38,533 nucleotides of DNA. Source: Candidatus Yanofskybacteria bacterium (GTDB taxonomy: Bacteria; Patescibacteriota; Minisyncoccia; 2-02-FULL-40-12; IGHO2-12-FULL-4). Made by a program: the position numbers and the translations under genes. The notes under the pieces were generated by a model that worked only from the letters and a program-made list of their open reading frames with translations, was not told the origin of the DNA and ran no database searches. The stretch is taken from contig JACOZX010000017.1 in the NCBI GenBank assembly GCA_016181105.1, positions 1 to 38,533 of the forward strand. The letters run 5' to 3'. Shown piece by piece: positions 1 through 38,533 of this stretch; positions within the stretch are counted from its first letter, which is position 1, and each line of letters begins with the position of its first letter.

Positions 1-99
1 TCTCAAAATAAAAATAGCAAAAATCGGCGCTAAAAGGCCAAAGGCGGAGTTCAATAAAAAATCAGATAAAACTAATTTTTTGATAACTCTGTTTACCAT
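1..99 (-). CDS. N-terminus of a probable MFS transporter (runs off the window edge)
   Basis: ATG at 99 reads MVNRVIKKLVLSDFLLNSAFGLLAPIFAIFILR with no stop to position 1; resembles MFS helix 1. Not in the ORF track. Confidence 0.6.
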   Translation of the reverse strand, partial: MVNRVIKKLVLSDFLLNSAFGLLAPIFAIFILR

Positions 100-191
100 G
101 TTTCCATTATAAACAAAAACAAAAAAATCGCCAACACGGTAGACGATTTCAGAAAAAGTTGCCCCCAGAAACATTACCTCTGGTTTTATTA

Positions 192-1313
192 CTACTGCAC
201 TCTCGCAAAGCCAAAACCAGTGGAGTCGTCGTCCCCAAGCCCGTCTAAATCAAGTGAGTTAAGATGCAAAAAATTACGCAGGGAATCTGCCGGACTAGTT
301 TCTAAAGCAAAGAGCGGCCAGTATTTTGCCGCTAAACCGGTAACAAAAGGCGAGGCCATGGAAGTACCGGAAAGAATGGCATAGCCACCGTTTTTCCAAG
401 TTGATTCAACATTGACGCCCGGCGCCGCAAATTCCATATCCTGCTCTTCAACCACATAAGGCAGGGTTTGTGAGTTGATACCTCTGGAACTCCAATCCGG
501 TATTGCAAAATTTATACCAAAAGCTCCGACAGCCAAAACTTCTTTGGTGGCCGCCGGATAGTCAATACTTGCAAAGTATGGTCCGTCATTGCCGCCAGCC
601 GCTACAACCAAAACACCTTTTGTGGTCGCATAATTTATTGACTCGCTGATGAGCTGTGACGCCTTATCCGAACCCAAACTTATGTTAATAATGTTAATTC
701 CGCCGTCAGCTGCCGCGTTGATTGCGGCCGCAATATCGTCGGCATAGCAAGAGCCGCTTAAACCGCAAACTTTGAAAGCAAAAAGCGACACCTGCGGGGC
801 AATGCCGAATATACCCAAACCATCAGAACCCCCGTCAGCCGCAATAATTCCGGCTACATGAGTACCGTGGCCGTTCTTATCTTCACACTTGCCGTCAACT
901 ACCGGAAAACGCATATTTGTAAAATCCTTACACCCAACAATTCTATTTTTAAGATCGGTGTGTCCAACTGTAACACCGGTATCTAAAACAGCAACCTTGA
1001 CACCTTCCCCTCCGGAGGTTTTCAATATGAGAGGGTCTTTGTAGACATACTCCACGCCCCATGGGGTCTGATCGCTGGGAACAATACGAGTATTTTTAGA
1101 ACTTGGTTTCCCTTGAGGCAAAGCTTCTTTGACCTCCTCGGGTAAAATTTGCAAAACCGGCACAGGCTCAACCGACACCCCCAAAAGCTTGCCAAAACGA
1201 ATTTGCCAGTACTTTACCAAATAACGACTACCCTCTACCGCGCTAACAGAAGAAGGCGCTAATAGAGCTAGCGCCAGAAAACCATAAAAACAAAGGCTTT
1301 TGAGACTTTTCAT
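192..1313 (-). CDS. Secreted S8 (subtilisin-family) serine protease
   Basis: Catalytic motifs VAVLDTG, HGTHVAG, GTSMASP; signal peptide from ATG 1313 (MKSLKSL...). Confidence 0.93.
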   Translation of the reverse strand: MKSLKSLCFYGFLALALLAPSSVSAVEGSRYLVKYWQIRFGKLLGVSVEPVPVLQILPEEVKEALPQGKPSSKNTRIVPSDQTPWGVEYVYKDPLILKTSGGEGVKVAVLDTGVTVGHTDLKNRIVGCKDFTNMRFPVVDGKCEDKNGHGTHVAGIIAADGGSDGLGIFGIAPQVSLFAFKVCGLSGSCYADDIAAAINAAADGGINIINISLGSDKASQLISESINYATTKGVLVVAAGGNDGPYFASIDYPAATKEVLAVGAFGINFAIPDWSSRGINSQTLPYVVEEQDMEFAAPGVNVESTWKNGGYAILSGTSMASPFVTGLAAKYWPLFALETSPADSLRNFLHLNSLDLDGLGDDDSTGFGFARVQ

Positions 1314-1357
1314 AACTTTAAGCTTATTATACCAGAATCCATCAAAAATTCTAGTAG

Positions 1358-1366
1358 TTATCCACA
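1358..1366 (+). promoter_or_regulatory. Perfect DnaA box TTATCCACA
   Basis: Exact consensus 9-mer, intergenic upstream of the S8 protease, flanked by CTAGT...ACTAG. Confidence 0.45.
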
Positions 1367-1387
1367 ACTAGTAAGCCCTGTAAGGAC

Positions 1388-2074
1388 TTAGTTTTTCTCA
1401 TCTTCTTCCGCCAAAATGCCGTTCAGACCGTCGCGTAACTTTTCAGTCCATTCCCTAATTTTTTGCTGAACAATAAGATAGCGGACAAAGTATCTTTTAA
1501 GCAAAATTTTTATTATGTAAATCAAGACGATTGCCAGAGCAAGAAAAATGAGGAAAAGGGTGAAGTCTTTAACAAAGGAAAAGAAAATCTTGAAACTTTC
1601 AGCAAAAAAATAACCGATAAAAACGGTAACAAACACCCACCCCACCGAACCGTAAAAGTTATATTTAAAAAACTTTTTTAAGTTATATTTTAATGAGCCG
1701 GATAAGATCATGGTCGCGATTTCTAAGCTGAAAGTAAATTTAGCAAACATAATCGCCCGGCCACTGTATTTTTCAAAGTACTCTTCAATCCTGTTAATAA
1801 TATTGTGGCTTATTTTGTTTTTGTGGCCCCATTTGTCTAAAGCTTTCGCTCCGCCGAAATATCCGACCAGATACCAAGCATAGCCGTTTAAAACGTGAGC
1901 GACTATCAAAAGAGGCAGGATAATCCACAACTCAACTTGTCCGCTTGAAGCGATAAAACCGGCCAAGACAAGAACATTCATCCCCTCAATAAACCCTCCC
2001 AAAAACAAAAATAAATATTTGTACGAAATTAGATAGGGAGCGTGGCTTTGTATAAAGTTTAATAAACTTTCCAT
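1388..2074 (-). CDS. DedA/VTT-family membrane protein
   Basis: FIEG..VLVLAGF, YLVGYFGG, AIMFAKF and KFFKYNFYGSVGW match the DedA pattern. Confidence 0.85.
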   Translation of the reverse strand: MESLLNFIQSHAPYLISYKYLFLFLGGFIEGMNVLVLAGFIASSGQVELWIILPLLIVAHVLNGYAWYLVGYFGGAKALDKWGHKNKISHNIINRIEEYFEKYSGRAIMFAKFTFSLEIATMILSGSLKYNLKKFFKYNFYGSVGWVFVTVFIGYFFAESFKIFFSFVKDFTLFLIFLALAIVLIYIIKILLKRYFVRYLIVQQKIREWTEKLRDGLNGILAEEDEKN

Positions 2075-2083
2075 ATTTTTATG

Positions 2084-3391
2084 TCACGAACGTAACACCA
2101 TCGGTTCCGCTTCGGCCATTAAACCCAAAACTAACCAAAGGACGATTTGGCCTTGCTGGATAGTCCAAAGAAAATGGTCAAATAATCCCATGATTAAAAC
2201 AGAAGAAAATAATATTAAAAAAGAAAGTTGATGAAGTATCTTCAGGCCGGTTCTTTTAATGTAATAATAGACCAAAAAGAAAACAAAAGCCAAGAAAGAC
2301 AGAAGACCTAAAAATCCAGTTTCAGAGGCAATCAAAAGATAAATATTGTGCACCGGCTGATAAAGATACTCTTTGTCTAAAGTTAAGTTTTGCAGCATGT
2401 GCCAAACAAACTGGCCCGCCCCCAAACCCAAAAATGGGTGTGAAAAAGCCTCACTGCCGGCCAGCTTGTTATAAAAAACTCTCTCTGCAACCGCCAGGTC
2501 TTTATCAGAAAAACTTATCCTTGAACTTACCTGCGGCCACAAAAGAAAAGAAAAAATTAAAACAGTAAAACAGGAAATGCTGGCCAGATAAAGCACCCGC
2601 TTTCTAAAAATAGGACTAACGGGGTATCTCTTTCTCTTCAAAGAAACCAGGACAAGTCTTAAAATTAGTCCCAAAACCCACAGGCCAATTGCCACCCTGG
2701 AAAAAGTCAAAAGAAAACCAAATAAAATTGGGGCATACACCAAGAACAGGGTCCACAAAGGACGGGTTTTTTTCTCATACAAGTACCAGAAGTAGAAGAC
2801 AAAGATAGCGATAAAAAGCCAAGTTGCAAGAACATTGGGATGCGGAAATGTGCCGTAGGCCCTCAAAAACTTTTCACTTCCAAAAGGCACCACTGCAACG
2901 CCGTTAAAATTAGTTCTCAAAACAGACTCTCCGAGCAAGGTCAGACCCAGACTGTGCTGAAAAAAAGACTGCAAAATCCCTAAGACAGCCTGCAGAACTC
3001 CGGAAGCCAAGACTGAAGCTAAAACGTAAGCAGGCTTTAAGACACTTCTTAAAGCAAAACGAAAATAATAAAATAATGCGGAGAATTCCAAAATTTTCAC
3101 GACCTGATACAAGCCTAAAATTTTGTTGTCGGCGACAAAGATAGAAAGTCCGGATATAACAACAAAAAAGAGTAGAAAAAAATCTGCCGGTTTTGGCTTG
3201 GTCATTTGAGAAAATCCTCTCAAAGACCAACACAGAAACAAAAGAAATATCAGCAGGTCTGTAGCGTAAACAAATGCGGAAGTCCACTCATTAAAATTTG
3301 ACCTCGCCGAAGATTTCCAAAAGATAAACCTGGTTTGGAAAGGAATACAGAAAATGAAAAGATAAAAAATTATTCTTTCAACTTTATGCAT
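2084..3391 (-). CDS. O-antigen ligase (Wzy_C) family membrane protein
   Basis: RAYGTFPHPNVLA, LTFSR, HPFLGLGAGQF and PVHNIYLLIASETG motifs; polytopic. Confidence 0.88.
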   Translation of the reverse strand: MHKVERIIFYLFIFCIPFQTRFIFWKSSARSNFNEWTSAFVYATDLLIFLLFLCWSLRGFSQMTKPKPADFFLLFFVVISGLSIFVADNKILGLYQVVKILEFSALFYYFRFALRSVLKPAYVLASVLASGVLQAVLGILQSFFQHSLGLTLLGESVLRTNFNGVAVVPFGSEKFLRAYGTFPHPNVLATWLFIAIFVFYFWYLYEKKTRPLWTLFLVYAPILFGFLLTFSRVAIGLWVLGLILRLVLVSLKRKRYPVSPIFRKRVLYLASISCFTVLIFSFLLWPQVSSRISFSDKDLAVAERVFYNKLAGSEAFSHPFLGLGAGQFVWHMLQNLTLDKEYLYQPVHNIYLLIASETGFLGLLSFLAFVFFLVYYYIKRTGLKILHQLSFLILFSSVLIMGLFDHFLWTIQQGQIVLWLVLGLMAEAEPMVLRS

Positions 3392-3414
3392 CAGGTTATA
3401 AATAGTTCAGTGAA

Positions 3415-4542
3415 CTATATAAAAGCGAGCAAAACACCGGAAGCAAAAACGGCAATTACAAGATACCAAAACCATATGGGCATATTCAGAGAATACTCCG
3501 GAATACGATGCCCCATTCTTTTGACTTTGCTGTAAATAAGAACAAAGACTACAGACTGCAACCCGATAGCCACGGAACCGGCAAGCCCTATCACATTAAT
3601 AAAATTTCTGATGCCGAAAATAAATAAGAAAAACGGAGGCCAAAGAGCCAAAAACCAGGCAGTAAATTTGCCCAAACGAAAATCAAACTGAAAAGATTCC
3701 TGCAAAACCCGGCCTAAGTTAAGAAAAGAAGTGAAGATTGCCAAAACGCCAAAAATAGAACCGGCCAAGACGACTTTTGAACCGAGAAAAGAAGACAAAC
3801 CGGCAAATGCTTCGGGAGAAGTGACCTCTCCCGACACACCTACAACCAAAAAGGCAAAAATTAAATAAATAACCGGCGGGATTAAACTGCCCAAGATAAT
3901 AGATTTCTTCAAATTGAACTCCTGACCATCTAAAACTTCCCTCTGCAAAGCAACCGAAGACATGCCGCTTAAAGCAAAAAGTATGACCCCATAGGGCAAA
4001 AACCAGAAATCTTTATTCCAAAGAGTAAAGTTCTGAAAATTAACATGACCCGCTCCCCAAAAGACAATCAAAGATATTGATGCCACATAAAGAAAAGCCA
4101 TGAAAAGATCTACCGCTGAAACAGTCTTTAAACCGCCCAACAAAACAAAAGCCACTAAAAAGAAAAAAAACACGCTTAACGAGTCAGCCGAAACAAAAAA
4201 CTTAAAAGACAAGATGTTGGCAAGAAACTCCCCGCCGACGATGATATAAGCCAGAAGCGCGGAATAAATCCCAAGAACAAAAGTAAAAAAAGTTAATTTT
4301 TTAAAAAACTTGCCCAAATAGACATCGGCATAACCCACCAGCTGGTGAGCCTTGTCGGTACGCAAAATTATTTCTCCATAAGCCAGATTTAAAATAAGAG
4401 TTACCGCGCTTAAACCGATTAAAAACAAAAGGCCGGTTAAAAAACCAGCCTTTGAAAAAACAAATGGCACTCCAAAAATACCTACCCCAATAATACCCCC
4501 CACCAAAACAGCCGCCGCCGAGTATAATTTTTTGTTGGGCAT
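3415..4542 (-). CDS. Aromatic amino acid (Trp/Tyr permease-like) transporter
   Basis: GGIIGVGIFGVPF..AGF N-terminal motif, LPYGVILFA, about 11 TM segments. Confidence 0.8.
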   Translation of the reverse strand: MPNKKLYSAAAVLVGGIIGVGIFGVPFVFSKAGFLTGLLFLIGLSAVTLILNLAYGEIILRTDKAHQLVGYADVYLGKFFKKLTFFTFVLGIYSALLAYIIVGGEFLANILSFKFFVSADSLSVFFFFLVAFVLLGGLKTVSAVDLFMAFLYVASISLIVFWGAGHVNFQNFTLWNKDFWFLPYGVILFALSGMSSVALQREVLDGQEFNLKKSIILGSLIPPVIYLIFAFLVVGVSGEVTSPEAFAGLSSFLGSKVVLAGSIFGVLAIFTSFLNLGRVLQESFQFDFRLGKFTAWFLALWPPFFLFIFGIRNFINVIGLAGSVAIGLQSVVFVLIYSKVKRMGHRIPEYSLNMPIWFWYLVIAVFASGVLLAFI

Positions 4543-4576
4543 AATATAGACCTTTTTCTATGCAAAAGGCCTTAAA

Positions 4577-5038
4577 TTATTTCTCAACCTCTTCGTCTTG
4601 GAGGCTTTGGTAAAGAATCCTGTTGCCCGTCTTTTTTTCCACGAGCCACAAAAAAGTCAAGATAAAGTAAACTACTAAAACAGAAAAAAACGCCTCGCGG
4701 TAAAAACCCATGCCTATCGTAATGCCGATTGCCGCCACCACCCATAAAGTAGCGGCCGTGGTGATACCGCGTATTTTTTGGCCTTGCTGAAGAATCACCC
4801 CGCCGCCGATGAAACCTATGCCAACCACAATATTTGAAATCATTCTGGTCGGATCTATAAGCGGGTTGTCGGAAAAAGAAGAAAGAGAAATAACAGTAAT
4901 TAAAGAAGCGCCCATGGCCACCAAGGCGTTAGTTCTTAGGCCGGCAGATTTGTGGGACCTTTCTCTTTCAAAACCGATAGCCGCTCCCAAAGCCGTTGCC
5001 AGCAGTATTCTTAAAAATGTTTCCGGAAATTCCAACAC
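4577..5038 (-). CDS. MgtC/SapB family protein
   Basis: GFERE..HKSAGLRT, GIGFIGGG, GITTAATLW motifs. Confidence 0.92.
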   Translation of the reverse strand: MLEFPETFLRILLATALGAAIGFERERSHKSAGLRTNALVAMGASLITVISLSSFSDNPLIDPTRMISNIVVGIGFIGGGVILQQGQKIRGITTAATLWVVAAIGITIGMGFYREAFFSVLVVYFILTFLWLVEKKTGNRILYQSLQDEEVEK

Positions 5039-5052
5039 AAATTAATTATCTC

Positions 5053-7377
5053 CTACTTTAGGGCTACTTTCAAGACGTCATCAACAGTTTGAGCGTAAAC
5101 AAACTTCAACGCCTTTCTTATCTTAACAGGAATATCCACAAGGTCTTTCTCGTTTGCTTGGGGAACAATGATGGTTTTCAGTCCGGCCCTGTGAGCCGCC
5201 AAAACTTTTTCTTTGATTCCGCCTATTTCCAAAACCTTGCCGCGAAGAGTTATTTCCCCGGTCATCCCCACGTCTTTGCGGACGGCTCTCTTGGTCAGCA
5301 TAGAGACAATCGCTGTAATCATGGCCACTCCGGCCGATGGACCGTCCTTTGGGATAGCGCCCGAAGGAATGTGAATGTGAATGTCTTCTTTGTAAAAATC
5401 ATTTTTAATTTTAAATTTTTCAGCGCTGGACCGGACATAGCTTAAAGCGGCGCTAACGGACTCTTTCATAACTTCTCCCAGATAACCCGTTAAAATCAGC
5501 TTGCCTTTGCCGGGCATTTTTGTCGCCTCAATTGACAGCACCTCTCCGCCCACAGGCGTCCAAGCAAGACCGGTGGCCACGCCTATCTCATCCTCTTTTT
5601 CTCCCTGTTGGTGGGTATATCTGGCCGGACCAAGAAACTGATGCAAAGTTTTGTCATTCACGATAAGCTTGTCCCGCGAACTGTTTTCCACGACGCGTCT
5701 TGTTACTTTCCTAAATATAGTAGCCAGCTTTCTCTCCAGCTCTCTGACACCTGCTTCGCTTGTATGTTTCCTTATGACGTCCAAAACCACTCCGTCACTC
5801 ATGGAAAAAGTTGTTGCCTTAAGTCCGTGCTGGCCGAAAAGCTTAGGAACAAGAAATTTTTTAGCGATGTAAAGTTTCTCATCTTCGGTATAGCCGGGAA
5901 ATTCAATAATTTCCAACCGGTCTCTTAAGGCCGGCGGAATCGTGTCCAGTCTGTTTGCTGTGGTTATAAAAATAACATCAGATAAATCAAACGGCACTTC
6001 CAGGTAGTTGTCTGAAAAAGAAAAATTTTGTTCGGGATCAAGGGCCTCCAGCAACGCCGCCGCCGGATCGCCCCTGAAATCTTGGCCAATCTTATCAATT
6101 TCATCCAGCATAAAAACCGGGTCTTTGGCGGACGCCGTGTGTATGCCCTGAATAATCCTGCCGGGCAAAGCGCCGACATAAGTTCTGCGATGGCCTCTTA
6201 ACTCGGCTTCGTCATGAAGACCGCCCAAGGAAATCCTGACAAATTTACGGCCCAAAGCATTGGCAATAGAGCGGCCAATGGAAGTCTTGCCGGTCCCCGG
6301 AGGACCGATGAAACAAAGGATAGGCCCTTTAACTTTTCCGACCTGCTTCTGCACAGCCAAGTACTCCAAAATTCTCTCTTTAACCTTATCCAAACCATAG
6401 TGGTCTTTATCCAAAACTTTACCGGCCTGTTTCAGGTCTATTGATTTTTTTGTGGCAATCGCCCAGGGCAGTTCAACCAGCCAGTCAAGATAAGTGCGGA
6501 GATAAGAAATCTCCGGACTGAACATGGGCATTTTTTCCAGACGACCAAGCTCCTTAACTGCCTTTTTTTCAACCTCCTTAGGCATACCTGATTTTTTTAT
6601 TTTCGTCCTTAGCTGTTCGTAATCTCCCTTTTCTCCCTCCATGCCGAGCTCTTTCTCTATGCTTTTTAACTGCTCTCGCAAGAAAATTTCTTTTTGCATC
6701 TTGCCAAGTTGTTTTTTAGTTTCTTTGGCAACCTTTTTTTCTGCTTCCAGAATCTCCAGTTCTCTGGTCAGGAAAAAGTTTATCCTCTTGAGAGCCTCGT
6801 TGAGATTTGTCGTTTCTAAAATATACTGCTGATCAAGCAAATCGAGATTAAGATTTACAGCAATCAAGTTAACAAGTTGTTCCGGTTCTTTAAGCTGGCT
6901 CAAAGTAAATAGGAAAGACGGCAAAACCGAAGAAAATATTTTGGCTTCAGTAACTTTTTTAAACTGCTCAATAATTGTCCTAATCAAAGCCTCGCTTTCA
7001 ACACTTTCTTTGTACTCCAATTCCACCGGCGCGATTTTAGCCTTGAAAAATGGTTCCTCTTGAGTAAACTCCAAAATTTTCACTCTTTTCAAGCCTTCCG
7101 CGTCAATCTTAAAAGAGCCGTCAGTCAAACGGTTGGTTGTGATAATATGTCCGATGGTCCCGATCTTAAACAAGTCCTTAGGTATGGCATCGTCGTGCAG
7201 ATTGCGCTGGGCGACAAAAATCATCTGGCCGTTATGGGCAGACAGGGATTGTTCAAGAGCGGTCACGGATTTAGACCTCTGCACCACAAGAGGAATAGCA
7301 ATACGAGGAAATAAAGCAACGTTTTTCAAGGCCATCAACGGCAATTCGTTGCTGATTAAATTATTAGTTACCGGCAT
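5053..7377 (-). CDS. lon: ATP-dependent Lon protease
   Basis: LON N-domain, Walker A GPPGTGKTS, GHRRTYVGALPG, catalytic PKDGPSAG and IGGIKEK. Confidence 0.98.
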   Translation of the reverse strand: MPVTNNLISNELPLMALKNVALFPRIAIPLVVQRSKSVTALEQSLSAHNGQMIFVAQRNLHDDAIPKDLFKIGTIGHIITTNRLTDGSFKIDAEGLKRVKILEFTQEEPFFKAKIAPVELEYKESVESEALIRTIIEQFKKVTEAKIFSSVLPSFLFTLSQLKEPEQLVNLIAVNLNLDLLDQQYILETTNLNEALKRINFFLTRELEILEAEKKVAKETKKQLGKMQKEIFLREQLKSIEKELGMEGEKGDYEQLRTKIKKSGMPKEVEKKAVKELGRLEKMPMFSPEISYLRTYLDWLVELPWAIATKKSIDLKQAGKVLDKDHYGLDKVKERILEYLAVQKQVGKVKGPILCFIGPPGTGKTSIGRSIANALGRKFVRISLGGLHDEAELRGHRRTYVGALPGRIIQGIHTASAKDPVFMLDEIDKIGQDFRGDPAAALLEALDPEQNFSFSDNYLEVPFDLSDVIFITTANRLDTIPPALRDRLEIIEFPGYTEDEKLYIAKKFLVPKLFGQHGLKATTFSMSDGVVLDVIRKHTSEAGVRELERKLATIFRKVTRRVVENSSRDKLIVNDKTLHQFLGPARYTHQQGEKEDEIGVATGLAWTPVGGEVLSIEATKMPGKGKLILTGYLGEVMKESVSAALSYVRSSAEKFKIKNDFYKEDIHIHIPSGAIPKDGPSAGVAMITAIVSMLTKRAVRKDVGMTGEITLRGKVLEIGGIKEKVLAAHRAGLKTIIVPQANEKDLVDIPVKIRKALKFVYAQTVDDVLKVALK

Positions 7378-7386
7378 AATAACCCT

Positions 7387-7414
7387 ATCTTATCAATTAG
7401 CAGTCTGGTGTCAA
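7387..7414 (-). promoter_or_regulatory. Sigma70-like promoter for lon
   Basis: TTGACA-16 nt-TAAGAT ending 9 nt before the lon ATG; no Shine-Dalgarno. Confidence 0.55.
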
Positions 7415-7447
7415 GAGTGCCAATTAGGAGTTTGTTGGATACGCGGA

Positions 7448-8074
7448 CTACTCTCCTGTGTTATCAACTTCTCCCGGTTCCTTAAGTTCCTTCTTTATGA
7501 GTTCAGTGAGTTTAGAAATTAGTTCCTTAGGATTTTTACTAAAGACAACCTTTCCCGCACCATGGCGATGAGGGTCTTTGACATTTTCCAAAAGTCTGGC
7601 AATTTCTTCGGTCACTCCGCCGCTGCCTTCTAAAACACCGATGGGTTTGTTGTCCTCCAGAGCAATAGTAAATTCATTGAGCGTGCCAAAACCGCCGCAG
7701 GCAATAATAACAGCATCAGCCGCTTTGGTTAAAATCAAATTTCTGCCGGAGTAGTTGAAACCGGTATAAATTATAAAATCAAAGTTTTCTGTCGGCAAAC
7801 GATAAGATTTAACATGTTCGGCGTAAGTTGCCGCCGGTGAAATACCTATACTTACTCCGCCCTCCTCTTTAGCGCCTTTCGCCGCGGCATAAGGCGCGCC
7901 GGTAGTGGCGCCGGTAATCAAAATCCCGCCCTGTCTGACAACTTCACGGCCAATTTCTTCCGTCCTTTGAAATATGTCGGAAGAACAGATGCCGCAAGCT
8001 TTAGCAGAAGATTGGCCGCCTTCGTTGCACTTGCCCAAATCCGCCGAACCTGACACTACGAATTTATATTTCAT
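7448..8074 (-). CDS. LOG-family (TIGR00725-like) nucleotide-binding protein
   Basis: LITGATTGAP, GISPAA, RNLILTKAAD, GGFGTLNEF motifs. Confidence 0.88.
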   Translation of the reverse strand: MKYKFVVSGSADLGKCNEGGQSSAKACGICSSDIFQRTEEIGREVVRQGGILITGATTGAPYAAAKGAKEEGGVSIGISPAATYAEHVKSYRLPTENFDFIIYTGFNYSGRNLILTKAADAVIIACGGFGTLNEFTIALEDNKPIGVLEGSGGVTEEIARLLENVKDPHRHGAGKVVFSKNPKELISKLTELIKKELKEPGEVDNTGE

Positions 8075-8097
8075 AATAAAATTTTAACAAAATAATA

Positions 8098-9456
8098 CTA
8101 CAAAGCAAATTCTTCATCTAGCTTAGACACAACCGCCTCAACACGAATTCGGCTTTTTATTACTTCGGCCAAAGCCTCAGCCGAGCTTTCTTCGCCTTGA
8201 ACAACAAAGACTTTTTTCAGTTTTTTCTCTTGATTAGATCTCTTAACCCATTCAACCAAAGCCAATTGGTCAGCATGAGCAGAGTAGCCGCCGATACCTT
8301 TAACCAAACAATTAACCGGCACGCTCTCGCCAAAAATTGTTACCTCTTTTTGGCCGTCTAAAATCCTTCTGCCCAAACTGCCCTCCACCTGATAACCCAC
8401 AAATACAATGGCGCTGTTTGGGTCGGAAAGATACCTTCTCTCATGGTGTAAAATTCTGCCGCCGTTAGACATGCCGGAGCCAGCAATGATTATTTTGGGC
8501 GGCGCAACGTCATTTATTTTTTTTGAGTCCATAGCTGTTTCGGTCTGCCGCAAACCCGGGAAATTAAAAATATTACTGCCAAATTCCTGCGCCTCTTTTT
8601 TTAAATAGTCAGGGTATTTATTATAAACTTCGGTCATTCTGGCCGCCAAAGGGCTATCAATAAAAACCGGCAACTCGGAAATAAGACCGGCACTTAAAAG
8701 CTTGCTTATTTCAAAAAGCATCTCTTGCGTCCTTTCAATGGCAAACGATGGAATCATCAGAGTGCCGCCGCTATGAATAACATGCTCAACAACCTCTCTG
8801 AAAACTTTACTTCTTTGGTCAACATCTTCGTGGACCCTGCTTCCGTAAGCCGACTCAATCACTACATAGTCGGCATCTTTGATAAAATCTTTATCCGGCA
8901 AAAGAAGTGAAGGCGAATTGCCCAAGTCGCCTGTAAAATAAATCTTTTTGGTTTCGCCATTTTCTTTATAATCAAAACATATAACAGCTGAACCGAGAAT
9001 GTGACCGGCATTTAAAAAGGTGGCGGTAACGTCGTCCAATATCTTAATCCTCTGATAGTAGTCGACGCCCTCAACTATCTCCATCACGGCATCAATATCT
9101 GCAACCTCATAAAGAGGTTCGTGGTTGTCTTTTTTAGCCTCTTCAGCCATCAACCTCCAGTTGTCTGGAAAAGCCCTAGCCATCAAATCTTTTGTCGGTT
9201 TAGTGGTGAAAACCTTGCCCCTAAAACCCTCCTTATAAAGTTTGGGGAGTCTGCCGATGTGATCAGTGTGACTGTGAGTCAAAAAAACAAAATCAATGCT
9301 CTTGGGGTCATATTTAAAAGCAGAATAGTTTAACTCTTCCGCATACTTGGAGCCCTGAAAAAGCCCGCAGTCAACTAAAATTTTTGCGCTGCCGGTATCC
9401 AATAAATAATTTGCCCCAGTCACCGACATCGCCCCGCCATAGAAAGTTAAATGCAT
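8098..9456 (-). CDS. MBL-fold beta-CASP ribonuclease
   Basis: LTHSHTDHIG, AGHILGS, FTGDLG, AGSGMSNGGR, YSAHAD motifs. Confidence 0.95.
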   Translation of the reverse strand: MHLTFYGGAMSVTGANYLLDTGSAKILVDCGLFQGSKYAEELNYSAFKYDPKSIDFVFLTHSHTDHIGRLPKLYKEGFRGKVFTTKPTKDLMARAFPDNWRLMAEEAKKDNHEPLYEVADIDAVMEIVEGVDYYQRIKILDDVTATFLNAGHILGSAVICFDYKENGETKKIYFTGDLGNSPSLLLPDKDFIKDADYVVIESAYGSRVHEDVDQRSKVFREVVEHVIHSGGTLMIPSFAIERTQEMLFEISKLLSAGLISELPVFIDSPLAARMTEVYNKYPDYLKKEAQEFGSNIFNFPGLRQTETAMDSKKINDVAPPKIIIAGSGMSNGGRILHHERRYLSDPNSAIVFVGYQVEGSLGRRILDGQKEVTIFGESVPVNCLVKGIGGYSAHADQLALVEWVKRSNQEKKLKKVFVVQGEESSAEALAEVIKSRIRVEAVVSKLDEEFAL

Positions 9457-9474
9457 AAATGCAAAATCAAAATA

Positions 9475-9897
9475 CTACTCAAAATATTTTTCCAATACGT
9501 CAAAAAAAACGCTACCATCGTCAACCTTTTTATAGCTATCCTTATCTACCCACCTAAAGTCATTATGCTCATCGCTTAATTTTAGTTCGCCAGAAACATA
9601 TTTACACTTAAATCCCACGAGATATACCACCCTTGGATAATTCCTGTGATTTTTGGGAAACTCGTAATACCAAACAGAGAAGGGTCTAAAAACTTCAATC
9701 TTAAGGCCAGTTTCCTCCAAAACTTCTCTTTGAAGTGAATGTGTCAAGCTGGAAGCGTCTCCATTTTTAGCTTCACCTTCTTGAATCTTACCGCCGGGAA
9801 AATCAAGACCTTCCATCGGATCGTTAAGAACAAGAACTTTACCGTCCTTTTCAATAAATGCCTTTTGGCCTACACAAAATAACGCATCGTCTTTCAT
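9475..9897 (-). CDS. NUDIX hydrolase
   Basis: FPGGKIQEGE...LQREVLEETGL Nudix box with a short insertion; LSDEH. Confidence 0.9.
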   Translation of the reverse strand: MKDDALFCVGQKAFIEKDGKVLVLNDPMEGLDFPGGKIQEGEAKNGDASSLTHSLQREVLEETGLKIEVFRPFSVWYYEFPKNHRNYPRVVYLVGFKCKYVSGELKLSDEHNDFRWVDKDSYKKVDDGSVFFDVLEKYFE

Positions 9898-9958
9898 AAT
9901 TTCAATCTTATCAATTTTTATCCCACTATACCATCCGTTATTTTATGTTTTCAATGGC

Positions 9959-9967
9959 TGTGGATAA
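9959..9967 (-). promoter_or_regulatory. Perfect DnaA box (TGTGGATAA on +)
   Basis: Exact consensus, 4 nt upstream of the -35 hexamer at 9972. Confidence 0.45.
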
Positions 9968-9971
9968 ATTA

Positions 9972-10000
9972 TTGACTTTCCACCTCCAATTTGATAATAT
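9972..10000 (+). promoter_or_regulatory. Sigma70-like promoter pointing toward the 3' end of the NYN gene
   Basis: TTGACT(9972-9977)-17 nt-TAATAT(9995-10000), with TG at the extended -10 position. Confidence 0.6.
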
Positions 10001-10006
10001 TTCGAT

Positions 10007-10062
10007 ATCACTACGAAAAGGACCCCTATGCAGTTTTGCTGTATCGGGGGCCTTTTTATTTT
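10007..10062 (+). ncRNA. Predicted ~50-nt small RNA convergent with the NYN gene
   Basis: Promoter directly upstream; hairpin 10016-10056 (AAAAGGACCCCTATGCAG-TTTTG-CTGTATCGGGGGCCTTTT) followed by a T-rich tract on +; one G.U pair favours the + strand. Confidence 0.45.
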
Positions 10063-10541
10063 TTATTCACTTTAAATTTTACCCAATCCAGATATAGTAT
10101 TCTTGCGCTGGTTCTTTTTAAAAGCACGGAACAATGGTTGCTCGGAGAAACAATAGCTAAAATCTTGTTTCTCCCCTGCAAAAATTTGACTAGACTGGCA
10201 TAATCGCCATCACTAGAAATGATAACCGCTTTATCAAAAACATTTTCATAAGTATCACAAACCGTTCGCAAAACTAAATCTGCATCGCAGTTTCCTTTTG
10301 CTTTTCCTTCACCGTCATAAATAGTTTCCTTGAAAACCAAAGTAAAACCAACTTCCTGAAGACGAGTATATAAATCTTTATATTTGGGTATCAGGCCTAG
10401 AAAAAGATAAGCCCGTTTAATTTTATATTTACTACTCAACCAAAGACGTAATCTTTTATAATCAAGCTCCCAACCCAAGTCAGCAACACCCTTATGAAGG
10501 TTAGCCCCATCAATATATGCGAAATTGTTTTCGGGGTTCAT
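10056..10541 (-). CDS. NYN-domain (LabA/DUF88, PIN-like) nuclease
   Basis: YIDGANL, KGNCDADL, ISSDGDY acidic catalytic motifs. Confidence 0.92.
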   Translation of the reverse strand: MNPENNFAYIDGANLHKGVADLGWELDYKRLRLWLSSKYKIKRAYLFLGLIPKYKDLYTRLQEVGFTLVFKETIYDGEGKAKGNCDADLVLRTVCDTYENVFDKAVIISSDGDYASLVKFLQGRNKILAIVSPSNHCSVLLKRTSARILYLDWVKFKVNKK

Positions 10542-10558
10542 TGCAACTTTTTAGATAC

Positions 10559-11374
10559 TTAAATAATAAGCATCGTAATCAAATATCCGATTATTGACAT
10601 TGCCGCGATAGGCGGCAAAGCGGCCATTGGTTTTCTTTCTTTTTGATTTGCAAATAAAAGATGAGTGATAACAAAACCAGCCACTGCAAAAACCGCAACC
10701 AGCCAAGCTTGTATCAAAGAAACCCTGACGAGAGAGGAAACTAAAATTAAAGGCAAGGCCACATCGCCGCTTCCCAAAATCATAAACTGTTCGCCTAACT
10801 TCATATTCCCGGTTTTTTCTTTAAAATCTGAAAATCTGTTCGGAATGACCAGTCCAAAAATTGCATTTGACCGTATCATGTTCTCTGCCATTTTTATCAT
10901 ATGGCCGGTAAAATAAACGGCAACAATATCGTAAACCGAGAATATTGCTAAAATTATAACTGCCGCAATTGGCGTAAGGCTTAATCCTAAAACAGAACCG
11001 ATTCCGGTAATAGCCAAGATCACGGCCAAATTTTGAACCGCAACCCTAGGTATCGCTAAAACTAAGATCAAAAACAAAACAAGAGTAATCAAGGCAACTG
11101 TCGGTGAAAGAAAAACAGAAAAAATAATTTGCGAACCGCTAAAAATAACCAACCAAAGAAAAATCTTAAAAAAAATCCGGCTCGGCTTGCCTTGCCTGAA
11201 AACAAAAAAAATAAAAACCAAAAGCACCGCGGAAAAAATAAAAATATCCCAAAAAGAAAACTTAAAATCAAGAGATGGCAGACCCGCAGACGGCAACAAG
11301 GATAACTGCCTTTGAACAGTCAGAAGCCCCAAAATTTGCGCAGACGCAAACAAAATTACTCCTTTTATAATCAT
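10559..11374 (-). CDS. Presenilin/signal-peptide-peptidase-like (A22, GxGD) intramembrane aspartyl protease
   Basis: VYDIVAV (YD), ILGSGD (GxGD) and PMAALPP (PAL-like) motifs in a polytopic protein. Confidence 0.88.
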   Translation of the reverse strand: MIIKGVILFASAQILGLLTVQRQLSLLPSAGLPSLDFKFSFWDIFIFSAVLLVFIFFVFRQGKPSRIFFKIFLWLVIFSGSQIIFSVFLSPTVALITLVLFLILVLAIPRVAVQNLAVILAITGIGSVLGLSLTPIAAVIILAIFSVYDIVAVYFTGHMIKMAENMIRSNAIFGLVIPNRFSDFKEKTGNMKLGEQFMILGSGDVALPLILVSSLVRVSLIQAWLVAVFAVAGFVITHLLFANQKERKPMAALPPIAAMSIIGYLITMLII

Positions 11375-11667
11375 CTGGTCCAGGGTTTATCCGGATATTT
11401 CTTTAAAATATAACGATACTTACTTTCGCTTTCAGGTATGATAACTACGGATATATTATCTTCCAGCCAGCCATCTATTAGTTTCCTTTCCGGCACGGAA
11501 ACCACTTTAATTCTTTTTATGTTGCTGGCCTGTAAAGTTTCCACGTCAATATCCGAGTTAAAATTTTTTATGATAATAAAAAAGAAAAATATAAAGAAAA
11601 GAGCAAGGCCAATCAAAAAGATAATTCCCAAAGACGACTCCACTTTTATGGTTAAAAGATTTTTCAT
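11371..11667 (-). CDS. Hypothetical single-pass membrane protein
   Basis: N-terminal TM helix; ATGA overlap with the protease gene. Confidence 0.7.
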   Translation of the reverse strand: MKNLLTIKVESSLGIIFLIGLALFFIFFFFIIIKNFNSDIDVETLQASNIKRIKVVSVPERKLIDGWLEDNISVVIIPESESKYRYILKKYPDKPWTR

Positions 11668-11674
11668 AATTGGT

Positions 11675-12130
11675 TTACTGCTTAATTATGATGGTGCCGG
11701 CTTCGTTTGGATTTCTCTCGTTGTAATAGTCAAAAACACCGGCTGTCTGGAAAGTGTAGTCAAATCCTTGGTCCGGAAGAATTTCTTTAGTGGTTTGAAA
11801 TCCCAAGCTTTCTTTGTTTTTAACAGAGCTTTGTGATGTTATTTTTATTGGAAAAAGACTTTTGTTTTGAAACTGAACGGAGTCTCCTTGATGAATTCTT
11901 AGATTGGTTGGACTAAAAACTCCACCGCTATAAAATATGGAATAGGTGCGGGACGGCCTGCTTGAGATGTTTGAACCGGTTGATGAAGAAGCAGAATCCG
12001 GACTACTGCCGCCAAAATAGGTGATTGCGACTGATAGCAAGATTAAAAGCAAAATAACTAAAATCCAAGACAACCCCTTGGGTTCAGAGTTTTCTGATTT
12101 ATTCAATAATTTTTCCTTTATTGACGGCAT
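11675..12130 (-). CDS. Membrane-anchored cupredoxin-fold protein
   Basis: FSPTNLRIHQGDSVQFQN...FDYTFQTAGVFDY...GTIII strand pattern; His/Cys/Met copper ligands absent. Confidence 0.78.
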   Translation of the reverse strand: MPSIKEKLLNKSENSEPKGLSWILVILLLILLSVAITYFGGSSPDSASSSTGSNISSRPSRTYSIFYSGGVFSPTNLRIHQGDSVQFQNKSLFPIKITSQSSVKNKESLGFQTTKEILPDQGFDYTFQTAGVFDYYNERNPNEAGTIIIKQ

Positions 12131-12179
12131 AATTAGAGATTATCTATAACTATAATAACTGAATTTATGCAAAAAACAA

Positions 12180-12200
12180 AATCCCGAAAGTGGCGGGATT
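12180..12200 (-). terminator. Intrinsic terminator after 12199..12702
   Basis: AATCCCG-7 nt-CGGGATT stem followed by a T-rich tract on the minus strand. Confidence 0.55.
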
Positions 12201-12702
12201 AAGAATGTTCGACTAAAAAATTTATTAAAGACTGCGATACGGCTGCTAGGATAGCCTTGCTTCCAGCGTTTGGTTTATGTTTAACCCAAACAACAAAAAG
12301 CGGGACCGATAGTTCTTTTTCGGTAAACAAAATTTTATTTTCTATGGGCATGATTACTCCGCCAATTTGTTGGTTGTCTTCTTTTTTCTCTTTCACAACA
12401 TCTTCTAAAAAATCATGGTCTCTTGTTAAAAACACAAGTCTTGGTTTAATATCCTGAAACAGGCATTTTAAAACATGGTGGTCGGAAAATATGACCTGCT
12501 TGGCAAGTTGCATTACCTGATAATCTTTTCTTCCTTTCTTTTCGCCATCAAGCCTTTTTCTTACATGAAAAATCGGAAAAAATAAGGTAAAAAGTTCTAA
12601 TTTTTCATCGGTTTTTTTTAGAAAAAAATTCAGAATTTTTTCGTCCATATTCGCAATGTTCTCATCCAAAAAAACAAAAACCGGAATTGTCTCTGTCTCC
12701 AA
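12199..12702 (-). CDS. PIN-like protein (DUF5615/VapC45-like)
   Basis: VFLDENI ... KDYQVMQLA ... VFLTRDHDF pattern; AGGAG 8 nt before the TTG start. Confidence 0.6.
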   Translation of the reverse strand: METETIPVFVFLDENIANMDEKILNFFLKKTDEKLELFTLFFPIFHVRKRLDGEKKGRKDYQVMQLAKQVIFSDHHVLKCLFQDIKPRLVFLTRDHDFLEDVVKEKKEDNQQIGGVIMPIENKILFTEKELSVPLFVVWVKHKPNAGSKAILAAVSQSLINFLVEHS

Positions 12703-12776
12703 ACAGCCGCTCCTAGTTTTTTAAGGTCCGACTTAATGAGAATAAGTTAACAGATTGCCAAAATTTTGTAAACAAA

Positions 12777-12797
12777 AAGCGGATTTTTAGCCCGCTT
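12777..12797 (-). terminator. Intrinsic terminator after 12796..13180
   Basis: AAGCGG-9 nt-CCGCTT followed by T-rich sequence on the minus strand. Confidence 0.45.
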
Positions 12798-13180
12798 ACT
12801 CCAAAACAAGTTTTCTGAAGCCGCCGATCTCGGAAACTTTCAGTTGTTTTGCTTCCTTTTTCATCTCCCCAGAAAATGCGTCTTTGGGGAAGATATAAAC
12901 TCTTAAATTTCTTACTACTCGGTCTTTCTTATTTTCAATACCCAAAACCATGTCCGAGCCTCTTTCCTGAATAAAAGAAACCTCGAAAACGCCGTTGTGT
13001 ATCTCCTTAGACGGCTCTCCGCTGAAAGGAGCTTTGACCAAAACGATGGCTAAAAAAATAAAGCCGAAAAACGACAAAACTAAATCATAAACATCTTCGT
13101 CCCTGACAGCCGCCTTAATTAAAATCATAAAGTTCACAGATAGTCCCAAAAATAAAAGAAATATCAAAAAAACCTTCCAT
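12796..13180 (-). CDS. Hypothetical two-TM membrane protein; probable 1-nt frameshift in a T7 run near the start
   Basis: Open frame 12796-13167. An ATG at 13180 has GGGAG 7 nt upstream but is one T out of frame. Confidence 0.6.
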
Positions 13181-13196
13181 CTTTTTTCTCCCTTTT

Positions 13197-14438
13197 TTAT
13201 TTTAAAAGTTCTTCTATTACCTTCTTATCGGACCAAGGAATCTTTTGGCCTCCGCTAACTGCCATGGAGGTTTCCGATCCCTTGCCCGTTATCACCACAA
13301 TATCACCTTCTTTAGCCAAAGTCAAGGCTTTTTTAATTGCTTCTTTTCTGTCAAGAATTTTTAGGATTTGGGATTTAGAATTTAGAATTTGCGAGAATCC
13401 CGAAGAAATTTGGTTTAGAATTTCTTCGGGATTCTCGTCGTATGGGTCTTCATCAGTTAAAATAATTTCGTCACAATACTTTGCGGCAATTCTGCCAAAC
13501 TCCGGCCTCTTCCACTTATCCCTGCCTCCCCCCGCCGCCCCGAGCACGCAAATCAATCTGCCGCCTAATGGCAAGCTCCTTTTCAAAGTTTGGTAAACCA
13601 TTTCCAGAGAATCCGGCGTATGAGCATAATCAACTACAACTTGAAAAGATTGACCAGCGTTAACATATTCCATCCTTCCGGGAATTGAGTTAACTTCAGT
13701 TAAAGCTTTTTTTATGACTTCCAAGCTAACGCCGTAATTTTCTGCCACCGCCACGGCCGCTAAAATATTGTATTTGTTAAAGTCACCATTTAGTTGAGTA
13801 GTCAGGCCTAGTTTCTCCCAATCGTGCCAGCCATACAAAATTTTTTTATTTGATTTGAATTTTTTAAATCTTTCCAAAAGAGGTTCGTCTTCGTTAAGAA
13901 TATGGGTGCGTTTGGTTTTTTTAAACAGCCGCTCTTTGGCTTTTATGTAGTTTTCAAAAGTGCCGTGATTTTCAATATGCTCTCTATGAATATTAGTCAA
14001 AACAGCCGCATCAAATTTTATACCCAGATGCCTTTTTTGTTTTATGCCCTCGGAGGTAACCTCCAAAACAACATATTTACAGCCAGCTTTTTTGGCTCGA
14101 TATAAAAACTGTTGAACCTTAAACCGGCCCGGCATGGTCATCTTTAAAGTATTGGGCCATTCTTTTTCTTTAATTTTGTATCCAAGTGAGCCGATCATGG
14201 CTATCGGTATTCCCGCTTTCTCAAAAATTTTAGCAATCAAAAAGACTGTTGTTGATTTGCCTTTGGTTCCCGTTACTCCGATAACTTTCATTGAGTGCGA
14301 GGGAAAACCGTAAAGCAAAGCCCCTAACCAAGCCAGTCCCCAGTGATAAATTGGCTGCCCGGCTTTAAACAGACTACGAGGCATGGACTTGCGGCCAAAA
14401 TCCAGCAACTTTTCTAAAATTTTATTTTCTTTAAACAT
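13197..14438 (-). CDS. murE: UDP-N-acetylmuramyl-tripeptide synthetase (Mur ligase)
   Basis: IGVTGTKGKSTT, LEVTSEG, PGRME, VDYAHTPD, GGGRDKWKR, TGKGSE motifs. Confidence 0.92.
   Translation of the reverse strand: MFKENKILEKLLDFGRKSMPRSLFKAGQPIYHWGLAWLGALLYGFPSHSMKVIGVTGTKGKSTTVFLIAKIFEKAGIPIAMIGSLGYKIKEKEWPNTLKMTMPGRFKVQQFLYRAKKAGCKYVVLEVTSEGIKQKRHLGIKFDAAVLTNIHREHIENHGTFENYIKAKERLFKKTKRTHILNEDEPLLERFKKFKSNKKILYGWHDWEKLGLTTQLNGDFNKYNILAAVAVAENYGVSLEVIKKALTEVNSIPGRMEYVNAGQSFQVVVDYAHTPDSLEMVYQTLKRSLPLGGRLICVLGAAGGGRDKWKRPEFGRIAAKYCDEIILTDEDPYDENPEEILNQISSGFSQILNSKSQILKILDRKEAIKKALTLAKEGDIVVITGKGSETSMAVSGGQKIPWSDKKVIEELLK
13360..13394. repeat. Five tandem degenerate heptamers inside murE
   Basis: TTTAGGA TTTGGGA TTTAGAA TTTAGAA TTTGCGA; encodes SQILNSKSQILK on the minus strand. 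Confidence 0.8.
13392..13437. repeat. Perfect 19-bp inverted repeat with an 8-nt loop inside murE
   Basis: CGAGAATCCCGAAGAAATT-TGGTTTAG-AATTTCTTCGGGATTCTCG. Confidence 0.9.
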
Positions 14439-15353
14439 TTAAAAAAACTTTCTTGCCATTTTGTAAGCCAAAAACCAGAACCAAGAGAGGGAAAGATCAA
14501 AAGAACCCGGATGCTCAACAACTTTCCCGCCCCAACCCAGTTTAAATCTTGTTACTCCCGGCCACTTATTGGCATCTATACCCCAAAAGTCATATAACTC
14601 AAAACCTAAAGCTTTTAACTCTTTAATCACTTCCCAATGTAACTTATGCGGAGCCATATAACTTCTGTAGTCGTAATCCGAAGCCCCGTGAAGATAGTAG
14701 GCAGTATTTTTATAAGTTAGCAAAATAAGTCCGGCAACCGGTTTGTCTTTATAATAAGCGAGGCTCAACCTTGATGTGATTTCTTTGCCGTCATTGAAAA
14801 ATTTCAAAAGTTTTTCGTAGTAATCTTTAGTATGAGAAGAAAATTTATCTCTCTTTGCGGTTTTTTTTATTAAGTTCCAGAAAGATTCAAAATCGTCGCT
14901 TTCTTTAACAACAATCCCGTTTTTTTCCGCAACTTTAATGTTGTATCTGGTTTTGTGATGCATCGCGTCAAGTAAGTCGTCTTCACTTTTGAACAAATCC
15001 AAAATAACTGTTTTGGACGGTTGTATTTCTTTTTTAGATTTTTTAAATTTATGCTCCGCAAAAACCTGAGCAACACCGTCGGACACAGGTTCCATTTTTA
15101 TAAAAATTGATTTTTCTTTTTTGGCTAGTTCCCGCAACCAGACAACAAAGTTGCTTATCGGATTTTTTAAACCTCCGGCCATAGAATTAAAATCCATCTC
15201 CGGCCCGTGAGCAACGTAAAGATAGCTTTTCTTGAAAGGCTCGGGCAATTTTATAACTCCCGCTTTAATTCCCTCTTTGTCATATTCAAAAACAGGCCTA
15301 CTTAAAGACCTTTGAAAGTCAAGCCAGTCTTTTGATTGGAGAAAACTGCTCAT
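14439..15353 (-). CDS. FemABX/MurM-family peptidoglycan aminoacyltransferase
   Basis: SFLQSKDW, KTRYNIKVAEKNG, YLHGAS, YDFWGI, GVTRFKLGWGG motifs. Confidence 0.92.
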   Translation of the reverse strand: MSSFLQSKDWLDFQRSLSRPVFEYDKEGIKAGVIKLPEPFKKSYLYVAHGPEMDFNSMAGGLKNPISNFVVWLRELAKKEKSIFIKMEPVSDGVAQVFAEHKFKKSKKEIQPSKTVILDLFKSEDDLLDAMHHKTRYNIKVAEKNGIVVKESDDFESFWNLIKKTAKRDKFSSHTKDYYEKLLKFFNDGKEITSRLSLAYYKDKPVAGLILLTYKNTAYYLHGASDYDYRSYMAPHKLHWEVIKELKALGFELYDFWGIDANKWPGVTRFKLGWGGKVVEHPGSFDLSLSWFWFLAYKMARKFF

Positions 15354-15949
15354 TTTTTGTTCTTACCTAAAATCCGCAGGGATTCCTTAATTTTATCTTC
15401 TGAACTCTTGGCGTTAGCCGAGACCTCTTTTAATGTTTCTCTCGCTTGATAAGTTGAATAACCAAGAGCAACCAAAGCATCAATCGCTTCGCCTTCAGAA
15501 GCAAAATCTCGGTCTTGGCCCACACCAAGACCTTTTTCCAATAATTTGTTTTTCAGCTCCAAAATTATGCGCTGGCTGGTTTTGGACCCGACGCCGGACA
15601 ACTTTCTTAAATAGTTATCATCGCCTTTGATAATTGCTAACTGCAGTGTCTGCAAATCAACAGACGAAAGTAATCCCTGCGCCGACTTTGGCCCGACGCC
15701 GGAAACAGTCAAAAGCAACTGAAAAAAAGCTAATTCCTCCGGCTTTTCAAAGCCGTAGAAATCAAAAATCCCTTCCCGGGAATTGAAATTTGTATAAATA
15801 AAAAGCTTGACTTGTGAGCCTACTTTTGATAAAATACCATGAACTCTTTCCGGCAATATGACCCTATAGCCTATCCCGCCTGTATTTACTATGACCGATC
15901 GGTCGGAAACCGCTTCAATTGTGCCGCTGATGAACGAGATCATCCTCAT
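15350..15949 (-). CDS. ruvA: Holliday junction branch migration protein RuvA
   Basis: MISFISG, GGIGYRV, HhH motifs VSGVGPKSA and LSGVGSKTS, EAIDALVALGY. Confidence 0.97.
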   Translation of the reverse strand: MRMISFISGTIEAVSDRSVIVNTGGIGYRVILPERVHGILSKVGSQVKLFIYTNFNSREGIFDFYGFEKPEELAFFQLLLTVSGVGPKSAQGLLSSVDLQTLQLAIIKGDDNYLRKLSGVGSKTSQRIILELKNKLLEKGLGVGQDRDFASEGEAIDALVALGYSTYQARETLKEVSANAKSSEDKIKESLRILGKNKK

Positions 15950-15988
15950 ATTGTTTCATAAAATAATACTTTTTTAAAGTAAGGCGGT

Positions 15989-16194
15989 AGTTAGTCTGGC
16001 AAACATTGCTTTTTCCGGACGCTCGCTTTTTTCCGGCGAAAAAGATTGCTCTTTGTAAGCTGTGGATTCGGAAAGAAGACTTTCCGACCAGCTCGCCGCT
16101 TTTTCATCTTATTCTGCTGAATGGGCTGAAAAAGCGGCTCGCGAGCAATCCACAGCTTACAGAGCCTCCAAAAGCAATGTTTGCCAGACTAACT
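15989..16194 (-). repeat. Structured dispersed element, copy A (206 nt; MITE-like or ncRNA)
   Basis: Perfect 25-bp terminal inverted repeat (15989-16013 / 16170-16194) plus nested stems; reverse-complement homolog of 29631-29839. Confidence 0.9.
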
Positions 16195-16205
16195 TTACTT
16201 TTACC

Positions 16206-18200
16206 TTGTTTAAACTCACATCAAAATTTAAACCAACCGGTGATCAACCTCAAGCGATTGAGAAGCTTGTAGCTGGCTTAAAATCCGGCTTAAAACATCA
16301 AACGCTTTTAGGCGTAACCGGCTCCGGTAAAACTTTCAGTATAGCCAACGTCATCACCGAAATTAAAAAACCGACTTTGGTTATTTCTCCAAACAAAACT
16401 TTGGCCGCCCAGCTTTATCAAGAGTTTAAAGAATTCTTTCCCCAAAACTCTGTCCACTATTTCGTTAGTTATTATGACTACTACCAGCCGGAGGCCTACA
16501 TACCCCACACCAACACTTACATAGAAAAAGATGCCCGCATCAACGAAGAAATTGACAAACTCCGCCACGCCGCAACTCAAGCCTTATTGACCAGAGATGA
16601 TGTGATTATAGTCGCTTCAGTATCCTGTATCTATAACCTCGGTTCGCCGGAAGAATACAAAAAAATGAGTTTGGAAATTTACGAAGGCCAAAAAATGACC
16701 GGCGCAGAACTGCACAAAAATTTAATCCGACTGCAATACGCCCAAGATATAGAACTTAAAAGAGGCAAATTTAGAAAAACCAGCGAAGAATTTGAGCTGA
16801 TACCGGCAACCGGCGACCGGTTAATAAAAGTTAAAATTTTAAATAATAAAATAAAAAAAATCAGCGTAGCCGAAAATATTGATTTAGAGGCTTTGGATTT
16901 TGGCGATTTGAAATATCACAGGATAATTGAAACAAAAATTTTCCCGGCAAAATACTGGATTGCTCCGCAAAACAAACTTTCTATAGCTTTAAGCAACATT
17001 AAGGCCGAATTGGACAAACACATTAAGAAATTAAAAAAAGACGGCCGAAGCGAAGAAGCTTGGCGGCTGAAAGAGCGCACTGAACTGGACTTGGAAATGA
17101 TTAAGCAAACCGGCTACTGCCACGGCATTGAAAACTACTCTTGCCACCTTGATTTTAGAAGTCCCGGAGATCCGCCCTACACAATGCTGGATTTTTTCAA
17201 AACAAAAAAAGATTTTTTGACCATAATTGACGAGTCGCACATTACCATTCCCCAGATTAGAGGCATGTTTCACGGTGACCATTCAAGAAAATCAACGCTT
17301 ATAGAACACGGCTTCAGATTGCCTTCAGCAATTGATAACCGGCCTTTAAAATTTGAGGAGTTCTCTGAAAGAGTAAATCAGGTAATTTATGTTTCCGCGA
17401 CCCCAAAGACTTTTGAGTTGAAAAAATCGGGTAGGAAAGGTCTGGCCGAACAGTTAGTCAGGCCTACAGGACTTCTTGACCCGACCATTGAGGTATTGCC
17501 GACCGAAGGCCAAATCCCCCACCTCATTTCAGAGATAAAAAAGAGGATAGCCAAAAAACAAAGAGTCTTAGTAACCACTCTGACCAAAAGAATGGCTGAA
17601 GACCTTTCAGAACACTTGGCCAATGAGAAAATCAAAGTTAACTACATACACTCTGAAATTAAAACTTTAAAACGATTAGAGATTATACATGACTTGCGCT
17701 TAGGCAACTATGACGTCATCGTCGGGGTTAATTTGTTAAGAGAAGGCTTAGACCTGCCGGAGGTTTCTTTAATAGCAATTTTAGATGCTGACAAAGAAGG
17801 CTTCTTGCGCAACACAACTACTTTAATCCAAACTATGGGTCGCGCGGCCAGAAACGTTGACGGCCACATTGTGATGTATGCCAACAAAAAAACTAAATCT
17901 ATGGAAGCGGCAACTAAAGAAACTCTGCGCCGCCGAAAAGCGCAGGAAAGATATAATCTGAAAAATAAAATCACACCCACGACAGTTTATAAAGAAATTA
18001 AAAAAAGCGACCTGCCGGCTTCAGCAACACCCAAAGTGATTTACGCCGGCTACGACTTTTCAAAAACATCTGAAGAACTTTCTGTTAAGAAAAAACTGGA
18101 AGAATTGCAAAAAGAAACAAGTAAAGCTATTAAAAAACTGGACTTTGAAAGAGCAATGGTGATTAGGGAGCAGATAAAAGAGCTGAGGAAACTGGTTTAA
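16206..18200 (+). CDS. uvrB: Excinuclease ABC subunit UvrB
   Basis: PTGDQPQAI, GVTGSGKT, YYDYYQPEAY, IDESH, GRAARN. Start moved to TTG 16206 because the upstream extension translates element copy A. Confidence 0.97.
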   Translation: MFKLTSKFKPTGDQPQAIEKLVAGLKSGLKHQTLLGVTGSGKTFSIANVITEIKKPTLVISPNKTLAAQLYQEFKEFFPQNSVHYFVSYYDYYQPEAYIPHTNTYIEKDARINEEIDKLRHAATQALLTRDDVIIVASVSCIYNLGSPEEYKKMSLEIYEGQKMTGAELHKNLIRLQYAQDIELKRGKFRKTSEEFELIPATGDRLIKVKILNNKIKKISVAENIDLEALDFGDLKYHRIIETKIFPAKYWIAPQNKLSIALSNIKAELDKHIKKLKKDGRSEEAWRLKERTELDLEMIKQTGYCHGIENYSCHLDFRSPGDPPYTMLDFFKTKKDFLTIIDESHITIPQIRGMFHGDHSRKSTLIEHGFRLPSAIDNRPLKFEEFSERVNQVIYVSATPKTFELKKSGRKGLAEQLVRPTGLLDPTIEVLPTEGQIPHLISEIKKRIAKKQRVLVTTLTKRMAEDLSEHLANEKIKVNYIHSEIKTLKRLEIIHDLRLGNYDVIVGVNLLREGLDLPEVSLIAILDADKEGFLRNTTTLIQTMGRAARNVDGHIVMYANKKTKSMEAATKETLRRRKAQERYNLKNKITPTTVYKEIKKSDLPASATPKVIYAGYDFSKTSEELSVKKKLEELQKETSKAIKKLDFERAMVIREQIKELRKLV

Positions 18201-18206
18201 AACTTC

Positions 18207-18363
18207 GTCATTATACCTCTTCGGGACTTCAGAATCCCCAGCGAGGATTCTTCATCAGAAAAAGTTGCTCGTCTTGTCAAGAACCCTTCGCTTTAAGAAA
18301 AGCTCCGGGTCGTTGACAAACCGTGCCCCTCGCAACTTTTACTGCCCTCAGAGGCATAATGAC
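18207..18363 (-). repeat. Structured element, divergent copy B (157 nt) with a hammerhead-like core
   Basis: 14-bp terminal stem GTCATTATACCTCT/AGAGGCATAATGAC, hairpin AGAATCC-CCAGCGA-GGATTCT, stems AAAAGTTGC/GCAACTTTT and TTGTCAA/TTGACAA. Confidence 0.75.
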
Positions 18364-18379
18364 TACGTTTTTTGTGCCA

Positions 18380-19039
18380 ATGAAAAAGTTAAAGCACGGT
18401 ATCTACAATATCTTCAAACCACCGGGTCCCACTTCTCATGATATTGTTAATCTAGTCAGAAAAATATCTGGGGAAAAGAGAGTAGGCCATGCCGGCACGC
18501 TTGATCCTTTTGCCGAAGGAGTTTTAATTGTGGCTGTCGGGCGTGAATATACTAAAAAAATGGGACAGCTCTTGAAGCAAAACAAGACTTATCGCGCCGC
18601 TATTCGCCTTGGCGCTTCTTCTGATACTCATGATTTAACCGGAAGAATAGTCTTGTCTGAAAACTATGTTAAGCCCGCCAAAAAAGACATCTTTTCCGCT
18701 TTGAAAAAGTTTACAGGAGAAATTATACAAACTCCTCCCTCGTTTTCAGCCGTCAAAGTTAAAGGCAAAAAAGCTTATGAGCTCGCCCGAAAAGGAGCTA
18801 CACCCAAACTCAAGCCGAGAAAAGTAAAAATTTATTACATCAAAATTTTAAAATATAAATGGCCGTTTCTGGAAATAGAAACTAAAGTCTCTTCCGGCAC
18901 ATATATCCGCGCAATTGCCCGCGATTTAGGCGAAGTCTTAAAAACCGGCGGGTATCTGGAAAAACTAATCCGAACCAAAGTTGGCAGATATAACATTGGA
19001 AAATCAGTAAAGTTGGACAGGTTGATAAAAAACATATAG
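18380..19039 (+). CDS. truB: tRNA pseudouridine(55) synthase
   Basis: VGHAGTLDPFAEGVL, PPSFSAVK, VSSGTYIRAIARDLG; ATG 18380 preferred to the GTG inside element B. Confidence 0.96.
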   Translation: MKKLKHGIYNIFKPPGPTSHDIVNLVRKISGEKRVGHAGTLDPFAEGVLIVAVGREYTKKMGQLLKQNKTYRAAIRLGASSDTHDLTGRIVLSENYVKPAKKDIFSALKKFTGEIIQTPPSFSAVKVKGKKAYELARKGATPKLKPRKVKIYYIKILKYKWPFLEIETKVSSGTYIRAIARDLGEVLKTGGYLEKLIRTKVGRYNIGKSVKLDRLIKNI

Positions 19040-19077
19040 ACTGCAACTAATAAAGTTCTTTGAATTAGAGGATGATA

Positions 19078-19656
19078 ATGCCTAATCAAGCAAACATTTT
19101 AGCGCATATTACACGAAAAACTCCGCTAGGTATTCTGGACATAGAAGTACTTGGTAGTGACAGACTCCTAGGCCGTCACTTCTGTAACTCTGATCCGTAT
19201 TCGTCGTATTCCGAAATGTCGTTTTCAACACCTTACCAAAACATTTCCGTCTTTTTCTGTAAGAGATGCGGTTTTAGATTTGAAATAAGAAACTTGCCAC
19301 AAAAAGATTTTGATAAATTTTACGACAACGTAAAGATATTAATCAACAGACAAATTGATAATCTTATTGAAGAAAACGTCCAGCCGGGATCTGATTCTAT
19401 GGCAGGAGTTCACTTTAGAGATGGTCACGTAACCCTGGAACCCGGGGGCCCAAAAGGCTTTAGAGCCTGGCACTGCAGAACCGCTCAAGGGAAAAAGCAA
19501 ATAATGAGAACCAGACCCACGGGCCAGACCAACTGGATAAAGCTGTATTGTCCGGAATGTAACTACAATATTGAGTTTGAGCACACTCCAGGCACTACCT
19601 TTGAGGAACTGATTAATAACCTGAACAGAGTTGCCTCATCCCGTTGGCATGATTAA
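19078..19656 (+). CDS. Hypothetical protein with two tandem H(x)C-x24-CxxC putative Zn-binding modules
   Basis: HFC-x24-CKRC and HC-x24-CPEC; GAGG upstream of ATG 19078; terminator follows. Confidence 0.7.
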   Translation: MPNQANILAHITRKTPLGILDIEVLGSDRLLGRHFCNSDPYSSYSEMSFSTPYQNISVFFCKRCGFRFEIRNLPQKDFDKFYDNVKILINRQIDNLIEENVQPGSDSMAGVHFRDGHVTLEPGGPKGFRAWHCRTAQGKKQIMRTRPTGQTNWIKLYCPECNYNIEFEHTPGTTFEELINNLNRVASSRWHD

Positions 19657-19660
19657 AACC

Positions 19661-19683
19661 GCCGGCACAAAAGCCGGTTTTTT
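19661..19683 (+). terminator. Intrinsic terminator
   Basis: CCGGC-ACAAAA-GCCGG followed by a T run. Confidence 0.6.
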
Positions 19684-19743
19684 AATACTTGAAAAAAAGA
19701 GTTATATGTTGTAAGTTGTATGTTACAAGAAAAACAACAAAAT

Positions 19744-20016
19744 ATGCCCATAACCGAATCGGCCAAAAAAGCCTTAAGACAATCTAAAAAACGTCATCTG
19801 GAAAACCTAAAATTTAAAAGGGGTTTTAAATCTGCTATAAAAGACTTTCGCAAAGAAGTCTCTGCCGGCAACTTGGAAAAAGCAAAAACTTTCCTGCCCG
19901 TGGTATATCAAGCCGTAGACAAAGCTTCTAAAAAGGGCGTCATCAAAAAAAATACCGCCAGCCGATACAAATCAAGACTTGCTCAATCTCTGAACAAAAA
20001 ACAAAACAAGGCCTAG
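19744..20016 (+). CDS. rpsT: 30S ribosomal protein S20
   Basis: MPITESAKKALRQS...VDKASKKGVIKKNTASRYKSRL. Confidence 0.96.
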   Translation: MPITESAKKALRQSKKRHLENLKFKRGFKSAIKDFRKEVSAGNLEKAKTFLPVVYQAVDKASKKGVIKKNTASRYKSRLAQSLNKKQNKA

Positions 20017-20027
20017 AGCCTTGTTTT
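20003..20027. terminator. Bidirectional terminator between rpsT and ftsW
   Basis: AAAACAAGGC-CTAGA-GCCTTGTTTT, perfect 10-bp stem between convergent genes. Confidence 0.75.
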
Positions 20028-21111
20028 AAGTCGCCTTAGCGATATTCACAGCAATACCAAGACCGGCTAAAAGAGCGGCAATGGAAGTCCCGCCATAACT
20101 GACAAAAGGCAAAGGAATGCCTGTTAAAGGCAGAAGACCGGTAATCGCCCCGATATTAATGAGCGACTGACTGCCTATCCAAACCATCATTCCTAAAATA
20201 AAAAGCTGGCCAAAACGGTCCGAGGTATTGTTGGCAACTTTGACCAACTGGAAAGAAAGCAAAAAGATTAGAAAGATAAAAGAAACCGCTCCTATTAAAC
20301 CCAGCTCTTCGGCAACAACGGCAAAGATAGAATCCCCCACCGGTTCAGGCAAAAAATTTATTTTTTGCTGACTCTGGCCAAAACCGACACCCCAAATACC
20401 TCCGCGGCCTATGGCTATCAGAGCTTGATTAATGTGATAAGAAATACCTTGCGGATCAGAAGTCGGATTAAAAAATGCTAAAAATCGGTTGAACCTGTAA
20501 GGCGCAAGCTGAACTAAAGCGAAAAAGATAACGGCCAAAACTAAGATTAAAATCCCAAAATGAGAAACCTTAGCGCCGGCAAAAAAATATAAAGACAAGG
20601 CAATTAAAGCAATTATACCCAAAGTCCCAACGTCCGGCTGTAAGGCCAAGAGAAGACCGACAAAACCCAGAACTACAAAAAACGGCACGATTGAGTAAGA
20701 CCAGTTCCGGATATTTTCGTTTCTGCCGCTGAACCAAGCCGCAAAATAAACAATAAGGCTGAATTTCAAAATTTCCGAAGGCTGAAAACTCAAAAACCCC
20801 AAACTAATCCAACGAGTGGCGCCCTTGGCGGAAAATCCAAAACGCGGAATAAAGACAGCCAACAAAAGAGCAAGACTGAAAATTAAAAGCGGCAGAGAAA
20901 TTTTTTTCCAAAATTTATACTTAATCTTAGAAAAAACAAAAAAAAGGAAAAGACCGGGCAAGACACCATTTAAAAGCTGATGAACAAAATAATAATAGTC
21001 GGAACCAAACCTCTTTTGCCCGTCAACAATACCGGCGGAAGAGAGCGCCAACAAACCGAAAACAATCAGAACAAAAGTAATGATGATAATTTTTTTGGCA
21101 GAACCGGACAT
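20026..21111 (-). CDS. ftsW: SEDS peptidoglycan polymerase FtsW
   Basis: GATRWI, FQPSEILK, LQPDVGT, FLPEPVGDSIFAVVAEELG, TGIPLPFVSYGG; follows mraY. Confidence 0.93.
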   Translation of the reverse strand: MSGSAKKIIIITFVLIVFGLLALSSAGIVDGQKRFGSDYYYFVHQLLNGVLPGLFLFFVFSKIKYKFWKKISLPLLIFSLALLLAVFIPRFGFSAKGATRWISLGFLSFQPSEILKFSLIVYFAAWFSGRNENIRNWSYSIVPFFVVLGFVGLLLALQPDVGTLGIIALIALSLYFFAGAKVSHFGILILVLAVIFFALVQLAPYRFNRFLAFFNPTSDPQGISYHINQALIAIGRGGIWGVGFGQSQQKINFLPEPVGDSIFAVVAEELGLIGAVSFIFLIFLLSFQLVKVANNTSDRFGQLFILGMMVWIGSQSLINIGAITGLLPLTGIPLPFVSYGGTSIAALLAGLGIAVNIAKAT

Positions 21112-21122
21112 TTAGTTTTTGG

Positions 21123-22244
21123 CTATCTAAACAAGGGCGGGACTTTGGAATCAATCAAGAATATAATTATGCCCAAAATAGCGCCGATGGCTGAAATCAT
21201 CCAAAAACGCATGGTGACTTGGGTCTCCGGCCAACCCAAAGCTTCAAAATGGTGATGAATTGGAGTAGATAAGAAAATCTTTTTTTTGCGAATCTTTTTA
21301 GAAGCCGTCTGTAAAATCACCGATAAGGATTCCAGAACAAAAACCACGCAGATAATTGGAAGGAGAAGAAATGTGTTGGTAAGCATGGCAACAACACCCA
21401 AAACAAAGCCCAGAGCCATGACACCGGTATCGCCCATAAAAAACCTTGCCGGATAAATGTTAAACCACAAAAAAGCCACTAAAGCTCCGACGATTGCGCT
21501 AATAAAAACAACCAAGTCCGTGCGGCCCTGAACAAAAGCAATAGCCCCCAAAGCAGCAAACGATAGAAGAAAAATCCCTCCGCTCAAGCCATCAAGACCA
21601 TCTGCTTCGTTTGCGGAAAAAGCGGTGGCCATAATTACAAAAATAAAAATCGGGATATACCAAAAACCTACCACGAAGTCCCCAAAAAAAGGAATATTTA
21701 TAAAATCCCAGTCTAGTTTGTGATAGAACCACCAAGCGCCTCCTGCCGCTAAAATAGAGTATAGAAAAAGTTTTCGTTTCATGCTTAATCCGCCACGCTT
21801 GACAATTCCAAAAATATCATCAGCCATTCCAACCAATCCGGCCACAATCAAAAATCCCAAAGGCAAAAGTGTCTGACCGCGGGAAAGAAAATTTAAATTT
21901 GACCAGAATCCTGCCTGACCGGCAGGCAGGCCATGCCTACCGGCAGGCAGGCCGTCAAAAATCTTTGAAAAATACCAAAAAACCAAAGTAAGAACAGCCA
22001 CGGTAAACCAAATTATAAACCCACCCATGGTTGGCGTACCTTCCTTTTTTTTGTGAAGAGCATTGAAAATCGGCGTTTCTCCCCAAAAAGTATTCTTATC
22101 ACGCTCTATTTCTTTGCCAGGGCGAAAATATTTCAGCAATATTTTGCTCCAAATTGGGGTAATCGAAATCGCCACAAAAAAAGAAATTGTGGATACCGCA
22201 AAAATCTTGACTACATTAAAAACTGTAAAAAGGTTGTTATCCAT
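21123..22244 (-). CDS. mraY: Phospho-N-acetylmuramoyl-pentapeptide transferase, with a 14-aa repeat-derived insertion
   Basis: KKEGTPTMGG, GMADD, NEADGLDGL, FMGDTG, PIHHHFE motifs. Confidence 0.96.
   Translation of the reverse strand: MDNNLFTVFNVVKIFAVSTISFFVAISITPIWSKILLKYFRPGKEIERDKNTFWGETPIFNALHKKKEGTPTMGGFIIWFTVAVLTLVFWYFSKIFDGLPAGRHGLPAGQAGFWSNLNFLSRGQTLLPLGFLIVAGLVGMADDIFGIVKRGGLSMKRKLFLYSILAAGGAWWFYHKLDWDFINIPFFGDFVVGFWYIPIFIFVIMATAFSANEADGLDGLSGGIFLLSFAALGAIAFVQGRTDLVVFISAIVGALVAFLWFNIYPARFFMGDTGVMALGFVLGVVAMLTNTFLLLPIICVVFVLESLSVILQTASKKIRKKKIFLSTPIHHHFEALGWPETQVTMRFWMISAIGAILGIIIFLIDSKVPPLFR
21910..21951. repeat. Two tandem 21-nt palindromic units in frame in mraY
   Basis: CCTGCCTGACCGGCAGGCAGG + CCATGCCTACCGGCAGGCAGG; encode LPAGRHG-LPAGQAG. 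Confidence 0.88.
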
Positions 22245-22245
22245 A

Positions 22246-23223
22246 TTATTCCCACCTGAAAGCAGCTTTGCTCCAGTTTACCAGTTTCTGGACATCTTCA
22301 AACCTCTCTGTTGAGCCCAAAACAATGGCAATCACCGAGGTATCGCTTGAAGACAGGTCTTCTTCTAGAATAATACACCCCAAAGCGCCATCCGTGTAAC
22401 CGGTCTTAGCTCCAACCATATTCGGCAAAACGCCGAATAGTTTATTGGTGCTGACAAAGTGATGAGGCAGTTTTTTATCAATAGAAAAAAGGTCAATCGC
22501 CGGTTTTGTCAAAGACTCACTAATTTCTTTAAACCGTCTGGCGTATCTTGTCAGCTTCAAAAGGTCTTCCGCCGTGGAATAGGCCGAATCATTCAACCCC
22601 GCCGGATCAAGAAATTTAGAGTTAGTCATTCCTATTTGCAAAGCTTTTTTATTCATTAAGTCCGGAAAACTCGAACCTGTCTTTATCTCTATTGTCCTGG
22701 CAATAGCCGAAGCCGCGTCATTGGAAGATTTCACAAGCATAGCCGCCAGCATATCTTTAAAATAAAACCGTTCTTTCAAGTAAAAATCAGCTCCTTCTTT
22801 GTCAATATTCATTGACTCCTGACCAATTTCAACGACTGCTTCCGGAGAAAGGTGTTCCAACGAAACAATTGCCGTAAGAAGTTTGGTCAAAGAAGCGACG
22901 GGCAGTTGTTGTCTGGAATTTTTAGAAAAAAGAAGCTTAGCGTTTTTAACGTCATAGAGTAAAAAAGATTTGGCTTCCAACAGAGGTTCGGGCACATCCG
23001 ATTTTCTGATCGGAAAGTAGGTTGGTTCGGAAACCGGCAGAATATAGCCGGCTGTTTGAGAGTTTAAGTCTTCGCTGGCATACGAAGAATGAATTAGGGC
23101 CAAACTCAAGTTTTGAGTTCTGGTAATTTCCGCCCTATCTCTAATATCACCATAGACAATAAAAAAACTCAAAAAAACTAACCCCCCGACTAAGATTGTT
23201 AGAATGGTAACTTTTTGCCGCAT
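22246..23223 (-). CDS. D-alanyl-D-alanine carboxypeptidase (peptidase S11)
   Basis: SxxK (ASLTK), SxN (SSND), KTG (AKTGYT); N-terminal membrane anchor. Confidence 0.93.
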   Translation of the reverse strand: MRQKVTILTILVGGLVFLSFFIVYGDIRDRAEITRTQNLSLALIHSSYASEDLNSQTAGYILPVSEPTYFPIRKSDVPEPLLEAKSFLLYDVKNAKLLFSKNSRQQLPVASLTKLLTAIVSLEHLSPEAVVEIGQESMNIDKEGADFYLKERFYFKDMLAAMLVKSSNDAASAIARTIEIKTGSSFPDLMNKKALQIGMTNSKFLDPAGLNDSAYSTAEDLLKLTRYARRFKEISESLTKPAIDLFSIDKKLPHHFVSTNKLFGVLPNMVGAKTGYTDGALGCIILEEDLSSSDTSVIAIVLGSTERFEDVQKLVNWSKAAFRWE

Positions 23224-23236
23224 TATCTTGTCATAA

Positions 23237-24544
23237 CTACGGTTCTAGTCTCTTAACGCCTCTGTACAAATAGGTCACTTCCCTGACGTTATTCAATCCC
23301 AAGGCCTGCATTACAAATCTGCTTGGACCAAAACCGAAACCGCCATGTGGCGGACAGCCGTATTTAAAAAAGTTAAGATAGAACTGTATTGGTTCAGTAT
23401 GTAGGCCTTTTTCTTTGGCTTGATTCAGTAAAACATCATAGCGATGTTCCCGTTGAGCACCCGTGGTTATTTCTAAACCCATAAACAAAAGATCGAAACT
23501 TTTTGTCAGGTTACCATTTTCCTTGTGCCGCATATGGTAAAAAGGTCTTATTTCTTTGGGATAGTCGGTTACAAAAACAAATTCATGGCTTTCTTTTTTA
23601 TTTATGTACTCTCCCAGCTTTCTTTCTTCCTCCGGACTTAGATCATTTTCAGTCTCGCTAGGCACATTTAGAGTTTTGAGTATTTCTTTGGCCCTTGCTA
23701 AGGTTAGCTTAGGAAAAGGAATTAAAGGAACACTGATTTCTCGGCCAAAAACTTTTTTTATTTCATTGCCGCTGGTTTTATTTATCTCTGAAAGCATTGC
23801 AACAATAATTCTTTCCTCTTCAGCCATAACATCGTGGTGGGACTCTATAAAAGAAATCTCGATGTCGTAACCAGTAAATTCGGTGTCGTGGCGTGAGGTA
23901 AAAGACGGGTTAGCTCTAAAGACCGGGCCGATTTCAAATGTTTTTTCAAATCCAGAAGCCATGGCCATTTGTTTATAAAACTGAGGCGATTGAGCAAGGT
24001 AAGCCTTGCGTTCAAAATATTTTACCTCAAAGAGTTCTCCGCCAGATTCGCTTGGAGCGCTCATTAGCTTCGGTGAGTGTATCTCAATATAATTATTACT
24101 GCCGCAGTAATCCACAAAAGCTCTCTCCATAGATGTCCAAGCCTGAAATATTAAACGATTCTCCGGTTTACGCAAATCAATCCATCGCCAATCTAATCTT
24201 TTAGGCAATTCCGTTTCGCCGGTTTTTTCAACAACAGGAATGGGAAGTTCCGGTTCGGCCGCTGACAAAACTTCAATTTCTTCTGCAACCACCTCCACCC
24301 CTCCCGGCGCTTGTTTTTCCTCTTTCGCCAAACCAACCACCTTAACAACTGACTCTAAACTCAAGGTCTTCGCAATGTCAGAAGCCTTTTTTTGTTTTTT
24401 AGTAACAACAACCTGGATCAGGCCGGATACGTCTCTAATAATCAAAAATTTAATACTGCCTTGGTCTCTGACAGTATGCACCCAGCCAAAAATCTGGACT
24501 GTTTCACCGGCCCTGTTTTTTGTTTCAGAAATTTGAGTTCGCAT
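23237..24544 (-). CDS. aspS: Short (archaeal-type, probably non-discriminating) aspartyl-tRNA synthetase
   Basis: RLDWRWIDLR, AYLAQSPQFYKQM, RHDTEFT, GAQREH, GCPPHGGFG; about 435 aa, no GAD insertion. Confidence 0.92.
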   Translation of the reverse strand: MRTQISETKNRAGETVQIFGWVHTVRDQGSIKFLIIRDVSGLIQVVVTKKQKKASDIAKTLSLESVVKVVGLAKEEKQAPGGVEVVAEEIEVLSAAEPELPIPVVEKTGETELPKRLDWRWIDLRKPENRLIFQAWTSMERAFVDYCGSNNYIEIHSPKLMSAPSESGGELFEVKYFERKAYLAQSPQFYKQMAMASGFEKTFEIGPVFRANPSFTSRHDTEFTGYDIEISFIESHHDVMAEEERIIVAMLSEINKTSGNEIKKVFGREISVPLIPFPKLTLARAKEILKTLNVPSETENDLSPEEERKLGEYINKKESHEFVFVTDYPKEIRPFYHMRHKENGNLTKSFDLLFMGLEITTGAQREHRYDVLLNQAKEKGLHTEPIQFYLNFFKYGCPPHGGFGFGPSRFVMQALGLNNVREVTYLYRGVKRLEP

Positions 24545-25499
24545 TTTCAATAATTTTATCAAGAAGTTGAGGAAAACTCAAACCGGCAGCAACAGCCTGT
24601 TGAGGAAACAATGAAGTCGGCGTCAGTCCGGGAAGCGTATTAACTTCAAGCAGGTAAACAGCGCCGTTTCGTAAAATCATATCGCTTCGCGAATAACTAC
24701 GGCAACCCAAAAGCTGATGGGCCAAAAGAGCGACTGATTGGGCCTTCTTGTAACGACCCGCGTCAACCGGAGCGGGGGTAATTTCCTTGGATGCTCCCTG
24801 TTGATACTTGGCTTTGTAATCAAAAAACTTAGCTCTAACCGGCTGTATCTGGGTTAAAGGCAAAACAAAATGTTTTTGTTTGGAAAAATTTTCCAATACC
24901 CCACAGGCAACTTCGGTACCTTTGATGTATTCTTCTATCAGAGCATCCTTGTCTAATTTGAAGACTGACTCCAAAGCTGTAAACAACTTTTTTTCGGTGT
25001 CCACTAAGTAGACCCCAACAGACGAGCCCAAAAATCTTGGCTTGACAAATACGGGTAGCTTTACGACTTTAGAAGTAAAGAATTTAACAAGCGACGAGTT
25101 GTTTTCTCCTTTTTTAAGGTGAAGGGTCTTGGGCGTACTAATCCCCGCCAGTTTAAAAATTTCCCGGCTATGCAACTTGTCCATCGCTAAGGCAGACGGC
25201 CCGCGGCCGGAACCGGTATAGGGCACCCCATGAAAATCCAGAAGACCCTGCATCCGGCCGTCTTCTCCGACTTCGCCGTGCAAAGCCAAAAAAGCGAGAT
25301 CAATCATTTTAAAAATTTTCAGATGATTTTCATATCTGCCATTGGCCATCCAGCGTCCGGATTTGGAAATTTTCACCGCCACAACAGAGTACTTGTCAGG
25401 ATTCAAATTAGCCATAATTTGAACTCCCGTAGCTAAAGACACCTCGTGTTCAACCGAAGGTCCACCCATGAAAACACCTATTTTAAGCCTCTTAGCCAT
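24525..25499 (-). CDS. ddl: D-alanine--D-alanine ligase
   Basis: GGPSVEHEVSL, ALHGEVGEDG, GSSVG, FDYKAKY, LEVNTLPG. Confidence 0.96.
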   Translation of the reverse strand: MAKRLKIGVFMGGPSVEHEVSLATGVQIMANLNPDKYSVVAVKISKSGRWMANGRYENHLKIFKMIDLAFLALHGEVGEDGRMQGLLDFHGVPYTGSGRGPSALAMDKLHSREIFKLAGISTPKTLHLKKGENNSSLVKFFTSKVVKLPVFVKPRFLGSSVGVYLVDTEKKLFTALESVFKLDKDALIEEYIKGTEVACGVLENFSKQKHFVLPLTQIQPVRAKFFDYKAKYQQGASKEITPAPVDAGRYKKAQSVALLAHQLLGCRSYSRSDMILRNGAVYLLEVNTLPGLTPTSLFPQQAVAAGLSFPQLLDKIIENANSNF

Positions 25500-25628
25500 T
25501 GTTTATTTAGACCAACACAAATACGTCCTATAATCTTACAGAAACAAAAAACAATTGGAAATAGTGATTTAAAAAGTAGCCCGGCAAATATTGTTTTTTC
25601 CGGACTACCCACAAACCTGACGACCTGA

Positions 25629-25657
25629 TTGACTTTGTTTAAAGTATGGTTTACCAT
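25629..25657 (+). promoter_or_regulatory. Sigma70-like promoter for 25690..26331
   Basis: TTGACT-17 nt-TACCAT. Confidence 0.5.
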
Positions 25658-25689
25658 AAAAAAACTGAACTTTTAAAAACGGGGTTTAA

Positions 25690-26331
25690 ATGTCGGCAAC
25701 AGAGAGCAAGGCCTTTAAAATTTTAAAGAACAAAAACATAGACCCTGCAGACAGACACGGAATCAACCTAAAAAAATACCTGCCTCTTTTCTTAAAAAAG
25801 AATTCTAAAATAAGCCAGAACCTTCTTAACAGCCTCAACTTGGACCTAGCTAACGACAAACTGGACGAATTGCTCGAAAGATACGACGGCGGTTGCGCCT
25901 TTCGTTACGATGCAACTTTTTATTTCATACTCTGGTATACCTACAAGGAATATAAAACAGGGATTTGTCTTCTCGGTTTCAAAATTAGGGGCGACAAACT
26001 TTTTGTAGTCCAAATACAGGGACTGCGCATTGATTATGATTTTTTCTGTAACCGCAACAACGAAGATATAAAAAAAACATTAAAACTAATAATGTCTTCC
26101 CTAAAGTGGGAAAGGCTTTTGGTAAAAATAGCAGAAGATTGGGCTAGAAAAATGGGTTTTAGAAAAATAGGCATACTCCAAGCTAAGCATAATGAATATT
26201 TTAGAAAAGACCCAACTGTTGAATGGGCCATCGCGAGAAACAATCGTTTGAAAATGCGCTATGACGTAACCGCCGAAAGAATGGGCTACAAGAAAAAACC
26301 ATCAAGCCGATACCGGTCCAAGAGTCTTTAG
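25690..26331 (+). CDS. Hypothetical protein, possibly VirK/YbjX (DUF535)-like
   Basis: LFVVQIQG ... LLVKIAEDWARKMGFRKI ... MRYDVTAERMG resembles the family C-terminal pattern as I recall it; own promoter and downstream hairpin. Confidence 0.55.
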   Translation: MSATESKAFKILKNKNIDPADRHGINLKKYLPLFLKKNSKISQNLLNSLNLDLANDKLDELLERYDGGCAFRYDATFYFILWYTYKEYKTGICLLGFKIRGDKLFVVQIQGLRIDYDFFCNRNNEDIKKTLKLIMSSLKWERLLVKIAEDWARKMGFRKIGILQAKHNEYFRKDPTVEWAIARNNRLKMRYDVTAERMGYKKKPSSRYRSKSL

Positions 26332-26398
26332 GAATTTTAAATATCGAAAACACCTCCTGAACAAAGAGATGTTTTGTTAGAATGCGATTAGGCCAAAA

Positions 26399-26947
26399 CT
26401 ACGGAGTAGGCATTGGGGTTGTGGCCGGAGAAGTTGAATAGTAAGCTTTTATGCTTTGCTTGGCAGATTCAAAAGCGGCCCTGGCGGCTTTTTTAGCCAT
26501 TTCAAAAGCTTGTTGTGCCGCTTTTTTAGAGCTTTGATAAGAGTCTCTGGCGGCTTTGGCCGCTTCTTTGGAATTCATCTCTTTGGCCCTCTGCTTGGCC
26601 AGATCAAAATCCTCTTTTGCTTTTTTTAAAGCAGAGTGGTAAGCGTTTTTTGCCACTTTTAAAGCTTCCCTGTAAGCCGACTCCGCTCTCTTCAAGGCTA
26701 GAGCCCTTTCCGTTGCCCTTCTTTTAAGTTCTTTGGCTTTTTCTAAAGCGGTTTCTTTTCTGGCATCTTTAGTTTCTTTTACCTTCTCTTTTACTTCTTT
26801 GACTCTGTCATTTGTTTTGATCCCCGGCCTCTTGACTGGTGAAACCGAAGGTCTTTTGGTCGGAGTCGGGCTGACATCATCAGCCAAAACCGGCAAAGCC
26901 GAAAAAACAAAAACTAACAAAACCAACACTGAAATAGTTTTTTTCAT
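26399..26947 (-). CDS. Secreted Ala/Lys-rich coiled-coil protein
   Basis: Signal peptide ending VLA-DD, Pro/Thr linkers, repeated helical segments. Confidence 0.8.
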   Translation of the reverse strand: MKKTISVLVLLVFVFSALPVLADDVSPTPTKRPSVSPVKRPGIKTNDRVKEVKEKVKETKDARKETALEKAKELKRRATERALALKRAESAYREALKVAKNAYHSALKKAKEDFDLAKQRAKEMNSKEAAKAARDSYQSSKKAAQQAFEMAKKAARAAFESAKQSIKAYYSTSPATTPMPTP

Positions 26948-27023
26948 AGTAATCTTATTTTATTTCTTTCCGGCTAAAAGTACAAACAGCTTATCAACAC
27001 AACCAACCCTTGGCCGAAACACC

Positions 27024-27256
27024 TTATTTCACCTTTCTCTCGACAGATGTCAGTCTGGCACAAATGTCTGAACCTTACTATCCAAATGTTCAAAGGCTTT
27101 CTTCGAAGGAATTTCTAGAATAACATCAAGAATGCGCTGTTGCCCAGCCTCGAGCCTTTGTTGACCCTCTTTAAGTTCAGTCAATGTTGTACCCATCCTG
27201 GTAAATTCGTCTTGAGTCATACGAGCCAGAGTGTCGATGGCCATTTTCTTTTTCAT
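27024..27256 (-). pseudogene. Small coiled-coil protein with a probable 1-nt deletion near the 3' end
   Basis: Frame stops at 27050 (...TFVPD*); the shifted frame continues ARLTSVERKVK* to 27024. Confidence 0.5.
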
Positions 27257-27267
27257 ATTCTAAGCCT

Positions 27268-27295
27268 AGTATATGAAATTGGTTGTTTGTGTCAA
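27268..27295 (-). promoter_or_regulatory. Sigma70-like promoter
   Basis: TTGACA-16 nt-TATACT, 11 nt before ATG 27256. Confidence 0.55.
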
Positions 27296-27356
27296 AGGTC
27301 TGATTTGTCAGAAATTAAAAAGTGGCTTGAAGTTATCGCACCACTTAACATAAAAT

Positions 27357-27614
27357 TTATCCCGCTATTTGTTTGTAAATTGAGCAATTCAGTTCTTGGG
27401 CTAGTTGCTCGGCATTCAATTCATTCTCTGGTATAGCCAAGAGCACTTGTCTCCCCAGAGTGTTAGTGAGGTAAGTCGCATTTGGACACCTCGCTACGAC
27501 TTGTTTTAAAAACTCCTTTGCCCTATGTTTATAAACTGAACGAGCATCCTCACATTTTTCAATAGGCGGGTAGTCTTGTTTGTTAATGAATATAAATTTT
27601 ATTTTGTCTGTCAC
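27357..27614 (-). CDS. Hypothetical protein (85 aa)
   Basis: ORF with its own promoter, purine-rich RBS and downstream AAGTGG/CCACTT hairpin. Confidence 0.6.
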   Translation of the reverse strand: MTDKIKFIFINKQDYPPIEKCEDARSVYKHRAKEFLKQVVARCPNATYLTNTLGRQVLLAIPENELNAEQLAQELNCSIYKQIAG

Positions 27615-27653
27615 CGTTGTTCTCTCTATTCTTATTTTTAAACAGCTTCACTC

Positions 27654-27699
27654 TTTATACGAAAACAGCCACAGTAAGTCAAACCCGATTAAAGTGTCC
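27654..27699 (-). promoter_or_regulatory. Promoter embedded in junction motif copy 1
   Basis: GGACACTTTAATCGGGTTTGACTT containing -35 TTGACT, then 17 nt, then TATAAA. Confidence 0.55.
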
Positions 27700-27813
27700 G
27701 CCCTAGTAGAGACGACGTCCAAAACTTATTATCTGTCTACACAGAGGTTAATTTATTTTATTAATTATTACAAAAAGCGAGGATTTTGTCCTCGCACAAA
27801 TATGACCCCTAGA

Positions 27814-28047
27814 TTATAATCCATCTTGCGCCAACTCACGATGGATTTTCCAAATTGCAACAAGTGCTGTTTTGTCACTCTGCACCGCAGTACTTTTCCA
27901 CCCACAGGAACAAATTGCTCGGTCAGCCCCATCATGATAGTAGAAGCCCCCATCTCCAAACGTACAAGGCCTAAAGTCAACTAGTGCGTGTTTATTTTTA
28001 TCAATCGTTTCTACTGCTTTTTTGATGGGCATCGACATTCTTGGCAT
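27814..28047 (-). CDS. Hypothetical small protein with an H...CSCGW...W..H putative Zn site
   Basis: GAGG RBS, own promoter, Cys/His pattern. Confidence 0.62.
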   Translation of the reverse strand: MPRMSMPIKKAVETIDKNKHALVDFRPCTFGDGGFYYHDGADRAICSCGWKSTAVQSDKTALVAIWKIHRELAQDGL

Positions 28048-28076
28048 TTTATACCTCTTTCAAATTACCAAATCAG

Positions 28077-28121
28077 ATATTACCGCGCTTAGGTTCGGAA
28101 GTCAAACACGATTTAGTGTCC
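28077..28121 (-). promoter_or_regulatory. Promoter embedded in junction motif copy 2
   Basis: GGACACTAAATCGTGTTTGACTT containing -35 TTGACT, then 17 nt, then TAATAT. Confidence 0.55.
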
Positions 28122-28134
28122 TGCACCTGCCTTA

Positions 28135-28446
28135 CTAGTCGTCGTCGACTTTTTGTTTACGGGGTTTGAATAATAGATTTAAGAGATAATCTAATTCTAC
28201 ACTAGAAAGTCCAGATTTGAAGGCAACCTCTAAAACGATGTTTCTCGCCTCAATTTCAGCTCCTAATTTTTCCCTTCTTTTTATTTTGTCTATTTTTTCT
28301 TGCCATGTTCCATAGCCCAAATCGGCCATTTGGTCATCATATATTCTGGATAAGTTTCCCGGTTCGTCTATAATTTGAAGGCGAATACGCTCGTAAAAGT
28401 TGCCGTCTTCGACCAATCTGTTCTTGTGTATTTTTTCCGTATACAT
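28135..28446 (-). CDS. Hypothetical protein starting immediately after tRNA-Lys
   Basis: ATG at 28446 (MYTEKIHK...); the ORF-track start at 28479 lies inside the tRNA. Confidence 0.55.
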   Translation of the reverse strand: MYTEKIHKNRLVEDGNFYERIRLQIIDEPGNLSRIYDDQMADLGYGTWQEKIDKIKRREKLGAEIEARNIVLEVAFKSGLSSVELDYLLNLLFKPRKQKVDDD

Positions 28447-28448
28447 AG

Positions 28449-28521
28449 TCCGCCCGGTTGGAGTCGAACCAACGACCATCTCCTTAAAAGGGAGTTGCTC
28501 TACCAGCTGAGCTACGGGCGG
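28449..28521 (-). tRNA. tRNA-Lys(UUU), CCA not encoded
   Basis: Acceptor stem CCGCCCG/CGGGCGG, D arm GCTCAGCTGGTAGAGC, anticodon loop CTTTTAA, T arm GTTGGTTCGACTCCAAC; upstream TTGCTA-17-TAAAAT. Confidence 0.95.
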
Positions 28522-28577
28522 GTTAAATTAAAACCTATTTTATTACAAAAAAACGACTTTAGCAAATTAAAATGCGC

Positions 28578-29561
28578 TTATTTAAGCGCAAGGTCGTTAA
28601 GAAATTGTTGGAGTGCCGCTTGAACCAACCTTAAATCTTCCTCTTTTGAAACAATAAAAGTCTTGCCTCTGCCATTTAAATCCGATTTATCTTTGCTGTT
28701 ATTCTTCAGGTCACGGATTCTCTTTTGTACAATCTGTGAAAAAAGGTTATTATTGAAGATTTTTTCTATTCTTTCAAGAGAAGAAGCCAAGGCAAGGTCG
28801 TCGTAACCGCTATTTCTAAGCATGGTCTGACCGTTTCTGTCAGCCTCACTTTCATGCTCTAAGGGCAGAATGCCCACAAACTCGTTATAGCCAAATAACT
28901 TTTGCGCGGCTAGACCCAAAAGCACGACTTTTTCAAAATCCTTTGCAACGAAGGCTTTTTGAGCAAAGACGGTAAGATTTTTGACTATTCTTCTGGACTC
29001 GGCCACATGTCTAAGCGCGATGTGGCTGACTTCATGGCTCAAAAGAGCCGCCAGTTCGGCTTCATTATTAGCCCACATTATTTGGGTAGTACCGACATAA
29101 ATAGTTTCGGCCGGCAAAGCAAAAGCATTGTTGGTTCTGCCGACAAAACGGTCGTCGTAGAGACGAAGTTTTAAAACCCTGTTTTTCCACTCCTCTGAAA
29201 AATCTTTTTGTAAATTTGCAAGAATGAGTTCAAGGTATTGTTTTGTTTTTTCATGTTCTAGGACAATATTATAGTCCTGGGATACCAAATCAACAGATTC
29301 GTCCATCTCAAAATCATCTTTCAGCGGAGGCAGAGCCCCGCTGTTTCTAATTTCCAAAACCAAAAGGTCTATTTCTTTTTCTAATTTTGCGTAAGACGGT
29401 AAATTTCCCGGCGATCCTTTGTTTGGTATCTGGTCTTCAGACTGATTCAGAAATATAAAAAAGAAAACAACAAGAAGAACAAAAACTAAAAAGAAGATAA
29501 CCTCCCTAGCTCTATAAAGATTACCAAAACCGCCATCATTGCCAGATTCGTCTTCCGACAT
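28578..29561 (-). CDS. Membrane-anchored M48-family Zn metalloprotease
   Basis: NAFALP, EAELAALLSHEVSH (HEXXH), ESEADRNG; one N-terminal TM. Confidence 0.88.
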   Translation of the reverse strand: MSEDESGNDGGFGNLYRAREVIFFLVFVLLVVFFFIFLNQSEDQIPNKGSPGNLPSYAKLEKEIDLLVLEIRNSGALPPLKDDFEMDESVDLVSQDYNIVLEHEKTKQYLELILANLQKDFSEEWKNRVLKLRLYDDRFVGRTNNAFALPAETIYVGTTQIMWANNEAELAALLSHEVSHIALRHVAESRRIVKNLTVFAQKAFVAKDFEKVVLLGLAAQKLFGYNEFVGILPLEHESEADRNGQTMLRNSGYDDLALASSLERIEKIFNNNLFSQIVQKRIRDLKNNSKDKSDLNGRGKTFIVSKEEDLRLVQAALQQFLNDLALK

Positions 29562-29630
29562 CTCGTCACTCCAAATTTTCAACGACCTTTCATCAGATTA
29601 ACACTAAAAAAATACCAAAACAACTACCGC

Positions 29631-29839
29631 CTTAGTTTGGTGAATAATGCTTTTGTAGGCTCTGTGGGCTGTGGATTGCTCGTGAGTCACTTTTTCAGCC
29701 CATTCGCTGAAAGCGAATAAGATGAAAAAGTGACGAACTGGTCGGAAAGTTTTCTTTCAGAATCCATAGCCCACAAAGAGCGAGTTTCTTCGCTGGAAAG
29801 AAACGAGCGTCCGAAAAAAGCAATATTCACCAAACTAAG
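29631..29839 (+). repeat. Structured dispersed element, copy C (209 nt)
   Basis: 24-bp terminal IR with one mismatch (29631-29654 / 29816-29839); nested stems TGTGGGCTGTGGATT/AATCCATAGCCCACA, GTCACTTTTTCA/TGAAAAAGTGAC, GTTTCTT/AAGAAAC. Confidence 0.9.
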
Positions 29840-29846
29840 CGCCTAG

Positions 29847-31130
29847 TTATTTGACATAGTTCAAAAGCATGTTGAGCAGTCTTTCTTTCTCCGCGGTAAC
29901 TTTCTGCCGATGTTCCGGCACGGCGCAAATTCTAACGCAGAGATACTTCTCCACTTCTCTGTCAAGCAAATTAAAATAGGCCGGATCTTTTTCTTTCAAA
30001 GAGTAGCTCTTCGGACCGTCAAAAAAGAGAATGTCCTGCGGGATAAAACGGTCGCGTTCAACAATATGGCTGACCGCCACCTGCCAGCTTTTTAAATCAA
30101 GCGTTTTGGCAATTTGCGACTCAATAGTTTCCAGATCGCTTGGGCTGGATTTTTCGTAAAACCTGTCAAAAAATTCTTTGTCGGCCTCATAAACATCAAT
30201 CGGTTTACCGGCTCGTCTTTCAAGCCAGCCATAACCCTTCAGACGTATTGATATAGCTGTTTTAGGAAAGTGTTTGACGCCGCTATCAAAAATTTTTATG
30301 CCGTTCATAACGGATTCGTTCCGGCATTTTTTTAAAGCATGTATCAAATCGCCGTCCACCATATCCCACAACTCGTCTTCGCCGATACCGCCTTGGCCAA
30401 GAGGCGTGTGCAATAGCTGGTAGATAAGTTTTTGCATAAACCGCTGGATAAGATAGTTGCTTTTTTCCAAATGCACATTGCGATAAAAATAAATGTAAGC
30501 TCTTTGGATTTCCATGGCTGAATCCAGAGCCTTGAGGTCAACCGCCAGTTTGCCGTCCCTGAAATCAAGATGATTGAAAACGCTTTCTACGCAATATCTG
30601 ATGTTCGGTCCAAATTGTGTAGATTCTTGGTCTCGGATAAGATAATCCAGCTTCTCCATGCCAAAATTTTTATCGTCAACAATCTTGCCTTTGGGGTCCT
30701 GCTTGGACATATATTTTTTTATCAACTCCAAATCGCCGCCGCAGGCTTTAATATCGTCAACCATCTTGTCCAAAATCTTGAGTCCATTGGTATGATGATT
30801 ACGTTCAGTAAAAACTTCTATCACATGAGACAGCGGGCCATGTCCGATATCATGCAAAAGAGCGTAAAGATTTAAGTTGACCTCTTCTTGATTGGTAAGA
30901 ACACCCAGTTTAGCCATTTTGGCGGTAAATTGAGACGTCCTGTAATAGGCACCCAGAGAATGTTGTCTGCGATCGTGAGTTGCGCCCGGAAAAACTAAAT
31001 AAGCAAGAGAGAGCTGACGCTTGTCGCTCAAGCGTCTAAAGTAGTGATTATCAACAATAGAGGCAATAGGTTTTTTATTAACTTGGCCGATGCCAGGCCA
31101 AGGAATCCACTTGTCACTTTGATTTATCAT
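29847..31130 (-). CDS. HD-domain phosphohydrolase (SAMHD1/COG1078-like dNTPase family)
   Basis: RLSDKRQLS..YLVFPGATHDR.QHSLG, LLHDIGHGPLSH, KLDYLIRD. Confidence 0.9.
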   Translation of the reverse strand: MINQSDKWIPWPGIGQVNKKPIASIVDNHYFRRLSDKRQLSLAYLVFPGATHDRRQHSLGAYYRTSQFTAKMAKLGVLTNQEEVNLNLYALLHDIGHGPLSHVIEVFTERNHHTNGLKILDKMVDDIKACGGDLELIKKYMSKQDPKGKIVDDKNFGMEKLDYLIRDQESTQFGPNIRYCVESVFNHLDFRDGKLAVDLKALDSAMEIQRAYIYFYRNVHLEKSNYLIQRFMQKLIYQLLHTPLGQGGIGEDELWDMVDGDLIHALKKCRNESVMNGIKIFDSGVKHFPKTAISIRLKGYGWLERRAGKPIDVYEADKEFFDRFYEKSSPSDLETIESQIAKTLDLKSWQVAVSHIVERDRFIPQDILFFDGPKSYSLKEKDPAYFNLLDREVEKYLCVRICAVPEHRQKVTAEKERLLNMLLNYVK

Positions 31131-32745
31131 CGTCTTTTTTATTGACAATTTGCCCCAGAGTTTCCCTCAAACCCCGCAAGTCAACAACAGCTTTCTCTGA
31201 AGAAGTGATTGGCTTCTTGTTTGAAACAGGAGCTGGCGGCGTAATTTTTCTGCCCCTGAAATCAACCGGACCGCTTCTTATAGCTTCCTGCAAAGAGGCC
31301 GGTTTTTGCTGTGCCGGGGACTGCGGAGAGATGCCGGAACTTGATGAAGACGGGTAGTGGTCTCTGTCCGGCGCGTACGTTCTTTCTCTCGGCTGAAATG
31401 GTGTTTGAAATTGAGGCGGATATGGTCTTTGGGACGGTTCTTTTCTAATCTCCGGCTGAATTAACTTGGCCGACCATTCGCCAATTTGTTTTTCAACTTC
31501 TTCTTTCGGATGAGCGTAAGTTTCTCTGGAAAAAGCAAGTATTTCCTTGGCATAGCTGACGTCCGGTCTTGGCCAAGGTGGCAGAGTATTGGCGGAAAAA
31601 GCTCTGGAAGCCACACCGTCTATCATCAGTTTCAAATAAATCTGCCATTTGGCCAAATTCACCAGGTCGTTTTCCGTAAAATCAGGAGCAAATTCTTTTT
31701 CCAAAATTTCCGCGTCTTCAGCGCCAATTCTAAAAGTAACAATCGTGCCAACGTTGCCGAAAACCGCTTTCTGCACCTCCTCCTCCATCTGCGCTATGTA
31801 CTGATGGGCAATAACCAAATTTAGCGCAAATTTTCTGGCTTCAGACAAAATGTTAGCAAAAGATTCAGTGGCAAAGTGCTGGAATTCGTCAACATATAAA
31901 TAGAATGAGGCCCGTTCTTTTTCCGGAATATCAGCCCGAGACATGGCGGCCAGTTGAATTTTGGTAATCATCATTGCGCCCAGCAGACGGCTGACATCTT
32001 CGCCAATCTTGCCCCTCGAAAGATTCATAATTAAAATTTTCTTCTCATCCATCACCTTGCGCACGTCAAGGGTAGATTTAACTTGACCCAAAATATTGCG
32101 GATAAGGCTGGAAGAGGTGAACTGGCCAACTTTGTTTTGCACTGAAGCCGTCGCCTCTGAAGCCAGACGATCCGTGTATTTGGCAAACTCCTGCGTCCAG
32201 AAAGCCTTTACCAACGGGTCGGTAATTTTTTCCACCACAGCTCCGCGAAATTCTTTTTCGGCAAGCATACGGTTGATGCCCAAAATAGTCGCTCCCGGAA
32301 ACTCCAGCAAAGCCAAGATGGTGTTATTCAAAATATACTCCATACGGGCCGAAAAGACCTCAACTCCAAAAACTTTTTTAAAAACGCCAAGCAAACCGGA
32401 GGCGACCAAGTGGCGGAAACGGTCGTCCACCTGCTCCATAACGTTAAAAGCGATGGGAAAATCCAAATCAGAAGGATCAAAAATAACCACATCTTTTATC
32501 CTTTCTTTGGGCACAAAATTAGGCAAGTCATCAGCGGTGTCGCCATGAGGGTCAATAAAAGCCACCCCCCGGCCGGCCTGAATATCCTGAATGACCATAT
32601 TTTTCAAAATTTCCGTCTTGCCCATGCCGGTCTTTCCGATGACATACATATGCCGGTCACGGTCGCCCTGCTTAATGCCAAAACGGGACCGCTGATTGCG
32701 AAAGTTAATTTCTCCAAATAATACCTTATCGTTGTCCATAAACAT
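31114..32745 (-). CDS. VirB4/VirD4/HerA-like P-loop ATPase (type IV secretion coupling-like)
   Basis: RHMYVIGKTGMGKT, FIDPHGD, LYVDEFQHF, ILSEARKF, AHQY; Pro/Gln-rich C-terminal tail. Confidence 0.9.
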   Translation of the reverse strand: MFMDNDKVLFGEINFRNQRSRFGIKQGDRDRHMYVIGKTGMGKTEILKNMVIQDIQAGRGVAFIDPHGDTADDLPNFVPKERIKDVVIFDPSDLDFPIAFNVMEQVDDRFRHLVASGLLGVFKKVFGVEVFSARMEYILNNTILALLEFPGATILGINRMLAEKEFRGAVVEKITDPLVKAFWTQEFAKYTDRLASEATASVQNKVGQFTSSSLIRNILGQVKSTLDVRKVMDEKKILIMNLSRGKIGEDVSRLLGAMMITKIQLAAMSRADIPEKERASFYLYVDEFQHFATESFANILSEARKFALNLVIAHQYIAQMEEEVQKAVFGNVGTIVTFRIGAEDAEILEKEFAPDFTENDLVNLAKWQIYLKLMIDGVASRAFSANTLPPWPRPDVSYAKEILAFSRETYAHPKEEVEKQIGEWSAKLIQPEIRKEPSQRPYPPQFQTPFQPRERTYAPDRDHYPSSSSSGISPQSPAQQKPASLQEAIRSGPVDFRGRKITPPAPVSNKKPITSSEKAVVDLRGLRETLGQIVNKKDDDKSK

Positions 32746-32757
32746 TGTTTCTATTAA

Positions 32758-34014
32758 CTACTCTATACCCAAACCTGCCGGGGGCTGGCCCTTTTTTGCC
32801 TCCACTCTGGGCAGCATCGGCGCCTGCACCTCTATGCCGGGCAAATGAAAAATCGTGGCCAGTTCTTCAACATTAAGAACAAAAATTTTTTGAGTAAACG
32901 CTCTGTCTTTCAAATCTTTAAAAAGATTGATTTTCTTTTCAAATGTCTTTTGCTCAACAAAAAAACCTTTATCCGAAGGGAACGGGCCGGCAAAAATGCC
33001 TTTTGAGTAAGTCAGAGTTTTTTTGTTAACTTTAAAGCTGTTCAAGTTAGCTGTAGCAAGTTGCTTAAACCCGCCCATAACCGCCGCAAAGTGGTAGCGG
33101 TGAAAAACTTCCTTCTTTGATACATACATAAGTCTGATACCGGTCTCAAAACCTATTTTAGAAGTTTTACGGCCGATAGCCTTGGCCATTTCCTCTTCCG
33201 GAGCAGAAAGTTTTTTATCTTTTTTATCTTCCTTTTTTTCCTCAAGACCGGGCAAAAAAACTTTATCAATCTGGTTGAACATTGACCCTATCAAGTTTTC
33301 TTCTTTTTTTGACTCCTTGCCAAGCAACTTATCCAGCGGTTCCTGCGCTTTTTTAACCCAGCCGTCACTAACCGGCCGGACCAGCAGTTGAATCACAAAA
33401 TTTTCTCCAAGACGAAAGGTGCTGAAAACCTCGGTAAGAGAGGACAGCGGATCCAGACGGCTGATCTGCTCCAAACCGGCCATTTTTTCTTCAAAAGCCG
33501 GATACGTCTGTATCGGGTAAGCATCTTCTTTGCTTAAAATCAGTTCTGTTCCAAAAACATCATATTCTTCGTTTGGAAGCTTCTCCGGCCATTCTTTCAT
33601 GTAATCTTCCGCTTCGTTAATTTCGGCATCCGGATATTGGGCAAAGACGTTGGACTCAACTATGTTTTTATAGTCTGTCAGCGTTCTGACGTAAAAATTG
33701 GTAACCCCATTTTGACCGACTATCTCTATGGAAAACCAGTCGGGCATCTTGCCTTTGAAAAGTTTCTCCTTCCAACTAACCGGCTTAATATATATCCCGT
33801 GAAGTCCGGCAAAAATCTGCTCGGCGGCTTTAGGACTGCGGTCAACATCCGGCGGCGGTTTAATATGCAACAGTGTCCAATTCAAAGATTTAAAGTATTC
33901 CGTTTGCGCGTAGTCCAGCCAGGCAAAGTAAAAACCTAAAAACAAAATAATGGGCATATAAACCCACCAGTAGGTTACCGCCAAATTTAAACCTAAAACA
34001 AGATCCTCAAACAT
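32758..34014 (-). CDS. Hypothetical membrane-anchored protein, likely partner of the ATPase
   Basis: N-terminal TM; SPKAAEQIFAGLHG, FSIEIVG, AQYPDAEI and LNVEELATIFHLP motifs I associate with CPR proteins adjacent to such ATPases; 12-nt gap to the ATPase. Confidence 0.75.
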   Translation of the reverse strand: MFEDLVLGLNLAVTYWWVYMPIILFLGFYFAWLDYAQTEYFKSLNWTLLHIKPPPDVDRSPKAAEQIFAGLHGIYIKPVSWKEKLFKGKMPDWFSIEIVGQNGVTNFYVRTLTDYKNIVESNVFAQYPDAEINEAEDYMKEWPEKLPNEEYDVFGTELILSKEDAYPIQTYPAFEEKMAGLEQISRLDPLSSLTEVFSTFRLGENFVIQLLVRPVSDGWVKKAQEPLDKLLGKESKKEENLIGSMFNQIDKVFLPGLEEKKEDKKDKKLSAPEEEMAKAIGRKTSKIGFETGIRLMYVSKKEVFHRYHFAAVMGGFKQLATANLNSFKVNKKTLTYSKGIFAGPFPSDKGFFVEQKTFEKKINLFKDLKDRAFTQKIFVLNVEELATIFHLPGIEVQAPMLPRVEAKKGQPPAGLGIE

Positions 34015-34058
34015 AGTCTGTATTTTGATGTCTTAAATCAATTATAACAGATTTCTAA

Positions 34059-34100
34059 CAAACAAAAACCCCGCTCTTGATTGAGCGGGGTTTTTGTTTG
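34059..34100 (-). terminator. Strong intrinsic terminator
   Basis: CAAACAAAAACCCCGCTC-TTGATT-GAGCGGGGTTTTTGTTTG, perfect 18-bp stem just after the stop at 34105. Confidence 0.85.
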
Positions 34101-34104
34101 AATA

Positions 34105-35157
34105 TTAAGCTTCTTTAAGAGAGTAGGTGCCATCTTGTTTTTTGGCAAAAATCTTTGAGTCTTGGAGGTTGAGAATTACCGTATTTTCTTTGACATATCT
34201 GGAAGATAAGACTTTGGCAACTAAAGTGTTCTTGTCCAAAGATTTCTTTGATTCTCTTAATATATCAACTAAAACATCTTTAACGGTTCCGGATTTATAG
34301 CCCCATTCAGACAAACCATAAATACCTCTGCCCACCAAAACAAAACGGCTGTCCTTGATGAGTTCATTGTGAACAGTCTGAACGTTGGCTTTTTTAACAG
34401 CGAATTGGGCCGTGTTGATAAGACTGGTAATCTCTCTAAAGTGTTTGGGTTTAGATTCTCTTTTTAAAACTAAATAGGCGCGGTCTCTAACTCCTCTTGG
34501 CTTTACTTCTGACCAACTAACCAAACCGTACTGGCCAAAAATGTTCCTGTCAATATTTTTAGAAACCGCCATGGCCGTCAAAAAGGCCTCCAAAGAGACC
34601 GGCTTGTTTTTGGCTTTAGATTTGTACAAAGAATACAATTCTTCTTTGGTCAGTAAAGTGTTTTTTTCCTTGAGAGCGCTTTCCACTGAACCGATAAGTT
34701 TGACTGCCGAATCCAAGGAACTGTCGTCAAGCGACCAAAAAGTATTGAAATCATCACTTTCGTAATTCCTGGCAAAGCTGGAATTTAGAGCAAGCAAAAA
34801 AGCAAGAGATAAATTAACCACGTTATCTTTTTCTTGTTCGCTGAATTTTCTGTATAAATCTTTTTCTGACAAAAATCCGCCGTGATCAGAAATTAAATTT
34901 AAAGCAAAATCAAAGTAAGGCTTTATCAAAGAAGCCGTAGAACCCATAGCTTCGGTGCGCAGATTTTTTAAGGCATAATCCTCAATTTGCCTGACTCTTT
35001 CTCTTGTTATTCCGTAGCCCTGGCCGATTGACTCAAGAGTCTCGCGACTGCCTGTTTTCAAGCCAAAACGACGCAAAACAATGTCCCTATTTCTCTCGGA
35101 CAAAGACTTTACCAAAACGGCTACGACCTTCTTAATGTTTTTATCTAAACTTGTCAT
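34105..35157 (-). CDS. Sigma70 region-4 HTH plus C-terminal winged-helix (HARE-HTH/RNAP delta-like) protein
   Basis: RRFGL...ETLESIGQGYGITRERVRQIE; QTVHNELIKDSRFVLVGRGIYGLSEWGY. Confidence 0.82.
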   Translation of the reverse strand: MTSLDKNIKKVVAVLVKSLSERNRDIVLRRFGLKTGSRETLESIGQGYGITRERVRQIEDYALKNLRTEAMGSTASLIKPYFDFALNLISDHGGFLSEKDLYRKFSEQEKDNVVNLSLAFLLALNSSFARNYESDDFNTFWSLDDSSLDSAVKLIGSVESALKEKNTLLTKEELYSLYKSKAKNKPVSLEAFLTAMAVSKNIDRNIFGQYGLVSWSEVKPRGVRDRAYLVLKRESKPKHFREITSLINTAQFAVKKANVQTVHNELIKDSRFVLVGRGIYGLSEWGYKSGTVKDVLVDILRESKKSLDKNTLVAKVLSSRYVKENTVILNLQDSKIFAKKQDGTYSLKEA

Positions 35158-35263
35158 ATGGTTTCTATTAAAAGAATAGTATAATATATAAAAAATAAGT
35201 CAAGACCAACCAGACAAAGAGAACTTAGCAGATAGTTTTTATCGTGTCAACGGTCGTCTGACT

Positions 35264-36172
35264 TTACTTCTTTTTTGACCACCAAACCAGTATCGGCGAA
35301 GCCACGGAAATGGATGAATAAGCGCCTAAAAATATGCCGATAATCATGGCCAAAGAGAAGTATTTTATTGATTCTCCGCCAAAAAAATAGATAGCTATCA
35401 AAGACAGTAAAACCGTAAAGGTCGTATTCAAGGAACGCGTCAGCGTCTGCATTACGCTGGAGTGAACCAAAGAACCAAAATCTTCTTTTCCTGCCCGTCC
35501 GGTAGGCGGGGCGCCAAAACGCAAAACGTTCTCCCTTACCCGGTCAAAAATCACCACAGTATCAGACACCGAAAATCCCAAAATAGTCAGAATCGCAGCG
35601 ACAAAAACACCGGTTACTTCTATGCCGTAGTACTCGCCCAAAAAAGCAAACACTCCGATAGGGATAAGCACATCGTGAGCCAAAGCGATAAGCGCCGCCA
35701 CACCCATCGCGAAAGGCGATAAAGTCTTGGAAAGTTTTCTAAAAACAAAGGCGATATACAAAACAATTAAGACCAAAACTAGAATCGTTGCCGTCAAGCT
35801 TTTTCTTTTTAGTTCACCGCCGATTGCCGCCCCGACCGAATCAAATCTTTCTTCCTGCAAATCGCCAAAAGCCGTTTTTAGGTCAGTTAAAATTTTCTGA
35901 TGAGTTGCCTCGTCTATCTCTTTCAGCCTCAAAATCAAAGAGTCCTCGCCAACCGGACTGACGGACACCTCGCCGAGATTTTCGGATTCAGCCAAAACGT
36001 CACTCACCTTTTGCACCTCCGGCACTTCAACTCCCTGATTAAACTGCACCTCAAGCATTGCGCCGCCCTTGAAATCAGTCCCGAAGTTCAGGCCAAAAAC
36101 AAAGGTGGAGATGATAGCCAAAACTGCCATTGATACTGATATGAAAAATAAAATTTTATAAGCCAGTTTCAT
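35264..36172 (-). CDS. secF: Protein translocase subunit SecF, with a 7-aa repeat-derived insertion
   Basis: GLNFGTDFKGG, HDVLI, GFSVSDTVVIFDRVRE, QTLTRSLNT, GAYSSI. Confidence 0.96.
   Translation of the reverse strand: MKLAYKILFFISVSMAVLAIISTFVFGLNFGTDFKGGAMLEVQFNQGVEVPEVQKVSDVLAESENLGEVSVSPVGEDSLILRLKEIDEATHQKILTDLKTAFGDLQEERFDSVGAAIGGELKRKSLTATILVLVLIVLYIAFVFRKLSKTLSPFAMGVAALIALAHDVLIPIGVFAFLGEYYGIEVTGVFVAAILTILGFSVSDTVVIFDRVRENVLRFGAPPTGRAGKEDFGSLVHSSVMQTLTRSLNTTFTVLLSLIAIYFFGGESIKYFSLAMIIGIFLGAYSSISVASPILVWWSKKK
35490..35510. repeat. 21-nt palindromic unit in frame in secF
   Basis: CCTGCCCGTCCGGTAGGCGGG, 17/21 identical to 21910-21930; encodes PPTGRAG. Confidence 0.8.
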
Positions 36173-36187
36173 GATTTTATTTTTAAA

Positions 36188-37549
36188 CTAGAGTAGCCAT
36201 TTTTTATTCTCCAATTTTGGGCCCAGCATTGAACCTAGAAAAGATTTAGTTACGGTAATCGCCGAAAAAAGGCTGGCCACAACCCCCACGCCTAAAGTCA
36301 GAGCAAAACCTTTGACAACCGAGGTCGTAAAAAGATAAAGAACGACAGCGCCTATCAAAGTTGTAACATGGCTGTCTCTGATGGACAGCCAAGCGCGGCG
36401 AAACCCTTCATTGAAAGCCAGAGACAAGGGTTTGTTTTGAGCCAGCTCCTCCCTCATTCTGGCAAAAATTAAAATATTGGCGTCAACCGCCATGCCTAGA
36501 GAAAGAATAAAACCGGCAATGCCAGCCAAAGTTAAAGTAACTGGAATCAGCTTATAAACAGTCAGAACGACGACAACATAGACCGCCAAAGCCATTACCG
36601 AAACCACGCCCGGCAAACGGTAAAACAAAATCATGAAAAGAGCCACCAAAATCAGGCCGACAACCCCGGCTTTAAAGCTTTTAACCAAAGATTCTTGTCC
36701 CAGTGAAGCGCCTATGCTTTGCTGTGAAATTAAAGATATGGGAACAGGCAAAGCGCCGGCATTCAAACGAGCCGCCAGTTCTTTGGCCTCCTTAACGCTA
36801 AAGTTACCGGTAATTACCGCTTTACCGTCTGGAATGACAGACTGCACCGTCGGAGCGCTGATTGGCATGCCGTCCAAATAAATCGCCAAACGCTTGTTCA
36901 AGTTTTTTTCCGTCAGTTCTTTAAAAATCCGGGCACCCTCGCTATTTAGTTCCAAAGAAACTTGGGTTTCAGCCAAACCCGCGGCGGCGCCGCCGAAGAC
37001 AACCCTTGCGCCGGTTAAATATTTGCCGGTCAGAGAAGTATCAACAAAGTAAGGGTCCTGCTCCAGTTTATCACCCTTTTTTTGAGCTTCCAAAATAGCA
37101 TTCGTTTCCGCCTCCGGACGTTCTTCCTTAAACTGCAGGAACGGTGTCTCACCAATCAGCTTAATCGCTTCTGAAATATCTTTGATACCGGCCAACTCTA
37201 CGACTAAACGATCATTGCCCTCCACTTGAACCAGCGGTTCAGCCACACCAAAAATATTCACTCTCCTCTCAATAACGTCTCTGACTCCTTCCATAGCATC
37301 AGCGGAGCTCTGGCCGCCGGTCAAATTTGAGAGGTCGGCTTTATAAACCAAATGAGTCCCGCCCAAAAGGTCCAAGCCAAGACGAAAAGGAATATTTAAA
37401 AAGTGGGGAATTTTAAAGCCGGCTTTATCAAGCTTGAATTTTGAGTTTAAAAAATCAGCCCCCAAATTAAAACCGGCCGGATAGACTAAAAAAAATAGAA
37501 AGAGAGAAACCAGAAATATAACCAAAGACTTAGTTCTATAACTTTTCAT
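36188..37549 (-). CDS. secD: Protein translocase subunit SecD
   Basis: LGLDLLGG, RRVNIFGVAEP, LNAGALPVP, GMAVDANILIF, VKGFALTL. Confidence 0.97.
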   Translation of the reverse strand: MKSYRTKSLVIFLVSLFLFFLVYPAGFNLGADFLNSKFKLDKAGFKIPHFLNIPFRLGLDLLGGTHLVYKADLSNLTGGQSSADAMEGVRDVIERRVNIFGVAEPLVQVEGNDRLVVELAGIKDISEAIKLIGETPFLQFKEERPEAETNAILEAQKKGDKLEQDPYFVDTSLTGKYLTGARVVFGGAAAGLAETQVSLELNSEGARIFKELTEKNLNKRLAIYLDGMPISAPTVQSVIPDGKAVITGNFSVKEAKELAARLNAGALPVPISLISQQSIGASLGQESLVKSFKAGVVGLILVALFMILFYRLPGVVSVMALAVYVVVVLTVYKLIPVTLTLAGIAGFILSLGMAVDANILIFARMREELAQNKPLSLAFNEGFRRAWLSIRDSHVTTLIGAVVLYLFTTSVVKGFALTLGVGVVASLFSAITVTKSFLGSMLGPKLENKKWLL

Positions 37550-37599
37550 ATCAGGAGATTAACACTAACCCAGACAAAATCAAGCCGAGTTTATAGAAT

Positions 37600-37628
37600 T
37601 TGACGCAAAAAGTAAAAGATAGTAAACT
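37600..37628 (+). promoter_or_regulatory. Sigma70-like promoter for 37669..37950
   Basis: TTGACG-17 nt-TAAACT. Confidence 0.5.
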
Positions 37629-37668
37629 ACGACAAGTTCTTGAAATCTAAATCTTTTGAGGAAAGAAA

Positions 37669-37950
37669 ATGACGGAAAGAGAAAAGATGTTGGAGAAATT
37701 AGCGAAAGCCCGAAAAAACCTCGCGTTTATAAAGGGTGCTGTTGATGAAATAATGAAAAGAAAAACTTCTAACTCTCCTAATACTCTAAAACTTATCTCG
37801 TCTCTTGTGGAAAGTTGCGATGTTTATAACCAGCTTCTATCCGAGAGCTTGGGCCGGGAAGAAAAACTGGAGAAAGAAGCTGCTGAACTTAAAGAAAAGC
37901 TGGCTCTGGCTGAACAAAGCTTGGCCGAACACGATCAGTCCTTTGTCTAA
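37669..37950 (+). CDS. Hypothetical coiled-coil protein
   Basis: GAGG RBS, promoter and terminator frame the ORF. Confidence 0.72.
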   Translation: MTEREKMLEKLAKARKNLAFIKGAVDEIMKRKTSNSPNTLKLISSLVESCDVYNQLLSESLGREEKLEKEAAELKEKLALAEQSLAEHDQSFV

Positions 37951-37952
37951 AC

Positions 37953-37973
37953 AAAAGCCCCAAAAGGGCTTTT
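37953..37973. terminator. Bidirectional terminator
   Basis: AAAAGCCC-CAAAA-GGGCTTTT between convergent ORFs. Confidence 0.75.
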
Positions 37974-38412
37974 AAAATTTTGACACATGGAAAAGGTCAG
38001 AAAATTTACTTTCTGTTTCTGCTGACACGGGTTTTTTCAATGGTTCCGAAGGCGGAGGCACGCCCGGAGCCACTTTTCTTTTCAAGGCATCCTGAATCCA
38101 TTCTCCTTTCAGAAACCAGCCGTTAAGCTTTTTACCTGTATATTTTCTGCCCAGTTTCTTTGCTTCTATTAAATCAAGTGGCTGGAGTTCCCACTCTTCT
38201 TCCGGTGTTTCTTTAAATCCCAAATTTTCAAAAAACTCGTCAACCTGCTTCCGGTCGTCAAAAGGGCCATAAACCTCCTGCTCTGGAAATTTGCCAGCTA
38301 CAACCGCGTAAAATTTTCCTTTCTCAAATCTCGGATCACGTCCAATCGTCTCAAACCACACTTTCTTTGGTTCCAGCATTTCTTTCTCCTTTTGTTGTTT
38401 TATTTCATTCAT
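37972..38412 (-). CDS. Hypothetical protein
   Basis: 146-aa ORF, AAGGAG 8 nt upstream of the ATG. Confidence 0.72.
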   Translation of the reverse strand: MNEIKQQKEKEMLEPKKVWFETIGRDPRFEKGKFYAVVAGKFPEQEVYGPFDDRKQVDEFFENLGFKETPEEEWELQPLDLIEAKKLGRKYTGKKLNGWFLKGEWIQDALKRKVAPGVPPPSEPLKKPVSAETESKFSDLFHVSKF

Positions 38413-38452
38413 GATTCATACTCCTTTAGAAAAATTAGGGAAGATAGTTCAA

Positions 38453-38533
38453 TCTGACTTAGCGATAATTGCTTTTGTAGGCTCTGCAGGTTGTGGATTG
38501 CTCGCGAGTTACTTTTTCAGCCCATTCGCCGCA
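38453..38533 (+). repeat. Structured dispersed element, copy D (truncated by the window end)
   Basis: 38470-38529 matches 29648-29707 at 55/60 nt; the upstream terminal arm differs mostly by transitions. Confidence 0.88.

What the first reader, a model, noticed from the sequence alone, without database searches (positions are those of the whole stretch)
15989..16194. Multi-copy ~205-nt structured element with compensatory base-pair changes (copies at 15989-16194, 29631-29839, 38453-end)
Seen: three intergenic copies in 38 kb, copy A inverted relative to C and D. The two complete copies fold into a 24-25-bp terminal stem, a long central arm with a side hairpin (TCGGAAAG/CTTTCCGA), an apical stem and a 3' hairpin with a TCGCYGG loop. 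Differences between A and C are mostly paired on both arms: terminal stem TCTGGCAAAC/GTTTGCCAGA versus TTTGGTGAAT/ATTCACCAAA; central stem TGTAAGC/GCTTACA versus TGTGGGC/GCCCACA; apical stem GCCGC/GCGGC versus GTCAC/GTGAC. Unpaired linkers (AGGCTC, GCCCATTC, GAATAAGA, GAGCGTCCG) are conserved. One G.U pair in C favours its + strand. Inference: the fold is under selection as RNA or ssDNA, so this is either a non-autonomous mobile element (REPIN/MITE-like, no mobiliser in the window) or a multicopy ncRNA. I do not recognise it as a known family.
Basis: partly seen in the sequence, partly recalled or inferred. Interest (0 to 1): 0.9.

Follow-up and report, generated by a model that had tools for sequence, protein, structure and literature searches.

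The report
Structured mobile repeats in tiny bacterium
A non-coding DNA element of about 200 bases that folds into a conserved multi-stem shape is scattered some twenty times through this very small groundwater bacterial genome and its relatives, changes place between close species, and matches no catalogued RNA or transposon family.

Summary
Copies A (15987-16196, -), C (29630-29845, +) and D (38456-end, +, cut by the contig end) are real. A 29-nt remnant lies at 25577-25605. The 693-kb genome holds at least 20 copies. A covariance model finds the family in 27 of 101 related genomes and 17 of 151 genomes of the class. Rfam has no match.

Covariation is strong: 42 of 68 pairs change on both sides (22.6 in shuffles, 0 of 500 reach it). 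One strand is the selected one: G.U 372 against A.C 87, and it folds better than its complement in 99 of 107 copies.

Sister species show filled, empty, remnant and re-occupied sites, so the element moves. There is no target duplication, no conserved end sequence, no longer parent copy and no linked gene. Y1, RT, rve, TnpB and IS110 genes do not track it.

A second family (one copy at 18205-18357) shares its 5' junction and a 3' module: a hairpin with a UCGCUGG loop, then GUCCSGAARAG.

Best reading: a new, structure-dependent, non-autonomous mobile element superfamily, moved in trans by an unknown enzyme. Whether the folded intermediate is ssDNA or RNA is open.

The parts
15987..16196 (-). Copy A, full length (family 1). 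The selected strand is the - strand. It lies between divergent ruvA (15350-15949, -) and uvrB (about 16206-18200, +).
   Evidence: (234 bits)
15989..16013 (-). Copy A, 3' arm of terminal stem P1 (read on the - strand). It pairs perfectly with 16170-16194.
   Evidence: pair I6: 25 nt, 100% complementary
16170..16194 (-). Copy A, 5' arm of terminal stem P1.
   Evidence: pair I6
16010..16048 (-). Copy A, conserved 3' module: hairpin P5 with loop UCGCCGG (loop at 16033-16039) followed by GAGCGUCCGGAAAAAG.
29630..29845 (+). Copy C, full length (family 1), between the M48 peptidase gene (28578-29582, -) and the HD-domain gene (29847-31148, -). It is antisense to both. Its 3' end lies 8 nt from the HD gene's stop codon.
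29632..29654 (+). Copy C, 5' arm of P1 including the UUUU of the junction.
29816..29839 (+). Copy C, 3' arm of P1.
29782..29819 (+). Copy C, 3' module: P5 hairpin with loop UCGCUGG (29790-29796), then GAGCGUCCGAAAAAA.
38456..38533 (+). Copy D, the 5' part only (P1 5' arm, junction, central stem, start of the apical domain). It is cut by the end of the contig.
   Evidence: (D1, I3)
25577..25605 (-). Remnant of a further copy: only the 3' end, GUCCGGAAAAAA plus the P1 3' arm (read on the - strand).
   Evidence: (D18: 86% to 15992-16020)
18205..18357 (-). Copy of the related family 2 (11 copies in the genome). It shares the 5' junction and the 3' module (UCGCUGG loop and GUCCCGAAGAG at 18220-18244). 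Its 3' end abuts the uvrB stop codon.

Best explanation
The finding is one family of a superfamily of small, non-coding, non-autonomous mobile elements of a CPR-type class of bacteria.

Each copy is about 150-260 nt. One particular strand must fold on its own into this shape:
- a long terminal stem P1 (about 20-25 bp), free in sequence but always paired;
- a conserved junction, 5' (C)UUUUG-N-AGG paired with 3' CCGGAAAAAG;
- a central stem;
- an apical domain with conserved loops (CAGCCCAUUC, GAAUAAGAUG);
- a variable hairpin P4;
- a 3' hairpin P5 with the invariant loop UCGCUGG.

Shown: the fold is selected; the selection is strand-specific; copies are gained, lost, truncated and replaced between sister species; copies exchange modules; insertion makes no target duplication; no copy carries or adjoins a gene for its own movement.

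Inferred: a trans-acting enzyme recognises the folded single strand through the 3' module, which family 2 also carries, and copies or moves the element. I lean to a single-stranded DNA intermediate handled by an HUH-type or similar structure-specific enzyme, as in IS200/IS605-derived elements and REPINs (about 0.35). An RNA intermediate comes second (about 0.25). The enzyme is not identified. The scarcity of sense-oriented copies inside operons would then come from selection against exposing the active strand.
For: FOLD
- Of 68 predicted pairs in 13 copies aligned by MAFFT, 42 keep pairing through changes on both sides. 96.0% of cells are paired, against 81.2% in shuffles. 0 of 500 shuffles reach any of the five measures. 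Slid controls give 42-48% paired and 11-16 such pairs.
- In the model-fitted alignment of 124 hits, 66 of 68 pairs change on both sides.

STRAND
- G.U 372 against A.C 87 in 107 distinct copies.
- The bias holds whatever the neighbours' direction: sense 44:8, antisense 86:25, divergent 26:4.
- The modelled strand is more stable than its complement in 99 of 107 copies with RNA parameters and 103 of 107 with DNA parameters.

MOBILITY
- Copy C's site is empty in G002 (19-nt spacer). In G003 it holds a 37-nt spacer that keeps 10 nt of the element's 3' end.
- Contigs of a sister strain in three runs skip 29579-29847.
- The ruvA-uvrB site is empty in G005. In G002 it holds a 45-nt 3' remnant plus a different copy in the opposite orientation. 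In G004 it holds another copy.
- The C26_8633 site keeps only a 27-nt 3' remnant in G003. The C26_7902 site holds a copy with another subfamily's modules.

DISTRIBUTION: 27 of 101 relatives, with 1 to at least 22 copies each; 17 of 151 genomes of the class; 5 of 151 of the phylum, G000 included.

NON-AUTONOMY
- No flanking protein family recurs in more than 4 loci.
- No pair of junction motifs with complementary arms lies further apart than 195 nt in G000.
- The only transposase-like paralogues in G000 are three Y1 genes.

NO TARGET DUPLICATION: flanking direct repeats are no more frequent than in shuffled pairings.

SHARED MODULE. The pattern TCGCTGGN{9,12}GTCCSGAA hits 21 times in G000 and in 15 of 101 genomes. 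The reversed control gives 0.
Against: - No enzyme tracks the element across the same 101 genomes. Y1_Tnp occurs in 18 of 27 element-bearing genomes against 33 of 74 others, and is not found in G005, G020 and G026, which have 11-12 copies. RVT_1 is 22 of 27 against 54 of 74. rve is 10 of 27 against 21 of 74. TnpB is 0 of 27. IS110 is 1 of 27.
- The three Y1 genes of G000 have their own, different flanking palindromes.
- A five-helix fold with some 50 conserved unpaired bases is more elaborate than any known HUH substrate.
- The selected strand lies on the C-rich strand in 19 of 25 G000 copies. That is the opposite of what lagging-template transposition of the IS608 type predicts if the G-rich strand is the leading one. 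This signal is confounded with gene direction.
- One orthologous pair of copies is 98.5% identical while its flanks are 76-86% identical. That could also mean strong constraint in place.
- No actual excision or insertion event, circle or transcript was seen.
Confidence: 0.55

Rival explanations
1. Multicopy functional RNA. Each copy is a gene or a cis-acting mRNA element, for instance a processing, stability or insulator element at gene ends. It is kept by selection where it sits, and new copies arise only now and then by duplication and gene conversion.
For: - Unpaired motifs are conserved across a whole class.
- The junction looks like an RNA motif: tandem G.A in family 2, GNA/GGA in family 1.
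- Placement is tight. The 3' end lies a median of 4 nt from a convergent stop codon (n=56) and 13 nt from a start codon (n=36), while the 5' end keeps 70-83 nt. 47 of 107 copies have a convergent stop codon within -4 to +18 nt.
- One orthologous copy is 98.5% identical against flanks of 76-86%.
- Some intergenic sites are occupied in different families of the order.
Against: - Presence or absence differs between sister species at 3 of the 5 window or genome sites compared.
- The same site carries copies in opposite orientations or of other subfamilies.
- The neighbours are unrelated housekeeping genes.
- The flanks hold no promoter-like or terminator-like signal that distinguishes the modelled strand from the other.
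- Two thirds of the copies between co-directional genes are antisense to them (47 against 22). Read-through would therefore give the wrong strand, yet those copies keep the same G.U bias.
- Many genomes of the order have none (74 of 101 searched).
Confidence: 0.2
2. RNA-mediated mobility, like a SINE. The modelled strand is transcribed and trimmed at P1. Its shared 3' module is the handle for a reverse transcriptase acting in trans. The cDNA is inserted, and incomplete copying leaves 3' fragments.
For: - Remnants nearly always keep the 3' 10-50 nt: window 25577-25605, G002 site A, two G003 sites, and C46 and L129 next to full copies.
- Two otherwise different families share the 3' module, as SINEs share their tails with partner LINEs (recalled).
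- The complexity of the fold suits an RNA.
- RVT_1 genes occur in 22 of 27 element-bearing genomes.
Against: - The RT of G000 sits beside a bAvd-like gene, so it is a diversity-generating retroelement. RTs are as common in genomes without the element (54 of 74), and G029, G032, G044, G067 and G080 have the element but no RT hit.
- There are no target duplications or tails.
- At least two remnants descend from full copies still present in a sister species, so they are deletions and not short insertions.
- One remnant keeps the 5' end instead (C8).
- No promoter was found.
Confidence: 0.15
3. Ordinary MITE left by a DDE transposon, its palindromic shape a by-product of terminal inverted repeats kept symmetric by template switching or gene conversion, with no selection on structure.
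For: - The elements are small, non-coding, multicopy, intergenic and end in inverted repeats.
- One rve-type gene exists in G000.
- Copies do exchange segments.
Against: - Five separate helices covary, not only the ends.
- G.U exceeds A.C about four to one on one strand. Symmetric DNA-level processes do not produce that.
- The end sequences are not conserved.
- There is no target duplication.
- rve genes are not found in G002, G004, G005, G018, G020 or G026, which have 10-22 copies.
Confidence: 0.05

Closest known systems
bcr1 and the other bcr repeats of the Bacillus cereus group
   Same: About 155 bp, interspersed, with non-conserved positions among related strains. Compensatory base changes keep a multi-stem fold. 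Several repeat families coexist in one genome. No transposase of their own. (Passages of PMC3184786.)
   Different: bcr1 is flanked by 5-bp direct repeats, and none are seen here. bcr1 is reported as transcribed, which could not be tested here. The host is a different phylum. No sequence comparison was made because no bcr1 sequence was at hand. The shared 3' module, the strand bias and the stop-codon placement are not described for bcr1 in the passages I read.
REPINs / REP sequences with RAYT (Y1 HUH) transposases
   Same: Non-autonomous, folded as a single strand, no target duplication, extragenic and often just after genes, with compensatory changes in the stem (abstract of PMC3116915 seen in listing 73; the rest recalled). 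Y1 genes are present in G000.
   Different: REPINs are simple doublets of 20-35-nt hairpins. Here there is a five-helix fold of about 200 nt. The Y1 genes of G000 are flanked by other palindromes, and Y1 presence does not track the element.
IS200/IS605-derived palindrome-associated elements (PATEs)
   Same: Strand-specific single-strand folding, no inverted-repeat recognition, no target duplication (recalled).
   Different: Those elements have separate sub-terminal hairpins at each end and a fixed 4-5-nt target next to the left end. Here the two ends pair with each other and the 5' flank shows only a weak TA preference. The orientation bias runs the other way.
Correia/nemis, ERIC and Rickettsia palindromic elements
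   Same: Small palindromic repeats that spread in compact genomes, some with no known mobiliser (PMC3184786 passages for nemis; the Rickettsia elements are recalled).
   Different: Correia elements have conserved 26-bp inverted ends and a TA duplication (recalled). None of them has a conserved multi-loop core shared between families.
SINE with its partner LINE; retron msr-msd RNA
   Same: A 3' handle shared by unrelated non-autonomous families. Ends that pair into a terminal stem with a conserved G at the junction. 3'-end remnants. (A resemblance recalled, not tested.)
   Different: No linked or tracking reverse transcriptase. No tails or duplications.

Membership tests
Any Rfam 15 family | Match at the family's gathering score | tested here: not met
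   The whole window gives only a tRNA at 28449-28521. Six copies searched at E<=1 give only PK-repBA at 21 bits against a gathering score of 45, E 0.079.
MITE derived from a DDE transposon | Terminal inverted repeats conserved in sequence and shared with an autonomous IS | tested here: not met
   P1 arms differ almost completely between subfamilies. No junction pair with complementary arms lies more than 195 nt apart in G000. No flanking transposase recurs.
MITE derived from a DDE transposon | Target-site duplication of fixed length | tested here: not met
   The length distribution of flanking direct repeats in 107 copies is close to that of shuffled left/right pairings.
MITE derived from a DDE transposon | Small, non-coding, multicopy, with filled and empty sites | tested here: met
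REPIN / REP-RAYT system | RAYT (Y1) gene flanked by the same repeat | tested here: not met
   The three Y1 genes of G000 carry other palindromes at their flanks. No element copy adjoins them.
REPIN / REP-RAYT system | Repeat family co-occurs with its Y1 gene | tested here: not met
   Y1_Tnp occurs in 18 of 27 element-bearing genomes against 33 of 74 others. It is not found in G005, G020 and G026, which have 11-12 copies.
IS200/IS605-derived element (PATE) | Fixed 4-5-nt target next to the left end | tested here: not met
   In the 5' flank, A at -1 is 54% and T at -2 is 40%. There is no fixed word. The end of the element is uncertain by 1-3 nt, so this test is weak.
IS200/IS605-derived element (PATE) | No target duplication; one strand active | tested here: met
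bcr1-type structured interspersed repeat | Compensatory changes keep a multi-stem fold; positions differ between related strains | tested here: met
   The definition is taken from passages of PMC3184786.
bcr1-type structured interspersed repeat | 5-bp flanking direct repeats; transcription | tested here: not met
   No direct repeats. Transcription is not testable: no RNA holder is listed.
Retron non-coding RNA | Lies next to its reverse transcriptase gene | tested here: not met
   The flanks are housekeeping genes. The single RT of G000 is on another contig, beside a bAvd-like gene.
Integron attC site | Follows a gene cassette in an array beside an integron integrase | tested here: not met
   The copies are dispersed singly or in pairs among housekeeping genes. 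G000 has one tyrosine recombinase gene.

The most novel reading that the evidence does not exclude
The active entity is the folded RNA itself. On this reading it is a new class of mobile or self-propagating structured RNA, either a ribonucleoprotein or a self-processing RNA. P1 brings the 5' and 3' ends together. The conserved core and the UCGCUGG hairpin recruit a host or retroelement enzyme, for example the diversity-generating-retroelement RT that is common in these genomes. That would make these the first SINE-like retroelements of bacteria, spread through a whole class of CPR organisms.
Probability: 0.15. Interest if true: 0.9.

Novelty: new variant of a known kind. Interest (0 to 1): 0.62.

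Why it matters
Bacteria of this kind have some of the smallest, most streamlined genomes known. This one nevertheless carries at least three families of small structured repeats: about 25 places for family 1, 11 for family 2 and about 12 for family 3, by my rough sum near 1% of the DNA.

Family 1 combines features that do not usually occur together:
- a conserved multi-helix core like that of a functional RNA;
- selection on one strand only;
- mobility without a target duplication or a known enzyme;
- a recognition module shared with another family;
- a placement rule at gene ends.

If the mover is found it is likely to be a structure-specific enzyme that could be re-aimed, or a new use of a known one. 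If the RNA reading is right, it would be a new kind of bacterial retroelement.

In practice the family breaks assemblies (copy D ends the contig). It can also serve as a marker of strain history in groundwater populations.

Tried and rejected
- Known RNA family: rejected.
- Plasmid or phage origin: no BLAST match at E<=0.001 in 72,556 plasmid or 50,697 phage records.
The covariance model found nothing in the 80 listed. A stricter pattern gave 3 stretches. The model again found nothing, and the two I read (L415, L417) are chance matches.
- Guide-like role for P1: the 5' arms of 17 G000 copies have no match of 14 nt or more outside elements with E below 0.02. Rejected for targets within this genome.
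- Promoter carried by the element or its 5' flank: no positional signal. TATAAT-like hexamers with at least 5 of 6 matches occur upstream of 36 of 106 copies on the modelled strand against 45 of 106 on the other. The consensus scans at A and C found 0 promoter-like sites and one weak terminator-like site, within shuffle expectation.
- Terminator role: a T-run follows P1 in 18% of copies on the modelled strand against 17% on the other.
- Target duplication: none.
- Linked gene: none.
- Autonomous parent in G000: none.
- Mobiliser by co-occurrence: Y1, TnpB, RT, IS110 and rve all fail. In G000 alone, DDE_Tnp_1 has 0 hits, DDE_3 has 0, rve 1, Phage_integrase 1 and Resolvase 2.
- Expression: no RNA holder is listed for the stretch. 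The four runs laid are DNA contigs.
- The G002 site beside the tRNA could not be aligned cleanly and was dropped.
- Replication-strand test: GC skew in G000 follows gene direction, so it could not be separated from transcription.
- Literature: searches found no paper describing such repeats in CPR/Patescibacteria. Supplements are closed and were not seen.
- ISfinder is not on hand.
- Gene calls for orientation and distances come from my own crude ORF picker (at least 90 aa, longest first). Start codons in particular are uncertain.

Full report
WHAT IS THERE

The window is contig C48 of a 693,257-base genome in 61 contigs with 41.7% G+C. It is rated 100% complete. It comes from groundwater metagenomes.

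- A at 15987-16196, on the - strand;
- C at 29630-29845, on the + strand;
- D at 38456-38533, on the + strand, cut by the contig end.

A has a perfect 25-bp terminal stem (I6). Both complete copies fold far better than shuffles, with z -11.0 and -13.2. The complement of A folds about as well (z -14.5), so single folds do not tell the strand.

A 29-nt remnant of a further copy lies at 25577-25605 (D18).

The neighbours are RuvA and UvrB at copy A, and an M48 peptidase and an HD-domain protein at copy C.

SIZE OF THE FAMILY

In the whole genome nhmmer finds 15 full-length copies and a series of partial or divergent ones.

A covariance model (R1) built from 13 copies finds:
- 20 matches in G000, and matches in 27 of 101 related genomes (G000 included). 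The other families split f1 8/8, f4 13/26, f3 4/58, f2 1/8. Copy numbers run from 1 to at least 22 per genome, because at most 22 candidates were scored.
- 17 of 151 genomes drawn from the class.
- 5 of 151 from the phylum. One of the five is G000 and three are weak single hits in other classes.

Rfam 15 has no match. Plasmid and phage collections have none.

THE FOLD IS SELECTED, ON ONE STRAND

On a MAFFT alignment of 13 G000 copies, RNAalifold predicts 68 pairs, in this order:
- a terminal stem P1;
- a junction;
- a central stem;
- an apical domain;
- a variable hairpin P4;
- a 3' hairpin P5 with the loop UCGCUGG.

42 pairs keep pairing through changes on both sides. The pair counts are:

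| Measure | Observed | Shuffled or slid |
|---|---|---|
| Cells paired | 96.0% | 81.2% in shuffles |
| Pairs changed on both sides | 42 | 22.6 in shuffles |
| Shuffles reaching any of the five measures | 0 of 500 | |
| Slid partners, cells paired | | 42-48% |
| Slid partners, pairs changed on both sides | | 11-16 |

On the model-fitted alignment of 124 hits from 21 genomes, 66 of 68 pairs change on both sides. That alignment leans towards the model and includes 17 weak opposite-strand rows.

After those rows are dropped, 107 distinct copies remain. They give G.U 372 against A.C 87. Without the loosely aligned apical helices the count is 214 against 55, and the bias holds in every orientation class.

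Independently of any alignment, the modelled strand is more stable than its complement in 99 of 107 copies with RNA parameters and 103 of 107 with DNA parameters. The copies are kin, so the p-values overstate. The direction is clear all the same.

P1 is nearly free in sequence between subfamilies yet stays paired. Template switching between the two arms could explain P1 alone. It cannot explain four inner helices or a strand bias.

THE ELEMENT MOVES

- Copy C's site is empty in the sister species G002 (a 19-nt spacer). In G003 it holds a 37-nt spacer that still carries 10 nt of the element's 3' end.
- Contigs of a related strain in three runs join 29579 to 29847.
- The ruvA-uvrB spacer is empty in G005 (54 nt). 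In G000 it holds copy A. In G002 it holds a 45-nt 3' remnant of an A-like copy next to a different copy in the opposite orientation. In G004 it holds yet another copy. In G001 and G003 it holds an unrelated ~245-nt insert.
- One of two neighbouring G000 copies (C26_8633) is reduced to a 27-nt 3' remnant in G003. The other site (C26_7902) holds a copy in both species, but with the apical, P4 and P5 modules of another subfamily.
- A further orthologous pair shows compensated changes in P1 and swapped modules. Another pair is 98.5% identical while its flanks are 76-86% identical.
- Module combinations among the 13 aligned copies are reticulate. The same P5 type occurs with different P4 and apical types.

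Copies therefore exchange segments.

WHAT IT LACKS

- No target duplication.
- No conserved end sequence.
- No promoter-like or terminator-like signal that marks the modelled strand.
- No linked gene. Flanking proteins of 96 loci fall into no cluster spanning more than 4 loci, and those clusters are orthologous housekeeping neighbours.
- No longer version in G000.
- No target elsewhere in the genome for the P1 arms.

CANDIDATE MOVERS

All searches below ran over the same 101 genomes.

| Family | Genomes with it | Element-bearing (of 27) | Others (of 74) |
|---|---|---|---|
| Y1_Tnp | 51 | 18 | 33 |
| RVT_1 | 76 | 22 | 54 |
| rve | 31 | 10 | 21 |
| TnpB zinc ribbon | 4 | 0 | 4 |
| IS110 | 3 | 1 | 2 |

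Y1_Tnp is not found in G005, G020 and G026, which have 11-12 copies.

G000 itself has three Y1 genes, its only transposase-like paralogues. Each has its own different flanking palindromes. It also has:
- one RT beside a bAvd-like gene, that is a diversity-generating retroelement;
- one rve gene, one tyrosine recombinase and two large serine recombinases;
- no DDE_Tnp_1 and no DDE_3.

A SUPERFAMILY

A self-comparison of the genome shows other repeat families.

Family 2 has 11 copies of 150-185 nt, one at window 18205-18357. Read on the strand that carries the UCGCUGG loop, it has:
- a variable, compensated P1;
- a junction CUCU-GA-GGG paired with CCC-GA-AGAG;
- 53 predicted pairs, 19 of them with two or more Watson-Crick types;
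- G.U 29 against A.C 2.

Its 5' junction and its 3' module are those of family 1: a 7-bp hairpin with loop UCGCUGG, then GUCC(G/C)GAA(A/G)AG, then the P1 3' arm. The exact module pattern occurs 21 times in G000 and in 15 of 101 genomes, with no hit for the reversed control. G020 holds a run of near-identical family-2-like copies.

Family 3 is a ~75-nt hairpin with about 12 copies. A GC-rich 20-nt palindrome occurs 12 times, sometimes inside the elements.

PLACEMENT

Neighbours could be called for part of the 107 copies, with my own crude ORF picker. The classes are:
- antisense between co-directional genes: 47;
- sense between co-directional genes: 22;
- between divergent genes: 11;
- between convergent genes: 1;
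- too far from a gene or at a contig edge: 26.

The 3' end of the modelled strand abuts the neighbouring ORF. It lies a median of 4 nt from a convergent stop codon (n=56) and 13 nt from a start codon (n=36). The 5' end keeps a median of 70-83 nt. 47 of 107 copies have a convergent stop codon within -4 to +18 nt of the 3' end. The family 2 copy at the uvrB stop codon follows the same rule.

Remnants nearly always keep the 3' end. One keeps the 5' end (C8).

I cannot explain the placement rule fully. Keeping the downstream gene's promoter accounts for the antisense class only.

READING

The evidence fits a structure-dependent, non-autonomous mobile element, moved in trans by an enzyme that recognises the folded single strand through the shared 3' module.

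- For a DNA intermediate: no duplication, strand specificity, and HUH-type genes as the only transposase-like paralogues.
- For an RNA intermediate: the complexity of the fold, the conserved loops, the tandem G.A junction, the 3' remnants and the shared 3' handle.
- Against both: no enzyme tracks the element.

A purely functional RNA kept in place is less likely, given the turnover between sister species and the mixed orientations. It is not excluded.

COMPARISON

The nearest described things are the bcr repeats of the Bacillus cereus group, which are structured, compensated, non-conserved in position and of several families (passages of PMC3184786). After them come REPINs and IS200/IS605-derived elements. 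This family fails a defining feature of each (see the membership table).

Six literature searches found no description of such repeats in CPR bacteria. Supplements were closed.

VERDICT

A real and well-supported new family, in fact a superfamily, of structured mobile repeats. It is a new variant of a known kind, with an open and interesting mechanism.

Noticed in passing
window 18205-18357 (- strand): A copy of a second structured repeat family (11 copies in the genome, 150-185 nt). It has its own covarying fold and the same 5' junction and UCGCUGG/GUCCCGAAGAG 3' module as the finding. It sits right after the uvrB stop codon.
   Followed up: partly
G000 contigs C61:14381-14510, C61:49584-49672, C60:3638-3685, C15:9841-9915 and others (none in the window): A third repeat family: a hairpin of about 75 nt with a conserved core (…GCCUCUUUUUUGCG…ACUGCAAAAGAGGC…) and a variable, compensated outer stem. 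About 12 copies.
   Followed up: partly
window 21910-21935, and 11 other places in G000: A GC-rich ~20-nt palindrome (CCTGCCTGCCGGCAGGCAGG type), REP-like. Related hairpins are inserted inside some copies of families 1 and 2.
   Followed up: partly
L069 (G003:C13:767-1010) and L070 (G001:C3:3739-3987): In two sister species the ruvA-uvrB spacer holds a conserved ~245-nt insert unrelated to the element. It could be another non-coding element.
   Followed up: no
G000:C58:6039-7473 (L177:3040-4474): A reverse transcriptase gene divergent from a bAvd-like gene: a diversity-generating retroelement. RVT_1 genes of this size occur in 76 of 101 related genomes.
   Followed up: partly
G000:C31:10807-11430, C1:1863-2567, C61:14988-15650: Three Y1 (IS200-like, RAYT-like) genes of 207-234 aa, each flanked by its own inverted palindromes. 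Such genes occur in 51 of 101 related genomes, up to 8 per genome.
   Followed up: partly
window 28449-28521 and L094 (G002:C7:26084-26345): Beside the tRNA gene of the window, the sister species G002 has a rearranged stretch: a fragment of the tRNA end, a GC-rich palindrome and a full family 1 copy that G000 lacks.
   Followed up: partly
L103 (G003:C11), just 3' of the copy at 1001-1229: A 13-nt tandem duplication (ACTTAAAACTACT twice) at the 3' boundary of the G003 copy. G000 has it once at the orthologous site.
   Followed up: no
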